IMG/VR virus record: IMGVR_UViG_3300024296_000003
Coordinates: 1 to 54,639 of that record
DNA: 54,639 nucleotides
Source of the DNA: a virus
Taxonomy: Duplodnaviria; Caudoviricetes
Reading direction: 5' to 3' (one strand)
Below, piece by piece: positions 1-54,639 of this stretch. The number at the start of each line of letters is the position of its first letter. Positions within the stretch are counted from its first letter, which is position 1. The position numbers and the translations under genes are program-made. The notes under the pieces were generated by a model that saw only the letters and a list, made by a program, of their open reading frames with translations, did no database searches and was not told the DNA's origin.

Positions 1-552
1 CTGATAAGCAGATGTTAAAGGTATACCTGGATAATCATTATCATTAGGACCAGCTACACCAAACGCAACCGAAGGAACCCCTTCGTTATTTATGCTTATT
101 GTATTACTACCAGGCTGCATAAGAGCAGGGTAAGAAACATTTTTTGCAGTAGCATCATAATTATCAGCACCTGAATTACCTGGGTTTGGGGAATTACCCC
201 ACTGAGACCATCCTATTGATGCACCGGTCGCCCCTTGCGGCCCTTTTAAATTAATACCCGTATTGCTCCAAACTAATCCGGTGTATTCCCAAACATCCCC
301 GTTACTCTGTAAATAATAGTCAGCTGCTAAAGGAGTAACAGTAGGAGGGGTAACATTAGGATCATCGGTACCTTCATACCATTCTGTCCCTCTTTCACCT
401 CTACCGCCAATTGGGCCTGATGGGCCTAATGGACCTGCTGGGCCTACCGGACCACCACCATTTAACAGTAACTGATCAAAATTAAAATTAATTTTATCAA
501 CTGCTTGTGAGATAGTATCAGAAGCAATTAATTCTTGTATGGTGATTGCCAT
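1..552 (-). CDS. Collagen-repeat virion/tail fibre protein, N-terminal part (runs off window start; absent from ORF track)
   Basis: Manual translation from ATG at 552: MAITIQELIASDTISQAVDKINFNFDQLLLNGGGPVGPAGPLGPSGPIGGRGERG...NLKGPQGATGAS; frame stays open to base 1; G-X-Y repeats. Confidence 0.8.
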   Translation of the reverse strand, partial: MAITIQELIASDTISQAVDKINFNFDQLLLNGGGPVGPAGPLGPSGPIGGRGERGTEWYEGTDDPNVTPPTVTPLAADYYLQSNGDVWEYTGLVWSNTGINLKGPQGATGASIGWSQWGNSPNPGNSGADNYDATAKNVSYPALMQPGSNTISINNEGVPSVAFGVAGPNDNDYPGIPLTSAYQ

Positions 553-562
553 CTTTAAATCT

Positions 563-3500
563 TTATTTTTTAATTAAGGTAACACTGAATCCAAACGACT
601 CAGTAAACCCTTTCCTTTTGTTATATATTAGCTTTAAATCAAATGGATTAGTATTTAGTAATTTAGAACCAATAGAAGTGTTTACACTTAATCCTGCATT
701 AACCTTTTCTGCATTTGTTAGTTGAGCAGTAGAATAATCCAACGGTAATTTTTGCCTGGTGCTTTTTACATAAAACTCTACCGATGAGATCTTATACAAC
801 TGTAAAATGTTTTGTGTAATATATCTTTCAACATCATCATCTATAGAATCTATATCATTATAACTAAATTCAGGTTTAATGTACTTTTTAAATTGATCTC
901 TAATAGGTGTAAACAAATATTCAATTAACCTTTTTTGTATAAAGTTATAAAAAACAACAGAAGTATCATTTTCCTGAGTCATAAATGTTCCATCTATTAA
1001 TGAAGGCTGCCTAATAGCACCTTTATCAAATGGTGAATGTAAAAAAGTTTCTAATTTTATTTCTTGTGGTACTTTTAAATACTTAGAACCATAAAATGAC
1101 TTTCTTTCAGTCATTGCCTTTGTTCCTATAATAGATTCTATTTGTGACTTGTCAATACTTTTTCTAAAATAAGAAGGTTCCCAGTTAGATGAAAATAGAT
1201 AAAAATCTCTTTTTGCTATACCTACTTCATTAATAAGTGGATAAAGACTAAGATATGCGCCTTCTTTAGAAAGTTCTAATACTGTTGAAGGATCTTCCTC
1301 ATTAACTTTATGATAAAATAAATTCTTTATTTGTCCAAAATTTTCAACATCATTACTATTAAACTGGGTATTGCAATATCTACATAATTCTAATACTTTA
1401 AGTTTATAAATCTCATCATCAATAACACCACCAGTATATCCTGTTGGATTATCAAAATCTATATTTAAATAAGGGTCTCTAAATGAAAATAAATTTAATG
1501 ATGTTGGTTGGTAATAACCTGCATGTCTTCCTATTGGTGTTATTCTAGGTTTTGTTTGTAAAGATAAATCATATCCTATAATATCTGTAAGGTTAAATAC
1601 GGTTGGTTTTGCAGGATCTGGTAAAACACCAACATAAACAGATTTTAAAATATCAGCTTGAGCTCTTAATTCAATCATAAATGTCTGTAAGATATTTCCG
1701 TTTTTATCAACTACTCTATTACCATCTTTATCTATAGTTTCATATAGGACATCAGAAGATCCTTGATTAACATTTTTAAATAGTGTAGCAAAACCAACGT
1801 CTCTTAGTCTGGTAACATACGCGTTAAATCCACCATTTAATGTAAAATATTCTGCGGTAGATAAATCTGTTGAGGTTGGTGTTAATCCACCTGGTACAAA
1901 AGCTACACCATTTTTTGTTATTTCAGTAGCAAAGAATTGACTATCAGAAACTACTCTTATTATACCTCTACATTGATAAATATCCGTACCTATTACAAAT
2001 TGAAGTATATTAAATTGACCATCCGCACCTATAGTTATATCCCTTAAAAATCTAGGAGGGTTACCGTTTGCATCAGGTACTCCTTGTATTAAATAGGCAC
2101 CTGCTGTTATATTATATGATGTTGCTGCTAAACTAAGAGCTCCTTGTACAATTCCCTTTTCATAAAAAGGGCGCCCTGTTAATGGGTTGAATATCGATTC
2201 ACATTCTGTAGGTCCTGAAGTGTTTACTCTATAATCATTTTCTAAAGAGTATAATGAAGTTCTATCAATTTCCTGTTCTCCTTCATTTATACAATAGTTA
2301 TCAAGAGTTAAAAATACCATCATTACAACAGTTTTCCATTTATCATTTTTAACGAACTTAATTTGCGTTTCCGGTTTATCAGGTGCATTGGGTATTAACA
2401 TTACAGAAAATCTATAATCATTAAATCTTCCATCGTTAACATATTTTAAAGACCTTGCATTAAAATTAGGTCTATTTTCAGGGTTTGCTTTTGGTTTTGC
2501 AATAATTCTAACCCCTCTCAAAAAAGTTTCAGCAAAATTCTTTTCATCCCCTCCAGAGAATCTACCATACCTAAGCTGCCTATCTATGAGATTAATATTA
2601 CCACCTGTTGTAAACTTATCAACTATAAAGTAATCATTAAAATAATCTTTATCTACCTTCTGAAAAGTACCAGGTGTATACGCAGCTCCCGTTATAGGAT
2701 TTGCCTCTATTGTATCAGTTGGTGCAGTGTCAATATAACTCCAAGAACTTTTAATAGCATCATCATTAAAGTAATAAGGAAATTCACATAGATAATACCA
2801 TTCATGCGAGAACCCGAGTGGATCTTGGCCTACACTATATTTTGAAGGTGCAAAATTATTTTGACCAAATGCCTCGTTTACATTTAAGCTATATGGTAAA
2901 TTTCTGACATTCTTACCATCATCTATCCATGACCATTTATTAATGTATGGAATAACTCTTGATGCAACTGCTTGTTGCTTTATAAAATTTTCTTCTAATC
3001 TATCGTATTCTGATTTTATAATAGAATCAACAGTAGTATCAGGATCTGAATCTCTTAATAACCCTATCAATGTAGAAAAACCACCATTATCATAAAATTC
3101 TCTAATCTCTGGGTTTGTACTTATTCCTGTATATGTGTTTGTGGCTGGATCAACTGTATTATAATGAATCCTTTCATAATTTAATTCACCTTCTCTACTA
3201 TAAAGATTACTGTAAAAGTCATAATCAAAATCTCTTACTGGGAAAACTGAAAATCTACCAAAAGATGGCATATAATCAGAGTACAGTGCGACTTGATTAG
3301 ATCGGGTAACATTAATTTGATTATCATTTAATGTTATGATAACATATTCATCAATTCCATTATAACCTATTTGTTTACCTCTTTCATTTGTAATAGGTTC
3401 ATTTAAATAAGGTACCCAATCACCTATTTCAGCAAACCCGTTTTTAGATTGAACAAAATTACCTTTTTCAAATCTTTCTTGGTCACCGTTTGCAACTTTA

Positions 3501-5191
3501 AGTAAAGCACGGTTAACATCATTACCTCCTACAAAATTAGCTTTAGGTTTTATTAAATCAGTTAACGGGTATGTAGAAATATCATTAACAGTTAGAGGAT
3601 ATGATGCATAGTCTAATTCAAAATTAAGCCTATTAAACCTTGACCCACCAAATCTAGATTGAACATATACTGTATCTTTATTATATGAAGCCACAAAAAA
3701 TCTTTTCTCTGGTGAAATACCTTCATTTATTGCTGAAGTAATAGATTGTGCAATTTCTTCTGTTGTTCCGCTAGGATTAAAAAATTGATTTTTATTTTTA
3801 CCTGGATTAGGTGCTTCGGCTGTACTTGCTGCAACTTCCCCAACTAAATCTAAACCATCATAAAAAGTAATTTTAAAACCGTTAGTTAATTCATTTAAGA
3901 TTTTAAATGATGATGTGGCTTTACCTTTTTGTTCTAATATACTAGCATTTGCAAAAGTATCAGGCTGTTTAAATCCAGCAATCTTAGATATATCAATCTT
4001 AGTATCAAATAGTCTTATTTGATTTTCCCCCCAAGTTGAGCCCTTTTTAATTGTATGAAATTGATTATCCTTATCCTTTACATAGAAAATAGATTCAACT
4101 TCATTTACTCTAGGAGGAGTTGGTAAGCCAGTGGTTGTAGTAGTTTTAGCAGGGTCTAAATAAATAAGTACCCCATTAGAGTTAGTTATTTCAAATGGTG
4201 TATTTAAAAATTGAGATACCTCAGTAACCGATTTTATTTTAGGCAACTGTGTTTTTTCTGTATTTTTGTAAAAGCCTTCACCTGATATATCAAATAAACC
4301 TTCTTCTACTTCATTAACATATAATCCAAAATATCTATTAATTGAATACTCTTCTGCATTAATGTCAGAGAATAAGAATTCCATGTTAATCAAATTAGCC
4401 AATAAGACATTATTTCTTTCAAACCCTTCAGTAAAAAAGAATTCATTATTAATAATAGTAGTATCCTGTGTAACTAAACCATCATATGAAAAACTACCAG
4501 CTTGTGTAAATCCACCTTTACTGTAATTTATACCTGACCATTGTATAGGCTCATCTTTTCTCCATGAAATATTAAGAGGAGATTTAGGAAATGATTCTTG
4601 ATTTCTATAATTTCTAATATACGACCCTAATAAACTATTGCTTGTTAAATCAAATGTTTTAATTGCTGTACAATTTTCTAAAACATTTTTATTAAACTCT
4701 GCAGATGTTTGTGCATTAAGATAATTAGTATTTTGTAAAGATTCATTTATATTATTTACAGCAGCAGGATTATCTATTCTAAAAATAACAAAATTGTTAG
4801 GTATTTGTTCGTTTAGCCATATTGGAGCTAACATACCTAAATCTTCAGTATAAGAAGCAGATGCAACAGATCTAGCCCCAGCAGAATAAAACATTTCATA
4901 CTGGTTTTGGTATTGTGAAAGTACCGCTACATCTTGATATTCTTGAAATACTTCATATGCCAACTGTGCAGGGAATTTACCTCCTTGGAAAAATTTCCAG
5001 ACATCGCGGTCATAAGTATCTTTACCGCTAATCTTAAATGCTTTAAATGATGCAGCTGATAATTCTGTGTTGGCATTAAAAGATTCTAAATATAAGTCTT
5101 CACCGTTACTCACCAATTTAACATTACCTGTTAACTTAGGATTAGTTCTGACTATACCATAGGATGCTTTATCAAAGAGTTTTTCGGCCAT
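563..5191 (-). CDS. Large virion structural protein (probable baseplate/peripheral component), 1542 aa
   Basis: Long ORF within the baseplate gene run, preceded by late-type motif GAATAAATA; no catalytic motif recognised. Confidence 0.55.
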   Translation of the reverse strand: MAEKLFDKASYGIVRTNPKLTGNVKLVSNGEDLYLESFNANTELSAASFKAFKISGKDTYDRDVWKFFQGGKFPAQLAYEVFQEYQDVAVLSQYQNQYEMFYSAGARSVASASYTEDLGMLAPIWLNEQIPNNFVIFRIDNPAAVNNINESLQNTNYLNAQTSAEFNKNVLENCTAIKTFDLTSNSLLGSYIRNYRNQESFPKSPLNISWRKDEPIQWSGINYSKGGFTQAGSFSYDGLVTQDTTIINNEFFFTEGFERNNVLLANLINMEFLFSDINAEEYSINRYFGLYVNEVEEGLFDISGEGFYKNTEKTQLPKIKSVTEVSQFLNTPFEITNSNGVLIYLDPAKTTTTTGLPTPPRVNEVESIFYVKDKDNQFHTIKKGSTWGENQIRLFDTKIDISKIAGFKQPDTFANASILEQKGKATSSFKILNELTNGFKITFYDGLDLVGEVAASTAEAPNPGKNKNQFFNPSGTTEEIAQSITSAINEGISPEKRFFVASYNKDTVYVQSRFGGSRFNRLNFELDYASYPLTVNDISTYPLTDLIKPKANFVGGNDVNRALLKVANGDQERFEKGNFVQSKNGFAEIGDWVPYLNEPITNERGKQIGYNGIDEYVIITLNDNQINVTRSNQVALYSDYMPSFGRFSVFPVRDFDYDFYSNLYSREGELNYERIHYNTVDPATNTYTGISTNPEIREFYDNGGFSTLIGLLRDSDPDTTVDSIIKSEYDRLEENFIKQQAVASRVIPYINKWSWIDDGKNVRNLPYSLNVNEAFGQNNFAPSKYSVGQDPLGFSHEWYYLCEFPYYFNDDAIKSSWSYIDTAPTDTIEANPITGAAYTPGTFQKVDKDYFNDYFIVDKFTTGGNINLIDRQLRYGRFSGGDEKNFAETFLRGVRIIAKPKANPENRPNFNARSLKYVNDGRFNDYRFSVMLIPNAPDKPETQIKFVKNDKWKTVVMMVFLTLDNYCINEGEQEIDRTSLYSLENDYRVNTSGPTECESIFNPLTGRPFYEKGIVQGALSLAATSYNITAGAYLIQGVPDANGNPPRFLRDITIGADGQFNILQFVIGTDIYQCRGIIRVVSDSQFFATEITKNGVAFVPGGLTPTSTDLSTAEYFTLNGGFNAYVTRLRDVGFATLFKNVNQGSSDVLYETIDKDGNRVVDKNGNILQTFMIELRAQADILKSVYVGVLPDPAKPTVFNLTDIIGYDLSLQTKPRITPIGRHAGYYQPTSLNLFSFRDPYLNIDFDNPTGYTGGVIDDEIYKLKVLELCRYCNTQFNSNDVENFGQIKNLFYHKVNEEDPSTVLELSKEGAYLSLYPLINEVGIAKRDFYLFSSNWEPSYFRKSIDKSQIESIIGTKAMTERKSFYGSKYLKVPQEIKLETFLHSPFDKGAIRQPSLIDGTFMTQENDTSVVFYNFIQKRLIEYLFTPIRDQFKKYIKPEFSYNDIDSIDDDVERYITQNILQLYKISSVEFYVKSTRQKLPLDYSTAQLTNAEKVNAGLSVNTSIGSKLLNTNPFDLKLIYNKRKGFTESFGFSVTLIKK

Positions 5192-5208
5192 TTAATTCTC
5201 ACTTTTTT

Positions 5209-5217
5209 TATTTATTC
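5209..5217 (-). promoter_or_regulatory. Class C late-type motif GAATAWATA (also 17796, 20023, 23988, 27857, 34821, 35425 on minus; 39811 on plus)
   Basis: Eight copies; seven lie 16-19 nt upstream of a start codon, mostly structural genes; resembles T4 late TATAAATA. Confidence 0.7.
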
Positions 5218-5243
5218 ACCATGAAGGTAGTGAAAACTAAATG

Positions 5244-8200
5244 TTACAGGAAGCCTCCACCGTCTACATCAGTTTCTTGGGCAAACCCTCGATTCACACC
5301 ACCACCTCTAGCAGATCCACCACCACCTCTAACAACTTGATTTACTCTAGTTGCCGTAACGGTTGGGCTTAACTTAGTTAATACTTTTTCCAAATCGTTT
5401 AAACCTTTAGTAACTGTTTTAGTTGGGAATACATCAATATTTAAATTATCAGATCTATATTTAGCAAATACCTCTATGTCGTATTGATAAACATCCTGGT
5501 TATTAGGGAATATATCAAAACCGACTTTCTTTGCATAGGTAAGGTTTACAGTTGCACCTGTACTATCACCTCCGATATTTCCTAGACCTCCAGCAGAACC
5601 ATCACCAGTACCAAAATAATCGGTCATCCTATATTGAAACACTAGTGGAATGTTAATTGAATTCTGTTGCCCAAATTGAATGATAGCCTCTGATTGTATT
5701 GAATCACCATTCATTTGTATACTTTGGTGTGCATCAGCAGACATAAATAAATAAGAACCTACTGATTGTTTACCTAGTGTATATTGATCAAATGTTTCAA
5801 ATGAATTTTTAGTATTTCTTTCATATCCATTTCCACTGTTTACTATATTAGGATCTACTGCATCAGATAGAGCATCTATTGCTACGATAGAAGGGCTAGC
5901 TATTAATGTTTGCCCAGAAGTCCATGTTTGACCTGCTAATGTTGATGTTGAGGCCATTTCTTGTAGCTTTATTGAATTTTCATTTAAGTATATTGACTGT
6001 TGCTTCCCATACGGTTGATCAGATTGCAGATTCATAAATTTAGATTGTCTAAACATAACATTAGCAGTACCATTACCACCTGTTGTACAGTCAGCTTGTG
6101 TAGAAGTTATAGGATCTCCTATATTACCTAGAGTGAAAGTATCTCCAGTAGCTCTTATGTATGCTTGTCTAAATGCATCCATACTTTGTACTATAGGATG
6201 ACTAGTATGTACCTCTAAAGTATTATCATCACCTAAAGGATAAGTCCCCGCTGTAGTCGGCTCTCCTGTAGTTACATCAAAACCACCACCCCATATAAAT
6301 TCAGTTTCTGAAACAATATTAGTATTAGTACTTCTACCATAAAAGTTTTCAGCAGTATCTAAATTAAATGTATAGTCACCATCTGGGTTAATGTAACTAT
6401 AGAAAGTTTCCTCAGATGATACATCATTAAATCTACTATTAATAAATTGGTTTTTATTTTGCGTAGATTGAAATGGTGCTAATGAAGTAGTTTGACCATA
6501 TTTCCAATCAGCATTAACAGTAGGATTGGTTAAAAGAATTGGAGTTAAATCATATTTTCGGACTGTATTATAATCTACATCTGATGATATATATGTAGCC
6601 CTACCATTACTCTGATTAGCTTGGCTATTATCTAACCATGAATATGTTGCAGGTAAAATAGTACTACCTCCAGTTACTTGAGCTACACTGTAGTTAGGAT
6701 CCTCTGATTGTTTAACCATTCTTTGTCTATTTCCTGCTATCCTAGAAACTAATCTTAAACCAGTCTGTTCTCGGTTTGATAAATTAATAAAGAATGTTTT
6801 AGATATTACAGCACCTCTTGGATCATCTAAGTTAGACACCTCCTGTGAATAAAATCCAGCAAATACTTTAGTTACAGCATTTCTCTTAATTCTTGTAACA
6901 TTACCTTGATCATCAATTAACTGACAAACCAATTCTCCTTGCGCATTAGAAAGTATTTCAGCAAATAAATCTAATTGATTTTGCATTTCTTGTAATTTAG
7001 TAAACAAATCAATTGGCGTTTGGTTTTCTGATAAAAAGCCTGATGCAATTACTGGTGATGAATGCGCATAATAAGTTTCATTCGCTGTAAAAGAACTGCT
7101 TAAATGTTGTTGTATACCTAATTCATTTAAATCTTCTTCTAATGAAACTTTAGCTAAGTCTTGTTGATTTTGATTAATTATTGCCTCTACTGCATTATCA
7201 GAACTCAGATCAGCTGGGAAAGGTATAACAACAGATCTTGACCAATCACTCTCTAGTGGATTGGTTGGCCAACCTGCCTCAGATACTGATTTTACTTGGA
7301 CTTCTACCTGTTCACCTTTTCTAATAGGTATATCTAATTGATTAATGTTTACGGCATCGGCGTTATCCGCATCTATTTCAACCCATTCATAAACCCCTGT
7401 GATAGAATTTTTAATCCTAGGTCTTAATGTACTGTCTATAATGTTATAATTTGAAAATGCACCTTGACTAACACCTGACCCATCAATAAAATTAAATTGA
7501 TCTACAGGGTTAGCTGCACCATCACTAGATAAATAACGATACCTAGTCTTAAACTTTACAATAGATTGAACTCCAGTTGCTGGTGTAGACTTTTCTTCTG
7601 GCATTGACCAAAATCCTCTTGCCCTATATTTAGGTGAAATAGATGATACTGAATTATCTTTTGCTTTAGCATCAATTTCTTTTACAACCGATGAATATAA
7701 TTGTCCTTGTGAAGACCTTTCTGTAATAAGACCTTGTAAAGCATTTACATCAGCATCTCTTTCAACTTCAGTTGAATAATTAGTAGTTTGTATTTTTGTC
7801 CTGCTTTGAGAAATTGCACCATCTAATTCTTTAAGTGTAGCTTCTATAGTATTTTTTTGATTATTTAAATCTGTTAATTCCACAATAGCCGGAGCATCAC
7901 TTACTTGGCCATTAATTAACTTAACCGCAAAATCCCCATCATTTAAGACTGGTGCATTAGGCTTAACACCTTCCCTCGTAGTAGGCATTCTATCATCTGC
8001 AAAGGAAAGTAACATAGCACCAAAATCAATAGCGCTTTGTTGATAATATTCGGCTAAGGTTTGCTCAACACCACCTTCATTAACAGTAGTTAATGTGTTA
8101 GTGTAGAACGCACTACCTGGCGACCAATTCACAGAAGGTATTTTTGAATCTGGGTCAATAGGTTTTACAAAAGTTACACATCTTTCATTAAACCCAACAG

Positions 8201-9161
8201 TAACATCTACTTGAACATTATCTTCTAGTGAGGATGCAATCTTTAATACATCTGCACCAATTCTTATAGCTTCATAACCTTCTACTAATTCTACAATAAC
8301 TGTATTAGTACTAGAATCAACTTTAGTAACTTTATACCTTGTAGTAATAGGATCACTTATAACTTCCAAACTATCACCGACTGATAGCTGTACTGTGTCA
8401 TCAAAATCAGCCTCAGCATCAGTATAAAATATCTTATTTAGTTTATATTGTTTCCTTTGTGAAGTGACGCTAACACCGTTTATTTCCTCTGTAACTGTTG
8501 CATCTGATATTCTTAGTACACTAAAGTTTCCAGTATATCTTTTAACTCTCGGTGGTAAATCTACAACAGCCTCATCTAATACATATGATATATTTTTTTC
8601 TACTATTTCTTGTAAAAACTGATTATAATCAATATCACTTCTACCTAAATAAGAATTATTAAAAAAGTTAACTTTAGTTTGAGTATTCGTATTTAAAATG
8701 TAACGCTGAATAATTGCTCGTTCAGTATCAATAGGAACTTGTCCAGTTAAATCAAATGAAATATAAAGAAGCGGATTAATTAGTTCTTCAAAAAACCAAT
8801 TAGGTTTTATATTAAAATTTTCAATGGTATTAATTGAAGTTAAATCCTGTGCTTCTGTTGGAAGTTTAGCCAAAACCAATTTTCTAAATGTACCATCAGA
8901 TAATCTTATTGAACTATTTGATCCATTAAGATTAGTAAGTGTATCAATATTGGTCTGTAATCTATCTACCGAATTCTTTAAAAACCCAAAACTTGGAATA
9001 GTTACTCTAGAATTAGTTCCATTATTATTTTGTATATTAATAGTAACCGACTCATTGCTTGAGGTTATGGCCTGATTAACTTTCTCAAAACTTTCTAATG
9101 AATTATTAAAAAGTCTAAGAAGCTCTGGGAGCATTGTTGATATTGAATTATTTTCAGCCAT
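5244..9161 (-). CDS. Large virion structural protein with central coiled coil, 1305 aa
   Basis: Long ORF in structural module; heptad-rich segment (ELTDLNNQKNTIEATLKELD...); S/T/N/G-rich beta-type C-terminal half. Confidence 0.55.
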   Translation of the reverse strand: MAENNSISTMLPELLRLFNNSLESFEKVNQAITSSNESVTINIQNNNGTNSRVTIPSFGFLKNSVDRLQTNIDTLTNLNGSNSSIRLSDGTFRKLVLAKLPTEAQDLTSINTIENFNIKPNWFFEELINPLLYISFDLTGQVPIDTERAIIQRYILNTNTQTKVNFFNNSYLGRSDIDYNQFLQEIVEKNISYVLDEAVVDLPPRVKRYTGNFSVLRISDATVTEEINGVSVTSQRKQYKLNKIFYTDAEADFDDTVQLSVGDSLEVISDPITTRYKVTKVDSSTNTVIVELVEGYEAIRIGADVLKIASSLEDNVQVDVTVGFNERCVTFVKPIDPDSKIPSVNWSPGSAFYTNTLTTVNEGGVEQTLAEYYQQSAIDFGAMLLSFADDRMPTTREGVKPNAPVLNDGDFAVKLINGQVSDAPAIVELTDLNNQKNTIEATLKELDGAISQSRTKIQTTNYSTEVERDADVNALQGLITERSSQGQLYSSVVKEIDAKAKDNSVSSISPKYRARGFWSMPEEKSTPATGVQSIVKFKTRYRYLSSDGAANPVDQFNFIDGSGVSQGAFSNYNIIDSTLRPRIKNSITGVYEWVEIDADNADAVNINQLDIPIRKGEQVEVQVKSVSEAGWPTNPLESDWSRSVVIPFPADLSSDNAVEAIINQNQQDLAKVSLEEDLNELGIQQHLSSSFTANETYYAHSSPVIASGFLSENQTPIDLFTKLQEMQNQLDLFAEILSNAQGELVCQLIDDQGNVTRIKRNAVTKVFAGFYSQEVSNLDDPRGAVISKTFFINLSNREQTGLRLVSRIAGNRQRMVKQSEDPNYSVAQVTGGSTILPATYSWLDNSQANQSNGRATYISSDVDYNTVRKYDLTPILLTNPTVNADWKYGQTTSLAPFQSTQNKNQFINSRFNDVSSEETFYSYINPDGDYTFNLDTAENFYGRSTNTNIVSETEFIWGGGFDVTTGEPTTAGTYPLGDDNTLEVHTSHPIVQSMDAFRQAYIRATGDTFTLGNIGDPITSTQADCTTGGNGTANVMFRQSKFMNLQSDQPYGKQQSIYLNENSIKLQEMASTSTLAGQTWTSGQTLIASPSIVAIDALSDAVDPNIVNSGNGYERNTKNSFETFDQYTLGKQSVGSYLFMSADAHQSIQMNGDSIQSEAIIQFGQQNSINIPLVFQYRMTDYFGTGDGSAGGLGNIGGDSTGATVNLTYAKKVGFDIFPNNQDVYQYDIEVFAKYRSDNLNIDVFPTKTVTKGLNDLEKVLTKLSPTVTATRVNQVVRGGGGSARGGGVNRGFAQETDVDGGGFL

Positions 9162-9191
9162 TTATTTTTCTTCTTTCTTTTATTATATTAT

Positions 9192-11306
9192 TTATTTAAT
9201 CACATCATGAACGAAACTCAGAACTCCTTGTTCTGTGCATATAAATTCTATAATAGGTTTAGATGATATTTCTGCATTTTGTATAACTCCCATAGATACT
9301 CCATAAGAACCTGTATTAAGTCTACTTGGTGCATCAGTCCAAACTCTTATATTTCTTGATCCTATATCTAAAGAATTGTTAAATGTTAATCTTAATGTTT
9401 GCCCTGTTTTCCATTGTATTCCTGTATCATTTACATAAATATTTAAATCACCACCTGCCTCATTAACAGTATCAAGCCTTAACATATTAGTGTAAGATCT
9501 TAATTCTGTAAATACCTGTGGTATTGCTTGGTTTAGATTCAATGGATTAACTGTAGTGATTTGAACTTCACTATTATCAAACGGTACCATGAAAGTATAT
9601 TCTTGTGTTGCTAATGATATTGTAATGAGATTAGGTACATTGGTATCAACAGTTATACCAGTCCCTTGTCTAACTACATCAGTGTTATATTGTAAACTAA
9701 TAGGTACATTACCATTAGCTAAAGACTGAATCTCATCAGAGTTTTTAGCAATAAGGTCTAATAAAACTGTATCATTTGCAAAAGCTAAATTAGCATTATC
9801 TAATTGATCTTGTACACTTGTGATCTGCGCTTGTAATGAAGTTACATCAGCAACATTAGTTATTTGATTTTCTAAGGTTTGGACCTTTTGGTCTAACTCA
9901 GAAATTTCTAATTGCTGGGTTTGGAATATTTTTGCTGATTCTTGTAACTGTGCAGTCGCTTCACTGAAGAGCTGCATTGAAAATGTATTATAGTCATTAA
10001 CAATTGTGTCGATGCCGGCCGTTCCTGGCGAAGCATCAAATCGTAAATTGATTTTAAATCCATAACTATTTCCATTTTGTCCTGTAACTTTATTAGGTTT
10101 ATATTTAGGATATCTTTGAATATATCCTCCATCTGTAGTAGGTGTAATATTATCTACCAATAAAATACCATATAAGTTGGTAACAGTATTTGCAGTGTTA
10201 CTTGTATCTACTAAGTCATAATAAACTAATACGGAATTAAATTCAAATGTACTTGCTAAATCAGTACCATTGAATTGAGGTATTGTAGAAATAGTAGGAT
10301 CGGTTATAATCTGTTCATAATCATTAGCAGTAAAATCAACACTAATACCATCTAACTCGGACCTCACATAAGCAGATCCAGTAAAACCTGCAGGGCTACC
10401 ATAATCAGCTGGGTATTTTCTTATATCTACACTAACAGGATTAGTAAAAGTTACAGGTTCGGTAAAATAAGAATCTGTTGTAGTCGGCGGCGTAGGCTCA
10501 TCCATCCAATTTGCATTTGGATCGGTATAACCAGCAGGACCTAATCCTAAAAGAGGTTGATCATAATCATAAAAAGCATTAATACTTAAACCTTGCGGTT
10601 GTACTGTACTTGCATTACGACCTAAAATAAATTCATCCTTACCTTGTATTTTTAAACTAGGTTGATAATTTGAATCAGAAATTGTATCAAATAAAATTGT
10701 TGGGGTACCACCAACCTCTGTTGGTACATTAATGTAAAGTTCTGTATAAGCTTCACCTGCTTTATCTACATTATTAACAATATCAATATCACCTATGTAT
10801 TTTACAACTCTTCTGTATTGTCTACTTCCTGTTGGTTGTTCATCTTCTTCAACAAATAAAGGTCTTGTTACTCCTGGATTTTTTTCAAGATTAGTAGCGG
10901 CCCTGAACCTCATTGCCCCAGTCTCTTTCATCCATTTGAAAAATACTCGTTCTGCTACTGACCTTTGTACGGTGTTATCGTAATTAGCATCACTAATAAT
11001 TAATTCTTCTAAATTCAGCGCATAATTTTGAAGACTTTCGGTAAAGTTAACATTAGGATCACCTTTAAGACCACCACTAGCAATCATACCATCAATAGTA
11101 TCAAATTGCATATAGTTTTCATAATTACTAAATGTATTAGGATCTAATTTATCAAAATCAGGTATATTCAAAAGCACAAACTTAGAAAAGACCAACTTAA
11201 GATTATCATTATTAAGGGTCTTTGAAAGATCTCGTGCAGATGAGGAGAAGGTATAAAAAGTACCTCCATCCGCCTGCGGTGTTTTAATTAAAGGCGTCGT
11301 TGCCAT
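9192..11306 (-). CDS. Virion structural protein with coiled coil, 704 aa
   Basis: Structural module context; coiled-coil segment QLEISELDQKVQTLENQI. Confidence 0.5.
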   Translation of the reverse strand: MATTPLIKTPQADGGTFYTFSSSARDLSKTLNNDNLKLVFSKFVLLNIPDFDKLDPNTFSNYENYMQFDTIDGMIASGGLKGDPNVNFTESLQNYALNLEELIISDANYDNTVQRSVAERVFFKWMKETGAMRFRAATNLEKNPGVTRPLFVEEDEQPTGSRQYRRVVKYIGDIDIVNNVDKAGEAYTELYINVPTEVGGTPTILFDTISDSNYQPSLKIQGKDEFILGRNASTVQPQGLSINAFYDYDQPLLGLGPAGYTDPNANWMDEPTPPTTTDSYFTEPVTFTNPVSVDIRKYPADYGSPAGFTGSAYVRSELDGISVDFTANDYEQIITDPTISTIPQFNGTDLASTFEFNSVLVYYDLVDTSNTANTVTNLYGILLVDNITPTTDGGYIQRYPKYKPNKVTGQNGNSYGFKINLRFDASPGTAGIDTIVNDYNTFSMQLFSEATAQLQESAKIFQTQQLEISELDQKVQTLENQITNVADVTSLQAQITSVQDQLDNANLAFANDTVLLDLIAKNSDEIQSLANGNVPISLQYNTDVVRQGTGITVDTNVPNLITISLATQEYTFMVPFDNSEVQITTVNPLNLNQAIPQVFTELRSYTNMLRLDTVNEAGGDLNIYVNDTGIQWKTGQTLRLTFNNSLDIGSRNIRVWTDAPSRLNTGSYGVSMGVIQNAEISSKPIIEFICTEQGVLSFVHDVIK

Positions 11307-11324
11307 GTATTCCTTTTCTTTTTA

Positions 11325-11969
11325 TTAAACTATTGTATATCCGGTTCCACCTACTAAGTACCAAACTCCATTTCCAAATCCATCATCAACACATAGTAAG
11401 TGAACAGTTTTACCTTGTTCATTTAACTCAATACTAGTACCACCTGGTAATACTAATGGAGTTACTGCACCGGTAATATTAATAACACCAGTCTGTGCTT
11501 CAGAATAGACAAAGAATATTTCTTGACCAATTGTACCATCATTAAGCTGAATAGTTACAGTTGTACCTGTACTATTACCAACCCTTTCAACAGTATATGG
11601 TGGAACAGCTGTACTTGTACCAACTGTAATTACACCAGGTGAACCTGTTGCAAATCCATCATTTAATGTTTGTGGATCAACATCATTTCTGACTAAACCT
11701 CCACCATTTAGGTTTAGGTTTCCTGTCATATTAACATTGGTTAAAACATCGAAGGTTGAAGCATTAATATCTAATAAGATGGTACTTAAACCTACTCTTA
11801 ATGATTCTGTCTTAACATCATTAAGATTAGTAATAGTACCAGCAGTAGGATTAAAGTAAACCTCCATTGCATTAATTTCACTGGTCAAAATATTGAAGTT
11901 ATCATTCAATACTAGTCTAGACCCAGATAATGAATCTGTTCCAAGAATTTCTGTTACGCTAATTGCCAT
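11325..11969 (-). CDS. Short fibre/baseplate-associated protein, 214 aa
   Basis: N-terminus MAISVTEILGTDSLSGSRLVLNDNF resembles that of the collagen fibre at 1-552; beta-rich body. Confidence 0.5.
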   Translation of the reverse strand: MAISVTEILGTDSLSGSRLVLNDNFNILTSEINAMEVYFNPTAGTITNLNDVKTESLRVGLSTILLDINASTFDVLTNVNMTGNLNLNGGGLVRNDVDPQTLNDGFATGSPGVITVGTSTAVPPYTVERVGNSTGTTVTIQLNDGTIGQEIFFVYSEAQTGVINITGAVTPLVLPGGTSIELNEQGKTVHLLCVDDGFGNGVWYLVGGTGYTIV

Positions 11970-11978
11970 TTCTTTTGT

Positions 11979-14900
11979 TTATTTAATTACTAGGATATTT
12001 CTACCCTTTTTATATTTATTCCCATTCGTATCTGTAAGTTCAAGGGTGATTTCATATTTCCCTGGTTGCTTAAACAGATAAGTTAAGTATTTACTCTCAA
12101 AATATATATCGGCCATGTTTGAGTTAGTTGTATTCTTAATAATCCATCTAGGATTGGCCTTTCCTGGAATTTTACATTTATCATAAACAAACATCAACCA
12201 ACTCATTTTAGGTAATACTTTTCCATCATTAATAAATTTAGCAGTATTCCATGTAGGGTTACTTGCTTTATGTAACCCTTTTCTATAAATTAAACTAGGG
12301 CAGTCTAAGGTACCTGTAGGGAATGGTACTCCAGTTACTCCAGTTGAAGGGCATACTCTACTTCCGTTTGCGTGTATAATATCAATATATAACCAATCAC
12401 CATGTACACCGAAATATCTACAGACCGCTTGTATAAATTTTTGGTTACTAGAAGCATCGTAGACTACATTATAAACATACTTATTAATAATTCTATTTGT
12501 ACTAGTATTTAAGCCTGCTGCTGCTTGTGCTAATGTAGTAGTATTTATATCAAAATAATGCTCTGCGGTTTCACCATTAACATCTGTAATTTTTAAATAT
12601 GTTTCAGGCACAACTTCTTTAAATTGAAAGAAAGCAGGAGTATCACCTGTCGTGCTTGTCATATCCCACCACAGATGATATGTATCATTCCATCCACCTA
12701 CATTTAAATTATCCCATCTATATGGACCAGAAAAACTAGCCTTACCATCATCTTGGTAATTTAATAATTGAAAATCAGGAGAAGAACCTAAACCAAAATT
12801 ATTTAAAATAGCATTAACTCTATCAAGAGATGCATATAAACTAGGAGTTTCTTCTTCCCATGTTATTTTAGGTTCTATAGGTAAATTCCATAAAGATCCA
12901 TAATTATTCCAAATATATTTTGCTTCGCTATTCCAAGTATAGTTTTCCTTTCTGGATTGATACCATCCTGAATATTCTACTTCTCTACTTTCAACACAAA
13001 TAAAATCATTCTTAACGTGCGATGAAATGTTATTATATAGGTCATAGAGTTTCATTTCTACACTATAAATTCCAACATACGGTAATATTAATGGGAGTTT
13101 ATTATACTGGGATAATGGGCCTCTAAATACCCTGAAGTATTCCGGTGAAACATCAGTAGCTTCCTTATGTATAGTCCATTCTATTTCCTCAAAGTTACCT
13201 CGCTCAATCCCATCCCATGTAAATAATGTTTCACCAGGTAATTGATTAAACAATAATTCAGAACCATAGGCAGATTCACAAGTTAGAGTTAATCTGTCTA
13301 CGTTTTGACCAAATAATCTAATCACATCTCCAGTTACTCCAGTCTCTTTTGATATATCCCAAAACACCCATGGGTCAATGAATGTAGTCTTTAATGCTAT
13401 TAACTGATTATAGAGTTCATTTCTAACATCAGTTTCAGTATCACCAGGTAAAGCTGTATAAGTAGCACCTGTATTTGTAATAGGATCATTAATAGTAAAA
13501 ACATCCCCAGCGGTTACTCCTTGTGGATCAATATCAAAAGTAAAAAATTTATTAGCATCATTTAATTGATTCCATGTTGAATCCACATTATCCCATGTAA
13601 TATTATTAAATGAAGTATTTTCTAATACTGTCATGGCACCAACAGGAATACCAGGCTTATCCGGTAAATAATATGATGATTCCCCATCTGGCCACGCACC
13701 TACTCTATTAAGTTTAGGTGCATATCTTGTAAAGTAAGCTAGAAATGCATCAGCTAAACCTTGCACAGTAACATTACTCCCATCAAACGGTTCTCCTAGA
13801 GGGCCATTAAAATCAGGCCCTATTGGTGATGGTGGATAATCAGTACCTGTATTAATTGGACCTATTACAATATTTCTTCCTATATTATTTGCAGAATTAA
13901 GAGGTGCAATATATGCATTACAATAATTAATAATTGCTTCATCTACAATTGCTTCAGATGCTAGACAAAAAGAACTAAATGATCTAAGATCTTCCATGTA
14001 AATACAATCATCTGTTGATAATTTAAAACTTGCATCAATACCTGCAGTTATCTCTTTTTTATCATTTCTGCTTAAAGTATTTACAACCTCTAATAAACCA
14101 AAGAAGTCAGCCTCACCTGTAATATCTTTAATTCTAGCGTTTAAAGGTAAAAATTCATTTTCTAATTTTTTCTTAAGACCAAATAACTTTAACAGAATTT
14201 CCTCAATAGTAAAATCATAATTTTCTTCAGTTAAAGGTAGATCTTCTTCATCGTATCTATCAGGAATAATTTCATTAATTCTATAAACTAAACTAAATAA
14301 ACTAGTTTTTCTAAATTTTTTATTAGGTAATGTTATTGACCTATCATTATAATTAACTACAGGATCAAATAAAGCAATATTATTACTTTGTATGTATTTA
14401 CCAAACTGTGGTGAATTGGCATCAACATTTTTCCAAAACTCTTTTACTTGTAAGGTATCATATCCGAAAAATTTAATAGCATTAATAAGTCCCTTGTAAG
14501 AACCTATGAAAGGATAAACATTAGAGCCTTCTAACATTATTTCTTTTCTCTTTAAATTTACTTCCTCAAAATCAGGTAATAATTCCTTTATATTAGTATT
14601 TCTAAATATGTCACTATCTGATTCCAAAATATTATAACCCATATTCTGAGTCATTACCGATAATCTTTCATCCTCACCGATAGTTTCACCCCAAACCAAA
14701 ACTTCAGCAATAATTGTATCTGTGCATTCATCTTTGATTAATAATGTTCTTTTAAAAGTATTTTCAGTTTCAGATCTTATTGCCAAGTTAATCTGTAATG
14801 CCTCAGATCTAATTTTATCTGTAATGATATATCCTTCTGGGCTAACCGCATAACTAGGATCACCGTCTAACGATATTTGTAATTCTGATAAAATTTGCAA

Positions 14901-15269
14901 AGGTTGCCCATCCTGTTCTTGTACCAATGCACTTTGTGTACCTGTATTAAAATCTGTATTAAATTGAAATAATAAAATTTCTGTAGGGTTAGAAGTTTCC
15001 CAGTCTACTAACCAATTGCATATTCCATTTGTAGAGCCAGTAGTTCCTGTTACTACCTCTAACCCATGTGGAAACCCAAACTGCTTGGTGTTGGTATTTT
15101 TATTTATAAATTCCTGGAGAATAAATATTTGACCTACTTCAAATAAACCAATAGATACCTCAGGTAAATAAATAGACCCATACCACCTATCGGAAGAAGA
15201 ATCATATTCAAAATTATAATTCTTTCCATTCTTATCAAAGAAATTCAAATATTGCCAGTTGTTAGCCAT
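11979..15269 (-). CDS. Baseplate wedge-like protein with PKD/Ig-like domains, 1096 aa
   Basis: GSYKGLINAIKFFGY resembles the KGT-x-x-x-I-x-x-x-x-x-x-FG motif of gp7/P2 gpI-like wedge proteins; PKD-like segments (GIYSVEMKLYDLYNN; FKQPGKYEITLELTDTNGN); near gp6-like gene. Confidence 0.55.
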   Translation of the reverse strand: MANNWQYLNFFDKNGKNYNFEYDSSSDRWYGSIYLPEVSIGLFEVGQIFILQEFINKNTNTKQFGFPHGLEVVTGTTGSTNGICNWLVDWETSNPTEILLFQFNTDFNTGTQSALVQEQDGQPLQILSELQISLDGDPSYAVSPEGYIITDKIRSEALQINLAIRSETENTFKRTLLIKDECTDTIIAEVLVWGETIGEDERLSVMTQNMGYNILESDSDIFRNTNIKELLPDFEEVNLKRKEIMLEGSNVYPFIGSYKGLINAIKFFGYDTLQVKEFWKNVDANSPQFGKYIQSNNIALFDPVVNYNDRSITLPNKKFRKTSLFSLVYRINEIIPDRYDEEDLPLTEENYDFTIEEILLKLFGLKKKLENEFLPLNARIKDITGEADFFGLLEVVNTLSRNDKKEITAGIDASFKLSTDDCIYMEDLRSFSSFCLASEAIVDEAIINYCNAYIAPLNSANNIGRNIVIGPINTGTDYPPSPIGPDFNGPLGEPFDGSNVTVQGLADAFLAYFTRYAPKLNRVGAWPDGESSYYLPDKPGIPVGAMTVLENTSFNNITWDNVDSTWNQLNDANKFFTFDIDPQGVTAGDVFTINDPITNTGATYTALPGDTETDVRNELYNQLIALKTTFIDPWVFWDISKETGVTGDVIRLFGQNVDRLTLTCESAYGSELLFNQLPGETLFTWDGIERGNFEEIEWTIHKEATDVSPEYFRVFRGPLSQYNKLPLILPYVGIYSVEMKLYDLYNNISSHVKNDFICVESREVEYSGWYQSRKENYTWNSEAKYIWNNYGSLWNLPIEPKITWEEETPSLYASLDRVNAILNNFGLGSSPDFQLLNYQDDGKASFSGPYRWDNLNVGGWNDTYHLWWDMTSTTGDTPAFFQFKEVVPETYLKITDVNGETAEHYFDINTTTLAQAAAGLNTSTNRIINKYVYNVVYDASSNQKFIQAVCRYFGVHGDWLYIDIIHANGSRVCPSTGVTGVPFPTGTLDCPSLIYRKGLHKASNPTWNTAKFINDGKVLPKMSWLMFVYDKCKIPGKANPRWIIKNTTNSNMADIYFESKYLTYLFKQPGKYEITLELTDTNGNKYKKGRNILVIK

Positions 15270-15270
15270 C

Positions 15271-15540
15271 TTAGTTTATTTTTTGATAATCTTTAGGTAC
15301 TCCAAAATTATAATATATTCTAAGGTACTTAACTTTATTAATCCAAAATGTCATGATAGGTTTTAAATAAGAATCTATAAAGGTACCAAGTCTTTCATTT
15401 CTAAACATATAATTAGAAAACGAATTTCTCATTAAATTTTCATTATAGTCATTACCTTGGTTTTTAAGAATCCAACCTTCCTCATAAGTTGCTTTATAAA
15501 CGCTTGGCATACCTGTCCTTTTTTCTGTAAACTTATTCAT
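15271..15540 (-). CDS. Small baseplate-region protein, 89 aa
   Basis: Tightly packed ORF between gp6-like and wedge-like genes. Confidence 0.5.
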   Translation of the reverse strand: MNKFTEKRTGMPSVYKATYEEGWILKNQGNDYNENLMRNSFSNYMFRNERLGTFIDSYLKPIMTFWINKVKYLRIYYNFGVPKDYQKIN

Positions 15541-15541
15541 A

Positions 15542-17401
15542 TTACTTTCCTTGTATTGCTTTTAGTGTTGGGTTATCTTTTAACCTTCCAGTATTTGTAC
15601 TTCTTGAATTTCCTGATGTTGCAATAGTAGTACCTCTATTTCTCTTTAAATCTTGAAACTTAGATTGTTGAGTTTTATTATAAAGGTTATTTGGAATAGT
15701 ACCTTTAAAGAATATATTAAGAGAACTTATACCATTTTTGTTTGGTGTTGCTTCATAGAATGTACCGTTACGATCTTCCCAACCGCCTCTTACTATTGCT
15801 AAATCTTCAGGGCCGATAACGACATCACCAAATTCATCTAATCCTAGTTGAGGATCTTCTCCTTCTTTGATCTCAACCTTTTTACTTTCTATTAATACTT
15901 TTTGGTCTGTTACCGGATCTGTGCCGTATGTTGGTACTTCATAAAACCCATCTCTGATTGCTTTTTCATTTTCTTCTGAGATAAAGAATACATTTACTGA
16001 ATCTACACCATCTACATTTTCAATAATTGAAATAATATCCGATCTAGGAATTCTATCTCTTCTATTAATGTATATAAAATAAGTACTCAATTGTTCTCTT
16101 ATAGCTGCATGTATTTCATCTTTATCAAAACCTTCTACATATCTTATTACAATGTTCAGCGCATACCTTTTAATTATTGGGTCATTAATTCTAACCTCAG
16201 CAGTAACGATCTGTCTACCGCTCTGGTTTAATATTTCATATACCATTTCCTTTTCATCAGGTGTCATAGAGAATTCTTCTACCGGTACATTAAAATAATC
16301 CTTATCACTAGTTATCTTCTTAGCAATGTTAGGTATTAAAAATAAGTATACAATATTATCATCATCTAAATATTCATCATCCTTTGTATTATAGGCATCT
16401 ACAAAAGAAAAGAAATCATATTTACTTAAATAATAAATGTAGTTATTTGGGTTTGCCAATACAAATGAATTACTTTGGTAAGGTGCAATCAGCCTAGTAA
16501 AAGCTGGATCTTCACTATCAGATCCAAACATAGGGTTTCTTACAATGTTTAATGATAGTACTTCATTAAGATCAACATCCTGACCAGTAGGATCTGTTGC
16601 AGGATCTTTAAACTTAATATCTAAATTTTTACCTCCAATATTACCAGCTGATCCTCTAGTCTTTACATAAGTAACTTTAATAATAGATCCTAGGGCAGGC
16701 GGTTGACCAAATTGTTTGTTACCAAAGAAAATTGTTAAACCTCCATTTACACTAGTTTTAACCATTACAGTTTCCTCGCCATTATTCATGTCATATAATG
16801 AATTTACATTTTTCCATAATTTACCATCAACATGAACATCTACCATATATTGATCAGTAGGATCTTTTGTGGTTAGATTATAACTCTGTAAATCCTCACC
16901 AGTACCTGTAAATGTTTGGTCTTCAATTTCACCTTGTATTAACTCTACATTTACAAACTGCCTTGTAGATTTTTCTAATCTAATATAATCACTATCAAAT
17001 TTTATAAAATATGACAAACTGTTTTGCCCTATCTCACATTCAGCATAATTAAGTATTTGTACATAATCACCTTCAACTAAAGTAGATGCAGATGTATTAA
17101 GTCTAAGTCCTATGATACCTTGTGCTGATATTCCTCTAGTAGGATCGTGCCCTGTTAATCTTGAAAGACCGTAGATGGATTCTATATTTCTGGCTCTACT
17201 AATATTAAGCTCCGTTGCAACAGCTTCTATGTAAAACATAATAAGCTCGCCTAAGTTAGCAACAACGGTAAGTATTTGACCGAACGGTGATGCAGGGGTA
17301 AATACTTCACCAGCTTGTTCGTATTGGCGCTGTAAATATTGGAATGCATCAAAGAATAACTCTGTTGCTTTAATTCGTGTTTTACTAAAAAATGACATCA
17401 A
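15542..17401 (-). CDS. Baseplate wedge protein, T4 gp6/baseplate J-like
   Basis: N-terminal ELNISRARNIESIYGLSRLTGHDP; IFFGNKQFGQPPALGSIIKVTYVKTRGSAGN; SDIISIIENVDGVDSV; follows gp25-like gene. Confidence 0.8.
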   Translation of the reverse strand: MMSFFSKTRIKATELFFDAFQYLQRQYEQAGEVFTPASPFGQILTVVANLGELIMFYIEAVATELNISRARNIESIYGLSRLTGHDPTRGISAQGIIGLRLNTSASTLVEGDYVQILNYAECEIGQNSLSYFIKFDSDYIRLEKSTRQFVNVELIQGEIEDQTFTGTGEDLQSYNLTTKDPTDQYMVDVHVDGKLWKNVNSLYDMNNGEETVMVKTSVNGGLTIFFGNKQFGQPPALGSIIKVTYVKTRGSAGNIGGKNLDIKFKDPATDPTGQDVDLNEVLSLNIVRNPMFGSDSEDPAFTRLIAPYQSNSFVLANPNNYIYYLSKYDFFSFVDAYNTKDDEYLDDDNIVYLFLIPNIAKKITSDKDYFNVPVEEFSMTPDEKEMVYEILNQSGRQIVTAEVRINDPIIKRYALNIVIRYVEGFDKDEIHAAIREQLSTYFIYINRRDRIPRSDIISIIENVDGVDSVNVFFISEENEKAIRDGFYEVPTYGTDPVTDQKVLIESKKVEIKEGEDPQLGLDEFGDVVIGPEDLAIVRGGWEDRNGTFYEATPNKNGISSLNIFFKGTIPNNLYNKTQQSKFQDLKRNRGTTIATSGNSRSTNTGRLKDNPTLKAIQGK

Positions 17402-17412
17402 CTATTCTATTT

Positions 17413-17778
17413 TTAAAATAAAGCCCCAATGACTCTTTGTTCGTTTACATAAATATCAACCAAACAACCGTTCCTTTCAATTGTGCTGTAAAAACTTACT
17501 CTCGTATCAACACCAAATTGAGAACTGCTACTGTTTAAGCAATATGATTGAATCTGACTATTAATCTTTTGAGCAATTACAGATTCATTTAAAACCAAAG
17601 AAAAGACAAGATCATCTAAATTACATCCTAAATTAGGAGCACCTAGAACATCACCTTGTCTTGTAAATAAACAGTTTTCTATCTTCAGAATAAGTTGTTG
17701 TAGCTCATCTGTTACCTCAATTACATCATCATTGTATTTTGGGGCATCCACATCTCTACTGTATATTTCTTTAATCAT
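17413..17778 (-). CDS. Baseplate wedge subunit, T4 gp25-like
   Basis: IENCLFTRQGDVLGAPNLGCNLDDLVF matches the gp25/GPW pattern; size 121 aa; upstream of gp6-like gene. Confidence 0.8.
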   Translation of the reverse strand: MIKEIYSRDVDAPKYNDDVIEVTDELQQLILKIENCLFTRQGDVLGAPNLGCNLDDLVFSLVLNESVIAQKINSQIQSYCLNSSSSQFGVDTRVSFYSTIERNGCLVDIYVNEQRVIGALF

Positions 17779-17835
17779 TGAGAATATTCTTTTATTATAT
17801 ATTCTCTACATTTTTTGAGGGTCTTAGATTATATT

Positions 17836-18702
17836 TTATCCTGTGAAAAAGTAATCAACACCTTCATCACCTTTTATCTCTTCTACTACAGCATCAACTT
17901 CTTCACGGCCCTCGCCTGAAATTAAGTCATAGTTAATTGTAATATTACCAGGTAAATTAAATGTAAAGGTTCCAACTATTCTAGCTAATTGGATTTTAGC
18001 CATACCAATACAGTATCTTATAAATGCCTCATCTTGAAAAAGATCACAATCAGGAATAGTATTATAAACCTGAAATATGCATGCACCATATTTAGGTAAC
18101 TCTCCCTGAAATCTGAATTTTTTAGTTAGTCTATTATAACTGTATGATATCTGAGCCTGTAAAGCCTGTCTTGCGTTATCAATATATTTTGAATTTATTA
18201 CATAGTACATTAATTCTTCAGAACCTATCCCTGCACCATATACATCAGAGTATATAAATTTATCTAATGAAAAGTCAACATCACCAGCTGAAAATGAATT
18301 ACTACCAAAACCACCGTCTTCACCAGAAAATCCACCTATTTGAAATACATTATTTACTGCCCAAACAGTTGGAGGCATTTTTACAACACCTCTAGGATTA
18401 TTTACATCCTTTTCTGATAACTTATTATGATCAGCGCCACTAGTATCATTATGACTAATACCTTGTCTAAAATCTTTTTCTTGCCATGCAGATCTAGGTA
18501 AAGCAATAAACATTTCTTCTACACTGTCTTCATATATTTTATAAAAATAATCTTTAGCCCTATTTATAATATGAGCCAATTCTTTTTTAGGTACTGTAAA
18601 AGGTATCTGACAACCTACTGTTAAGTCATCGTTAATTTCTTTAATCAATGCGTCCAAACATTCTTGTGAATCTGGGTTACACCAAGTTTTGTTCCTAGCC
18701 AT
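17836..18702 (-). CDS. Neck/head-completion protein, T4 gp13-like
   Basis: C-terminal YCIGMAKIQLARIVGTFTFNLPGNITINYDLISGEGREEV resembles the gp13 LPGGVTLNG motif; HIINRAKDYFYKIY N-terminal helix. Confidence 0.7.
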   Translation of the reverse strand: MARNKTWCNPDSQECLDALIKEINDDLTVGCQIPFTVPKKELAHIINRAKDYFYKIYEDSVEEMFIALPRSAWQEKDFRQGISHNDTSGADHNKLSEKDVNNPRGVVKMPPTVWAVNNVFQIGGFSGEDGGFGSNSFSAGDVDFSLDKFIYSDVYGAGIGSEELMYYVINSKYIDNARQALQAQISYSYNRLTKKFRFQGELPKYGACIFQVYNTIPDCDLFQDEAFIRYCIGMAKIQLARIVGTFTFNLPGNITINYDLISGEGREEVDAVVEEIKGDEGVDYFFTG

Positions 18703-18706
18703 ATCT

Positions 18707-20005
18707 TTACTTAATTTTTTCTATTTCTATTACTTCGGTTTTATCACCAAACCTTGCAAGTTTTGTTGCTCGCCCATGTCTAAAAATGCCACCAATCATT
18801 TCTCCGCTAAAAACTCCTCTCTTACCAAATACATAACTGTCCTGGCATACAACATTTCTACTTACATAAGATTCTTCTATTTTACAATCTTCAGCTACAG
18901 TGGCACCAAAAAGATTTGATTCAAATACAGATGCATTCTTTAAATCACAACCAAAGATATCACAGTTAACTATGTTACCTTGAATAACAGAATCTACAAT
19001 ATCAACTCCGCTTATTTCAAAACACCTCATTAATTTGGCATCCTTTATTTGCATTCTACCAGTATCAGCATCATAATTAATTAAACCTTCATTCATATCA
19101 GCCTTTGTAATTAAATCAAAAATCTTTTCTCTAATTTTAGGATAATACATTTCAACAATTTGATCATATGTTTGGAGGTCAATCATTAAATGAATGTTCG
19201 GAAACTTTTCTTTAAACGAAGAATATGTTCGGTAAGATTCAATAACAGTTTTATGTTTTTCTAAAATCTTATCTAAAACTTTTAAATCTGTTTCGTTATA
19301 TTGTGGGTTAACTAACGTTTCATATAATGAAGTAATAAAATGCTCGGTCATTGAAAGTATTGTAGAATACTTCTTTTCATAATCAGCACCACCAAGATAT
19401 CTAAATTCAATATAGCCTTTTTGTAGCTTCTCAAAATTAATACCATAATACTTCTCTTTAACAAACATATAGTTTTTCCAAAGATTTTTTTCTGGTGATG
19501 GTTGAGTCATTCCACTCAAAGGTACAATAAATTTTATTGATTTTGCATAAACAGAATCTTTTCTATTTGGGAAAGCTTCATATACTTTGCTTTCATCAAA
19601 ATTAAGTACAAATTTACCTACATCTAATTTTGACATATTAACAATAGGACCTAGTTTCTTTCCATCAAATGCAATGTTAATATGAATAGAACATCTTTCA
19701 TTAGTCTTTCCGTTTTCCCTAATCCATTTTAATGTTTTAGCCATAACTAATTTAGCTTCAACGAATGGTAAAGGTCCAGTTACCAATTCTATCATTCCAG
19801 TTCCACCGGAATTATCTGGTTCTAATTTAAAAGTATCTTCTGTTGGAGCAAAGTCACTATGTGCCTTTTCCTCTATTCTGATTTTCTTGTTTAAAGCCCT
19901 GCTTAAACCATCCTTAGTGAGGTCAAGATTTTCATTTGAAAAGAACTCAAATTCAAAACCTATCTTTGAAGAATGTATAGCATTAAGTTGTTCGTTAGAA
20001 TACAT
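18707..20005 (-). CDS. Putative amidoligase (COOH-NH2 ligase, Amidoligase_2-like) with C-terminal beta-helix-like repeats
   Basis: Motifs IGFEFEF, IELVTGPL, NERCSIHINI, KYYGINF, YIEFRYLGG; C-terminal repetitive I/V-x-x-S/C strands. Confidence 0.7.
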   Translation of the reverse strand: MYSNEQLNAIHSSKIGFEFEFFSNENLDLTKDGLSRALNKKIRIEEKAHSDFAPTEDTFKLEPDNSGGTGMIELVTGPLPFVEAKLVMAKTLKWIRENGKTNERCSIHINIAFDGKKLGPIVNMSKLDVGKFVLNFDESKVYEAFPNRKDSVYAKSIKFIVPLSGMTQPSPEKNLWKNYMFVKEKYYGINFEKLQKGYIEFRYLGGADYEKKYSTILSMTEHFITSLYETLVNPQYNETDLKVLDKILEKHKTVIESYRTYSSFKEKFPNIHLMIDLQTYDQIVEMYYPKIREKIFDLITKADMNEGLINYDADTGRMQIKDAKLMRCFEISGVDIVDSVIQGNIVNCDIFGCDLKNASVFESNLFGATVAEDCKIEESYVSRNVVCQDSYVFGKRGVFSGEMIGGIFRHGRATKLARFGDKTEVIEIEKIK

Positions 20006-20047
20006 ATTTATCCTGATTTGTTTATATATTCCAAACCAGGATATAGG

Positions 20048-21220
20048 TTATACTAAGTTCATGGTAATCTTTCGGTCACTAACATTAACACTTCCAATCT
20101 TAACATTAATAGTATCACCTTTACTAAGTTCAATATTCTTTAATTTAGTTTTATGTACTAGGCCACTAATGCCTTTTTCTAATTCAACAAATGCACCGTA
20201 CTTAGTAACTTTAGTAACTTTACCTTCAGTAACCATCATAGGTTTATACTTTTCGTCGGCACCATCCCATAAATCTATTTTAGGACCTGCTTGAGATAAA
20301 ATAATTTTTCTTTCTGAAATTATTTCTTTAGCCCAAAAACTTATCTTATCACCTGGTTTAATATCTCTTTTATCAAATAGTTCTAATGTTTCTTCACCCA
20401 ATTCATTTTTTGGAATAAGACCTGTTAAGCATTCATTAAATTCAGCAAAGACACCAAATTTTGTAGCCCCTGTTACAATACCAGTAATATGTTCTTTAAT
20501 ATTTTCTCTAAGATTTTCAACCGCAGAAGGAATCATCGTTCTTAAGTATTCTCTATGAGATACTACAATTGTTTGTTTTTCATTAGAATATGTTATAGGC
20601 ATTACAATTAATTCTTTACCTACAAGTTTTTCAAAGTTAGTTAATTTATTTAAACCTCCTAGTGAACCTGGCATAAAACATTGAACTCCACCAACGTCTA
20701 CCCAGTAACCACCATGTATAAGTTCCTTTACTTTACCAGTAAATCCTATAGTCTTATCTCCTATAGCATTATAAATTTCTTGTCGTTTTACTTCATCCAT
20801 TGCATCACTGATGGAAGCATATAAAGTTCCTTGTTTAGAATTCTTTACTTTAATATCCACCATCATACCAACTTCTAATTGATCAACGATTTCTTTAGAT
20901 TCTTTGTTTAAAATACAAACAGCAGTATTCTTTTTTGAAATATCAACCAAGGCTTCTACTTTAACTTCAACTTCTTCGCCATCAATTATATCTTTCCTGG
21001 TTTTAATATATGTAATTTCTCCTTGTGTAATATAATTATTAGCTTCTTCAGATAAAGTTAATCTTTTAATTTCTTCATCTGCTAAATCATACATTTTCAT
21101 TACATCAGCAGCATACATTTCAGTACATAATAATTTAGTTCCCTTCGGTACTTGTACCTTTATTGTCTTTGTGTCAAATGGATCGTCACTTAGTTGTACG
21201 GTTATTTCTTGTTCAGTCAT
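20048..21220 (-). CDS. rpsA: Ribosomal protein S1 homologue (3-4 S1/OB domains), 390 aa
   Basis: GGYWVDVGGVQCFMPGS...IVVSHRE; GIVTGATKFGVFAEFNECLTGLIPKNEL; GKVTKVTKYGAFVELEKGISGLVHKTKL...RKITM. Confidence 0.85.
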   Translation of the reverse strand: MTEQEITVQLSDDPFDTKTIKVQVPKGTKLLCTEMYAADVMKMYDLADEEIKRLTLSEEANNYITQGEITYIKTRKDIIDGEEVEVKVEALVDISKKNTAVCILNKESKEIVDQLEVGMMVDIKVKNSKQGTLYASISDAMDEVKRQEIYNAIGDKTIGFTGKVKELIHGGYWVDVGGVQCFMPGSLGGLNKLTNFEKLVGKELIVMPITYSNEKQTIVVSHREYLRTMIPSAVENLRENIKEHITGIVTGATKFGVFAEFNECLTGLIPKNELGEETLELFDKRDIKPGDKISFWAKEIISERKIILSQAGPKIDLWDGADEKYKPMMVTEGKVTKVTKYGAFVELEKGISGLVHKTKLKNIELSKGDTINVKIGSVNVSDRKITMNLV

Positions 21221-21307
21221 TTATTTTTTATTAAAGCGTGATTATAGATTATATATTACCTTGTTGACATATAATAGTTATACATCTTACAGTCCATATT
21301 GTTTAAG

Positions 21308-21601
21308 TTATACAGGAATAATTGGTGGAGATGGTGATGTGGTTGCTCCAGCACCTGCCGGTGGTGGTGCCACTACAAGTTGTCCTGGTGGTACAATTAA
21401 AGTTTGTGATCTTATGTATGCATCGATAGCAGGCCCTGCTATAGCAGCAAAGGCCGCTCCTCCTGCTGCTTTAATTTCAGTTTCAGTAACTATTTCCTTT
21501 GAATTGTCTATGTTAGTCTGAGCAGCTGCCTCCATTGCAGTGATTCCTGCAACAAATGCTGAGTCCATAGCTGCTAATATTATTGATGGTACTAATGGCA
21601 T
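21308..21601 (-). CDS. Small Ala/Pro-rich protein downstream of spike (possible spike-associated protein)
   Basis: 97-aa ORF directly after gp5-like gene; AIDAYIRSQTLIVPPG. Confidence 0.45.
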   Translation of the reverse strand: MPLVPSIILAAMDSAFVAGITAMEAAAQTNIDNSKEIVTETEIKAAGGAAFAAIAGPAIDAYIRSQTLIVPPGQLVVAPPPAGAGATTSPSPPIIPV

Positions 21602-21631
21602 AATTTAATTATTTAATTTATAGTTTATATA

Positions 21632-22549
21632 TTAGTCAGTAGTATTCTTCGTACTTAATGCAGGATTTCCTGGTGCCATTGGCGGACTAGTTGGTGCTCC
21701 ATGATTTCCAATATGAGTATGGTTATTATAAAGATCATTGATAAACTGAGTACCTTTAAGTACAGCATCAGTACCAGTCTCTCCTAAAATAATCTTAGGA
21801 GAATTTACATGAGTTTTACCAGTAGCACTTATAACAGCATCAACACAATTAATAAGACAATTAGTATCTGCATTAATTACAGTATCAGCTCCACTATTAA
21901 TTGTAAACTGAGCAGAATGAGTAAATGTTATATTACCATCATTAAGCATTACCATAGAATCTCCATTGGCATTAATAATATGAACCGAATTATCAGGCTT
22001 TACATTAATAGTTGTTGGACCTTCAGTTGTAGTATAATCCATCATTAATCCCTTTTCCTCTGTAAAGAAAACTTTAATGTGTTCGCCTTCTCTTTCATTT
22101 GTTACTTCAGGGTTACCTGATTGTAAGTCACCTGTTAAACCAAAAGCTGTATCATATATTAATACATGTGAGTTAGGATAAGCAGCCTCTATCTCCGCCT
22201 TCGTCTCATCAGAAGGGTATAGGGACTCATGGTACACAGGAGAATAATAATTACCGTTATCAAAAGTTACTCTTAATACAGTGCCGAGTTTAGGTACTGA
22301 AAATGTACCACTCCCAGTGTTACTTCCACCTGAAGAAGCAACCGACGGTCTTGCCCAAGGTAAAGATTCAGTTGGCATTAAGTATGCGCTTTGTGGATCT
22401 TCAGGATCTTCTCTTTGATCCATTTTTCCAAAAACTCTAATTCTACATCTCCCTTCAAAAATATCATCTTCAGTATCTTCAACAATACCTATCCATTGAG
22501 TACCTTTTAGATTATCATCCTTTAAGTCTTTTGTCGTTAACTTTCCCAT
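21632..22549 (-). CDS. Baseplate central spike (gp5/gpV-like OB-fold + beta-helix with HxH apex, no lysozyme domain)
   Basis: WIGIVEDTEDDIFEGRCRIRVFG...LPWARP...FSVPKLGTVLRVTFDNGNYYSPVY; C-terminal NNHTHIGNHGAPTSPP. Confidence 0.8.
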   Translation of the reverse strand: MGKLTTKDLKDDNLKGTQWIGIVEDTEDDIFEGRCRIRVFGKMDQREDPEDPQSAYLMPTESLPWARPSVASSGGSNTGSGTFSVPKLGTVLRVTFDNGNYYSPVYHESLYPSDETKAEIEAAYPNSHVLIYDTAFGLTGDLQSGNPEVTNEREGEHIKVFFTEEKGLMMDYTTTEGPTTINVKPDNSVHIINANGDSMVMLNDGNITFTHSAQFTINSGADTVINADTNCLINCVDAVISATGKTHVNSPKIILGETGTDAVLKGTQFINDLYNNHTHIGNHGAPTSPPMAPGNPALSTKNTTD

Positions 22550-22552
22550 TTA

Positions 22553-23971
22553 TTAATCTTCTAATATATTACTACTTTCTATACTTTGTGTACTACCTCC
22601 TGGTGGAATATCTCCTTCAAATATATTACTAGGTTCTAATGGTGCTGGTCCAGATGGGGCAGTACCAAATATATTAGTTTGGGTTATTGGTGGTCTATCA
22701 CCACCTTCTGGCATAATGTTAGTAGATTCCAGTGTCTGGGTACTTCCGCCTGGTGGCAATTCACCTTCATAAACATTAGAATCAATATTATCTTGGAATC
22801 CTGGGGTTGTAGCTTCTTGCGCAGCAGCTCCCTGTAAGGTACCTAATAAACCTTGTGGATTATTAATTACATTTAAAGCATTATTTATAAAACCATAAAC
22901 ATTACCTAGCTTTAATCCTTGTACAAAACTTAGTGCCTTTCTCTGTACAAAATTTTCAAGACCTGCTACTTGTTTATCTAATAATTTTTTACCGGCTGCT
23001 TTTGCTAAATCACCAAATGTTTTTGGTTGTTTAGGCGCTGAATCTATTAAAGCCGAATCGTAACCTGCAAACTGTGATTGTATTTCAACTGCACCATAAC
23101 TCCATTTCATGGATGAGGTAGCAAAATTACCAGGTTCACCTTGTATGTTTGTAACATTTGCAAATACCTGACCACTTGCAGTAACATCCCATAAACATTC
23201 ATCAAATCTTAATGTTATCTTTGATGCATTGTCATTTACAAATTTACTAAGCTCTGGATCAGGTGATAAAGGATTTAATGCATTTATAAAATTTCTAACA
23301 GATTTAAATTTCCTAATTTCTACAACATCAACATAACACGTAAAATACATAAGGTTAATAGGTAAAAGTGTTCTTCTATATTTTACATCATAACATGCAG
23401 ATTTATACAAATTAAATAATGCAGACATTTTTAAATCAATTGCCTCTAATAAACCAACAGTAATACCTTCACCTTCAGCAGAACCACCATAAGGAGTCAT
23501 TGTAACTGTTTTATTAAATGCTTCTTGTAAACCTTCTATAGTTTGAAAATAGTAAGGTCTTGTTGTTTGTATTTCTCTTAGCCCTTGTATAAATGCCTTT
23601 AAGTATGTTGCTCTAGTAACCTCACCTAACTTATTTAAATAACCTACAGCTGATTCTCCACCAGGATGAGAACCTTGTTCACCAGCATCACCCCCTTCAA
23701 ATGAAGTAGGATCCTGTCCTGCTGGTATTGCAGGATTACCTGTAGTAGCACCGTTAAAAAGTGGACTATGTATATCAAATCTAATATTAAAACCTAAATA
23801 AGTAGGGTCATCTAAACTAGTAACACCGTTTCCACCACCTGCTGCAGATGAAGGCGTCTGCACAAAGGTCTTTGCAAAATCATAACTGTTAGGAAATGAT
23901 TTATTAAAGTTAGCTGCTAGATCATTTAATCCTTCAGGTACTTTTTGATTTGCTAAATCTGTTATTGGCAT
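22553..23971 (-). CDS. Tail tube-fold/baseplate protein (tube initiator-like), 472 aa
   Basis: Position between hub and spike; PYYFQTIEGL...ITVGLLEAIDLKMSALFNLYK; C-terminal duplicated peptide EG(E/D)(L/I)PPGGSTQ(T/S)(L/I)ES(T/S)NI. Confidence 0.45.
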   Translation of the reverse strand: MPITDLANQKVPEGLNDLAANFNKSFPNSYDFAKTFVQTPSSAAGGGNGVTSLDDPTYLGFNIRFDIHSPLFNGATTGNPAIPAGQDPTSFEGGDAGEQGSHPGGESAVGYLNKLGEVTRATYLKAFIQGLREIQTTRPYYFQTIEGLQEAFNKTVTMTPYGGSAEGEGITVGLLEAIDLKMSALFNLYKSACYDVKYRRTLLPINLMYFTCYVDVVEIRKFKSVRNFINALNPLSPDPELSKFVNDNASKITLRFDECLWDVTASGQVFANVTNIQGEPGNFATSSMKWSYGAVEIQSQFAGYDSALIDSAPKQPKTFGDLAKAAGKKLLDKQVAGLENFVQRKALSFVQGLKLGNVYGFINNALNVINNPQGLLGTLQGAAAQEATTPGFQDNIDSNVYEGELPPGGSTQTLESTNIMPEGGDRPPITQTNIFGTAPSGPAPLEPSNIFEGDIPPGGSTQSIESSNILED

Positions 23972-23997
23972 CTATACTTTGTTTTTTTATTTATTCA

Positions 23998-25494
23998 TTA
24001 TGTAGACGGAGTCACTTCTCTTCTACGTAAATGTAATCTCTGCCTTAATCCTTGTCCGCCAGGCTGTGGTCCTTTTGTCATAAAATATTCAATCCCAGTT
24101 ATAACATAAAATCCAGATAGGTATTCATTAACAACTCCATATTCATTATCAACATCACTACCTAAATTGTCAGGTGTATCCGTTCTTCTCTGAGAATCAC
24201 TAGGTGCCTCTTCATCATTTTCTGGAGCAGTTAAAGTACCTTTTACCATTTGTGCAGTTTCCATCATATGACAATAAATTCTACTATACCTCATTATAGC
24301 AGGATTGACTGTATCTAATTCAACCGTCATTCCTAATTTATTAATCTCTGCAAGGTTTTGGAAATTCTGTATGGAAGCATAATAATAATTTTCATGTACA
24401 TTATCACCTTGTGTACCTAAAAATTTAAATTTAACTTGATCTGTTCTAGGACCTTCTACTTCTCCATTAATAGTTCTACCTTTTGTAACAGGTATCATAC
24501 CTGGAGTATCATTAGTTAAAGGATCAACAAATTCACTTACGAATTCTTTTGCATTAAGATCCCAATATTGAGTATACCTTTTATAGCCGTTATTCTTACT
24601 GATTTTTCCACTGTTGTTAACTTGTTGGTATTTAGATATGTATCTTGCAGTACCTTGTAAATCTAATTGGTTACTTAGCATATTAGGAAACGTAGTTTCA
24701 CTATCCGCTTCATCACCACTTCCCATAGTGTCCATTGCATTTTGTTGAAACATTTGGCTAGTTTCTAAATCATCTTCTTGTCCGAAGAATTTATTAGCAT
24801 CAACAAATGTTAAATAATAGTAAGGATCAATATATGCAGTAAAAAAGGAATCATCATTTAAATATGAATTTGATGTTATATCTTCTATAAATTTTTGAGC
24901 TGTGTCATATGGGTTTGTCCATATTTGTTGATCTGTAGTATCTTCAACATTAGATGCATATCCTAATTTTAATTCCTCTGCAATTGATTGTAATGAATTC
25001 CAACTTGTATTATCTTGGAATTGTACCTTTTCGGTAAATAGGTTTGGTACATGCATTCTGCCTTCAACCATTAATTGTGACGATGTATCCGTGGCTCCAC
25101 CTCCACCTAACGGTTCAATTTTTTCTACTGTAAAATCTATTCTTATTGGTTTAAATGTAGTTTCATTACCTTGTGACCTAATATAAGTTTGAATAATATC
25201 ACCATCTTTTGGAAAAAATCTAGCAGTAAACATCCCATCCCTATCAAAGAAACTAAATCTACAAGTAGGATAAAACCCAGTACAATCTAATTCAAACATT
25301 TCTAATCTATCGCCCTGTACTTCATATGAATTAATTCTAATAAGAGGTATCATTGTAGAAAACTTACTAGGTTTTTCTTTTATGGTATTATTATCTGAAT
25401 TTTCTGTTCCGCTTTCTACATCAGTGATTTCTAATTCATCAAGCTCTATCGTCGGTTCAATAACCGTAAGTATATTTCTTTCTACTGCTGACAT
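23998..25494 (-). CDS. Baseplate hub protein, gp27/gp44-like, 498 aa
   Basis: Between gp53-like gene and spike; C-terminal YLSGFYVITGIEY...LRQRLHLRRRE resembles hub proteins. Confidence 0.6.
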   Translation of the reverse strand: MSAVERNILTVIEPTIELDELEITDVESGTENSDNNTIKEKPSKFSTMIPLIRINSYEVQGDRLEMFELDCTGFYPTCRFSFFDRDGMFTARFFPKDGDIIQTYIRSQGNETTFKPIRIDFTVEKIEPLGGGGATDTSSQLMVEGRMHVPNLFTEKVQFQDNTSWNSLQSIAEELKLGYASNVEDTTDQQIWTNPYDTAQKFIEDITSNSYLNDDSFFTAYIDPYYYLTFVDANKFFGQEDDLETSQMFQQNAMDTMGSGDEADSETTFPNMLSNQLDLQGTARYISKYQQVNNSGKISKNNGYKRYTQYWDLNAKEFVSEFVDPLTNDTPGMIPVTKGRTINGEVEGPRTDQVKFKFLGTQGDNVHENYYYASIQNFQNLAEINKLGMTVELDTVNPAIMRYSRIYCHMMETAQMVKGTLTAPENDEEAPSDSQRRTDTPDNLGSDVDNEYGVVNEYLSGFYVITGIEYFMTKGPQPGGQGLRQRLHLRRREVTPST

Positions 25495-25498
25495 ATTA

Positions 25499-26038
25499 TT
25501 AATTAGCTTTAGTGTTTCTACTTGGTAAGTTAGTTCCTAATTGAATCTTACCTCCACTGAACGTTTTGGATTCTTGTCCAGGTTGTAGCATATTAGGAGG
25601 CATTGGTTGTTTTACCCCAGCTTCGCTTTTCTTTGCCTTTTCAATTAATCTCTGTATTCTTGCCTGATCCTTTTCACTCTGTCTACCCGTATCCACATAC
25701 GCTTCTTGTACATCATTAGGTCTTGTCGCAGGATTAGGTCTCTTATAAACTAAATCTTTTCTACTTAAATTAGGTATAACTAAAACATCACCTTCATTAA
25801 CACTAAAAGGATTAAAAATATTATTGACTACACAAATGGCATCTATGAATTCAGCACTACCAAAATAGGTATTTGAAATTTTATCTATTCTACCTACTTC
25901 ATCTTGCATTACATAATGCAATGCCTTTACACCTAAATCAGAATCATAAATAAATGACGGTGCAGTAAGATCCCAATACCCCTCACCTGTTTCATCTATT
26001 ATTAATTTATTTTTTAATGTTAATGATTTTACATCCAT
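25499..26038 (-). CDS. Baseplate wedge protein, gp53/LysM-like
   Basis: RIDKISNTYFGSAEFIDAICVVNNIFNPFSVNEGDVLVIP. Confidence 0.75.
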   Translation of the reverse strand: MDVKSLTLKNKLIIDETGEGYWDLTAPSFIYDSDLGVKALHYVMQDEVGRIDKISNTYFGSAEFIDAICVVNNIFNPFSVNEGDVLVIPNLSRKDLVYKRPNPATRPNDVQEAYVDTGRQSEKDQARIQRLIEKAKKSEAGVKQPMPPNMLQPGQESKTFSGGKIQLGTNLPSRNTKAN

Positions 26039-26052
26039 GTTTTATTATTATA

Positions 26053-27837
26053 TTAAGAATCAATAAACATACTAACAGTGTTAGAAATATATTCGGCCGA
26101 ATCGCCAGTAGCTTGTTTATTTGGATTATTTTTAATGTTACTTATCTTATTACTTTTAACAGAACCTGCAGGGGCGCTTTGTGTAGATTGTGTGTTTGTT
26201 TTTCCTGCCTTAACTGACCCATAGGTTGCAACATCAACACCTGCTAAATTTAAAATATCTTCCTCACCGGCAGCAGAAGCATAAATTCTACCACGACCTG
26301 CATTAAACATATTTTCTATGTCACCTTTATCTCTAGGCTTACCGTGTTTAAGATCTATTTCAAATTTAACTTCCATAGGAAAATCATCATACCCTAAACC
26401 ATGTCCTAATGTCATTGTTGAATTATCACAATACATATTACCCATTGTAACAATTGGGTTAAGTGGATTACCTACGGTTACATGCCAGTCACCAGTAGGT
26501 TCAGCACTTATTAAAGCTTTAGATGCTTGTGTACCTGAAACAGCACCAACATTATCACTTAAAAATCCTCCTAGCATATTACCTAACATTGTTTTACCAA
26601 CTTTAAGTAATCCTTCTATACCATTTTCTAAATTAAATTCACCAGTACCTCCACCGAATACATTCTTAAATCCTGTTTCAACATCTGTAACAACACTTCC
26701 AATATATCCACTAAAGTCACCTTGTTTTAATTTATTAATATCTCCAAATTGACTAGCCACTGCTCCAGCACTACCATAATATCTTTGACCACCTCCGAAG
26801 AACTGTCCATTATTATAAGTCATAGTTAACATATTACTAATAATGTCAATCATTGCAATTTTAGGATTAACATAATTGAGAGATTTAAGTTCATATTCAA
26901 AATTAAGTTTTAAGTCATTTGAAAATTTCATACCACGATCTCTAATCTGTGTAGAATCAATAACATTAACAGGTCCTATTACAAAGTTAGCATAAGTAGT
27001 ACCTAGCTTATCACCAGTAGACATGTTTTGTGCTGCAAACTTTTGTCTTGAACTGATACCTTTAAATGCATCAGCAGTTGCTCTACCAACACCACCCATC
27101 TTAGAGTAAAACGGTTGAGATGTATATCCACCGTCACCGCTACTGATATCTTCCATTTCAGATTTAACTTCCTTATAGTTTAACCCATATGACATTGTTA
27201 AAATATCATCTAATTTATTACCTGCCTGTTCACCCATATATGTAACAGCAGTAACACCTGCAGTTTGAGTAGCATCTACATTACTAGCAGCCCTAGGTGT
27301 TTTAGGATCTTTTCCTGCAACATCCAACTTTAAATCAAAAATATTATCATTTACAGGTGTTGGAAATCTTCTTAATGTGATTAAGTGATTAACCGGAATT
27401 TTTTTATAATATTTGCAATATAAAAAGTCTTGTGCTGTATAAGATATCCTAGGGTAGTTTTCATTAAAGTATTCCATTAATTTAGCTATGGATAAATTTC
27501 TTGCAGCCTCACCTCCCATAATTGGATTATTAGGTTGATCAAAAAATCCATTAAATACTTCTCCTCCAGTTAATCCACCATACATACCTCTAAAATTAAA
27601 CAGAGCATAACGATTAAAAATAGATCTAGGAACAATCTGATTCATTCCTACCGCAACTGCAAATTCATCAGGTGCTGCACCGTTAGCATAAAAGCTTTTA
27701 GCAAATAAAGTTTCTACTCCATGAGCAAACCCAAATGATTCTCCACCAAATACACCAAGTCTTTGGTCTGTTTCTTTACTAGGGTTAGTTGGAAATAGTG
27801 CATCGTTAAGCTTTCCTATCTTATCAGAGAATGACAT
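26053..27837 (-). CDS. Baseplate/tail tube initiator-like structural protein, 594 aa
   Basis: First gene of baseplate run after late-type motif; WHVTVGNPLNPIVTMGNMYC...DDFPMEVKFEIDLKHGKPRD. Confidence 0.45.
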   Translation of the reverse strand: MSFSDKIGKLNDALFPTNPSKETDQRLGVFGGESFGFAHGVETLFAKSFYANGAAPDEFAVAVGMNQIVPRSIFNRYALFNFRGMYGGLTGGEVFNGFFDQPNNPIMGGEAARNLSIAKLMEYFNENYPRISYTAQDFLYCKYYKKIPVNHLITLRRFPTPVNDNIFDLKLDVAGKDPKTPRAASNVDATQTAGVTAVTYMGEQAGNKLDDILTMSYGLNYKEVKSEMEDISSGDGGYTSQPFYSKMGGVGRATADAFKGISSRQKFAAQNMSTGDKLGTTYANFVIGPVNVIDSTQIRDRGMKFSNDLKLNFEYELKSLNYVNPKIAMIDIISNMLTMTYNNGQFFGGGQRYYGSAGAVASQFGDINKLKQGDFSGYIGSVVTDVETGFKNVFGGGTGEFNLENGIEGLLKVGKTMLGNMLGGFLSDNVGAVSGTQASKALISAEPTGDWHVTVGNPLNPIVTMGNMYCDNSTMTLGHGLGYDDFPMEVKFEIDLKHGKPRDKGDIENMFNAGRGRIYASAAGEEDILNLAGVDVATYGSVKAGKTNTQSTQSAPAGSVKSNKISNIKNNPNKQATGDSAEYISNTVSMFIDS

Positions 27838-27863
27838 ATATTGAGTCTATTTTTTGTATATAT

Positions 27864-28427
27864 TCAGCTTAAGCTGTTGAGATACTTATCTATACTGATA
27901 TCTCCTTTCTGAAATTTATCATTCCAACCTTTTTTAAACCTTACATTAAACTCTTGTGTACTGTCGGTTGAAAGAGAACCTTTAAAAAATGGTCTTGATG
28001 AGATATCTCTTATTTCTTTTAAGTTTTTTGATATTATATAAAATTGAACCTTTTCAAATAAATCTTGTAAATCATTTTTTGTTTTTTTACACATGACAGA
28101 TTCTACTATTACATAAAATCTTTCTCTATCACTTTCATCAAATCTTTCCTCTAAAGTTTTTACATTTTTAAAGTCTTCCTTTTTTAGTGGCATTTTTCTA
28201 GCCCTGTTGTTGAATTCATATTTAAAATTCATATCAAAAAAATGAGACTTAAGATATTTCATATTATCATACATTTTAATAATACGAATCTTATATAGAG
28301 GATTAATAGGATCCCATTGTGTATCTACAATAAGACCTTTTATAGGCAGCAGAACATTAGGTTTGCTAAATGAAGATAACAAACAATAAACAGTTTGCCC
28401 TTTAGTAAATATTCTATGTGCTTTCAT
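27864..28427 (-). CDS. Hypothetical protein, 187 aa (possible SH3-like N-terminus)
   Basis: ORF track; FTKGQTVYCLL start. Confidence 0.5.
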   Translation of the reverse strand: MKAHRIFTKGQTVYCLLSSFSKPNVLLPIKGLIVDTQWDPINPLYKIRIIKMYDNMKYLKSHFFDMNFKYEFNNRARKMPLKKEDFKNVKTLEERFDESDRERFYVIVESVMCKKTKNDLQDLFEKVQFYIISKNLKEIRDISSRPFFKGSLSTDSTQEFNVRFKKGWNDKFQKGDISIDKYLNSLS

Positions 28428-28813
28428 TCAAACTCAACGACATTTTTAAACAGTTTAGCGCTACCGTTTACATTAATGTCAGGTGAATGATAAATGTTAT
28501 ATTCAATTTCTTTATTAGTTAAAGATTCCACGTATGATTTTATTCCTTTAACAGTAGGCTCTGATAAATTTCCTAAAACATAAAATATTGATGTTGTAGT
28601 ATTTCTATCCAAAACAGTTTGTAATTGCTTCATAAGATAAGAAGAAACAACTGCATCTGAAGGTTCTGATTGATAAAAATCATTTTTAGTTAACTTATTA
28701 AAAATATCCATGTAATTGATACATTCAATATTTCTAGGTACATTTCCTAAGAATGTTTTTACCTTTACGGCATCTTTAGAGTATATAAAATTAAATTCTA
28801 TGTTTGTTTCCAT
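28424..28813 (-). CDS. Hypothetical protein, 129 aa
   Basis: ORF track; ATGA overlap with next gene. Confidence 0.55.
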   Translation of the reverse strand: METNIEFNFIYSKDAVKVKTFLGNVPRNIECINYMDIFNKLTKNDFYQSEPSDAVVSSYLMKQLQTVLDRNTTTSIFYVLGNLSEPTVKGIKSYVESLTNKEIEYNIYHSPDINVNGSAKLFKNVVEFE

Positions 28814-28847
28814 TCAGTTAATAAATCGATCTCGGCTTGGAGTTCTT

Positions 28848-29126
28848 TTATTTACTTTCAATTTCCTTTGTATTAGGTTCATAATGAGTACCCCATTCTG
28901 TCTTAATTCGTAGAACATCTTTTTCAAATTTGTTTCCACATTCTAAACCTAAGTCATCACAGAGTTCCCAGAAGAATCTCATTATGTATTCATATTTATT
29001 TCTATGATCTTCATTTGATTCAAATACATCGGTTGAAGTCCATTGTTCTTTCCCACCTCCATGATTGTCATCAATTACTCTTTTGATGACACCATTTCTT
29101 GCAGGCTCTAAAACAATTTTAATCAT
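28848..29126 (-). CDS. Hypothetical protein, 92 aa (possibly frameshift-truncated)
   Basis: ORF track; -1 frame continues IKELQAEIDLLTEWKQT to stop at 28798. Confidence 0.5.
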   Translation of the reverse strand: MIKIVLEPARNGVIKRVIDDNHGGGKEQWTSTDVFESNEDHRNKYEYIMRFFWELCDDLGLECGNKFEKDVLRIKTEWGTHYEPNTKEIESK

Positions 29127-29493
29127 TAATTCTTTTATTTAAAGATTCTCTAGCTTCTTTCATAAGCTTCCTAGCAACCTTTTTATCAGTATGCCAAGTT
29201 TTCTTATCTCTAATAGCTAAGATAGCATTAGCTTCTCTTAACATTTCAATTTCTTTATCATTATAACCAGTTTCTTTCCAGGCTACTATTTTTCTTTCTT
29301 CAATAGATTCTAACTGCTCTGCAATTCTTTTTTCTACTGCATCAGTATTAGCTGCATGTAATTCTTTACCTCTCTCAAGATTTTCTCTGGTTACTTCCAT
29401 CCATTTTTGGAATGGGAGTTTACTCTTAGCTTTAAGCATACCTTGATACTTCATTGCTAATCTTCTTTGTCTTCTATTTGGTGCCTGTGTCAT
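29119..29493 (-). CDS. Hypothetical basic helical protein, 124 aa
   Basis: ORF track; NRRQRR N-terminal motif. Confidence 0.55.
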   Translation of the reverse strand: MTQAPNRRQRRLAMKYQGMLKAKSKLPFQKWMEVTRENLERGKELHAANTDAVEKRIAEQLESIEERKIVAWKETGYNDKEIEMLREANAILAIRDKKTWHTDKKVARKLMKEARESLNKRIND

Positions 29494-29535
29494 ATGATTA
29501 ATTTTATTATATATTATAGTAGTTTATCTAGGTGC

Positions 29536-30357
29536 TTAGACAAAATCTTCTGCCCACCGTTCTCCGAAAATATCTCTTTGTGAGTCTACTCGGTATTCTT
29601 CCCACCCATACTTTGGCCATTCAAGGTCTAAAAATTTAGAAGGTACAGGCTTAAAAATTTTATGAGAAATTTCATTACTTATTTTCATGGCCCAATCTCT
29701 TTTAATTGAACCGTCATGTAAATATACTTTAGGATATTTTAAAAAGTGTTTTAGTTTTTTATTAAAGTTAGAACAATAATGTGTTCCTATATATGATTCT
29801 GTTCTTATATGTTTATCATAATGCCAAGACTCATATTCTTTAGCTATACCATAAACCTTTGTAAAGTTAGGGGTTTCATAAGGTATATTAAATAAATCTA
29901 ATAAGTCTTCTATATGCCCAAAGAATATATGATCTCTAGGATGAAATGGGAAAGGTGAAAACAAGCCACCTGTTATAATGCTGTTTTTAGGCTTTGATGA
30001 ATCTTCATAAAAGGTTAATTCTCTTTCTTTATTTTCAATAAAAAACTTATACATATTTTCCATACATATAAGTGAATATTTTTGATCTGACCTTATCTTT
30101 ATTGCATAATTAGTAGTAACCGCCTTTAGGCCATTATATGAAGTTGCTATTTGTAAATTTCTATTACCTGTACCAGGGTCTTCTGGTATAGGGCATGTAA
30201 CATGAATAACTTTATTAAGTTTAGGTATTTCACCATTTTCAAAATCAGAAATTATAATCTTATTAATGAAAGGTAATTTTGAGTAATGATCAATTAAGCC
30301 ACTAACATAAGAATCATATTTACCTTGTATTACAAGATCCAACTTTTCATTAATCAT
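29536..30357 (-). CDS. wavE: WavE-like lipopolysaccharide synthesis family protein
   Basis: LVIQG; NRNLQIATSYNGLKAVTTNYAIKIRSDQ; PFHPRDHIFFGHIEDLLDLF. Confidence 0.7.
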   Translation of the reverse strand: MINEKLDLVIQGKYDSYVSGLIDHYSKLPFINKIIISDFENGEIPKLNKVIHVTCPIPEDPGTGNRNLQIATSYNGLKAVTTNYAIKIRSDQKYSLICMENMYKFFIENKERELTFYEDSSKPKNSIITGGLFSPFPFHPRDHIFFGHIEDLLDLFNIPYETPNFTKVYGIAKEYESWHYDKHIRTESYIGTHYCSNFNKKLKHFLKYPKVYLHDGSIKRDWAMKISNEISHKIFKPVPSKFLDLEWPKYGWEEYRVDSQRDIFGERWAEDFV

Positions 30358-30368
30358 ACTGTTACTTA

Positions 30369-30869
30369 TTAATCGTTTTTATATCTTGAAGATATTAACT
30401 CTTTAATGCTATCAAAAAGACTGTCATAAATTAAGTCATCATTTATTTGATCTTTTATAAATGATTCTAATTCATCATTAACTTCATCTAAATCAAATGA
30501 AGAACTAATAATTTCATATATAGCTTTTTTAGGAAGTTCTATCGGAAATGTAAGATTAAGTTTTATTTTATCATTCTTTTTCTGCTTGTCAAATAGAGTT
30601 CTTATTGGAGATGTGGTGACTTCCTGTGTAGGTATCTTTTCCTTATAAACCTCGGCTGCCTTTTTTAAGGCAAGTGTAGGTGGTGAGGCATTATCAAAAT
30701 TTAACGGCTCTCCATCAATAGGTTGTAAAAACTCGCTTATTAAATTTGTTGCTATTCTACCCCCTCCTTCAAAGGTAGTCCATTCACCATCAATTCCATT
30801 TAAAGTTTCTACTACACCTATCTTATCACCTTTAATCCACTGAAGTCTTTCGTTTTCTGTATTTTCCAT
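30369..30869 (-). CDS. Hypothetical protein, 166 aa
   Basis: ORF track; preceded by TTAAAC-N17-TATAAT motif. Confidence 0.55.
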   Translation of the reverse strand: MENTENERLQWIKGDKIGVVETLNGIDGEWTTFEGGGRIATNLISEFLQPIDGEPLNFDNASPPTLALKKAAEVYKEKIPTQEVTTSPIRTLFDKQKKNDKIKLNLTFPIELPKKAIYEIISSSFDLDEVNDELESFIKDQINDDLIYDSLFDSIKELISSRYKND

Positions 30870-30918
30870 ACTATTATCCCTTTATAGTTATTATACTTAG
30901 AAAATTAAAATTGTTTAA

Positions 30919-33900
30919 TTAGAATGATTGATCTTCACCTTCAATAAGCTTCCAAGTACATCCCATATCAGAGGCTGTAGTTACATTTTCAGAAGTATTA
31001 TCATTTGTAGCATATCCTATCATTAAGCGATCAGTAAATCTGTTTATTCCAGTTCCGGCTGCAGCTGAAATAGTAAGAATAGTATTCATACATGTATAGG
31101 CTCTACCGAATGAATCGCCAATATTACTAATTGCCATTTGGCTTGACGTACCCTGATTAGAAACCTGTTCCCATGTACCTTCTCCGTTTAAAACTTCACC
31201 TGAACATTGCCATCTAAATAATGCAACCCCTATTCTTGCTGTTGATACAAACGGTACTGTACTGTGTGAAGTCCATGTAGCTCTGTAAGTAAACTTATCG
31301 CCCTCCACATAACTATGTTGGAGTACTATGCCGGCTGGCATTAACCAGAATAAATCATCTGTGCCACTAGCTCCTGCTATAATTCCAGCTCCTGCTACAT
31401 TACCTGACCATTCTGATGAAGCCCACCCAAGTCCAGCAGATACTGCCGCGGCGGTGTTTCCGACATTAGATACTAACCAAGTAGAGTTGTTTGGATCTGC
31501 GTCATATCTAGGTAAACCACCTCTCACGTGCATTGAACCTTCTGCTACTACAATCCTAGTACCTTCCACAGAAGATCCTGCAGGACCTTGTGTACCTTGT
31601 GTACCTGAACCTTCAGCTCCTTGTGTACCTGAACCTTCAGGTCCTTGTGGACCGCCAGGTCCTTGAAATCCTTGAACACCATTTGCACCTTGTGGTCCAT
31701 TAGGACCTTGAGTACCTTGTGGTCCTTGTGGTTGAATACAATAAACAGTATCGGTTGATGAAGCGAATGTTTGCCCAGAACCACCAATATATGATACGCC
31801 CATTACTTGGTTTGATATAACATTATTAACAAAATATGTATCAGATTCACCATCTGATTGTGATAGCGAAATTCTATCACTAAGATTAGCGGCACCTAAT
31901 GTACTTGATGATGTGCTGCTTACAAACACTTGAGTAACACTAGCGGCATTTGAATTATTTATAGTAAAGGTTCCAGCAATTGTTGAATTAGTTACAAATA
32001 CTTCACCTTGTGGTATTACTTCACAACCTGTATTTAATGGTGTTATACCTGTTGGTCCTTGTGAACCAGTAGTACCAACTTCACCTTGTGCACCTTGTGC
32101 ACCATCATTACCTTGTGAGCCAACTCCAGTTTCTCCCTGGGTACCAGTAGTACCAACTTCACCTTGTGGTCCTTGGACACCATCATTACCTTGCGAACCT
32201 GTACCAGTTGATCCTTGTGTACCATCCTCACCCTGTATACCTTGTGCACCCTGGGCTCCTTGAGCACCTGTACCTGTTGATCCTTGTGATCCTTGAGAAC
32301 CTATACCATTGGCACCTTGTGGTCCTTGTGTACCATCATTACCTTGAGTACCACCGGCACCTTGGGTACCTGAACCAGCAGGTCCTTGAGAACCTTCTTC
32401 ACCTTGGGTACCTGAACCTTCAGGTCCTTGTGTCCCAATACCGTCAGCACCTTGCGCACCTTGTACACCATTACCTACAAGCTTAGTTAAAATAAATCCT
32501 ACATTAGCAGGTGTGAGTGCCGTATTTGCAGTACAGTACATTCTTATTTCTACTGAGTCACCACCATTAAGATCTAATATATCACTTATAGAAATAGTAG
32601 AATATGAACCTGCAGTAAAATTAGTTATAGCCACTGCATTCTGATTACCACTATATGGTACACCATTAACAAAAATTTCTGCACCTACCTGTTCACTTAT
32701 AGTTACATCACCAGATAAAGTAAATGTTGCTTTATAATTACCAGCCTCACCTGCATTAATTACTAATAGATTACCTTGCGGTGCACCTCCACTATTTGCA
32801 AACCCCATTTGATTTAATTCACCTTGAGGCAATAATAAACCTGTAGGCGTAGATGTTAAATTATAAACAGCAGCACTATTTAAATTATCTTGCATTGATC
32901 CGTATGCAACTGTACCGCTAACAGAACCTGTTGAACCTTGTGTCCCATCAGTACCTTGGGCACCTTGAGATCCAATTCCATCAGCACCTTGGGCACCTTG
33001 AGCCCCAACACCAGTTGAACCTTGTGTACCCTGTGGACCATCACCACCTTGTGTTCCATCAGCACCTTGAGAACCTGGGCCTTCATTACCTTGTGCGCCT
33101 TGTGCACCGTCATTACCTTGAGACCCAACACCGTCATTACCTTGTGCTCCCTGTGGTCCTTGTGAACCTACACCACCAGTTGCACCTTGGACTGTTGAAT
33201 CAGCACCCTGTGGTCCTTGATCACCTTGAGCACCCTGTGGGCCTTGTACAACCGAGTCAAGCCCAGTTGCACCTTGTGGTCCCTGTGGCCCTTGATCACC
33301 TGTTACAACAAAAGATAATAATACATCTTCATCCATTGTAAAAGGATCGGTCTCTGTAGAAGCTACAGGTACAACATCTAATTCCCAGTAAGTTGGAGTT
33401 CCTGTTGGTTCATGACTTAATGTAGTTATTTGAAATAATATAAATTCATTTGGGTCTGACTTTGCAGATATTCTAACATGACCTTTAGGTATTGAGGTAG
33501 AAGATAATATAGTTTGTAAAAAAGTAGTAATGGATTGACCAGTTATACCACTTTCATTAATACACATAATAGTTGATGTATCTTGTGATCCTCCTTGATT
33601 ATTTAATGAAACATAACTAAAGCCTGGATCTGCTACCGCTAATGTAGTATTAAATTCATAATCAAACGTGGCACCACCAAAAGAACCATCGGCTCCACTT
33701 AAACCTTGTACACCTTGCGGTCCTTGTACTGTTGAATCAGCACCTTGTGGTCCAGGATTACCTTCTGTCCCTTGCGCACCTTGTGCACCAGCCGGACCTG
33801 TAATAGTTGAAGCAGCACCTTGTGTACCTTCCTCACCTTGAACACCTTCCTCACCTTGAACACCCGTATTCCCCTGTACGCCAATTGGACCTTGTACTGT

Positions 33901-34803
33901 TGAATCAGCTCCAGTAAAACCTTGTGCACCTTGTGAACCTTGAACCCCAAAAGGCCCTTGTGAACCGATAGCACCTTGTGCACCAATCAATCCAGCAGAT
34001 GCAGCGTTTACATTTACCCATTTAGTACCATTCCATTGTAAAAAATCAGAAGCTACTGGGTTAGGCGCATTTATATCATATAAAGAATTAAGTAAAGGTT
34101 GACCATTATCTAAAGTTTGTAATTCTATGTTAGCAGAATTAAAATTAATAACTACATTTTTATTAGCTACATTAGTACCTACTGTTAATGCTTCTCCTAC
34201 AACGGATGTTGAATTAGAAGTATTTATACCTTTAAATTCTAATGTAGTACCACTCATTCCGGCAAAAACATTTTGTCCGCCTATACCTACATTTAATCCT
34301 TGGTTTATTTCACCACCAGCAGAAGTGTTAATTAATTTAATTGCATTTACGGATGAGTCATATTGTATTTGTACACCATCTCCTGCAATTAATCTAAAGG
34401 TATCATTAGGAATTGTAGAAGATAGAGTGACATCGGGGTTTGATTGTAATAATGGTGTTGCTCCAGTATAATTAACTAATATTTTTCCAAAGCTATTTGA
34501 ACCAGTAACAGTTAAATCACCAGTACCTATACCTCCTACTAAATCCCATTCACTAGTTTCAAAGACACCTTGTGTAGTTCGTTTATTTGCTCTCCACCAT
34601 GCTAAAGCTTCTGATGAAACACTAGTTCCACCAGTAACATCAACTATTTCAACAGGATGATATACTATATGACCTTCGTCATATGTTCTATTATCTACCC
34701 ATGGATTAGCTACAGCTTTAAAGTTTTCATCTACTTCCCCGTTAAAAAGTTCTCTTTTAACTTCATTTCTATAGATGATATATTCTTTCAGATTGAATGC
34801 CAT
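30919..34803 (-). CDS. Collagen triple-helix fibre protein (tail/head fibre), 1294 aa
   Basis: Four G-X-Q rich collagen blocks (GAQGPQG, GSQG, GTQG) separated by globular domains; late-type motif 17 nt upstream. Confidence 0.8.
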   Translation of the reverse strand: MAFNLKEYIIYRNEVKRELFNGEVDENFKAVANPWVDNRTYDEGHIVYHPVEIVDVTGGTSVSSEALAWWRANKRTTQGVFETSEWDLVGGIGTGDLTVTGSNSFGKILVNYTGATPLLQSNPDVTLSSTIPNDTFRLIAGDGVQIQYDSSVNAIKLINTSAGGEINQGLNVGIGGQNVFAGMSGTTLEFKGINTSNSTSVVGEALTVGTNVANKNVVINFNSANIELQTLDNGQPLLNSLYDINAPNPVASDFLQWNGTKWVNVNAASAGLIGAQGAIGSQGPFGVQGSQGAQGFTGADSTVQGPIGVQGNTGVQGEEGVQGEEGTQGAASTITGPAGAQGAQGTEGNPGPQGADSTVQGPQGVQGLSGADGSFGGATFDYEFNTTLAVADPGFSYVSLNNQGGSQDTSTIMCINESGITGQSITTFLQTILSSTSIPKGHVRISAKSDPNEFILFQITTLSHEPTGTPTYWELDVVPVASTETDPFTMDEDVLLSFVVTGDQGPQGPQGATGLDSVVQGPQGAQGDQGPQGADSTVQGATGGVGSQGPQGAQGNDGVGSQGNDGAQGAQGNEGPGSQGADGTQGGDGPQGTQGSTGVGAQGAQGADGIGSQGAQGTDGTQGSTGSVSGTVAYGSMQDNLNSAAVYNLTSTPTGLLLPQGELNQMGFANSGGAPQGNLLVINAGEAGNYKATFTLSGDVTISEQVGAEIFVNGVPYSGNQNAVAITNFTAGSYSTISISDILDLNGGDSVEIRMYCTANTALTPANVGFILTKLVGNGVQGAQGADGIGTQGPEGSGTQGEEGSQGPAGSGTQGAGGTQGNDGTQGPQGANGIGSQGSQGSTGTGAQGAQGAQGIQGEDGTQGSTGTGSQGNDGVQGPQGEVGTTGTQGETGVGSQGNDGAQGAQGEVGTTGSQGPTGITPLNTGCEVIPQGEVFVTNSTIAGTFTINNSNAASVTQVFVSSTSSSTLGAANLSDRISLSQSDGESDTYFVNNVISNQVMGVSYIGGSGQTFASSTDTVYCIQPQGPQGTQGPNGPQGANGVQGFQGPGGPQGPEGSGTQGAEGSGTQGTQGPAGSSVEGTRIVVAEGSMHVRGGLPRYDADPNNSTWLVSNVGNTAAAVSAGLGWASSEWSGNVAGAGIIAGASGTDDLFWLMPAGIVLQHSYVEGDKFTYRATWTSHSTVPFVSTARIGVALFRWQCSGEVLNGEGTWEQVSNQGTSSQMAISNIGDSFGRAYTCMNTILTISAAAGTGINRFTDRLMIGYATNDNTSENVTTASDMGCTWKLIEGEDQSF

Positions 34804-34823
34804 TTAACCTTATCTTTTTTTAT

Positions 34824-35405
34824 TTATTCCGGTGGTTCGTTAATAATCTTTGCATCATCATACGGAAATTCATCAGTATCTTTTCGTGATGTAAATACCT
34901 CTCTTAATTGGTTAAGATACCAAGTACCTTCAGACCATCCAGGTACAGCATAACACGGAGAATAGATACCTGTTGTATATATTCTATAAAGTTCATCCCA
35001 GAATTTTCTATAATCATTTACTGATCTTTTAATAAATTCTACTTGTCTATTTACTAAAACAGATCTTTGTTTATTTCTTTGCTTATCGAAAGAAGACCCT
35101 TGTGTAAGTTTAAATTTACCTGTTAAATCCTCAGCTCTATATTCTGTTTCAAATCCATATAAGGTACTTCCACCTAAAAATAATTCAATAGAAACTAAAT
35201 CTCCAACAAAGCATGGATCAAAAGGTACATAATTATTTTGGTAGAATAATTCCATTTCTGCAGAATTAGCAAAATCGGTAAATTCAGTTTTCTGGCTTGC
35301 CTGGTCATAAAATCCTATTCGGATTTTAGACACATCAAGTTTATACTTTTTTAAGTAAATAAAAAAGTCTAATGATAGTTTAAATGTCAATGCTTCAATA
35401 ACCAA
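34824..35405 (-). CDS. Hypothetical late protein, 193 aa
   Basis: ORF track (TTG start); GAATATATA motif 19 nt upstream. Confidence 0.5.
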   Translation of the reverse strand: MVIEALTFKLSLDFFIYLKKYKLDVSKIRIGFYDQASQKTEFTDFANSAEMELFYQNNYVPFDPCFVGDLVSIELFLGGSTLYGFETEYRAEDLTGKFKLTQGSSFDKQRNKQRSVLVNRQVEFIKRSVNDYRKFWDELYRIYTTGIYSPCYAVPGWSEGTWYLNQLREVFTSRKDTDEFPYDDAKIINEPPE

Positions 35406-35431
35406 GAGAACACACTATTTTTTGTATATAT

Positions 35432-35905
35432 TCAATACTTAATAGTATGGTAGTCATTTACTAGGTTAGAAATTTTACCGTGAGTTACATTACATTCATT
35501 AAAAATTTCAAGATGTGCAGTATCTCTATAATCTTCAATCCAATAAACATGTTTAAATCCTGCGTTAACCAATATCTTGGTACACATTTTACACGGTGAT
35601 AATGTTAAGAGTATTATGTAATTTTGTGGATCATATTCCTGAAACTTAGCAATCATATTTACCTCAGCATGAATAAATCCACTTTCACCTGGTGTTAATG
35701 AATCTTCTTCTGTTCCAGTTTCTTTGTTAGTTTCAGCACCACTATAGGATCCATTATAACCAAAGCTTGCTATTTTACTAAAGTCTTTCTTTAATGCCAT
35801 ACAACCAACTTTAGTTGTAGAAGAATTAGAAAGATCTCTAATACTAAGTAAAATATTTTTAAAGGCGTTTACCTTTAACTGAAGTCGTCGAAGTTTGGAA
35901 TCCAT
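35432..35905 (-). CDS. dCMP deaminase / Zn-dependent cytidine deaminase family
   Basis: KVGC, FGYNG, HAEVN, TLSPCKMC motifs. Confidence 0.85.
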   Translation of the reverse strand: MDSKLRRLQLKVNAFKNILLSIRDLSNSSTTKVGCMALKKDFSKIASFGYNGSYSGAETNKETGTEEDSLTPGESGFIHAEVNMIAKFQEYDPQNYIILLTLSPCKMCTKILVNAGFKHVYWIEDYRDTAHLEIFNECNVTHGKISNLVNDYHTIKY

Positions 35906-36462
35906 TTTTGTTTAATTAAAGTAGCCTTCATTTTTACTTCTGGCAATTCTTTGTTTAGGGTATTTGCAATTTTAATGTTTTCTCTATCGTCATCAAAGAA
36001 TTGAAAGTTTCTAAATCCCATTTGAACAAATTTCATGAAAGCTTCCTTTTTCTTTTGAGCAGTAGATCCAGTAAATCCTAGAGAAGGGTCATTAATAGCA
36101 AATATGTAGTCTGGGTTTATCTTTACTCCGTTATGTGAGAGAAAATCATAGATAAGTTTTGCATCATCTCTTGCTGTAATAATTCCTACAGCTTTACCTT
36201 TTGCTATGGTTCTTTTTAAGATGTTAAAAACCCATTCAATAATTTTACCACCTTTAAGAATTTCTAAATCTCTAAAATCAGAAAAATCAAATTTGTCATA
36301 GGCTTTAGTCTTAAAGGTATTGAATTCTTGTGGGGTAAGCTCAATCTCATAACCTGTCTTTGGATTGAAAACCTTAATCTTACTTTTGGTAACAACTAAA
36401 GTATCATCTACGTCAAAAACGGTTATGTCTTTTCCTTTGCTATATACTTCAAATAGTTCCAT
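35875..36462 (-). CDS. HAD-superfamily phosphatase
   Basis: VFDVDDTL (motif I), IITAR (motif II), KK...FFDDD (motifs III/IV). Confidence 0.75.
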   Translation of the reverse strand: MELFEVYSKGKDITVFDVDDTLVVTKSKIKVFNPKTGYEIELTPQEFNTFKTKAYDKFDFSDFRDLEILKGGKIIEWVFNILKRTIAKGKAVGIITARDDAKLIYDFLSHNGVKINPDYIFAINDPSLGFTGSTAQKKKEAFMKFVQMGFRNFQFFDDDRENIKIANTLNKELPEVKMKATLIKQKWIPNFDDFS

Positions 36463-36521
36463 ACATTATATATTATTAAAATACTTTTCTCTTACTACAG
36501 GTGAGCTATGGAATAGACCGG

Positions 36522-37844
36522 TTAACAGTCTCTCCCATTCTTATATATGTGTTTCACAACCGGAAAGCGGAGGGAATAACCACCGTTCTGATTTTGGCTT
36601 TCTTCAAAATATTGAACAGTTACAGTTTTACCGATTAGTTCATTATGATTGTTGAGGTAGTGTTCTCTTTGTTCTTTAGAGAATCCAGATCCTACACTTA
36701 CACGGTTACCTTTATGTTCAATAATAATATTACTTAGTCCTTCTTTTTCAATCTGCTTTCCATTTTCTGTCCATCGCATTGTACCGTTCATACATTCTAG
36801 GATTGTATATTCAGCATCATGGAATTTTTTAACCTTTAGAAGATTATGGCTTCTTTTACCTTCATAACCAATATTCTTTCTAACCATGATTCCTTCAAAC
36901 CCAGCCTCTTCGGCTTCTTTTGCCATTTCAGTAAATTGCTCCTCGGTAGTTAATTGTTCTTGTGGTAAGAATTCTAACATGGAAGAGTTAATGTTTTCTG
37001 GAAGGAGATCATATCCATTCTTAAGTCTTTCAGTAAGTGGTGTAGTTCCAACCTTATCATCAAATTCGTCTAAGGTTAAAAAATCAAATATAAAGAATTT
37101 AGGATTTTCAATTTGATGATCCTTCTTTCTGATTTGTTTCATAATTCCTTGGAAGTCTTCATTACCATCTTTATCTACCATACAGATTTCTCCATCTAAA
37201 ATAAAGTCTCCACCTATCTTAGAAATTTCATTTTCTAAATTACCTAAGGTTGTAAATTCTTTACCGTTCCTTGAAAAGAATGTTACAGTATTCATTTCCT
37301 TTCTACAGATACATCTTACACCATCCAATTTTCTGGATCCGTACCATTCTCCACTCTGAAAATCTACTCTCTTAGGATTATATGCATTCGCTAAAGCGAC
37401 CTTAAAAGTTGGAATTAAATCTGGGTGGATTGCCTTATTGATAGAAGTAGTACCACATCCCATATTAAGGTCTCGGTTTAGCATATAGTAAATAATATCT
37501 TCCCACTGTTTATTCTCTAGGACAAACCTATTTACATTTGCAATTGCCGTATGACCGGTACATACCCTATTTCTTAAATCATCCAACAGAGTAAAGATAC
37601 TACCGTATGTATTTGGGTGACCTAGTAAATCTGAATTCTTTTTGCAATTCTTAGGAGTTACATTATATTTAAAATAAGGATTGTAAGTATAGAAGAAAAC
37701 CTTTTGGAGAAATTCTCTATCAGAATTTTCGTCAGAGTTATCGGCATACTTTTTAAGAGTTGCAATTTTGTGATTTCCTGAAGAGGAAGAACGCATTTCA
37801 TCCAAGAAGGATTGTAGATAAGTAAGGTTTGTGTATTCAGTCAT
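36522..37844 (-). CDS. ATP-dependent DNA ligase
   Basis: RKLDGVR adenylation motif, ILDGEI, FEGIMVR, LLKVK, VGSGFS, SLRFPV. Confidence 0.95.
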   Translation of the reverse strand: MTEYTNLTYLQSFLDEMRSSSSGNHKIATLKKYADNSDENSDREFLQKVFFYTYNPYFKYNVTPKNCKKNSDLLGHPNTYGSIFTLLDDLRNRVCTGHTAIANVNRFVLENKQWEDIIYYMLNRDLNMGCGTTSINKAIHPDLIPTFKVALANAYNPKRVDFQSGEWYGSRKLDGVRCICRKEMNTVTFFSRNGKEFTTLGNLENEISKIGGDFILDGEICMVDKDGNEDFQGIMKQIRKKDHQIENPKFFIFDFLTLDEFDDKVGTTPLTERLKNGYDLLPENINSSMLEFLPQEQLTTEEQFTEMAKEAEEAGFEGIMVRKNIGYEGKRSHNLLKVKKFHDAEYTILECMNGTMRWTENGKQIEKEGLSNIIIEHKGNRVSVGSGFSKEQREHYLNNHNELIGKTVTVQYFEESQNQNGGYSLRFPVVKHIYKNGRDC

Positions 37845-37869
37845 ATTCCGTTTATTTAATTATATTATA

Positions 37870-37898
37870 AATATAATAAAAAAACTTGGGAATTGAAA
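37870..37898 (-). promoter_or_regulatory. Class A promoter-like motif TTTCA-N18-TATAWT (also 42707-42735, 49313-49341, 50898-50926, 51995-52023, 54082-54110)
   Basis: Six copies upstream of gene starts with identical 18-nt spacing. Confidence 0.7.
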
Positions 37899-37936
37899 AT
37901 TTTTCTGGGACTTTTTTCTAAAAGTTATTAACAATT
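37886..37936. repeat. ~51-bp dispersed direct repeat, second copy at 54098-54149
   Basis: ttgggaattgaaaatttttct(g/a)ggacttttttc(-/a)ta(a/g)aagttattaacaatt; 2 mismatches + 1 indel. Confidence 0.85.
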
Positions 37937-38179
37937 TTTTATCTGATCCTGTAGGTTTTTAAGCTTTGCACACTTCTCAAAATCTTCTTTCATTTCAAAG
38001 TGTAGCAAAATTCTATCTAAACTTTTAATTTTATGTTTAGCAGTTTTTTCATCATATCGAAGTACCTGGTCAGGAAACATCATTATAGTATTATAACATA
38101 AGTTCATATATTGGTCCCAGCTCGTATTTTCCAATTGATCCAATAGCGACTTCATAAACTCTTCATTATCAAAATCCAT
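37928..38179 (-). CDS. Small protein with C-terminal UVR-like helical motif
   Basis: [13 protein letters not shown]. Confidence 0.5.
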
Positions 38180-38996
38180 TTTGTATATCTTTCATTTTCT
38201 TTACAAGATTTTCCTGATCTTCTGATAATTCATTTGGTAAATTAACTAAGATATTTATAAACAAATCACCAGCCATTTGTGGATTATTATAAGCAGGGAA
38301 TCCTTTTCCTTTTATCCTAAGCATAGTCCCATTCTTTACACATTTAGGTATTGTATAATTTATAATTTTGTCAAATACATTTACTTCACCTTTACTACCA
38401 AGCAATGCATCATATAAATCTATATGTTTAATTGTATGTAAACCTTTTTTATCTAAGTAAAAGTTAGGATCATCTTGTATATGTACAGTTAAAATAAGAT
38501 CTCCATTTTGATCATCGGTCATTCCTCTTTGACCTAATCCTTTTAATCTCATCCTCTGCCCAGGTTTAATGCCTGGCTTAATATCAACAGTTACAGTTTT
38601 TGTACCTAATCTAATTTCCTTATTACAACCATAATAAGCCTGCTCTAAAGTAATATAGATTTGAGCTGTTACATTACTTCCTCTTGTACTAAATCCATGA
38701 CGACCTCCAAATCCACCAAAATTAGGATTACCAAAACCTCCTCCTCCAGTTTTTATAAACTCTTCAAAAAATGAATCATTAAATTGACTAAATGGATTTC
38801 CTTCAAATTTAGCTTTCTTTGTAGGATCGGTTAAAATATCATATGCATCTGCCACCTCCTTAAACTTTTCTTCGTTTCCTGAAGATTTATCTGGGTGATA
38901 TTCTTTTGCTAATTTTCTATATGCTTTTTTTATTTCACTTTCATCGGCATTTCTATCTACACCTAATATTTTATAAGGATCCTTCATTACTTCCAA
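38169..38996 (-). CDS. dnaJ: DnaJ/CbpA-type co-chaperone (J domain, G/F linker, C-terminal domain, no Zn finger)
   Basis: DPYKILGV...[16 protein letters not shown]; G/F-rich linker; RLKGLG...GDLI; LRIKGKG. Confidence 0.9.
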
Positions 38997-39331
38997 AAAA
39001 GTTGTATACCTATTAGGCTACATGCAAGTGCTAATGATACTATTGTTTTTGTAGTGATCCCTTCTCCTAATAACCACCAAGTTAAAAAAGCAAATGAAAT
39101 AATACCAGTACCAAAACCAATAAACCTACCTGGCCATAACAACCCATCATAATATTCTACTATGAATTTTGTTCCGTAAATTAATATGTAACTAATACTA
39201 GTTCCCATAATTAAAGATACTGCAAAAGGATTCTTTTTAAACCATGGCCAAACAAATTGACCATTGGTTTGTACCCATATTAAAGTTTGCCCTAAAAAGA
39301 ATAATAAAAAAGCTGCTATTAATTTATTCAT
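38987..39331 (-). CDS. Small 4-TM membrane protein (DMT/SMR-like topology)
   Basis: Four hydrophobic segments in 114 aa; LLGEGIT. Confidence 0.5.
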
Positions 39332-39599
39332 CTATGTAATATTTATATCCTTGTCTTATTAAATGATCCATGTGACTCTGCATATCCTTTGCAGTAATCC
39401 ATACGGAATTTTCTCTTTCGACTTTACCGTCTTGTCTTTTGTCATATGCTTTATTAAGAAACCATTTTTCTCTTTTTGATTCCCACCAAAACCAAATCTT
39501 TTGCCATGATCTAGGTTTTTTCATATAGACTTTATTACCTTCATTCATATGATTTATGAACTCTTCATAGGTAATGTCTTTTTTATTTTTCGTTGACAT
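39324..39599 (-). CDS. Hypothetical protein, 91 aa
   Basis: ORF track; overlaps neighbours. Confidence 0.5.
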   Translation of the reverse strand: MSTKNKKDITYEEFINHMNEGNKVYMKKPRSWQKIWFWWESKREKWFLNKAYDKRQDGKVERENSVWITAKDMQSHMDHLIRQGYKYYIDE

Positions 39600-39765
39600 T
39601 TTTAATTTGAAGCTTTTTTAATTTTTCATCTACTCTTCTTTTCTTTTCTGCTATATCATTAGACCTTTCTAATTGAGTAGATATTTTTTGTAATACTTCA
39701 ACTAATGCAGGTACATCTTGTTCAAAGAATCTTCTTCCTGCAGATGTTCTATAAAAATCTTTCAT
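39583..39765 (-). CDS. Hypothetical protein, ~60 aa (start revised to MKDFYRTS)
   Basis: The upstream start at 39831 would overlap the promoter-like motif at 39781-39809. Confidence 0.5.
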   Translation of the reverse strand: MKDFYRTSAGRRFFEQDVPALVEVLQKISTQLERSNDIAEKKRRVDEKLKKLQIKNVNEK

Positions 39766-39846
39766 AAGGAGTTGTTTATTTTTATATGTTATTTTATGAG
39801 TTAGTTTCATGAATATATAATCAAATAACAAAAATAATAAATTATA

Positions 39847-40344
39847 ATGGCAAAAGTACCTTTATTTGAAGATTTTATTCCTGTAGGTTTTGCTCCTAAT
39901 AGTGCTGCCCAGTTTTCACTAGGTGGTGGTTATAAGGAAACAGGATATAACATGGACGCAATTGTTGGACCAGTTGAAGAATTAGGAAACCATGTAGCTG
40001 AACAGGCTAATAGCTATGAGAGCAATGATAACCCAGATCATACTGCAAAATCATATGTAAAAGAAGCTAAGAAACATATTAATGATAAAATAGATGAGGC
40101 ATGTGAAAGCTATTCAATGTCAGAATCTACCCTTAATGAAGGAACTGATATTAGTTCATGGAATCAAGCAGGAATTAAAGGCGATGCAAATGCACAGATA
40201 ACTACCTTTGTTGGACCTAGAGATGTTGAGTCTTTTGGTTTAGGTAGAAAATGTATGCAAATAAACATTGGTAGAAACTATGTTCAGTTAAACCCGGCTG
40301 ATATTGTAGAGCTAAAAGAACTTCTTAAAAACTATAAAGTATAA
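39847..40344 (+). CDS. Probable internal head protein, 165 aa
   Basis: N-terminus MAKVPLFEDF; internal TLNE; late-type motif upstream. Confidence 0.5.
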   Translation: MAKVPLFEDFIPVGFAPNSAAQFSLGGGYKETGYNMDAIVGPVEELGNHVAEQANSYESNDNPDHTAKSYVKEAKKHINDKIDEACESYSMSESTLNEGTDISSWNQAGIKGDANAQITTFVGPRDVESFGLGRKCMQINIGRNYVQLNPADIVELKELLKNYKV

Positions 40345-40589
40345 TGATACCTAAATTTAAAAATTATTTAAATGAAGCTTCTGATTATGAATTTAATCCT
40401 AATGAAGCAGCGAGAAGATTAAAGGATAGAGAAAAGGAAAACATCCAAAGATATAGAGCTGCTCAAGAGCGAGGAGATAATTATGCTATTGAATTATATG
40501 AACTAAAAATCAAAATGGATAAAATAGATCTAGAAGGATTAAAGGTACAAACTGCTATTCATCAGCTAAAACAAAAAAATGGAAAGTAA
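40344..40589 (+). CDS. Probable internal head protein, 81 aa
   Basis: N-terminus MIPKFKNYLNE resembles T4 capsid-targeting sequence. Confidence 0.55.
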   Translation: MIPKFKNYLNEASDYEFNPNEAARRLKDREKENIQRYRAAQERGDNYAIELYELKIKMDKIDLEGLKVQTAIHQLKQKNGK

Positions 40590-40909
40590 TGATAGGTAAG
40601 TTTGATGAATTCTTAAATGAAAAAAACTTTATGGTACCAACAGCTGATACTGCTATTAAGTATAGGCTATCACATATGCCAATGTCAGGGTACATTGTAG
40701 CAATGCCATCAAGCGGTAAAGAATTAGATAAAGAAATAGAATCAGGATTTTCTAAAACTGCAATTGCTAAAGATATAGAAGATATGTTAAATGATCAATT
40801 AAAAAAGTATAGACAATTTATTAGAGTAAGTGTTGATAATACTTATAAAGGAGCAGGTTATGCATTTACGATTGACATGGATGAATTACTAAAAACATTA
40901 AACAGATAA
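40589..40909 (+). CDS. Probable internal head protein, 106 aa
   Basis: N-terminus MIGKFDEFLNE resembles T4 capsid-targeting sequence. Confidence 0.55.
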   Translation: MIGKFDEFLNEKNFMVPTADTAIKYRLSHMPMSGYIVAMPSSGKELDKEIESGFSKTAIAKDIEDMLNDQLKKYRQFIRVSVDNTYKGAGYAFTIDMDELLKTLNR

Positions 40910-41337
40910 TGGAAAATAACCAAGAAAGAGAAGACTTAAGCAAAATCCGCCATTATAAAGGCACGGTAAAAGATTTTAAAAATTACTGGGATGAAATGGC
41001 TGGAATGGAAACGAATGCATTTGGTACACCAGAATATCAAGGATTTAATGATGTTCATCCAACTCGTGGTGAAGGTGATAGTGAACATTGGAAAACTTCA
41101 AATGTAACTGAAGGTAGAAAAACTACCGATGGGTTAGGTAAGGAAGGAATGGAAATGTATCATGATATATCTATGATAACTGGTTTTGATGATGGAGATA
41201 CTGTTAGAGGTTATGGCCAAATAGAACCTGCCATGAAAGATCATAAACTATTTAAAAAGCTCACACCTAGAGAAGTAAGAATTTTAAGGAATGCATTAAA
41301 TAATGTAATGAGAATAAGAATCAGAATGGAAAGATAA
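40909..41337 (+). CDS. Hypothetical protein of plus-strand late cassette, 142 aa
   Basis: TAATG coupling with upstream gene; internal VKDFKNYWDE and NVTE. Confidence 0.5.
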   Translation: MENNQEREDLSKIRHYKGTVKDFKNYWDEMAGMETNAFGTPEYQGFNDVHPTRGEGDSEHWKTSNVTEGRKTTDGLGKEGMEMYHDISMITGFDDGDTVRGYGQIEPAMKDHKLFKKLTPREVRILRNALNNVMRIRIRMER

Positions 41338-41341
41338 TTTC

Positions 41342-41914
41342 CTACTTAAACAGTTCTTCTAAATTATTATCTTTAATAACCTTTTTTAGCATAGGTACAT
41401 ATCGCTCAGCCTCTGCATAACTTGCCCCTAAATATTGAAAGTATTCATCTTCAGTATTTAACTGGCTTAAATACCTACATTGATAAAAAGCGTAGTCATA
41501 CACCGATTCTCTCCAATGATTATAATAAGCATGATTTCTTGAGGTACCTTCTGCCGTTGTAATTCTACGCCTTGCCTGCTTCATACCAAAGAGATTATGA
41601 TTTTCTAAAAAAATATCACTTTTCCAATATCCTGTCTCTAGGATAGATTGTGCCATTACAATATAAGGAAATTTTACCCTTAGGTCTTTTAGCATTCCTA
41701 CTAACTTTTCCTGATTAAATGTATCTATTTCATTAATAAATACTACTGTCTCGGCTTCTTTAAAATCGCTTATGATAACTTCCTTTGCAGTTCCTCTACC
41801 TATAATAAAACCTATTATTGCAATAAACAATAAAATTGATAAAAGATAAAGTACCCAGTTTTGGATACATACTCTACTGTACATTAATTTTTCTCTATCG
41901 TATTTAAAAAGCAT
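41342..41914 (-). CDS. GH73 glucosaminidase-family peptidoglycan hydrolase with N-terminal TM helix (candidate endolysin)
   Basis: AQSILETG, HNLFGMK, AYYNHWRESVYDY, YAEAERY; TM WVLYLLSILLFIAIIGFIIG. Confidence 0.8.
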   Translation of the reverse strand: MLFKYDREKLMYSRVCIQNWVLYLLSILLFIAIIGFIIGRGTAKEVIISDFKEAETVVFINEIDTFNQEKLVGMLKDLRVKFPYIVMAQSILETGYWKSDIFLENHNLFGMKQARRRITTAEGTSRNHAYYNHWRESVYDYAFYQCRYLSQLNTEDEYFQYLGASYAEAERYVPMLKKVIKDNNLEELFK

Positions 41915-41917
41915 ATA

Positions 41918-42016
41918 CTATTTATAAGTTAAACAAAAAAGCATTAGAGTAAAATAACCTAATGCTATAATTAGAAATATATCTATTGATTGTAATTTAT
42001 TTAAAAACTTTTTCAT
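41918..42016 (-). CDS. 32-aa single-TM peptide
   Basis: Manual translation MKKFLNKLQSIDIFLIIALGYFTLMLFCLTYK; ATGA overlap with upstream gene; ends 3 nt before lysin start. Confidence 0.45.
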   Translation of the reverse strand: MKKFLNKLQSIDIFLIIALGYFTLMLFCLTYK

Positions 42017-42183
42017 TTTTCTCTAGATAAAAATATCCATAATACTAAGTATACCCAAAATGCAGCAGGTACAATAAATATAAAAGAAACCCTCCACAGA
42101 ATAGAGGGAAGATTAGACCATTCACCTAACCCTTGGCATACTCCACCAATATAACCATTTCCTCTGTATAGTTTATTACTCAT
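42013..42183 (-). CDS. pspC: PspC-domain membrane micro-protein, 56 aa
   Basis: Manual translation MSNKLYRGNGYIGGVCQGLGEWSNLPSILWRVSFIFIVPAAFWVYLVLWIFLSREK; KLYR...IGGVC.GL is the PspC signature. Confidence 0.75.
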   Translation of the reverse strand: MSNKLYRGNGYIGGVCQGLGEWSNLPSILWRVSFIFIVPAAFWVYLVLWIFLSREK

Positions 42184-42188
42184 ATAGA

Positions 42189-42683
42189 TTAAAAGTTACC
42201 TTCAGCAACTTGAAAACAATCAAGACCGTTTTCTCTCCACATCTTAACGACTTTATTTCTGTCATCAAATACACAAAGTATATCATCCTTCTTTTCACCT
42301 TCAAATAAAGTATCCAACCAATGTTGTTTTAATTTATCATCTGGCATCCACTTAAATTTTTGTGATGTAGGTCTCATGTATAGAAAATCGTAAGGTACAT
42401 TGTTTTCTTTTAACCACTGTTCTGTTGCATCTTTTGTGGCTTCACTTCTACCTGACAAAATATAAAGAGTATGATCTACACCCTTCATTAGTTGCATCAT
42501 CTGTATAACAGGAACATTAGGTTTATCCAAATTAATGTTTTTAGGATCAAAAAATTTATCCCAATCCATTTTACCGTCATCTTTTGTAGAAAGAGATCGC
42601 CTTTCGTCTATGTTTGCAATAGTACCGTCAAGATCAAAGATAATGGTATTTTGTGTACCGTCTAAGTCGAATGTAATTCCCAT
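42189..42683 (-). CDS. T4 PseT/PNK-type 3'-phosphatase (HAD domain only); start revised to 42683
   Basis: IIFDLDGTIA, LSGR, LYMRP, FDDRNKVVKMWRENGLDCFQVAEGNF; promoter-like motif at 42707-42735 overlaps the longer start. Confidence 0.8.
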   Translation of the reverse strand: MGITFDLDGTQNTIIFDLDGTIANIDERRSLSTKDDGKMDWDKFFDPKNINLDKPNVPVIQMMQLMKGVDHTLYILSGRSEATKDATEQWLKENNVPYDFLYMRPTSQKFKWMPDDKLKQHWLDTLFEGEKKDDILCVFDDRNKVVKMWRENGLDCFQVAEGNF

Positions 42684-42740
42684 ATTTATTTTATTTGATT
42701 TATTTAAATATAACAAGTAGTTATATAAAGTGAAAGTTTT

Positions 42741-42941
42741 TTATGAACTTTTTTGTTCTTCGTCTCTAAGCTTTTGGATGTAAACAGCCTTAAGTTTTTT
42801 AGCTCTCTTTTTTGCAGATGGTTTTACAAATTCTTTACCTTCTTTTATTTTTCTAATCTGCTTAGTCTTTTTTTGTTTTTGCTTATATCTTTTAAGCATT
42901 CTATCTATAGAATCTTTTTCATTCTTTTTAATTATTATCAT
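42741..42941 (-). CDS. rpsU: Ribosomal protein bS21
   Basis: 66 aa basic; SIDRMLKRYKQK...EFVKPSAKKR...KAVYIQK. Confidence 0.85.
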   Translation of the reverse strand: MIIIKKNEKDSIDRMLKRYKQKQKKTKQIRKIKEGKEFVKPSAKKRAKKLKAVYIQKLRDEEQKSS

Positions 42942-42957
42942 ACATTATATTTTTTTG

Positions 42958-43030
42958 TTGTCCCTACAGGGGTCGAACCTATACTCTTCTGGACCAAAAC
43001 CAGACGTGTTGCCAATTACACCAAGGGACA
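42958..43030 (-). tRNA. tRNA-Gln(UUG)
   Basis: TGTCCCT/AGGGACA acceptor; anticodon arm TCTGG-TTTTGGT-CCAGA; T loop GGTTCGACCC; CCA not encoded. Confidence 0.92.
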
Positions 43031-43058
43031 ATATACTAATTCCTTGAATTATTATTTA

Positions 43059-43403
43059 TTATTTATTGTGCTTAACGATAAATGATCCTACAGCACCTTC
43101 CAGTTTTTGTATTTTTAAACCTAATTTATTCTCCACTTTATCAGCCCTAGAATCAATAAGCTTACCTAGCTCTTCTGATTCTTGACTAAAGTTTCGTTCA
43201 AGACGGTCTATTTCTTTTTCAAAATGCTGATGTAATTTTTCTAATTCATTAGAGAGGTCATCAGCAGTATCCCCAATGTAATCTTCAAGATCCTCTTTAG
43301 AATCTTCAATGTTTGAAACTTTGTTCCAAACCCTAACAATACCTATGACACTTAAAATAAAAAGCACCGTAAGTACACCTAAAGTAAAATAAAATGTTTC
43401 CAT
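43059..43403 (-). CDS. N-terminal TM + coiled-coil protein, 114 aa
   Basis: FYFTLGVLTVLFILSVIGIV followed by acidic heptads. Confidence 0.55.
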   Translation of the reverse strand: METFYFTLGVLTVLFILSVIGIVRVWNKVSNIEDSKEDLEDYIGDTADDLSNELEKLHQHFEKEIDRLERNFSQESEELGKLIDSRADKVENKLGLKIQKLEGAVGSFIVKHNK

Positions 43404-43473
43404 AGTTTTCGTTTTTTGTTTTTATAGAATTAGTATATTAATTATATGTAAAAAAGTAAAAAGGTTTAAGCAC

Positions 43474-43505
43474 AAAAAACCCAGGGTCCTAGAATCCTGG
43501 GTTTC
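43474..43505 (-). terminator. Intrinsic terminator after OM beta-barrel gene
   Basis: Minus strand AAACCCAGG-ATTCTAGGAC-CCTGGGTTT followed by a further TTT. Confidence 0.75.
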
Positions 43506-43525
43506 TTTGTATGTATATAATTTAA

Positions 43526-43954
43526 TTAGAATCTTAAACCGAATCCTAAAGTAAGATTAGTTGTTTTTGTTCCAGAATTGTAAACCAATTTAGGATCAAC
43601 GAACACTGCATCTTTGTGGAAAGTAAACATTTTACCTATACCTATTTCAAGGTTATCAGTATCAAATTCACTTAATCCAGCATATAGGAAAAAGTCCTGC
43701 TCTCCGGCAGTAACAAAGTATCTTGCATGTACATCAATGCTAAGATCTTCTGTTGAGTCAGCCTGTTCAACACCTAATCCAATCATAAGCTTATCAGTTA
43801 CACCATAGCCTAATGTTGGGGATACTGCCCAGTCTGTCCATGCAACATTTGCAATGTCACCCGTACCTACGTACCAGTCACCTTTTGCATTTTGCGCGTT
43901 TGCTCCAAAACCTACTAGGATTGTTAGAGCGAAAGTTAAAATAAAATTTTTCAT
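43526..43954 (-). CDS. Small outer-membrane beta-barrel protein (8-strand porin/OmpA-like)
   Basis: Sec signal MKNFILTFALTILVGFGANA/Q; amphipathic strands; C-terminal beta-signal LTLGFGLRF. Confidence 0.75.
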   Translation of the reverse strand: MKNFILTFALTILVGFGANAQNAKGDWYVGTGDIANVAWTDWAVSPTLGYGVTDKLMIGLGVEQADSTEDLSIDVHARYFVTAGEQDFFLYAGLSEFDTDNLEIGIGKMFTFHKDAVFVDPKLVYNSGTKTTNLTLGFGLRF

Positions 43955-44155
43955 TTAATTAATTGTTTTTGGTTAAAATTATTTTGAACCGGTTTTTGAA
44001 GCCGGTATTAAACACTTTACTTTTATGAGAATGAATCTAGTACTTTAATTTCCATAAATTTTCAAATGTTAGCCGTGAGCAGACATACCCACAGTTTTTC
44101 TTTAGTTTCTTTTATTAATATTTAATTATATTGTAAAGAAGTTATTTGTTTCACA

Positions 44156-44575
44156 TTAATATTGTGATTCTCTTTTTACGACTTCAATTGCTTTTAAAAG
44201 CTTGTCATAATCAACAGGGCATTTAAGATCTAATCCTGCTCTTGCTGTAAATTTAATATATGCATCACCTCTAAGATAAATGAGTATAGTTGGTGCCATT
44301 CTAATTTTTAAATCACTTTTTAATTTAGGTGATGTTGCTATATTGCACCTGTAATATTTTACACCATTTAAATCATTAATCTTTTTCCAATCTTTAAATG
44401 CATTGTCTTTATTAAACTCTGCCCAAAATTCTACAACTATTACATCATGTATAGAATTGTCTTCAAATGCTTCATAACCTGTAACCTTAGTATCAAAGTT
44501 ATTATCGTTTACCCAGCCTTGTGAAAATACTGAAGTACTGATTAATAACAAGCATATAAGTAAAATATTTTTCAT
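44156..44575 (-). CDS. Secreted thioredoxin-fold protein lacking CxxC (start revised to MKNILL)
   Basis: Signal peptide; VVEFWAEFN where WCxxC is expected; IRMAPTILIY cis-Pro loop. Confidence 0.6.
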   Translation of the reverse strand: MKNILLICLLLISTSVFSQGWVNDNNFDTKVTGYEAFEDNSIHDVIVVEFWAEFNKDNAFKDWKKINDLNGVKYYRCNIATSPKLKSDLKIRMAPTILIYLRGDAYIKFTARAGLDLKCPVDYDKLLKAIEVVKRESQY

Positions 44576-44576
44576 A

Positions 44577-44861
44577 TTATCGTCTTTGTTGTAATTCATA
44601 CAGACGTTCATCTATCTTCTTTAACTGTTCTTTCATTTCTTCAACGTCTTCTTGTGTGTCCATTATAGTCTGCCTAATTAATTCGTCTTTCATATCAAAT
44701 TCCATTCTTTCAATCACAGGCTTAGGTAATTTTTTAGCCTCGTCAATATCAGCTTGTAATACGAACCACATACTTATAACAGTTGCCATAGCAGCACCTA
44801 TAGCTACTAAGGTTTTAATACTTACCTTAAATCCAATATCTTCATTTAACTCTTTTGCCAT
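44577..44861 (-). CDS. TM + coiled-coil protein, 94 aa
   Basis: TLVAIGAAMATVISMWFVL then DVEEMKEQLKKIDERLYEL. Confidence 0.55.
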   Translation of the reverse strand: MAKELNEDIGFKVSIKTLVAIGAAMATVISMWFVLQADIDEAKKLPKPVIERMEFDMKDELIRQTIMDTQEDVEEMKEQLKKIDERLYELQQRR

Positions 44862-44873
44862 TTTAATCTATTC

Positions 44874-45059
44874 TTATTTAGCAGTAACTATAGAAAACAA
44901 GATGTATGTTACTAATCCAAATAACACACCGTTTAATTGTCTTTCATGATGGCCCTCAGTTACAGTTGGTTTGCAGCAGTCATCAGATACTGGTTTGGAT
45001 GCGCCACAACCAAATAATAATATTGAACCTAATGCTAATGTTACTATTTTTCTTTTCAT
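44874..45059 (-). CDS. Small lipoprotein with C-terminal TM helix, 61 aa
   Basis: Lipobox LLFG-C; C-terminal GVLFGLVTYILFSIVT. Confidence 0.55.
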   Translation of the reverse strand: MKRKIVTLALGSILLFGCGASKPVSDDCCKPTVTEGHHERQLNGVLFGLVTYILFSIVTAK

Positions 45060-46252
45060 TATTTAAATGTATAATTTAATCCAAACGTAGATTGATATAA
45101 TTTACTATCCCACATTTTACTATATTCACCTTCAACAAATACACCAAGATTTTTTCCTACCTTCCATCCAAAGCTAGCACCAAAGGAATAATCAGACCAT
45201 TGTTCTAATTCAGAATCTTCTACCAATCCACCTTTACCCCAATTGTTTCTATTTAAGTAGGAACATAATTCATCACCCATGACATACTTATGATAAGGTA
45301 AGATATAGTTACCGTAAGCATGTAACCAGAAGTTGCCTTTGTAATGATAAAAATCAAAACCTACGATAGGGGCAATTTCACCAAACCTATCTAACTGACT
45401 CCATACTTCATTATTAAACCGGTTCATTAATTGAGGAAATATAGTCTCCCTAAATTCTAAATCAGTTTGGGCAACCTCGTTACCTTCAGAATCAACCCAA
45501 TACCAATCATTTACTTCGTTACCGTTTTCATCTTCACGCGTATAGTATATGTCATCATAACCATATTCAAATCCTAACTCATACCAATAATTAGTTGGAA
45601 AACCTGAATCGTTAGTTTCATTTAACCATATCTCAATAGGATTATATCCATAAGCTCTATCATGAGTTCTAAATATAGCACCAGCAGATAGTGAGAATTT
45701 TTCACCTATAGGTAATCTTGCTCTGGCTTCAGCTGATTGATATTTTAAATTAATTCTACCAACCTCTCTACTTTCAGCTTTTATAATATGATGTTTACCT
45801 GTATGCTTTAGGAAGAATCTATGATTATCAAATTCTCTTCCTTGCCATCTTTCTTTTTCTAAATGAAATTGATATTCAAAACCAGTTACAGCAGAAGAAG
45901 GTGCAGTAAATGCTAATTGCTGTTCTGTACCATCATAATAGTTTTTAGGCTTTCTTTCATAATCAAATCTTGCAAGCTTTCTTATTCCAAAACCGTATCT
46001 ATAATCAAAAGGAAAGGATGGTGTATTATCTACAACATCAGGAATTGAATATAATGAACCATCAGGATTGGTTCTAACAAAATATGTAGGTGATCCTGCT
46101 ACTACAGAGTTTCTAATTTCACCAGCGCCATATACAGTACCATACTTTAAAAAGTCTTGGTAAACTTTACTAAAGAATGAATCATTTTGTGCATTCACAT
46201 TAGTGGGCATTAACATTACTAATGCAATTAATATGCTAAATAAGTATTTCAT
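45059..46252 (-). CDS. Outer-membrane beta-barrel protein, 397 aa
   Basis: Signal peptide ending VNA/Q; alternating aromatic strands; C-terminal STFGLNYTFK. Confidence 0.65.
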   Translation of the reverse strand: MKYLFSILIALVMLMPTNVNAQNDSFFSKVYQDFLKYGTVYGAGEIRNSVVAGSPTYFVRTNPDGSLYSIPDVVDNTPSFPFDYRYGFGIRKLARFDYERKPKNYYDGTEQQLAFTAPSSAVTGFEYQFHLEKERWQGREFDNHRFFLKHTGKHHIIKAESREVGRINLKYQSAEARARLPIGEKFSLSAGAIFRTHDRAYGYNPIEIWLNETNDSGFPTNYWYELGFEYGYDDIYYTREDENGNEVNDWYWVDSEGNEVAQTDLEFRETIFPQLMNRFNNEVWSQLDRFGEIAPIVGFDFYHYKGNFWLHAYGNYILPYHKYVMGDELCSYLNRNNWGKGGLVEDSELEQWSDYSFGASFGWKVGKNLGVFVEGEYSKMWDSKLYQSTFGLNYTFK

Positions 46253-46329
46253 ATAGATAGAACTATTTTTAGTATTTATTTTAAAGAATAAGTTTTTTTG
46301 AGAGAAATTTCTTAATTCTTTATAAAACT

Positions 46330-46355
46330 AAAAAAGACCGGATAAACCGGCCTTT
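46330..46355 (-). terminator. Intrinsic terminator after acetyltransferase
   Basis: Minus strand AAAGGCCGG-TTTAT-CCGGTCTTT followed by a further TTT. Confidence 0.7.
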
Positions 46356-46373
46356 AAAGAAACATTTTACTGC

Positions 46374-46835
46374 TTATGATTTTTTTACAACAGATCCTGA
46401 AGGTACATTAGTATTAGCAGGAATAGTAACACCATTTTCTACAAAAACATTATCACCGATAGTAACACCATCTTCAATTACACAATTAATATCTATTGTA
46501 CAATTAGCTCCTATATAAACCTGGTCACCTATTGTTGTTCCAGGTCTAATCAGTGTGCAGCATCCTACTACTAAACCTTTACCTATAACAGAACCATCGA
46601 GATTATTACACCCTTTAAAGAATTGATGAATATTAGAAGAACTTAAATATTTACTTTCAACACTTAATCTTTCACTACCATCTTCAACTGCTATGATCCA
46701 TTCATTATCTCCACCTGCCTGAGAATAATTACTCTTATCATAAATTGCCCACTCCCCTACTTTAAGTAGTGAGGTAATTTTCGTAGACCACCCTGTAGGT
46801 ATTCCACTATCATTTGTTCCGTAAATGTTTAACAT
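46374..46835 (-). CDS. Hexapeptide-repeat (LbH) acetyltransferase-like protein, NeuD/PglD-like
   Basis: IGKGLVVG...TIGDQVYIGANCTIDINCVIEDGVTIGDNVFVENGVTIPANTNVPSGSVV. Confidence 0.7.
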   Translation of the reverse strand: MLNIYGTNDSGIPTGWSTKITSLLKVGEWAIYDKSNYSQAGGDNEWIIAVEDGSERLSVESKYLSSSNIHQFFKGCNNLDGSVIGKGLVVGCCTLIRPGTTIGDQVYIGANCTIDINCVIEDGVTIGDNVFVENGVTIPANTNVPSGSVVKKS

Positions 46836-46853
46836 ATCTTTTAATTTATTTTT

Positions 46854-47336
46854 TTATATATTTTCAGTTGAGTAATTTATTTCTAAATTCCCAAAAGTAG
46901 TATCAGTTACCCAATAAGGTGGTGGTGAGGTAACACTCTGTAAGTAAATACCGTTTTCAGGTTTCAGCATCTCTTCTATTTCTTCTTCATTTACTTGAAC
47001 AGATTCAGCAGCAGTGTGAGTGTGAGTGTGAACTGGCTCTTCTTCTGTTTCTTCAGTATCTGTAGTTTCCCATCTTAAACCAGTGCCTTCTAAATCTTGA
47101 TTGTCTAATTTATGAAGATCTCTTTGTACATATAATATACTACTACCTACTAGTTCGGCTTCTAAAATACCATCTACATAAATTTCCTTTACTGCATTAT
47201 ATGGAAGTTGGTTTGGAATTAATTCTTGGTATAAGTCTGATTGAGCTGAGATAATTTTTGCCACATACGCTTTAGCGTACTTAACATCATACTCTGAGAC
47301 TTTACCGTTTAGTGTAATTGTTTTTACTTTTGACAT
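46854..47336 (-). CDS. Hypothetical acidic protein, 160 aa
   Basis: ORF track; HTHTH stretch. Confidence 0.5.
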   Translation of the reverse strand: MSKVKTITLNGKVSEYDVKYAKAYVAKIISAQSDLYQELIPNQLPYNAVKEIYVDGILEAELVGSSILYVQRDLHKLDNQDLEGTGLRWETTDTEETEEEPVHTHTHTAAESVQVNEEEIEEMLKPENGIYLQSVTSPPPYWVTDTTFGNLEINYSTENI

Positions 47337-47360
47337 TAGGTTTAGATTGTAATAAAAAAA

Positions 47361-47788
47361 GGGAAGACGATACGGAAGGGCTTGAGAATACCTTCATCAT
47401 TGCGAGCTGCTTTAAATTAGACTACCACTTTCTGAATTGCCATTCTATTACTTAATTAAACCGGCCGAGGTTTAATCATCGTAATTGGTCATCATAACCT
47501 TTAAGTGTACCTTACGCCACATACTCTTTGCGTTGTTCAGTCATTAACTAGGGCTCGGCGGTCTGCCTTCCTAGAAGTCTTTGCAAAATCTCTGTTAGAT
47601 TTTTATTGCATTGAACCTAAGTTCTGGTAATTACCCCAGTTCTGTTTCCTCATTTGAGTCATCAGCGAACCATCGTTCTAACTTAGTGCCTTATTCCCTT
47701 TTGCTCAGGAATTTTTCGGCCACGCATCTACACATAATTGGAATAATCATTTAGGAGCTACCTAAAGCTTTCCGTTCTGTGCCTTCCC
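47361..47788 (-). ncRNA. Large structured non-coding RNA (~428 nt), family unassigned
   Basis: No ORF of 60 aa or more; GC richer than flanks; ends pair (GGGAAGGC..ACGGAA / TTCCGT..GTCTTCCC) and are followed by T7; about ten local hairpins; long-range complementarities; promoter-like motif upstream. Confidence 0.75.
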
Positions 47789-47826
47789 ATAATTTCATAG
47801 AACTTTTTAATCCTTTTGGATTTATT

Positions 47827-47855
47827 ATTATATACTTAGTTTAAAAATAGTTTCA
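47827..47855 (-). promoter_or_regulatory. Class B promoter-like motif TKAAAC-N17-TATAAW (also 30890-30918, 39781-39809, 43441-43469, 44125-44153, 50508-50536)
   Basis: Six copies with identical 17-nt spacing, each upstream of a gene or the ncRNA. Confidence 0.7.
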
Positions 47856-48344
47856 TTATTCAGAGGTATTAATTATCCCTCCAATAATTTTAGTTTCTGC
47901 TAGGTGATCGAACTCTCCATAGGTAATAATCTTATAACCTGTTTCAATAGGTTCAAATCGTTGAACACAAAGACCTTTTAATTCTTCACCAAAAATATCT
48001 AATTTAGAATGTTCATTAATGAAAGGCCCACCGCTCGGATCTACCATACTAATCCATGGATTTGATTTTACAAAATTTTGATATTGTTTTCCAATAACAC
48101 TAGGTCCTACATATCGATCGTTTTCATCATACACAGATTCATGAATTGCTTCTTTAAAACTTTCAATGTGCATTGGATGACCACCTTTGGAACCTACATC
48201 TTTACAGTAATTCTGATATGCTAATTTATAATCATTAGAACTTCCAAACCTACAGTGTTCAAAAGAACCTTCCCATAGGACTGAACCATCTTCTTGTTTT
48301 GTAAATGTGTAGACATCTCCGTATCTGTTTGTATACTTTACCAT
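47856..48344 (-). CDS. Hypothetical protein, 162 aa
   Basis: ORF track; NRYGD and MVDPSGGPFI motifs. Confidence 0.55.
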   Translation of the reverse strand: MVKYTNRYGDVYTFTKQEDGSVLWEGSFEHCRFGSSNDYKLAYQNYCKDVGSKGGHPMHIESFKEAIHESVYDENDRYVGPSVIGKQYQNFVKSNPWISMVDPSGGPFINEHSKLDIFGEELKGLCVQRFEPIETGYKIITYGEFDHLAETKIIGGIINTSE

Positions 48345-48365
48345 ATTTTTGTATTTTACTACCGG

Positions 48366-48439
48366 TGAACCAGACAGGATTCGAACCTGTGACCGTCTGC
48401 TTAGAAGGCAGATGCTCTATCCAACTGAGCTACTGGTCC
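48366..48439 (-). tRNA. tRNA-Arg(UCU)
   Basis: GGACCAG/CTGGTTC acceptor; TAGCTCAGTTGGATAGAGC D arm; TCTGC-CTTCTAA-GCAGA; GGTTCGAATCC. Confidence 0.95.
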
Positions 48440-48446
48440 AAATGTT

Positions 48447-48674
48447 TTAATCTAATTCTCCGTTACTCCATGCTTCATAAATGATTGCCATAATACCTTC
48501 ATCGGTATCAGCTTCTTCCCAACCAGTAGATTCATTCCACATAAAGAATTCTGTACTCTTTGGATTTTCAGCAATTCTTACTGATAAGTTTTCTCCGTTT
48601 ACTTCAAGATCGTATTCATTAGTAGTTGCCCACCATACTTCATCTTTACTTTTTACTTCAATTGAATACTCCAT
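48447..48674 (-). CDS. Hypothetical acidic protein, 75 aa
   Basis: ORF track; between tRNAs. Confidence 0.5.
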   Translation of the reverse strand: MEYSIEVKSKDEVWWATTNEYDLEVNGENLSVRIAENPKSTEFFMWNESTGWEEADTDEGIMAIIYEAWSNGELD

Positions 48675-48676
48675 AT

Positions 48677-48946
48677 TTAAATAGCTTTAAGAGATTCATC
48701 ATTATGATGAATAGTAACATCATAGTACCTTTCACCGCACATTGCATTTTTATATTGTTCTGCCCAATCTGGTCTTATTGAATAACCATGATAGTTATAA
48801 CTTATAACTCGACCTTTTTCTTGTTTATCTCTAAATACTGGAAGTACTACTCCATTACGGTCAGTCTTTCCTTCTGGGTGAGGTACACATGCCATTGGTT
48901 TAATCCATGTAACTTTGTCTCCTACATTAAATTTGTAATCTGTCAT
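48677..48946 (-). CDS. Hypothetical protein, 89 aa (SH3-like KFNVGDKV start)
   Basis: ORF track. Confidence 0.5.
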   Translation of the reverse strand: MTDYKFNVGDKVTWIKPMACVPHPEGKTDRNGVVLPVFRDKQEKGRVISYNYHGYSIRPDWAEQYKNAMCGERYYDVTIHHNDESLKAI

Positions 48947-48967
48947 TTTTTAATTATTAAAGGTTAG

Positions 48968-49053
48968 TACCGCTGGACGGATTCGAACCGTCACTCACCG
49001 TTCGGCGAAAGGGATTTTAAGTCCCTCGTGTCTACCAGTTTCACCACAGCGGC
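48968..49053 (-). tRNA. tRNA-Leu(UAA)
   Basis: GCCGCTG/CAGCGGT acceptor; AGGGA-CTTAAAA-TCCCT; long variable arm; GGTTCGAATCC. Confidence 0.95.
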
Positions 49054-49060
49054 ATTCGTT

Positions 49061-49288
49061 TTACTTATCTTTGTTCTTTGGGTTTATTGTGTTCTTATTA
49101 AATATAATTGAAAATAGTACATTCAATCCGAAGGCTTGCCAAAATCCAATAGGATTAACAGCATCTATAGCCGGTACGAGGCATTCATTCCAAAGCCATT
49201 GAGTAGGCCATGCAAGTATCAATGCCAGAATCACAAAGCCCAATATAAGTAAAAAGGCGAATGCGAAGGGAGCGGTAAATTTATTCAT
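49061..49288 (-). CDS. Small membrane protein, 75 aa
   Basis: Two hydrophobic segments; WLWN...IGFWQAFGL. Confidence 0.55.
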   Translation of the reverse strand: MNKFTAPFAFAFLLILGFVILALILAWPTQWLWNECLVPAIDAVNPIGFWQAFGLNVLFSIIFNKNTINPKNKDK

Positions 49289-49356
49289 ATTTGTTATATT
49301 GTTTATAGTATAATTATAACAGGTATAAATGTATTCTGAAAGTGTTTAGTAAAAAA

Positions 49357-49542
49357 TTATTCGTCATCTTTAAACATACCATACAAAAACATGAGAACAA
49401 AAAAAGGCCATGCTATAAACCAGAATATTCTTTCAAAATTAGTGGCAGGTTCCATATCTAGTTTTTGGTAAAGTGTATCAAAACAAAACCCACACACTAC
49501 ACCAATAGTAATATATGCAATAATATAATTAGATACCATCAA
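49357..49542 (-). CDS. Small membrane protein, 61 aa
   Basis: Two TM segments; FIAWPFF. Confidence 0.5.
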   Translation of the reverse strand: MMVSNYIIAYITIGVVCGFCFDTLYQKLDMEPATNFERIFWFIAWPFFVLMFLYGMFKDDE

Positions 49543-49810
49543 CTAATTCTTTAATTTGTTTATCTTCTACATTACCAATCTTCTTACCTTTAATTTCACC
49601 ATTTTCAAAATAGATAAGAGTAGGAATACTTCTAATATTAAATTCTTTAGCCACATCTGACTCTTCATCTACATTACAAAAGATAACCTCTATATCTGGG
49701 TTTTCTGTAGCAAATTTTTCAATTCTAGGCTTCATCATTTTACAAGGCCCACACCATTGAGCCCAAAAATCAACAAGAACTCTAGGTCCGTTAAAATCTT
49801 CTTTTGTCAT
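49529..49810 (-). CDS. trxA: Thioredoxin
   Basis: VLVDFWAQWCGPCKMM; NVDE; IRSIPTL. Confidence 0.92.
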   Translation of the reverse strand: MTKEDFNGPRVLVDFWAQWCGPCKMMKPRIEKFATENPDIEVIFCNVDEESDVAKEFNIRSIPTLIYFENGEIKGKKIGNVEDKQIKELVDGI

Positions 49811-49830
49811 AATAAGTTTTGTTTCTGTAT

Positions 49831-50142
49831 TTATACAGGTGGATCAAGAGGTACATCTGCATATCTCTCGCTACCTAGAATTAAGTTAGTAGTGGTATCA
49901 GGAATTCCTGCACCAACATAAGGCTCAAGTTTTTGCATAGCTTCAGTAATATCTCTTGCTATGATATTGATTTGTTTTTCAATAGCATTATCTAAGTATA
50001 CACATTCATAGATGAGGTGGTCATTAATCTTAGATGTTTCTAATACTTCAATACTTAGTACTACTGATTGCCTTCCTAAACCTTTTAAGGATTTAAGTAA
50101 ATCTTTTTTGCTTCTATTATATTTCTTTTTAAGCTTTGACAT
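49831..50142 (-). CDS. Hypothetical protein (~103 aa; start revised to MSKLKKK)
   Basis: Revised start avoids overlap with upstream ORF. Confidence 0.5.
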   Translation of the reverse strand: MSKLKKKYNRSKKDLLKSLKGLGRQSVVLSIEVLETSKINDHLIYECVYLDNAIEKQINIIARDITEAMQKLEPYVGAGIPDTTTNLILGSERYADVPLDPPV

Positions 50143-50146
50143 AACT

Positions 50147-50323
50147 TTATTTTTTATCTTTAGGAAATCTTCCATAGTTACCCATACCGTCATAATCAGT
50201 TACATCATGATCTGGGTAATTTTCTTCTTTGCTTTTTCTTGAACTATAGAATATATTCCAGATAGTGAAGTACATGTACACGGCAAAAATTATACCGCCT
50301 ATAAGAAAAAACCCTAAGCTCAT
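50147..50323 (-). CDS. Small single-TM protein (~58 aa; start MSLGFFLIGG)
   Basis: ATGA overlap with upstream 56-aa ORF; C-terminal DYDGMGNYGRFP. Confidence 0.5.
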   Translation of the reverse strand: MSLGFFLIGGIIFAVYMYFTIWNIFYSSRKSKEENYPDHDVTDYDGMGNYGRFPKDKK

Positions 50324-50490
50324 TTTGTTCGTCTTTGGCGAATAGCAATCGCGAATAATAAAATAGTTCCTGGCCAATGAGCAGAGTATTGTGCTTCTGC
50401 TAAATTACCTGTCATTCCTAATCCTACTGAGTAAATTAAGCAAACGAATGCTAAGATAATAGGATACCACTGTTGAATAAAATCTTTCAT
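50320..50490 (-). CDS. Small membrane protein, 56 aa (not in ORF track)
   Basis: Manual translation MKDFIQQWYPIILAFVCLIYSVGLGMTGNLAEAQYSAHWPGTILLFAIAIRQRRTK; promoter-like motif 17 nt upstream. Confidence 0.6.
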   Translation of the reverse strand: MKDFIQQWYPIILAFVCLIYSVGLGMTGNLAEAQYSAHWPGTILLFAIAIRQRRTK

Positions 50491-50538
50491 AATAATTGTT
50501 GTTTATTATTATATTGTAAATATGTATTTAGTTTAAGG

Positions 50539-50615
50539 TCGGCCGGGAGAGACTTGAACTCTCATGTAACCAATTACTCTTTCTACAAGGTATAAGCTTG
50601 AGGAGATACCGGCCG
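50539..50615 (-). tRNA. Atypical tRNA-like RNA, anticodon-like loop UAU (Ile?), non-canonical arm order
   Basis: CGGCCGG/CCGGCCG acceptor + A + CC; perfect T arm GAGAG-TTCAAGT-CTCTC; CAAG-CTTATAC-CTTG lies 5' of D-like GTAA-TTGG-TTAC. Confidence 0.65.
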
Positions 50616-50624
50616 ATTGCCTGG

Positions 50625-50849
50625 TTAGGCTTCAGCGGCAGTTACCAAGATAGAGGAATCTAACGAGGTAAATGATCCATCCCTATATTCACAGATAGTA
50701 GTATCACCCTTCTGCTTTTCCACCATCATAGTGGTAATTCCAGTTGGAGTAGAGATAGTAAACACGGAGCCAGGGAAGAGTTTCCAAAGCTCGTATCGGT
50801 TACCCTTAACGGGTTCTTTAATCATCCAGTCTTTAATGTTTCTTGACAT
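50625..50849 (-). CDS. Hypothetical protein, 74 aa
   Basis: ORF track; class A motif upstream. Confidence 0.5.
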   Translation of the reverse strand: MSRNIKDWMIKEPVKGNRYELWKLFPGSVFTISTPTGITTMMVEKQKGDTTICEYRDGSFTSLDSSILVTAAEA

Positions 50850-51025
50850 GGTGTAAAAATTAAAAGGTTAAAATAAAAGGTGTTTGTTATTGTAGTAATT
50901 ATAATAACTAAAAGTTTATTCTGAAAGTGTTTGTTAGAATAAAGTAGGGTTTTTTCTAGTTCTTAGAGGTTCGGCACATTTTCTAATGGCGGTCGCACAT
51001 TCGCACATAGCAGCACATAGTTCCC

Positions 51026-51229
51026 TTAGCCAAAGTAGCCAGTTAAATTCGCAGCCCACTGAGTGTCCAATCCAAATATATGGCAAAAGGCTACCGCCAA
51101 TGCAAATCCGAGAGTAAGGAATAGGAATCCAATAACTCCATTAGCCACACATAGTACGCACCACTCAGCCGTTTGCTTCAGCAGTCTCTTCTTCAATAGT
51201 AGTCTCATCATCATTAGTTTTTGCTTCAC
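51026..51229 (-). CDS. Small membrane protein (true start probably internal, GTG near 51149)
   Basis: Hydrophobic GVIGFLFLTLGFALAVAFC; 5' part overlaps upstream ORF. Confidence 0.35.
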   Translation of the reverse strand: MKQKLMMMRLLLKKRLLKQTAEWCVLCVANGVIGFLFLTLGFALAVAFCHIFGLDTQWAANLTGYFG

Positions 51230-51404
51230 AAATTATTTCGCAGTTATTTCCAGTAAATTCAATTCCGACAACGGTTCCGCCACGCTCCTCTATACCTTCC
51301 ATAAATTTATTAAGGTCAAAGGAACGGAAAAAGAAACCACCCTGAGCATCGCCCTGAAAGCCTTCTTTCCAAAAAACCACATCTTTAAAATTTTTATTAG
51401 CCAT
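51165..51404 (-). CDS. Hypothetical protein, 79 aa
   Basis: ORF track. Confidence 0.5.
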   Translation of the reverse strand: MANKNFKDVVFWKEGFQGDAQGGFFFRSFDLNKFMEGIEERGGTVVGIEFTGNNCEIICEAKTNDDETTIEEETAEANG

Positions 51405-51412
51405 AGTATTAA

Positions 51413-51805
51413 TTATATTGTAGAATCCCCAGTTTGTTTAAAGGCATTCCCTAGTTTGTTTTTAACCTTCTCTTTCTCCACATCCTCCATCAGATCATCA
51501 TATCCATCAATATAATCAGAATCACTAACAGGAATATACTCTGAATAATCTATATGGACCATAGTAGGACAAACCTTTGGAATAACGAACGCGGTAAACT
51601 CAAACCCAGCGCCGAACTGTGGTTGTCGTTCCCTCGCATGTTTAAAGGTATTATTAGTAAATCCGAGTGGCGTCGCATTACCGTAGTATGTCGCGTTTAA
51701 TCCATCAGCCTCGTAATGACCACCAGACTCGCCGCAGTGGCAGGTCTTGGTAGTATACGATAGACTGAAAGTATCCTTGCAGGTATTACAGTAGAGAAGT
51801 TTCAT
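51413..51805 (-). CDS. Zn-ribbon-containing protein, 130 aa
   Basis: LLYCNTCKD...KTCHCG. Confidence 0.55.
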   Translation of the reverse strand: MKLLYCNTCKDTFSLSYTTKTCHCGESGGHYEADGLNATYYGNATPLGFTNNTFKHARERQPQFGAGFEFTAFVIPKVCPTMVHIDYSEYIPVSDSDYIDGYDDLMEDVEKEKVKNKLGNAFKQTGDSTI

Positions 51806-51808
51806 GTT

Positions 51809-51964
51809 TTACTTTTTGAAGAGTACCTTGTAGATTTTGAGTACCAGTAGACCTGCCATGAGTACAGTTAGATATTGGGCACAGCAGCTGATTGCGGTCA
51901 AGGAGTCCGCAATGGATGCTAGAGCATCTGCCTGGTTTGTATGATTACTTAAAAATTCGTTCAT
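51809..51964 (-). CDS. Small membrane protein, 51 aa (not in ORF track)
   Basis: Manual translation MNEFLSNHTNQADALASIADSLTAISCCAQYLTVLMAGLLVLKIYKVLFKK; first gene after class A motif at 51995-52023. Confidence 0.55.
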   Translation of the reverse strand: MNEFLSNHTNQADALASIADSLTAISCCAQYLTVLMAGLLVLKIYKVLFKK

Positions 51965-52029
51965 AGGTAAAATTGTTATTGTTATTATAATAAAAATATA
52001 ACAAGTACCCTAAGTATCTGAAAGTTTCT

Positions 52030-52780
52030 ACTAGCTCTTTTTTTACAGGATGAAAAAATTTCTGGACTAGACATGATCCGAATAGACATACCAGATCTAG
52101 TCACATTCTGAAACTATGCAAATTTTCCGGCTGGAATTTTTATGTGGGCCCAAACTCATGAGCCAGTTTGACCTAAAAAGCATCAAGTGAATTTTACTCT
52201 TGAAGGGTATTATTCTCTAAGGGACAATAGTACAACCGGATAGCTACCACTAAGCTACCAAGCTAACTAAGCAATACCATGACAATAGGGACCATTAGAC
52301 CAGGAACCACCACCATTGCTTAGCTACATAGACCAGGACCTTGCTAAGCTACTACCTGCTACAACCGTTATATCGCTGGTACAGGCCCCCTACAGGCTAA
52401 TATAGGGTATATCCTTGTAGATCGCTATTTATGCATTTTCTATGGTGGTTATGGACCAGTAGGTGGTTTTAGCGTGTTTGGTGGACCGGGTGAAATAGAT
52501 GAGGTATGGCACTATTAGCCTGTAGGGCCGATATATCACAATATAGGCTATATTGGGCTGTCTAGAGGCAGTCTAGAGTGCTATTTGTGTGAATATATGT
52601 GAAATAATGCGGTATATATGGGCTATATATGGGCTCTAGAGCGGCTATCCAGTGGCTATGGTCTAGATAGGGCCCAAAAATGACCTAAAATGTGGGTAAA
52701 TATCACACCAAAATAGGCATTTTTACCTAGTCCTGCTAGAGCCCATTCTAGAAGTGTGAGTTTTGTGTGAAATTTAAGCA
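52030..52780. repeat. Repeat-rich ORF-free locus (candidate origin / packaging or genome-end site)
   Basis: 15-bp inverted repeat 52388-52402/52513-52527; tandem TATATATGGGC x2; GTCTAGAG x2; AGCTAC/TAAGC repeats; 10 CTAG sites; C-rich to G-rich switch. Confidence 0.55.
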
Positions 52781-52782
52781 CT

Positions 52783-52824
52783 AAAAAGGGCAGCCTAGTC
52801 TGAATACAGATTAATGGCTGCCCT
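52783..52824 (-). terminator. Intrinsic terminator after DUF932-like gene
   Basis: Minus strand AGGGCAGCC...GGCTGCCCT-TTTT with inner TCTG/CAGA stem. Confidence 0.75.
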
Positions 52825-52888
52825 ATAACCTAGGGATAAAAACGGAAATTTGAAACCCTGTGGTTTATTTCATAATCAATTGATAGGT

Positions 52889-54046
52889 TTATGCTTCTCC
52901 TCTAACCATTGCGGCTTCAGAAGTAGTTAATAGATCTCTCGTAGCGAATGGGTTAATATCCAGTACACCTTCAGTATCATATTGTTTCTTACACAGGATG
53001 TTACCGGCGGTTACCATTAGATTCCCCATTTTACCTTCGTTAATATTAAACTTAGTATCGTTAGAGGCAAAATTGGTCATACCATTTACTACATCCCAAA
53101 CAGACATACCTGATTTAGCATTTTTCATTTGAGCCTTTGTAAAGGTATTTGGATCGGCACCTAGAGTAGAATAAGCCTTGAATGCTCTTTCTACCGGAAT
53201 GTACCTTTGGATATAATCGTAATCTACAGCTTTATCCAATGATAGTAGGCTAGAAGCAGCTCTCTGCATTTCCGCTAGGGAGGCGTCTGTATCATGGGCC
53301 TTTTTAATATTCTCGGCCAATCCTACTGGTTGGAAATTAGTAGATGCCATTCGGATCATATGTTCATTAAACTCATTGATGTTTTTATCGTTGAGGTTAT
53401 GAAGACCATAGTTTTCAGCGAATGCCGTTGAGGTCATACCATTGGCACAAATTAACCTTTCCAAATAAGGCGATACTTCCAATCCTCTAGATGGTGTATT
53501 CCTAAATGTAACTCCAGTATTAAATACTTCGTTTTGCATTCCTGGTACATTAAACATTCCCTGTGGTGATACACAGTTAATTTGTGTACCTCCATACTGA
53601 GATGATCCCATATGAGTTACACCAAGGTTATATTGGTCGATGTACCTTGAAGCAAAATCAATAAATGATTCGTTACTAATGGAAGCATACCCTGCAGGTA
53701 GAATATCAGTAATCTTTCTGGTAGAAGGATCAACCAATAGTGTTACCGTTTGGTCGTTCTTAGATGATTTCATAGATTTCATCATAGTAATTAATTGTCT
53801 TAGACCATCATTACCGAAACCTTCACTAAACCTTTTGGCAAACGCCTTAGGAATTCTCAGCCTACCGAGTAGTTTACCGAATGCCTTATCAGTTACCTCA
53901 ATCTTAACACCGTCAATGTCGATATGGTTATTGTCCACTACATTAAACTCAGATAGAGTTATTTCTTTCCTCATTAGTTCATTACCAATGGCTTCTGCCT
54001 TTTTAACGTCGAATGCAGATTGACTTAAGGTTGTAATACTTTTCAT
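52889..54046 (-). CDS. DUF932-like phage protein, 385 aa
   Basis: GVTFRNT...LEVSPYLERLICANGMT; SVWDVVNGMTNFAS. Confidence 0.6.
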   Translation of the reverse strand: MKSITTLSQSAFDVKKAEAIGNELMRKEITLSEFNVVDNNHIDIDGVKIEVTDKAFGKLLGRLRIPKAFAKRFSEGFGNDGLRQLITMMKSMKSSKNDQTVTLLVDPSTRKITDILPAGYASISNESFIDFASRYIDQYNLGVTHMGSSQYGGTQINCVSPQGMFNVPGMQNEVFNTGVTFRNTPSRGLEVSPYLERLICANGMTSTAFAENYGLHNLNDKNINEFNEHMIRMASTNFQPVGLAENIKKAHDTDASLAEMQRAASSLLSLDKAVDYDYIQRYIPVERAFKAYSTLGADPNTFTKAQMKNAKSGMSVWDVVNGMTNFASNDTKFNINEGKMGNLMVTAGNILCKKQYDTEGVLDINPFATRDLLTTSEAAMVRGEA

Positions 54047-54161
54047 ATTTTATCCGTTTTTTAAATTTTTATTATAATATAAATATAATCAATTTATTTG
54101 GGAATTGAAAATTTTTCTAGGACTTTTTTCATAGAAGTTATTAACAATTCCCTTTCTTTAT

Positions 54162-54638
54162 TTATTCGGTTACCTCATCCTTTAATCCGAATAGTTTATC
54201 AAATTCCAAACCATCCTTTTTAACTAGTTCCTTTTCCTTCTTTTTGAGTTGTTTCAAACTTTCGGATTTTTTGAACCTTTCAGTATCGTAGGTAACATCT
54301 CCGGTTGCAGCAAGATTGAAGAACATTTGTTTTCCAACGTGACCTCTTCGGTTTTTACTGAATACCACATACCTTTCATCTTGAGTTACAGTATCAACGA
54401 ATCTGATCTCCATCATACCGGTAGTCATATGCTTTAGTTTATTGGATCCAACGAATGTACCACCTTTATTTACCTGTTGGATATTAAGGAATGAAGTATA
54501 GTTCTTACCTTTATTCTGTCCAAGGTTTTGTTGGTACATTAAATCCAATAACCATTTCTCTGCTCTATTCCTTGTCATTCTATCAGATTCTTGGATAGTG
54601 GCTTGGAGTTCAATAAAGGAGTCAATCAGTACAATATC
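54162..54638 (-). CDS. RadA/Sms-like RecA-fold ATPase, C-terminal part (begins outside window)
   Basis: Frame open to window end: DIVLIDS (Walker B)...IQQVNKGGTFVGSNKLKHM...FSKNRRG, resembling RadA GHVTKxGxIAGPxxLEHM...KNRFG. Confidence 0.7.
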   Translation of the reverse strand, partial: DIVLIDSFIELQATIQESDRMTRNRAEKWLLDLMYQQNLGQNKGKNYTSFLNIQQVNKGGTFVGSNKLKHMTTGMMEIRFVDTVTQDERYVVFSKNRRGHVGKQMFFNLAATGDVTYDTERFKKSESLKQLKKKEKELVKKDGLEFDKLFGLKDEVTE

Positions 54639-54639
54639 G

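Follow-up and report, generated by a model that had tools for sequence, protein, structure and literature searches.

A transcribed 428-nt RNA from phage tRNA islands is a diverged manA-like RNA with two nested cores

The stretch of viral DNA analysed here (the window, 54,639 nt; IMG/VR record IMGVR_UViG_3300024296_000003, Caudoviricetes) contains, between positions 47788 and 47361 of its minus strand, a region for which a preliminary description made from the letters alone had proposed a large, ornate phage RNA with a closing stem, possibly of an undescribed class, and it raises the question of which kind of RNA this is and what it may do for the phage. The region encodes a transcribed, structured non-coding phage RNA of about 428 nt; the absence of an ORF holds, only ORFs of 32-47 aa overlapping 47361-47788, and covariation and transcripts bear out the large RNA with its closing stem, which deserved the follow-up. 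We identify this RNA as a diverged, double-core member of a wider manA superfamily, comprising Rfam family RF01745 and many sub-threshold phage relatives.

Searched with the Rfam models, the whole window record gave a match to RF01745 at 47549-47740 (30.9 bits, E 7.8e-8), which is below the gathering score of 55.2 bits. Two adjacent, full-length matches cover 47574-47740 (26.2 bits, E 1e-4) and 47364-47569 (19.1 bits), so that the manA model aligns end to end with each half of the RNA. Nothing in this part of the window reaches a gathering threshold in Rfam, and the RNA is formally no member of RF01745 because both halves score under the gathering score. Relatives were found in two diverged clades of marine phage contigs, here called A and B, and these also match RF01745, with 30.7 and 31.7 bits for clade-A relatives on core 1 and 24.9-32.7 bits for five out of five clade-B records on core 2 and P5. 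Furthermore, the core motif GACUGAAnAA-hairpin-UAAGGUAC was found again in 48 further unique viral loci, its hairpin stems covarying, and one of these loci is a true manA RNA (84.3 bits). Sub-threshold matches form a continuum, with 26 out of 39 records at 23-48.6 bits and none of the 39 above the cut-off, which means that the Rfam manA model fails to recover the greater part of the family from viral sequences. The proposal of a new class of RNA is therefore not upheld, as both halves match manA below threshold and carry its core motif and junction architecture. The double-core architecture, in turn, is without earlier description in the literature and databases searched.

Additional searches defined the extent of the family. 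A regex scan of the window did not find a third manA-like core, and among 50,697 phage records blastn found no match to the element. A pattern search for GCTGAAAAA..TAAGGCAC in viral contigs returned mostly coding noise but yielded the first clade-B member. Among five examined out of 14 genome-contig stretches, one true clade-B element was identified, on a 5.6-kb contig from a Flavobacteriales metagenome-assembled genome (MAG), the binning of which gives a weak hint at a Flavobacteriales host.

The likeness to manA extends over the whole layout of the RNA. The core internal loop of manA (UG, a 2-bp helix, CUGAAUAA, a hairpin and UAAgGu) is present in both cores, as UG-GC-CGAAAAA..UAAGGC in core 1 and UG-AC-UGAACAA..UAAGGU in core 2, and is (nearly) invariant in 31 sequences; in common terms, the two cores and manA share UG, a 2-bp P2, (C/U)GAAnAA, the P2a hairpin and UAAGG(U/C)AC. 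The manA closing helix, whose 5' strand immediately precedes the core and whose 3' strand immediately follows P5, corresponds to Pc, which here encloses both cores. Both multi-stem junctions are of the four-way manA type and contain compensatory pairs; junction 1 has the AA that manA has between arms two and three, and GGU or GGUA follows both junctions, just as in manA GGU stands past the junction and is followed by P4 and then by P5 with GGUAU in stem and loop. Marine phage origin is shared as well. In contrast to manA, the 428-nt RNA and its relatives score 19-33 bits, under 55.2, and have two cores and two junctions per chain, the second of each nested in P4, which in manA is a variable hairpin and here a long-range helix holding the whole second core. 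P5 (GAAGG-UAUUCUCAAGC-CCUUC) fits only part of the manA consensus of the type GGUA..AAUCC, an extra outer clamp (P0) is present, and the P1 loop is UAGCU instead of GAcG, as in other sub-threshold manA-like RNAs; AGACC forms the loop of the hairpin preceding core 2. The P1 loop UAGCU also resembles the P1 loop GUAGCUC of other manA-like RNAs. Moreover, the phage is not a cyanophage but a jumbo myovirus distantly related to PAU, PTm1 and the Lak phages, and the RNA lies in tRNA islands and probably not in a 5' UTR.

The fold is accordingly one manA-like shell (Pc, core loop, four-way junction, P4 and P5), in which a second manA-like core with a four-way junction of its own is nested inside P4, the whole being clamped by P0 (Table 1). 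Both clades retain this double-core architecture with abundant compensatory changes, covariation having been one of the checks that the preliminary description had suggested. MAFFT misaligned the 5' and 3' ends of the two clades, so cross-clade counts were made per clade, and its alignment of the four core modules had junctions of too low quality for a covariance model. In clade A (31 distinct sequences, 110 pairs, 98.8% paired) we counted 15 compensatory pairs, compared with 10.4 +/- 1.2 in shuffles, none of 500 reaching 15, and 0-2 in slid controls; in clade B (26 distinct sequences, 107 pairs, 97.2% paired) there were 26, compared with 15.0 +/- 1.8 in shuffles, none of 500 reaching 26, and 1-2 in slid controls. 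P0, P4 and Pc each show compensatory changes or differ wholly between the clades and are still complementary: the clade-B P0 helix shows AU<->GC and UA/GC/AU/GU changes, clade B has GUGUA/UACAC at the position of Pc, and its P4 has two compensatory pairs. The fold of the single sequence is mildly better than that of shuffles (z = -2.0), so the structural support comes from covariation and not from folding energy. The loops UAGCU, UCGGCC, AAAGAGUAUGUG and UAUUCUCAA are invariant in 31 out of 31 clade-A sequences, and the loop UGAUCA is invariant in clade B.

Table 1 Features of the 428-nt RNA and its flanks in the window.
Feature	Position	Strand	Remarks
Whole RNA, P0 5' strand to P0 3' strand, 428 nt	47361..47788	-	without ORF; 88-98% conserved in relatives
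P0 5' strand GGGAAGGC, start of GAAGGCACA common to both clades	47781..47788	-	pairs with 47361-47368
P0 3' strand GUCUUCCC	47361..47368	-	covariation, both clades
P1 hairpin UUUAGG-UAGCU-CCUAAA	47750..47766	-	1 compensatory pair (GC->AU); loop invariant
Pc 5' strand GAUGCG, manA-type closing helix, then UG, then core	47723..47728	-	pairs with 47369-47374 (GC 20, GU 8, AU 3)
Pc 3' strand CGUAUC, directly after P5	47369..47374	-	pairs with 47723-47728
Core 1: UG-GC-CGAAAAA, P2a hairpin, UAAGGCAC	47687..47722	-	fits manA consensus GUGaCUGAAUAA..UAAgGug
Four-way junction 1 (P3, P3a, P3b, AA, P3c)	47617..47686	-	compensatory: P3 2, P3c 1; layout as manA model
P4 5' strand UCAAUG, long-range, around second core	47609..47614	-	pairs with 47397-47402; 2 compensatory (UA<->CG, CG<->UA)
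P4 3' strand CAAUGA, one base ahead of P5	47397..47402	-	pairs with 47609-47614
P4a hairpin AAAAUCU-AACAG-AGAUUUU	47585..47603	-	invariant; hairpin in clade B at same position
P4b 5' strand AGACU, proposed partner AGUCU 47419-47423	47576..47580	-	invariant in clade A; inferred from clade-B GCAU/AUGC
P1-like hairpin of second core (CUAGG..GGC-AGACC-GCC..CCUAG)	47548..47574	-	2 compensatory pairs
Core 2: UG-AC-UGAACAA, P2a hairpin, UAAGGUAC	47508..47542	-	RF01745 match 19.1 bits; P2a 1 compensatory
Four-way junction 2 (P3, P3a, P3b with invariant loop UCGGCC, P3c)	47426..47507	-	compensatory: P3a 1, P3c 2
P5 hairpin GAAGG-UAUUCUCAAGC-CCUUC	47375..47395	-	1 compensatory (GC<->AU); aligns to manA P5 consensus GGUAuac..AAUCC
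U7 tract, directly after P0	47354..47360	-	U-run in 29/30 clade-A, 19/25 clade-B relatives
Conserved upstream motif AAAAAGUUCUAUGAAAUUA	47790..47808	-	conserved; similar motif upstream of clade-B P0
Sigma-70-like promoter match (ATGAAA, 18 nt, TATAAT)	47827..47856	-	10/12 positions; within the 'class B motif' of the preliminary description

Most of the pairings drawn in the preliminary description are part of this fold. The outer closing stem (47788-47781 with 47368-47361) pairs in 98.4% of cells across the 31 clade-A sequences, with one compensatory pair, and its clade-B equivalent has two covarying pairs; the U-run seen after the stem was counted in the clade-A relatives with a 3' flank of 60 nt or more (Table 1). 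The hairpin UUUAGG/CCUAAA has one compensatory pair, compensatory changes also occur in CUAGG/CCUAG and GAAGG/CCUUC, and CGC/GCG, the centre of the drawn ACGC/GCGU, has one compensatory pair. GAAC/GUUC and AUUAAACC/GGUUUAAU hold with one-sided G-U changes only, and AUUCCU/GGGAAU and AAAAUCU/AGAUUUU hold and are invariant. The long-range pairing CUAAGUU/AACUUAG, with two compensatory pairs, is helix P3 of the first core. Four further pairings have no such support, with 0 compensatory changes in their 23 pairs taken together, and two of them give way to helices with better support. Of the proposed inner closing stem ACGGAA/UUCCGU, an A-U pair is lost in 20 out of 31 sequences, and its 3' strand is taken instead by P5 and the new helix Pc (GAUGCG/CG[U/C]AUC). 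The supposed pseudoknot UCGGCC/GGCCGA loses its first pair in 20 out of 31 sequences, and GGCCGA belongs to the conserved manA core and P2. GACUG/UAGUC, which had been compared with P7 of group I introns, is invariant and without covariation; GACUG is part of the manA core, and UAGUC pairs equally well with AGACU (47580-47576), which stands where clade B has GCAU/AUGC. Finally, the loop-loop pairing AGAGUA/UAUUCU is invariant in clade A, and an equivalent was not found in clade B.

That the RNA is made in the sea is indicated by metatranscriptome contigs identical to the window that cover the element, RNA-seq having been another of the tests proposed. In three seawater metatranscriptomes from three studies, contigs with 0 mismatches extend from 47365, 47386 or 47417 to 47767. 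Their k-mer depth is 779-2,535, compared with 2.2-4.2 for window-identical contigs on the flanking ORFs, i.e., the element is several hundred-fold deeper than the flanking genes in RNA contigs, where contig depth is a coarse measure that was taken from assembled contigs rather than raw reads and carries neither strand nor exact ends nor true abundance. The RNA runs were themselves found via this stretch, and six of them contain 24-38% of the words of a stretch of 1.6 kb. Additionally, a contig of depth 3.6 in an oligo-dT run bridges 47300-47575, joining the RNA to the downstream ORF, and shows that some read-through, or DNA in the library, exists. The bins 47768-47983 are without a contig in the RNA runs examined. 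All three metatranscriptome contigs end at 47767, 21 nt short of the first base of P0, and the one beginning at 47365 is joined there to adapter sequence. We rejected 47767 as a mapped 5' end, since 47768 is polymorphic (G/A) among relatives and assembly may, as we assume, clip short dead-end branches.

The genomic context of the RNA is that of phage tRNA islands. In clade B, a tRNA on the same strand ends 22-26 nt upstream in 13 out of 25 loci, and one starts 12-45 nt downstream in nine out of 25. Among the clade-A loci with enough flank, 18 out of 19 are preceded within 1 kb by a tRNA on the same strand, and in three out of 30 a tRNA 12-13 nt downstream replaces the ORF. None of these loci, in either clade, has a tRNA on the opposite strand. 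In 20 loci with distant homologues of the upstream ORF, a scan at the Rfam gathering threshold gave tRNAs only; coding genes follow the ORF there, so only the close clade has the RNA in that setting. Regarding the start of the transcript, the 'class B motif' noted earlier is conserved among close relatives and contains a sigma-70-like match, but it is not significantly repeated in the window in a pattern search. The sigma-70-like block (47856-47827) is invariant in six close relatives, and matches of this kind are equally frequent in shuffles. Upstream of the clade-B P0 we found AGTTCT[AT]T[GA]A[AC]AT[AT]T, which resembles AAAAAGUUCUAUGAAAUUA and is present even 22-26 nt after a tRNA. Of the promoter-motif searches, one was not above chance and one was marginal, with six matches compared with 2.2 expected (five of the six with three mismatches).

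Taking fold, transcripts and context together, we lean towards a stand-alone, stable phage RNA, probably a self-assembling particle and not a riboswitch. Such an RNA, rather than regulating a downstream gene as its leader, would be produced from its own promoter or co-transcribed with the tRNAs, and P0 would join and protect its two ends. In phage T4, the stable RNAs of the tRNA cluster (rnaC/rnaD, 'species 1 and 2') are probably released by tRNA processing; they are likewise stable phage RNAs among tRNA genes, but much smaller. During infection, the 428-nt RNA probably forms an RNA particle by itself, like canonical manA RNAs, which in vitro build decamers and a 60-mer cage via loop-loop contacts (bioRxiv 10.64898/2026.07.01.735769, available in part). 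That assembly concerns shorter canonical RNAs, in vitro and at 10 mM Mg, and the term 'in vivo' has 0 occurrences in the available part of that preprint. The invariant hairpin loops may act as contact points, two of them holding palindromes (AGCU within UAGCU and GGCC within UCGGCC), and each chain would supply two core modules. Short palindromic loops, on the other hand, are not rare by chance, which speaks against contact points of this kind. Candidate roles of the particle would be to enclose or protect phage tRNAs or to sequester a host factor.

The placement in tRNA islands, on the strand of the tRNAs, the high steady-state level and the strict conservation of unpaired core and loop nucleotides would also suit a stable monomeric decoy or scaffold RNA, binding a host or phage protein or RNA (e.g., tRNA-processing or tRNA-targeting defence enzymes) without self-assembly, and weak C/D-box-like matches (UGAUGA/CUGA) might reflect kink-turn-like protein sites. 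We nevertheless regard this as doubtful, considering that no conserved protein gene neighbours the RNA, that no family could be assigned to the flanking ORFs, the upstream one of which is also found without the RNA, and that canonical manA RNAs oligomerise without protein (bioRxiv 10.64898/2026.07.01.735769, available in part).

The region downstream of the RNA bears on a further reading, a cis-regulatory double, tandem-like riboswitch, in which two manA-type aptamers would sense a metabolite, their folding would bring the two strands of P0 together, and P0 with U7 would be a long-range terminator for the downstream operon. Tandem-aptamer riboswitches, e.g., for glycine, have two homologous domains of the ligand-binding type per transcript, held by flanking pairing. 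In the 428-nt RNA, a helix of the first module instead encloses the second one, which has its closing helix and P5 in common with the first, and the downstream gene is not conserved: overall, a same-strand tRNA lies 12-45 nt after P0 in 12 relatives, and six clade-B loci have a separate canonical terminator. However, the U-run of most clade-A loci is followed, about 20-25 nt on, by the start of an ORF, a position compatible with a leader, and in the window an ATG at 47336 lies 25 nt past P0, the downstream genes being a 160-aa ORF, a hexapeptide acetyltransferase and a 397-aa ORF; likewise, single-core manA-like RNAs in small phage contigs lie about 140 nt ahead of a start codon with a Shine-Dalgarno sequence. 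Pfam and PHROG scans of the ORFs flanking the element or downstream of other manA-like RNAs identified only a hexapeptide transferase, a ligase, RmlD-like and cytidylyltransferase genes. The hexapeptide transferase downstream of the RNA and the RmlD-like and cytidylyltransferase genes near the clade-B RNA would fit a metabolite sensor, but in clade B these sugar genes lie upstream of the RNA, not downstream. The U-run recurring after P0 in both clades would be in line with a terminator, yet the P0 strands are about 400 nt apart, a scan for intrinsic terminators (a local GC-rich hairpin, its loop 3-8 nt long, then a U-run) found 0 in 46800-49400, and the tRNA 12 nt past the U-run argues that P0 with the U-run is not an efficient stop. 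The low-depth contig spanning into the ORF would agree with a leader, but the contigs on the element are several hundred-fold deeper than those on the ORF. manA was proposed as a riboswitch candidate lying in the 5' UTRs of genes concerned with sugars, nucleotides and photosynthesis (PMC2864571, available in part), and no report of a manA ligand since that description of 2010 was found in the literature searched. Together, these observations make a riboswitch unlikely.

A compact GOLLD/ROOL homologue or a group I-like self-processing ribozyme, which the preliminary description had raised and to which phage origin, size, nearby tRNAs, the ornate fold and the P7-like drawing of GACUG/UAGUC would be suited, was already disfavoured and is highly improbable, since the Rfam comparison suggested there, run on 47250-47900 at E up to 10, returned sub-threshold manA and none of GOLLD, ROOL, group I or II introns, RNase P and tmRNA, the P7-like pair does not covary, and no gene is interrupted. 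ROOL and GOLLD are large RNAs of phages and prophages, often near tRNA islands, that form RNA-only cages via kissing loops, and in one strain the abundance of ROOL equals that of 16S rRNA (PMC12286853, available in part). The 428-nt RNA has the phage tRNA-island setting and the abundance in common with them, whereas similarity in sequence or structure is undetectable in that Rfam scan, its length is below the 659 nt of the ROOL studied and the more than 800 nt of many GOLLD RNAs, and its assembly is proposed by analogy only. The likeness lies in context and perhaps in behaviour rather than in ancestry.

Extending the favoured reading of a stand-alone, self-assembling RNA to the whole manA superfamily, we tentatively suggest, as a possibility on which we would not yet rely, that it is a third lineage of phage self-assembling RNA particles in tRNA islands beside ROOL and GOLLD, in which the double-core form would be a new geometry, present at very high copy in marine (probably Flavobacteriales) cells and holding or shielding tRNAs or trapping a host factor. 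If this is true, the manA RNAs, which have been listed among the riboswitch candidates since 2010, would be RNA particles instead. Three findings bear on manA function, namely a natural nested two-core form, the placement in tRNA islands of jumbo phages that are not cyanophages, and deep RNA contigs in situ, and combined with the cages obtained in vitro in 2026 they shift the likely role of manA from a gene leader to an abundant structural RNA. The 428-nt RNA thereby offers a concrete, short natural target for cryo-EM and infection experiments, and the idea of seeking oligomers, already raised in the preliminary description, is an apt one.

The RNA element (window positions 47788-47361, minus strand, 428 nt) has a conserved, covarying double-core manA-like fold, lies among tRNA genes and is represented by very deep contigs in RNA libraries. 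At the Rfam gathering thresholds the window yielded three tRNAs and nothing else. In E-value mode, two adjacent full-length matches to manA (RF01745) were the only notable ones in 47250-47900, and the whole window record gave a manA match at 47549-47740 (30.9 bits, E 7.8e-8), every match of the element falling below the RF01745 gathering score of 55.2 bits. Both halves carry the manA hallmark (UG, a 2-bp helix, (C/U)GAAnAA, a hairpin, UAAGG(C/U)AC, a helix junction and GGU), and we are highly confident that the element is a real manA-superfamily RNA. According to Weinberg et al. 2010 (PMC2864571), manA was first described as a riboswitch candidate in 5' UTRs of marine, cyanophage and gamma-proteobacterial sequences. 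The preliminary description had suggested a compact relative of GOLLD and ROOL or a new class of large phage RNA, possibly a ribozyme; GOLLD, ROOL, group I intron, RNase P and tmRNA gave no Rfam match in 47250-47900 at E up to 10. Weak matches to C/D-box snoRNA models at 47469-47549 and nearby (E 3.6-9.8) stem from junction-arm elements, GAUGA/UGAUG and CUGA, which also occur in canonical manA (cUGAUGg..cUGAgg) and might be kink-turn-like motifs.

Compared with manA, the closing helix Pc, core 1, junction 1, P4 and P5 of the element make up one complete manA-like shell, P4 encloses a second core with its own junction, Pc and P5 being common to both, and the outer helix P0 is an extra clamp. 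The element is not a simple head-to-tail tandem, and the Rfam model can still read two units in it.

Features of the element, its flanks and matching contigs (window coordinate = 47801 minus index of the working numbering; L264 and L257 are other loci, X15-X17 seawater metatranscriptome runs)
Feature	Position	Strand	Remark
Upstream flanking ORF	47856-48344	minus	ORF call; family unassigned
Downstream flanking ORF	46854-47336	minus	ORF call; family unassigned
manA match, first half	47574-47740		Rfam, 47250-47900; 26.2 bits, E 1e-4
manA match, second half	47364-47569		Rfam; 19.1 bits, E 0.013 (0.005 on smaller stretch)
AGTTCT-type motif, window	47790-47808
AGTTCT-type motif, L264	2244-2268
AGTTCT-type motif, L257	about 11670-11693
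P0 5' strand	47788-47781	minus	GGGAAGGC
P1 hairpin	47766-47750	minus	loop UAGCU
Pc 5' strand	47728-47723	minus	GAUGCG
Core 1	47722-47687	minus
Four-way junction 1	47686-47617	minus	then GGU
P4 5' strand	47614-47609	minus
P4a hairpin	47603-47585	minus
P4b 5' strand	47580-47576	minus	AGACU
P1-like hairpin before core 2	47574-47548	minus
Core 2	47542-47508	minus
Four-way junction 2	47507-47426	minus	then GGU
P4b 3' strand	47423-47419	minus	AGUCU
P4 3' strand	47402-47397	minus
P5	47395-47375	minus
Pc 3' strand	47374-47369	minus	CGUAUC
P0 3' strand	47368-47361	minus	GUCUUCCC, then U7 tract
X15 contigs	47386-47603, 47574-47711, 47682-47767		0 mismatches
X16 contigs	47365-47605, 47576-47711, 47682-47767		0 mismatches
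X17 contig	47417-47767		0 mismatches

The upstream flanking ORF has 30 relatives in viral contigs, but only the closest of these (88-98% DNA identity; clade A) have the RNA behind them. A search with a pattern that combines the 5' end with core 1, GAAGGCACA..GAAAAA..TAAGGCAC, revealed a second, much diverged clade (B) in viral contigs, and at least 118 stretches in metagenome contigs with many more members of both. De-duplication left 31 distinct sequences in the clade A alignment (A6, 39 rows) and 26 in that of clade B (A7, 29 rows), from which elements cut by contig ends, a 231-nt fragment (L359) and noise classes of coding or repeat sequence (match lengths of 65-78, 83-108 and 81) were left out. 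All five clade B viral records have sub-threshold manA matches (24.9-32.7 bits), falling on core 2, P5 and the 3' closing strand; in clade A relatives the best match is core 1.

In clade A, 98.8% of cells are paired across 110 pairs, and 15 pairs are double-changed, compared with 10.4 ± 1.2 for shuffled data (none of 500 shuffles reaching 15) and 0-2 for slid controls, while clade B, with 107 pairs (97.2% paired), has 26 compensatory pairs against 15.0 ± 1.8 (0 of 500) and 1-2 when slid; because the sequences inside each clade are related, the shuffles overstate significance, and the slid controls and the number of double-changed pairs are safer. The changes in clade A fall in P0 (1), P1 (1), Pc (1), P3 (2), P3c (1), P4 (2) and P5 (1) and, in the second core, in P1 (2), P2a (1), P3a (1) and P3c (2); those in clade B include P0 (2), P4 (2), P5 (3) and the second P3 (3). 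Smaller first-pass counts agree with these. Across the clades, Pc (GAUGCG/CG[U/C]AUC in A vs GUGUA/UACAC in B), P4 (UCAAUG/CAAUGA or UUAACG/CGUUAA vs A[GA]AUCG/CGAU[CU]U) and P4b (AGACU/AGUCU vs GCAU/AUGC) hold equal positions with different sequences and retained complementarity. The CUAAGUU/AACUUAG pairing and most local hairpins of the preliminary description are borne out, whereas its four other long-range pairings show no compensatory change in 23 pairs among the 31 sequences. The inner closing stem ACGGAA/UUCCGU loses its A-U pair in 20/31, its 3' strand being claimed by P5 and Pc, each covarying; UCGGCC/GGCCGA loses one pair in 20/31 and overlaps core 1; GACUG/UAGUC, once likened to group I intron P7, overlaps core 2 and is displaced by P4b; and AGAGUA/UAUUCU is invariant in clade A, with no counterpart seen in clade B.

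At least 116 viral contig stretches contain the motif GACTGAANAA-N(8-30)-TAAGGTAC; among the matches listed, 57 show a hairpin of 4 bp or more between the motif halves (48 of them unique and outside the window's clade), with stems that vary freely yet stay complementary. The window RNA falls within a continuous range of manA-like RNAs that is incompletely covered by the Rfam model, because only one of 18 motif loci passed the gathering threshold (L046, manA at 84.3 bits) and an RF01745 scan of 39 records, L046 left out, gave 26 sub-threshold matches (23-48.6 bits) and none over the cut-off. Small phage contigs (L037, L039, L041, L043, L056, L058, L066, L069, L074, L077 and about 30 more, several being records of 35-39 kb rated 100% complete) carry single-core RNAs of ~180 nt that lack two junction arms, score 28-44 bits, below the RF01745 cut-off, and have a Shine-Dalgarno sequence and start codon ~140 nt beyond the core. 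Another subtype, with a long hairpin of conserved loop CUGAAAAG in place of the junction, lies in tRNA arrays (L049, around 7649-7682, minus strand; L061/L072; L078); L049, L061 and L072 each have 9-17 tRNAs, and L078 has a single one 144 nt away. Multi-unit forms may be recurrent in the superfamily, since L049 and L061 seem to carry a further, smaller (G/U)CUGAA-type unit behind the first. A candidate 'mini' form of ~110 nt, predicted from seven unique variants in metagenome contigs (L287, L291, L294, L312, L387), runs GAAGGCACA, short hairpin, GAAAAA-hairpin-UAAGGCAC, one hairpin and ..CCUUC closing back on GAAGG.

The genomic context of all distinct elements was surveyed with aragorn. A U-run follows P0 in 29/30 clade A loci, and 18 of the 19 with sufficient flank have a same-strand tRNA within 1 kb upstream; 3/30 have a tRNA beginning 12-13 nt beyond P0, and otherwise an ORF starts ~20-25 nt past the U-run. 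In clade B, 13/25 loci have a tRNA whose end lies 22-26 nt upstream and 9/25 have one that starts 12-45 nt downstream, and a U-run follows P0 in 19/25, the other six having a separate canonical hairpin terminator. No opposite-strand tRNA was found in any locus of either clade. Among 48 other manA-like loci, seven have same-strand tRNAs within 1 kb, five in contigs of 115-193 kb and two in fragments of ~9-10 kb (L061, ~3% complete, and L072); the remaining 41 loci contain none, and those examined show a start codon and Shine-Dalgarno sequence ~140 nt downstream of the core. In both clades P0 is directly preceded by the motif AGTTCT[AT]T[GA]A[AC]AT[AT]T, even in loci where just 22-26 nt separate the RNA from the end of a tRNA; the motif may act as a processing signal, or a polymerase or sigma factor specific to the phage may use it as promoter. 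Between a sigma-70-like -10 box and the RNA, the hairpin AAUCC-AAAA-GGAUU (47803-47825), with a chance-level CRISPR-DR17 match (22 bits, E 0.16), has a stem that covaries among close relatives (UCC/GGA vs UUC/GAA).

Twenty public runs contain part of the 1.6-kb stretch searched: at least 87% of its words are found in 14 DNA-type runs of seawater or marine origin, and 24-38% in six RNA runs. Contigs of three metatranscriptomes from three studies and of one oligo-dT run were compared with the stretch. Zero-mismatch contigs on the element (X15, X16, X17) have k-mer depths of 779-2,535 and window-identical contigs on the flanking ORFs (e.g. 47003-47153, 48032-48182) of 2.2-4.2, depth in such assembled contigs being coarse and giving neither strand, exact ends nor true levels. 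Further contigs (depth 28-200) match core 2 only, with 3-5 differences, which shows that these runs also contain RNAs of relatives; one contig of the oligo-dT run, at depth 3.6, spans 47300-47575.

We consider it likely that the element is a stand-alone, abundant RNA. It would be a stable species, transcribed in the window from its own promoter, its ends tied and protected by P0, while many relatives are probably co-transcribed with tRNAs and freed by tRNA-processing cuts in AU-rich flanks. It does not appear to be a dedicated leader, because its downstream neighbour is unconserved and often a tRNA. The accessible part of a July 2026 preprint (10.64898/2026.07.01.735769), which gives in vitro data and reports no in vivo work, describes canonical manA RNAs of <200 nt assembling into octamers, decamers and a 60-subunit icosahedral cage built of pentamers through intermolecular kissing loops and a GNRA-receptor contact; ROOL and GOLLD, according to Kretsch et al. 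2025 (PMC12286853), are phage RNAs near tRNA islands that form nanocages. By analogy the element might self-assemble, which we rate as somewhat less likely than not, and its strictly invariant loops (UAGCU, UCGGCC, AAAGAGUAUGUG and UAUUCUCAA in clade A; UGAUCA and a GAAA/GAGA tetraloop in clade B) would be candidate contact points. The family is already known as manA. Neither the nested double core, nor the outer clamp, nor a location in tRNA islands of non-cyanophage jumbo phages, nor the in-situ abundance is described in the literature covered (manA RNA, motif and riboswitch, RF01745, wcaG), although such variants could stand in the supplements of the 2010 paper and the preprint, which lay outside the search; PMC7266159 has no mention of manA.

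The window contig (IMG/VR, 54,639 bp, completeness estimate 21% by CheckV) carries baseplate, head-tail adaptor and DNA ligase genes. One ORF of 472 aa shows 26-30% identity to Sphingomonas phage PAU, Tenacibaculum phages PTm1/PTm5 and Lak phages, and the phage is thus classed as an AT-rich marine jumbo myovirus, not a cyanophage. ORFs overlapping the element reach only 32-47 aa; a tRNA-Arg lies 576 nt upstream, with a tRNA-Leu further upstream. Downstream is a hexapeptide-repeat acetyltransferase gene (46374-46835), and in a clade B locus (L257, 8659-11416) an RmlD-like reductase and a cytidylyltransferase adjoin DNA ligase upstream of the RNA; such sugar-nucleotide-type genes near the RNA in both clades recall the sugar-metabolism contexts first reported for manA. 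A 5,632-bp contig (PKDP01000085.1, L409) with a complete clade B element and terminator was binned into a Flavobacteriales MAG, by itself a weak hint at the host group. One viral contig of 49,134 bp (L009/L265) encodes a homologue of the upstream ORF (82% identity) with no clade A RNA in the 305 nt between it and the contig end, and carries a clade B RNA elsewhere; in related phages the two RNA clades therefore have different places in the genome.

Follow-up and report, generated by a model that had tools for sequence, protein, structure and literature searches.

A family of phage genes for a predicted isoleucine tRNA with rewired inner arms

The order of arms in the tRNA cloverleaf is treated as universal outside animal mitochondria. 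In canonical bacterial and phage tRNA-Ile(UAU), the D stem closes the D loop and precedes the anticodon arm, and a variable region leads into the T arm. Class II tRNAs (Leu, Ser, Tyr) carry an additional long variable arm between the anticodon arm and the T arm, but keep a normal D arm. D-armless mitochondrial tRNAs, such as tRNA-Ser(AGY) and those of nematodes and mites, have lost the D loop together with the G18 G19 contact to the T loop and need adapted factors (PMC7609411). Allo-tRNAs with 8/4 or 9/3 acceptor/T branches were found by mining metagenomes, some of them in phages, and have UAU among their common anticodons; they change the lengths of the acceptor and T stems while the arm order is kept (PMC7609411, PMC5389517). 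In circularly permuted and split tRNA genes (Cyanidioschyzon merolae, Nanoarchaeum), the 3' half precedes the 5' half or lies elsewhere, and RNA processing restores a canonical tRNA (PMC3978253, PMC3728597). Finally, the tRNA-like structures of plant viral RNAs and the tRNA-like domain of tmRNA reach an L-shaped mimic with a non-cloverleaf connectivity and are aminoacylated, but they are parts of larger RNAs and have no working anticodon arm for decoding.

Here, we analysed a tRNA-like element in an uncultured virus (Duplodnaviria; Caudoviricetes; IMG/VR record IMGVR_UViG_3300024296_000003) whose inner arms are joined in a different order. The whole stretch of 54,639 nucleotides is referred to as the window; it has a G+C content of 32%, is estimated to be 21% complete and is found in seawater metagenomes. 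An earlier note, made from the sequence alone, had described the element as a tRNA-like gene with rearranged arm order and a UAU anticodon, and had proposed either a topologically novel, TilS-independent tRNA-Ile or a decoy against anticodon nucleases. In literature searches, from which most subscription journals were absent so that a prior description is not excluded, we found no account of this architecture. A 2020 review of non-canonical tRNAs (PMC7609411) does not mention phages in its main text, and a 2024 abstract states that all known bacterial tRNAs are canonical.

A tRNA-like element outside the calls of standard gene finders

The observation made in the earlier note is confirmed. Read on the minus strand, the element shows a 7-bp acceptor stem (7 of 7 pairs), U8 A9, a 4-bp stem with the 7-nt loop CUUAUAC, the AAUUGGUUA stretch after it, a 5-bp T stem (GAGAG/CUCUC) with the loop UUCAAGU, and a CUC before the anticodon arm that is complementary to a GAG after it (Table 1). 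It lies in a 134-nt gap between two small ORFs on the same strand. The region also holds canonical tRNA-Leu(UAA), tRNA-Arg(UCU) and tRNA-Gln(UUG), all on the minus strand.

Table 1. Features of the element and its surroundings in the window (RNA position n = 50616 - n)
Coordinates	Strand	Feature	Observations
50539..50615	-	Whole noncanonical tRNA-Ile(UAU) gene (function inferred)	77 nt from position 1 (50615) to discriminator A (50539); 101.2 bits, E 3.5e-24 with covariance model R1
50609..50615	-	Acceptor stem, 5' strand (positions 1-7)	Pairs with 50540-50546; all 7 pairs change on both sides among 131 relatives; 95.4% of cells paired
50606..50608	-	Linker U8, A9, U10	Invariant in 131 of 131; U10 faces the invariant U40
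50603..50605	-	D-like stem, 5' strand (C11 U12 C13)	Pairs with G39 A38 G37 and so encloses the anticodon arm; 100% paired; pair 12-38 is UA 70, CG 60, UG 1; pair 11-39 is CG 129, AU 2
50601..50602	-	C14 and U15	C14 invariant, U15 in at least 90%; inferred roles: C14 plays position 26, U15 faces U31 as a fifth, U-U layer of the anticodon stem
50586..50600	-	Anticodon arm: 4-bp stem (16-19 with 27-30), 7-nt loop C U UAU A C	Anticodon UAU at 50594-50592; 4 of 4 pairs change on both sides; 98.7% paired; U33 and A37 of the loop invariant; position 34 is U (111) or G (20) among the 131
50580..50585	-	Linker U31 A32 G33 A34 A35 A36	GAAA invariant, also in the 26 distinct sequences of a scan that did not fix it; inferred role: fills the groove of the D-like stem in place of variable-loop bases
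50577..50579	-	D-like stem, 3' strand (G37 A38 G39)	As for the 5' strand
50567..50576	-	U40 and D-loop equivalent A41 A42 U43 U44 G45 G46 U47 U48 A49	A41 to A49 match A14, R15, 16, 17, G18, G19, 20, 20a and A21; A41, G45, G46, U47 invariant; 42 is A or G; 43, 44, 48 vary freely; 49 is A 119, G 12
50564..50566	-	C50 A51 U52	U52 is the partner of A42 in an R15-Y48-like tertiary pair; 42-52 is AU 96, GC 25, GG 7, AC 2, GU 1
50547..50563	-	T arm: 5-bp stem, loop UUCAAGU (T54, psi55, C56, R57, A58 equivalents)	4 of 5 pairs change on both sides; 97.3% paired; loop positions 59, 60, 62 invariant or nearly so
50540..50546	-	Acceptor stem, 3' strand (positions 70-76)	As for the 5' strand
50537..50539	-	Discriminator A (50539), then CC	CCA not fully encoded, so the final A would have to be added
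50625..50849	-	Upstream 74-aa ORF	Ends 9 nt before the tRNA; no PHROG or Pfam match; synteny anchor
50320..50490	-	56-aa ORF on the other side of the gap	
49529..49810		ORF with thioredoxin match	The only family found in PHROG and Pfam searches of the small flanking ORFs
48967..49053	-	Canonical tRNA-Leu(UAA)	Part of the conserved trio Ile(UAU), Leu(UAA), Arg(UCU)
48364..48439	-	Canonical tRNA-Arg(UCU)	Part of the same trio

We next asked whether standard tools recognize the element, for which the earlier note had predicted a low score or an odd call. ARAGORN and Rfam at gathering threshold each called three tRNAs in the window and none at the element, and the Rfam tRNA model (RF00005) reached 28.6 bits against a cut-off of 29. 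ARAGORN in mitochondrial mode found nothing at default settings, and at lowered thresholds, in mitochondrial mode and with introns allowed it gave no call on the element, the only outputs being forced intron-containing folds with other boundaries; tRNAscan-SE was not run. Among other Rfam families, only two chance-level matches were obtained (E 3.5 and 8.2). In contrast, a covariance model built from relatives (R1) separated the element clearly from the canonical tRNAs of the window, which scored at most 20.2 bits. A structure descriptor returned 193 distinct hits in 4.4 Mb of fetched loci and none in the same sequences reversed.

To place the element among known phages, the 600-nt region was compared with the DNA of cultured phages, which gave no match. 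The DNA ligase of the window is at most 32% identical to proteins of cultured phages, so the window's own phage has no close cultured relative. A promoter and terminator scan of positions 48300-51000 was uninformative, with 10 promoter-like sites against 11.3 expected and 0 terminators.

Conservation and covariation across the phage family

To determine whether the arm order is conserved, we used a pattern that asks only for the anticodon loop, then a D-loop motif, then a T-loop motif. It hit 64 viral contigs, always with the same 46-nt span, and three further scans anchored on other parts hit at least 115, 120 and 119 contigs. Many of the 114 hits of a 15-base anticodon-arm pattern are family members as well. 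A profile search of all fetched loci found 265 copies, corresponding to 143 distinct 77-mers and to 198 distinct contexts among the 240 copies with 100 nt of flank on each side. Nearly all are 77 nt long, and the anticodons are UAU (224), GAU (40) and CAU (1). The counts come from related phages and from patterns that fix some positions; they are therefore inflated and not independent events. The discriminator is A in all copies, the next base is C in 159 of 159 distinct 80-mers, and full CCA is encoded in 19 of 159. ARAGORN overlaps 7 of 242 family copies, with other boundaries.

The structural analysis was based on 131 distinct sequences, all 77 nt without gaps; fourteen rows were left out, namely copies with a D loop one base shorter, a few longer or more divergent forms, and one Arg-type copy. 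The model comprises the acceptor stem, the 3-bp stem 11-13/37-39 enclosing the anticodon arm, the anticodon stem, the T stem and the tertiary pair 42-52. In this model 97.1% of cells are paired, compared to 71.1% in shuffles (0 of 500 reach it) and 38-47% when partners are slid, and 18 of 20 pairs change on both sides. The shuffle control ignores relatedness, and R-scape was not applied. Pair 6-67 is mismatched in 29 of 131 sequences and pair 50-64 in 18 of 131. RNAalifold predicted the same consensus independently, and the 15 highest corrected mutual-information values of all column pairs all belong to pairs of the model, with 42-52 ranking 12th. The CUC/GAG stem, whose covariation the earlier note had named as a test of its proposal, covaries; it was complete in every one of the 131 sequences and also, with 3 of 3 pairs, in 133 of 133 sequences found with a motif that left positions 11-13 and 38-39 free. 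The only stem after A9 encloses the anticodon arm, the D-loop sequence follows it, and no D arm stands between position 9 and the anticodon arm. The anticodon loop is canonical (C32, U33, A37), but its stem has 4 Watson-Crick pairs plus a U15-U31 juxtaposition, which leaves the match to the regular 5-bp anticodon arm undecided.

One detail of the earlier note is not upheld. The hairpin GUAA-UUGG-UUAC (39-42/47-50), which also appears in the single-sequence MFE fold (z = -2.48; 4 of 200 shuffles fold as well), shows no change on both sides in any pair, and its third pair (41-48) is broken in 42 of 131 relatives. The segment varies like a true D loop instead, and position 42 covaries with position 52, the base just before the T stem, as R15 does with Y48 in canonical tRNAs. 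As in class II tRNAs, an extra element lies between the anticodon arm and the T arm, but the element is not a class II tRNA, as it has neither a supported variable arm nor a D arm. It is also not a tRNA of the D-armless mitochondrial type, although both lack a D arm between the acceptor stem and the anticodon arm and both give standard finders trouble: the family keeps a full, relocated D-loop sequence with invariant G45 G46 and a standard T loop, is of normal length and occurs in phages of bacteria. Different from allo-tRNAs, it has the standard 7/5 branch and changes the arm order. It is unrelated in sequence to plant viral tRNA-like structures and tmRNA, a comparison that was not tested here, and no Rfam family matched it.

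The conservation also bears on two alternative explanations. A decaying tRNA pseudogene, or a DNA-level element such as an attachment site derived from a tRNA gene, might be considered because ARAGORN and Rfam do not call the element and because phages often carry tRNA fragments at attachment sites. However, a pseudogene or DNA site would not keep RNA base pairing, whereas compensatory changes occur in every stem of distinct sequences of nearly constant length, in phages of Streptomyces and Bacteroides and in marine phages; we regard this explanation as very unlikely. Similarly, all sequence pieces of a cloverleaf are present once each, only in another order, so the transcript might be cut and rejoined into a canonical cloverleaf as in circularly permuted or split tRNA genes. 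Here, however, the acceptor strands are already in normal order and pair directly, the canonical order would require at least two cuts and two ligations inside the core, no bulge-helix-bulge or intron-like motif is conserved, and most copies have no insertion. The covariation fits the genomic order directly, including the stem that encloses the anticodon arm, and the permutation is internal and appears to be kept in the mature fold. No such pathway is known in bacteria, and this possibility is likewise very unlikely.

Genomic setting and a sister family with Arg anticodons

We then examined the locus in relatives of the window. Nine viral loci encode a relative of the upstream 74-aa ORF. In three of them (69-71% protein identity) the same element follows, differing by one base that turns a G-C pair of the acceptor stem into G-U, while in the other six (63-65%) a canonical tRNA-Ile(UAU) follows. 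Five of the nine loci (L002, L003, L005, L008 and L010, our labels for fetched loci) were scanned for tRNAs, and in all five tRNA-Leu(UAA) and tRNA-Arg(UCU) lie downstream in the same order as in the window. The element thus occupies the slot of a tRNA-Ile(UAU). The canonical tRNA in this slot (relatives L005-L010) shares with it the anticodon loop CUUAUAC, the T loop UUCAAGU, a D-loop sequence of the same type, discriminator A, about the same length and the same strand; model R1 gives 98-101 bits to the rearranged form and 20.5 bits to the canonical one. One family member (locus L139) has an acceptor stem and T arm almost identical to that canonical tRNA, which suggests descent from it. Against L003 the element is 76 of 77 identical, while the upstream ORF is 75% identical, the 3' spacer is 36 of 48 and the downstream gene is unrelated. 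Against L002 the downstream spacer and gene are as conserved as the element (98%), so that this comparison says nothing about selection.

Across the family, all 767 canonical tRNAs within 1 kb of a copy are on the same strand, and the nearest tRNA is within 20 nt for 109 of 219 copies. In 43 distinct arrays of at least 8 canonical tRNAs, a canonical tRNA with the same anticodon is present in only 2. Arrays with a GAU-type copy hold a canonical UAU in 12 of 19 and a canonical GAU in 0 of 19; for UAU-type copies the figures are 1 of 15 and 7 of 15 (Fisher p about 0.001 each). This was judged on loci of at most about 14 kb, not on whole genomes. Eight of the nine arrays that carry both types have no canonical tRNA-Ile in the fetched part, one 96%-complete 96.5-kb record being an example. 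A 100%-complete 164-kb phage record has only tRNA-Leu(UAA), tRNA-Arg(UCU) and this element. In the window, AUA accounts for 369 of 946 Ile codons (39%), AGA for 73% of Arg, UUA for 60% of Leu and CAA for 79% of Gln codons, which match the anticodons carried; the other three tRNAs also match the preferred A-ending codons.

A structure descriptor that ignores the anticodon additionally returned Arg-type sequences with the same layout in the same loci, and an arm-order pattern for the ACG loop then hit at least 119 viral contigs. Of 91 distinct complete sequences, 85 have full acceptor stems, 86 full T stems and 89 full anticodon stems. The D-like stem is complete in 44, compared to a mean of 12 and a maximum of 20 in 1000 shuffles, and has many pair types. 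ARAGORN overlaps 1 of 118 copies, all 624 neighbouring tRNAs are on the same strand, and a canonical tRNA-Arg(ACG) is co-present in 1 of 79 arrays. With a core motif that fixes neither the anticodon nor the base after GG, the 133 distinct tRNA-like hits carry UAU (86), GAU (12), CAU (2), ACG (22), UCU (10) and CCU (1), and nothing else. The base after GG is U in 99 of 100 Ile-type and A in 33 of 33 Arg-type sequences, and the discriminator is A in 100 of 100 Ile-type sequences but varies in the Arg type. A20 is the main ArgRS determinant in E. coli, a point that was not tested here, and the switch argues that the relocated D loop is read by synthetases as a D loop. As UAU and UCU differ by one base and all seven anticodons form a single-step network, a single origin followed by identity switches is plausible, but this is an inference.

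The bacterial tRNA-Ile identity set, as described for E. coli, comprises an Ile anticodon (G/L/U34, A35, U36), A37, A38 or a near equivalent, and discriminator A73. The element fits it with UAU, A37 and A73; position 38 is C in the window (C 98, A 24, U 9 in the family), and the core pairs reported for E. coli were not mapped with certainty.

The family occurs in 38 records of cultured Streptomyces phages and in the crAss-like Bacteroides phage Kehishuvirus 'tikkala', and in none of these 39 records is a feature annotated under the match. The family is therefore present in cultured phages of harmless laboratory hosts and is directly testable. In 'tikkala' the copy fills the 90-nt unannotated gap between tRNA-Trp and tRNA-Met in a 23-tRNA array that has a canonical UAU but no GAU tRNA-Ile. 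In Streptomyces phage Mildred21 it lies at record positions 73703-73779, between gp170 and gp169, with a tRNA nucleotidyltransferase gene and an FtsK-like gene on either side, and scores 90 bits with R1, and the record has a canonical tRNA-Ile(UAU) nearby. A scan of bacterial and archaeal genomes with a 14-base pattern gave mostly chance hits; among at least 120 loci, 12 full-length members lie in 11, all on MAG contigs, and whether any of these is chromosomal was not established. The only signal from RNA libraries came from two short contigs (two runs, two studies) among four metatranscriptome runs. They hold 64 nt of the core with one mismatch and have other flanks, and hence stem from relatives; DNA carry-over is not excluded. 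The stretch from 50623 onwards has no cover in any run, and these data show neither expression nor its absence.

A predicted AUA-reading tRNA-Ile with a permuted core

Taken together, we consider it likely, with high confidence, that the element is a working phage tRNA-Ile that reads AUA and is built on a non-cloverleaf connectivity. The first reading of the earlier note, a topologically novel tRNA-Ile, is supported. Neither of the outcomes that would have spoken against it was observed, since no standard cloverleaf fits with a good score and the arm order is conserved in 143 distinct relatives. UAU anticodons, which the note had called rare, are common in phage tRNA arrays, so TilS independence is not special to this gene. 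Our analysis directly establishes the sequence, the family, the pairings by covariation, the genomic setting and the complementarity with canonical tRNAs, whereas transcription with the neighbouring genes, processing by RNase P and a 3' nuclease, completion of CCA, charging by the host IleRS, use on the ribosome and the three-dimensional arrangement are inferred. There are no data on transcription, end processing, CCA addition, charging or decoding, nor on whether EF-Tu, the ribosome and IleRS accept the altered core; the evidence for aminoacylation and decoding is only indirect and consists of identity marks, complementarity, synteny and codon use.

In the proposed fold, the chain would run from the acceptor stem through U8 and A9 into one strand of a 3-4 bp D-like stem and straight on into the anticodon arm, return through the GAAA linker into the other strand of the D-like stem, and only then form the D loop, which continues through C, A and Y48 into the T stem. 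Compared to the cloverleaf, the D loop and the anticodon arm have changed places, and the D loop takes the place of the variable loop. The stack from the anticodon loop to the core would have 10 layers (4 Watson-Crick pairs plus U-U, then C14 opposite A32, then 3 pairs plus U10-U40), the same count as in a canonical tRNA (5 + 1 + 4), with the total length unchanged. The D loop could therefore still reach the T loop (G18-psi55, G19-C56), U8 and Y48, and an L shape of normal size is plausible. For the anticodon arm to point away from the elbow, the D-like stem must sit turned end for end relative to the canonical D stem, so that its 5' strand would take the place of 22-25 and its 3' strand that of 10-13, which then leads naturally into A14. 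As U8 lies next to that end of the stem in canonical tRNA, the new joins look short. This model rests on reasoning from the known tRNA structure and not on a computed or solved structure, and in its details we consider it as likely as not.

Alternatively, the RNA may be made but not used for decoding, acting as a decoy or sponge for a host anticodon nuclease, a tRNA-modifying enzyme or IleRS, or as a processing or regulatory signal inside tRNA operons. The core differs from every tRNA that the translation machinery is known to accept, the anticodon loop is strongly conserved, as a nuclease decoy would need, and phage tRNAs as answers to tRNA-targeting defences are an established idea. However, a decoy should copy the host tRNA, cloverleaf included, and needs no aminoacylation marks, yet the discriminator is A in all Ile-type copies and the base after GG changes from U to A with the change to Arg anticodons. 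In addition, the copies fill the missing isoacceptor of their arrays instead of duplicating it, they replace a canonical tRNA-Ile(UAU) at a syntenic site, and the anticodon matches a codon frequently used in the window. The decoy idea raised in the earlier note has no support, and we regard this group of explanations as unlikely.

In a broader reading, which we consider somewhat more likely than not, phages of very different hosts (Streptomyces, Bacteroides, marine bacteria) use a previously unrecognized structural class of elongator tRNA with a permuted core, restricted to Ile and Arg, which is charged by host IleRS or ArgRS and works on host ribosomes. The rewiring may have spread because it escapes a host or phage factor that recognizes the canonical tRNA core, such as a tRNA-targeting defence nuclease. 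A natural, abundant tRNA class with another connectivity would show which features of the tRNA core the synthetases, EF-Tu, RNase P and the ribosome really need, and would give a natural scaffold for orthogonal tRNAs. It would also reveal a blind spot of tRNA finders, such that phage tRNA repertoires and codon-usage analyses are incomplete for Ile and Arg. Finally, it would raise the question of why only Ile and Arg tRNAs were rewired, perhaps in connection with tRNA-targeting defence.

Surroundings of the rearranged tRNA gene

We first considered the immediate surroundings of the rearranged tRNA gene in the window. Between the tRNA and the next ORF lies an A/T-rich spacer, which is conserved at the same place in L002 and L003, two viral loci that encode a relative of the upstream ORF. 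The spacer bears a weak promoter-like site (TTTACA, 17 nt, AATTAT); however, the number of promoter-like sites in the region is not above chance. An ORF on the same strand encodes a 93-aa thioredoxin (Pfam PF00085, E 1.4e-24). Its active-site stretch explains the depth spike observed at 49714-49814 in the metatranscriptome contigs, which come from many organisms. Further away, the stretch from 39000 to 42000, which was not examined, is the only one in which GC and AT skew change sign, and it holds a plus-strand ORF in an otherwise minus-strand window.

We also noted that the two Rfam searches did not agree on the element. The search of 50400-50750 in E-value mode did not list the tRNA family, whereas the genome search with RF00005 gave 28.6 bits at the same place. 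This is probably due to a filter difference between the two tools.

Coordinates of the features noted in the window and in the fetched loci
Sequence	Position	Strand	Feature
Window	50538	-	Base after the discriminator
Window	50492-50520	-	Conserved A/T-rich spacer with weak promoter-like site
Window	49529-49810	-	Thioredoxin gene
Window	39847-40344	+	ORF in the stretch of skew sign change
L403	around 6441-6517		Example of the arginine-type sister family
L029	218-309	-	Longer or more divergent relative, 92 nt
L115	4403-4510	-	Longer or more divergent relative, 108 nt
L237	5614-5695	+	Longer or more divergent relative, 82 nt
L400 (Streptomyces phage Mildred21)	1965-2577		tRNA nucleotidyltransferase gene (gp170) and rearranged tRNA-Ile(GAU)
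L390 (MAG contig)	2616-2690	-	Ile-type member with anticodon CAU

Arginine-type and divergent relatives

The rearranged layout is shared by a sister family that carries only arginine anticodons, mostly ACG but also UCU, CCU and UCG (loci L401-L518 of the fetched DNA). This family hit at least 119 viral contigs. It has A after GG and encodes CCA in 72 of 91 distinct sequences, and ARAGORN missed 117 of 118 copies. In addition, three longer or more divergent relatives were observed (L029, L115 and L237). Their structure was not worked out, but they carry an extra hairpin or insertion after the D-loop segment or inside the 5' part, and other linkers in place of GAAA.

3' end, stem mismatches and CAU anticodons

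In the Ile-type family, the base following the discriminator is C in 159 of 159 distinct 80-mers, although full CCA is encoded in only 19. This suggests a constraint on 3' processing or CCA repair. In Streptomyces phage Mildred21, the rearranged tRNA-Ile(GAU) starts 15 nt after the stop of a phage tRNA nucleotidyltransferase gene.

Within the family alignment of 131 sequences, U-U mismatches recur at two positions, namely the acceptor pair 6-67 (alignment pair 6-71; 25 of 131) and the T-stem pair 50-64 (alignment pair 54-68; 16 of 131), and are too frequent to be noise. Finally, rare members with the anticodon CAU occurred in the Ile-type scaffold, with U after GG and A as discriminator, on the MAG contig L390 and also among the hits of the core-motif search that did not fix the anticodon. 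These members would need lysidine to read AUA, so that TilS would have to accept the rearranged core.
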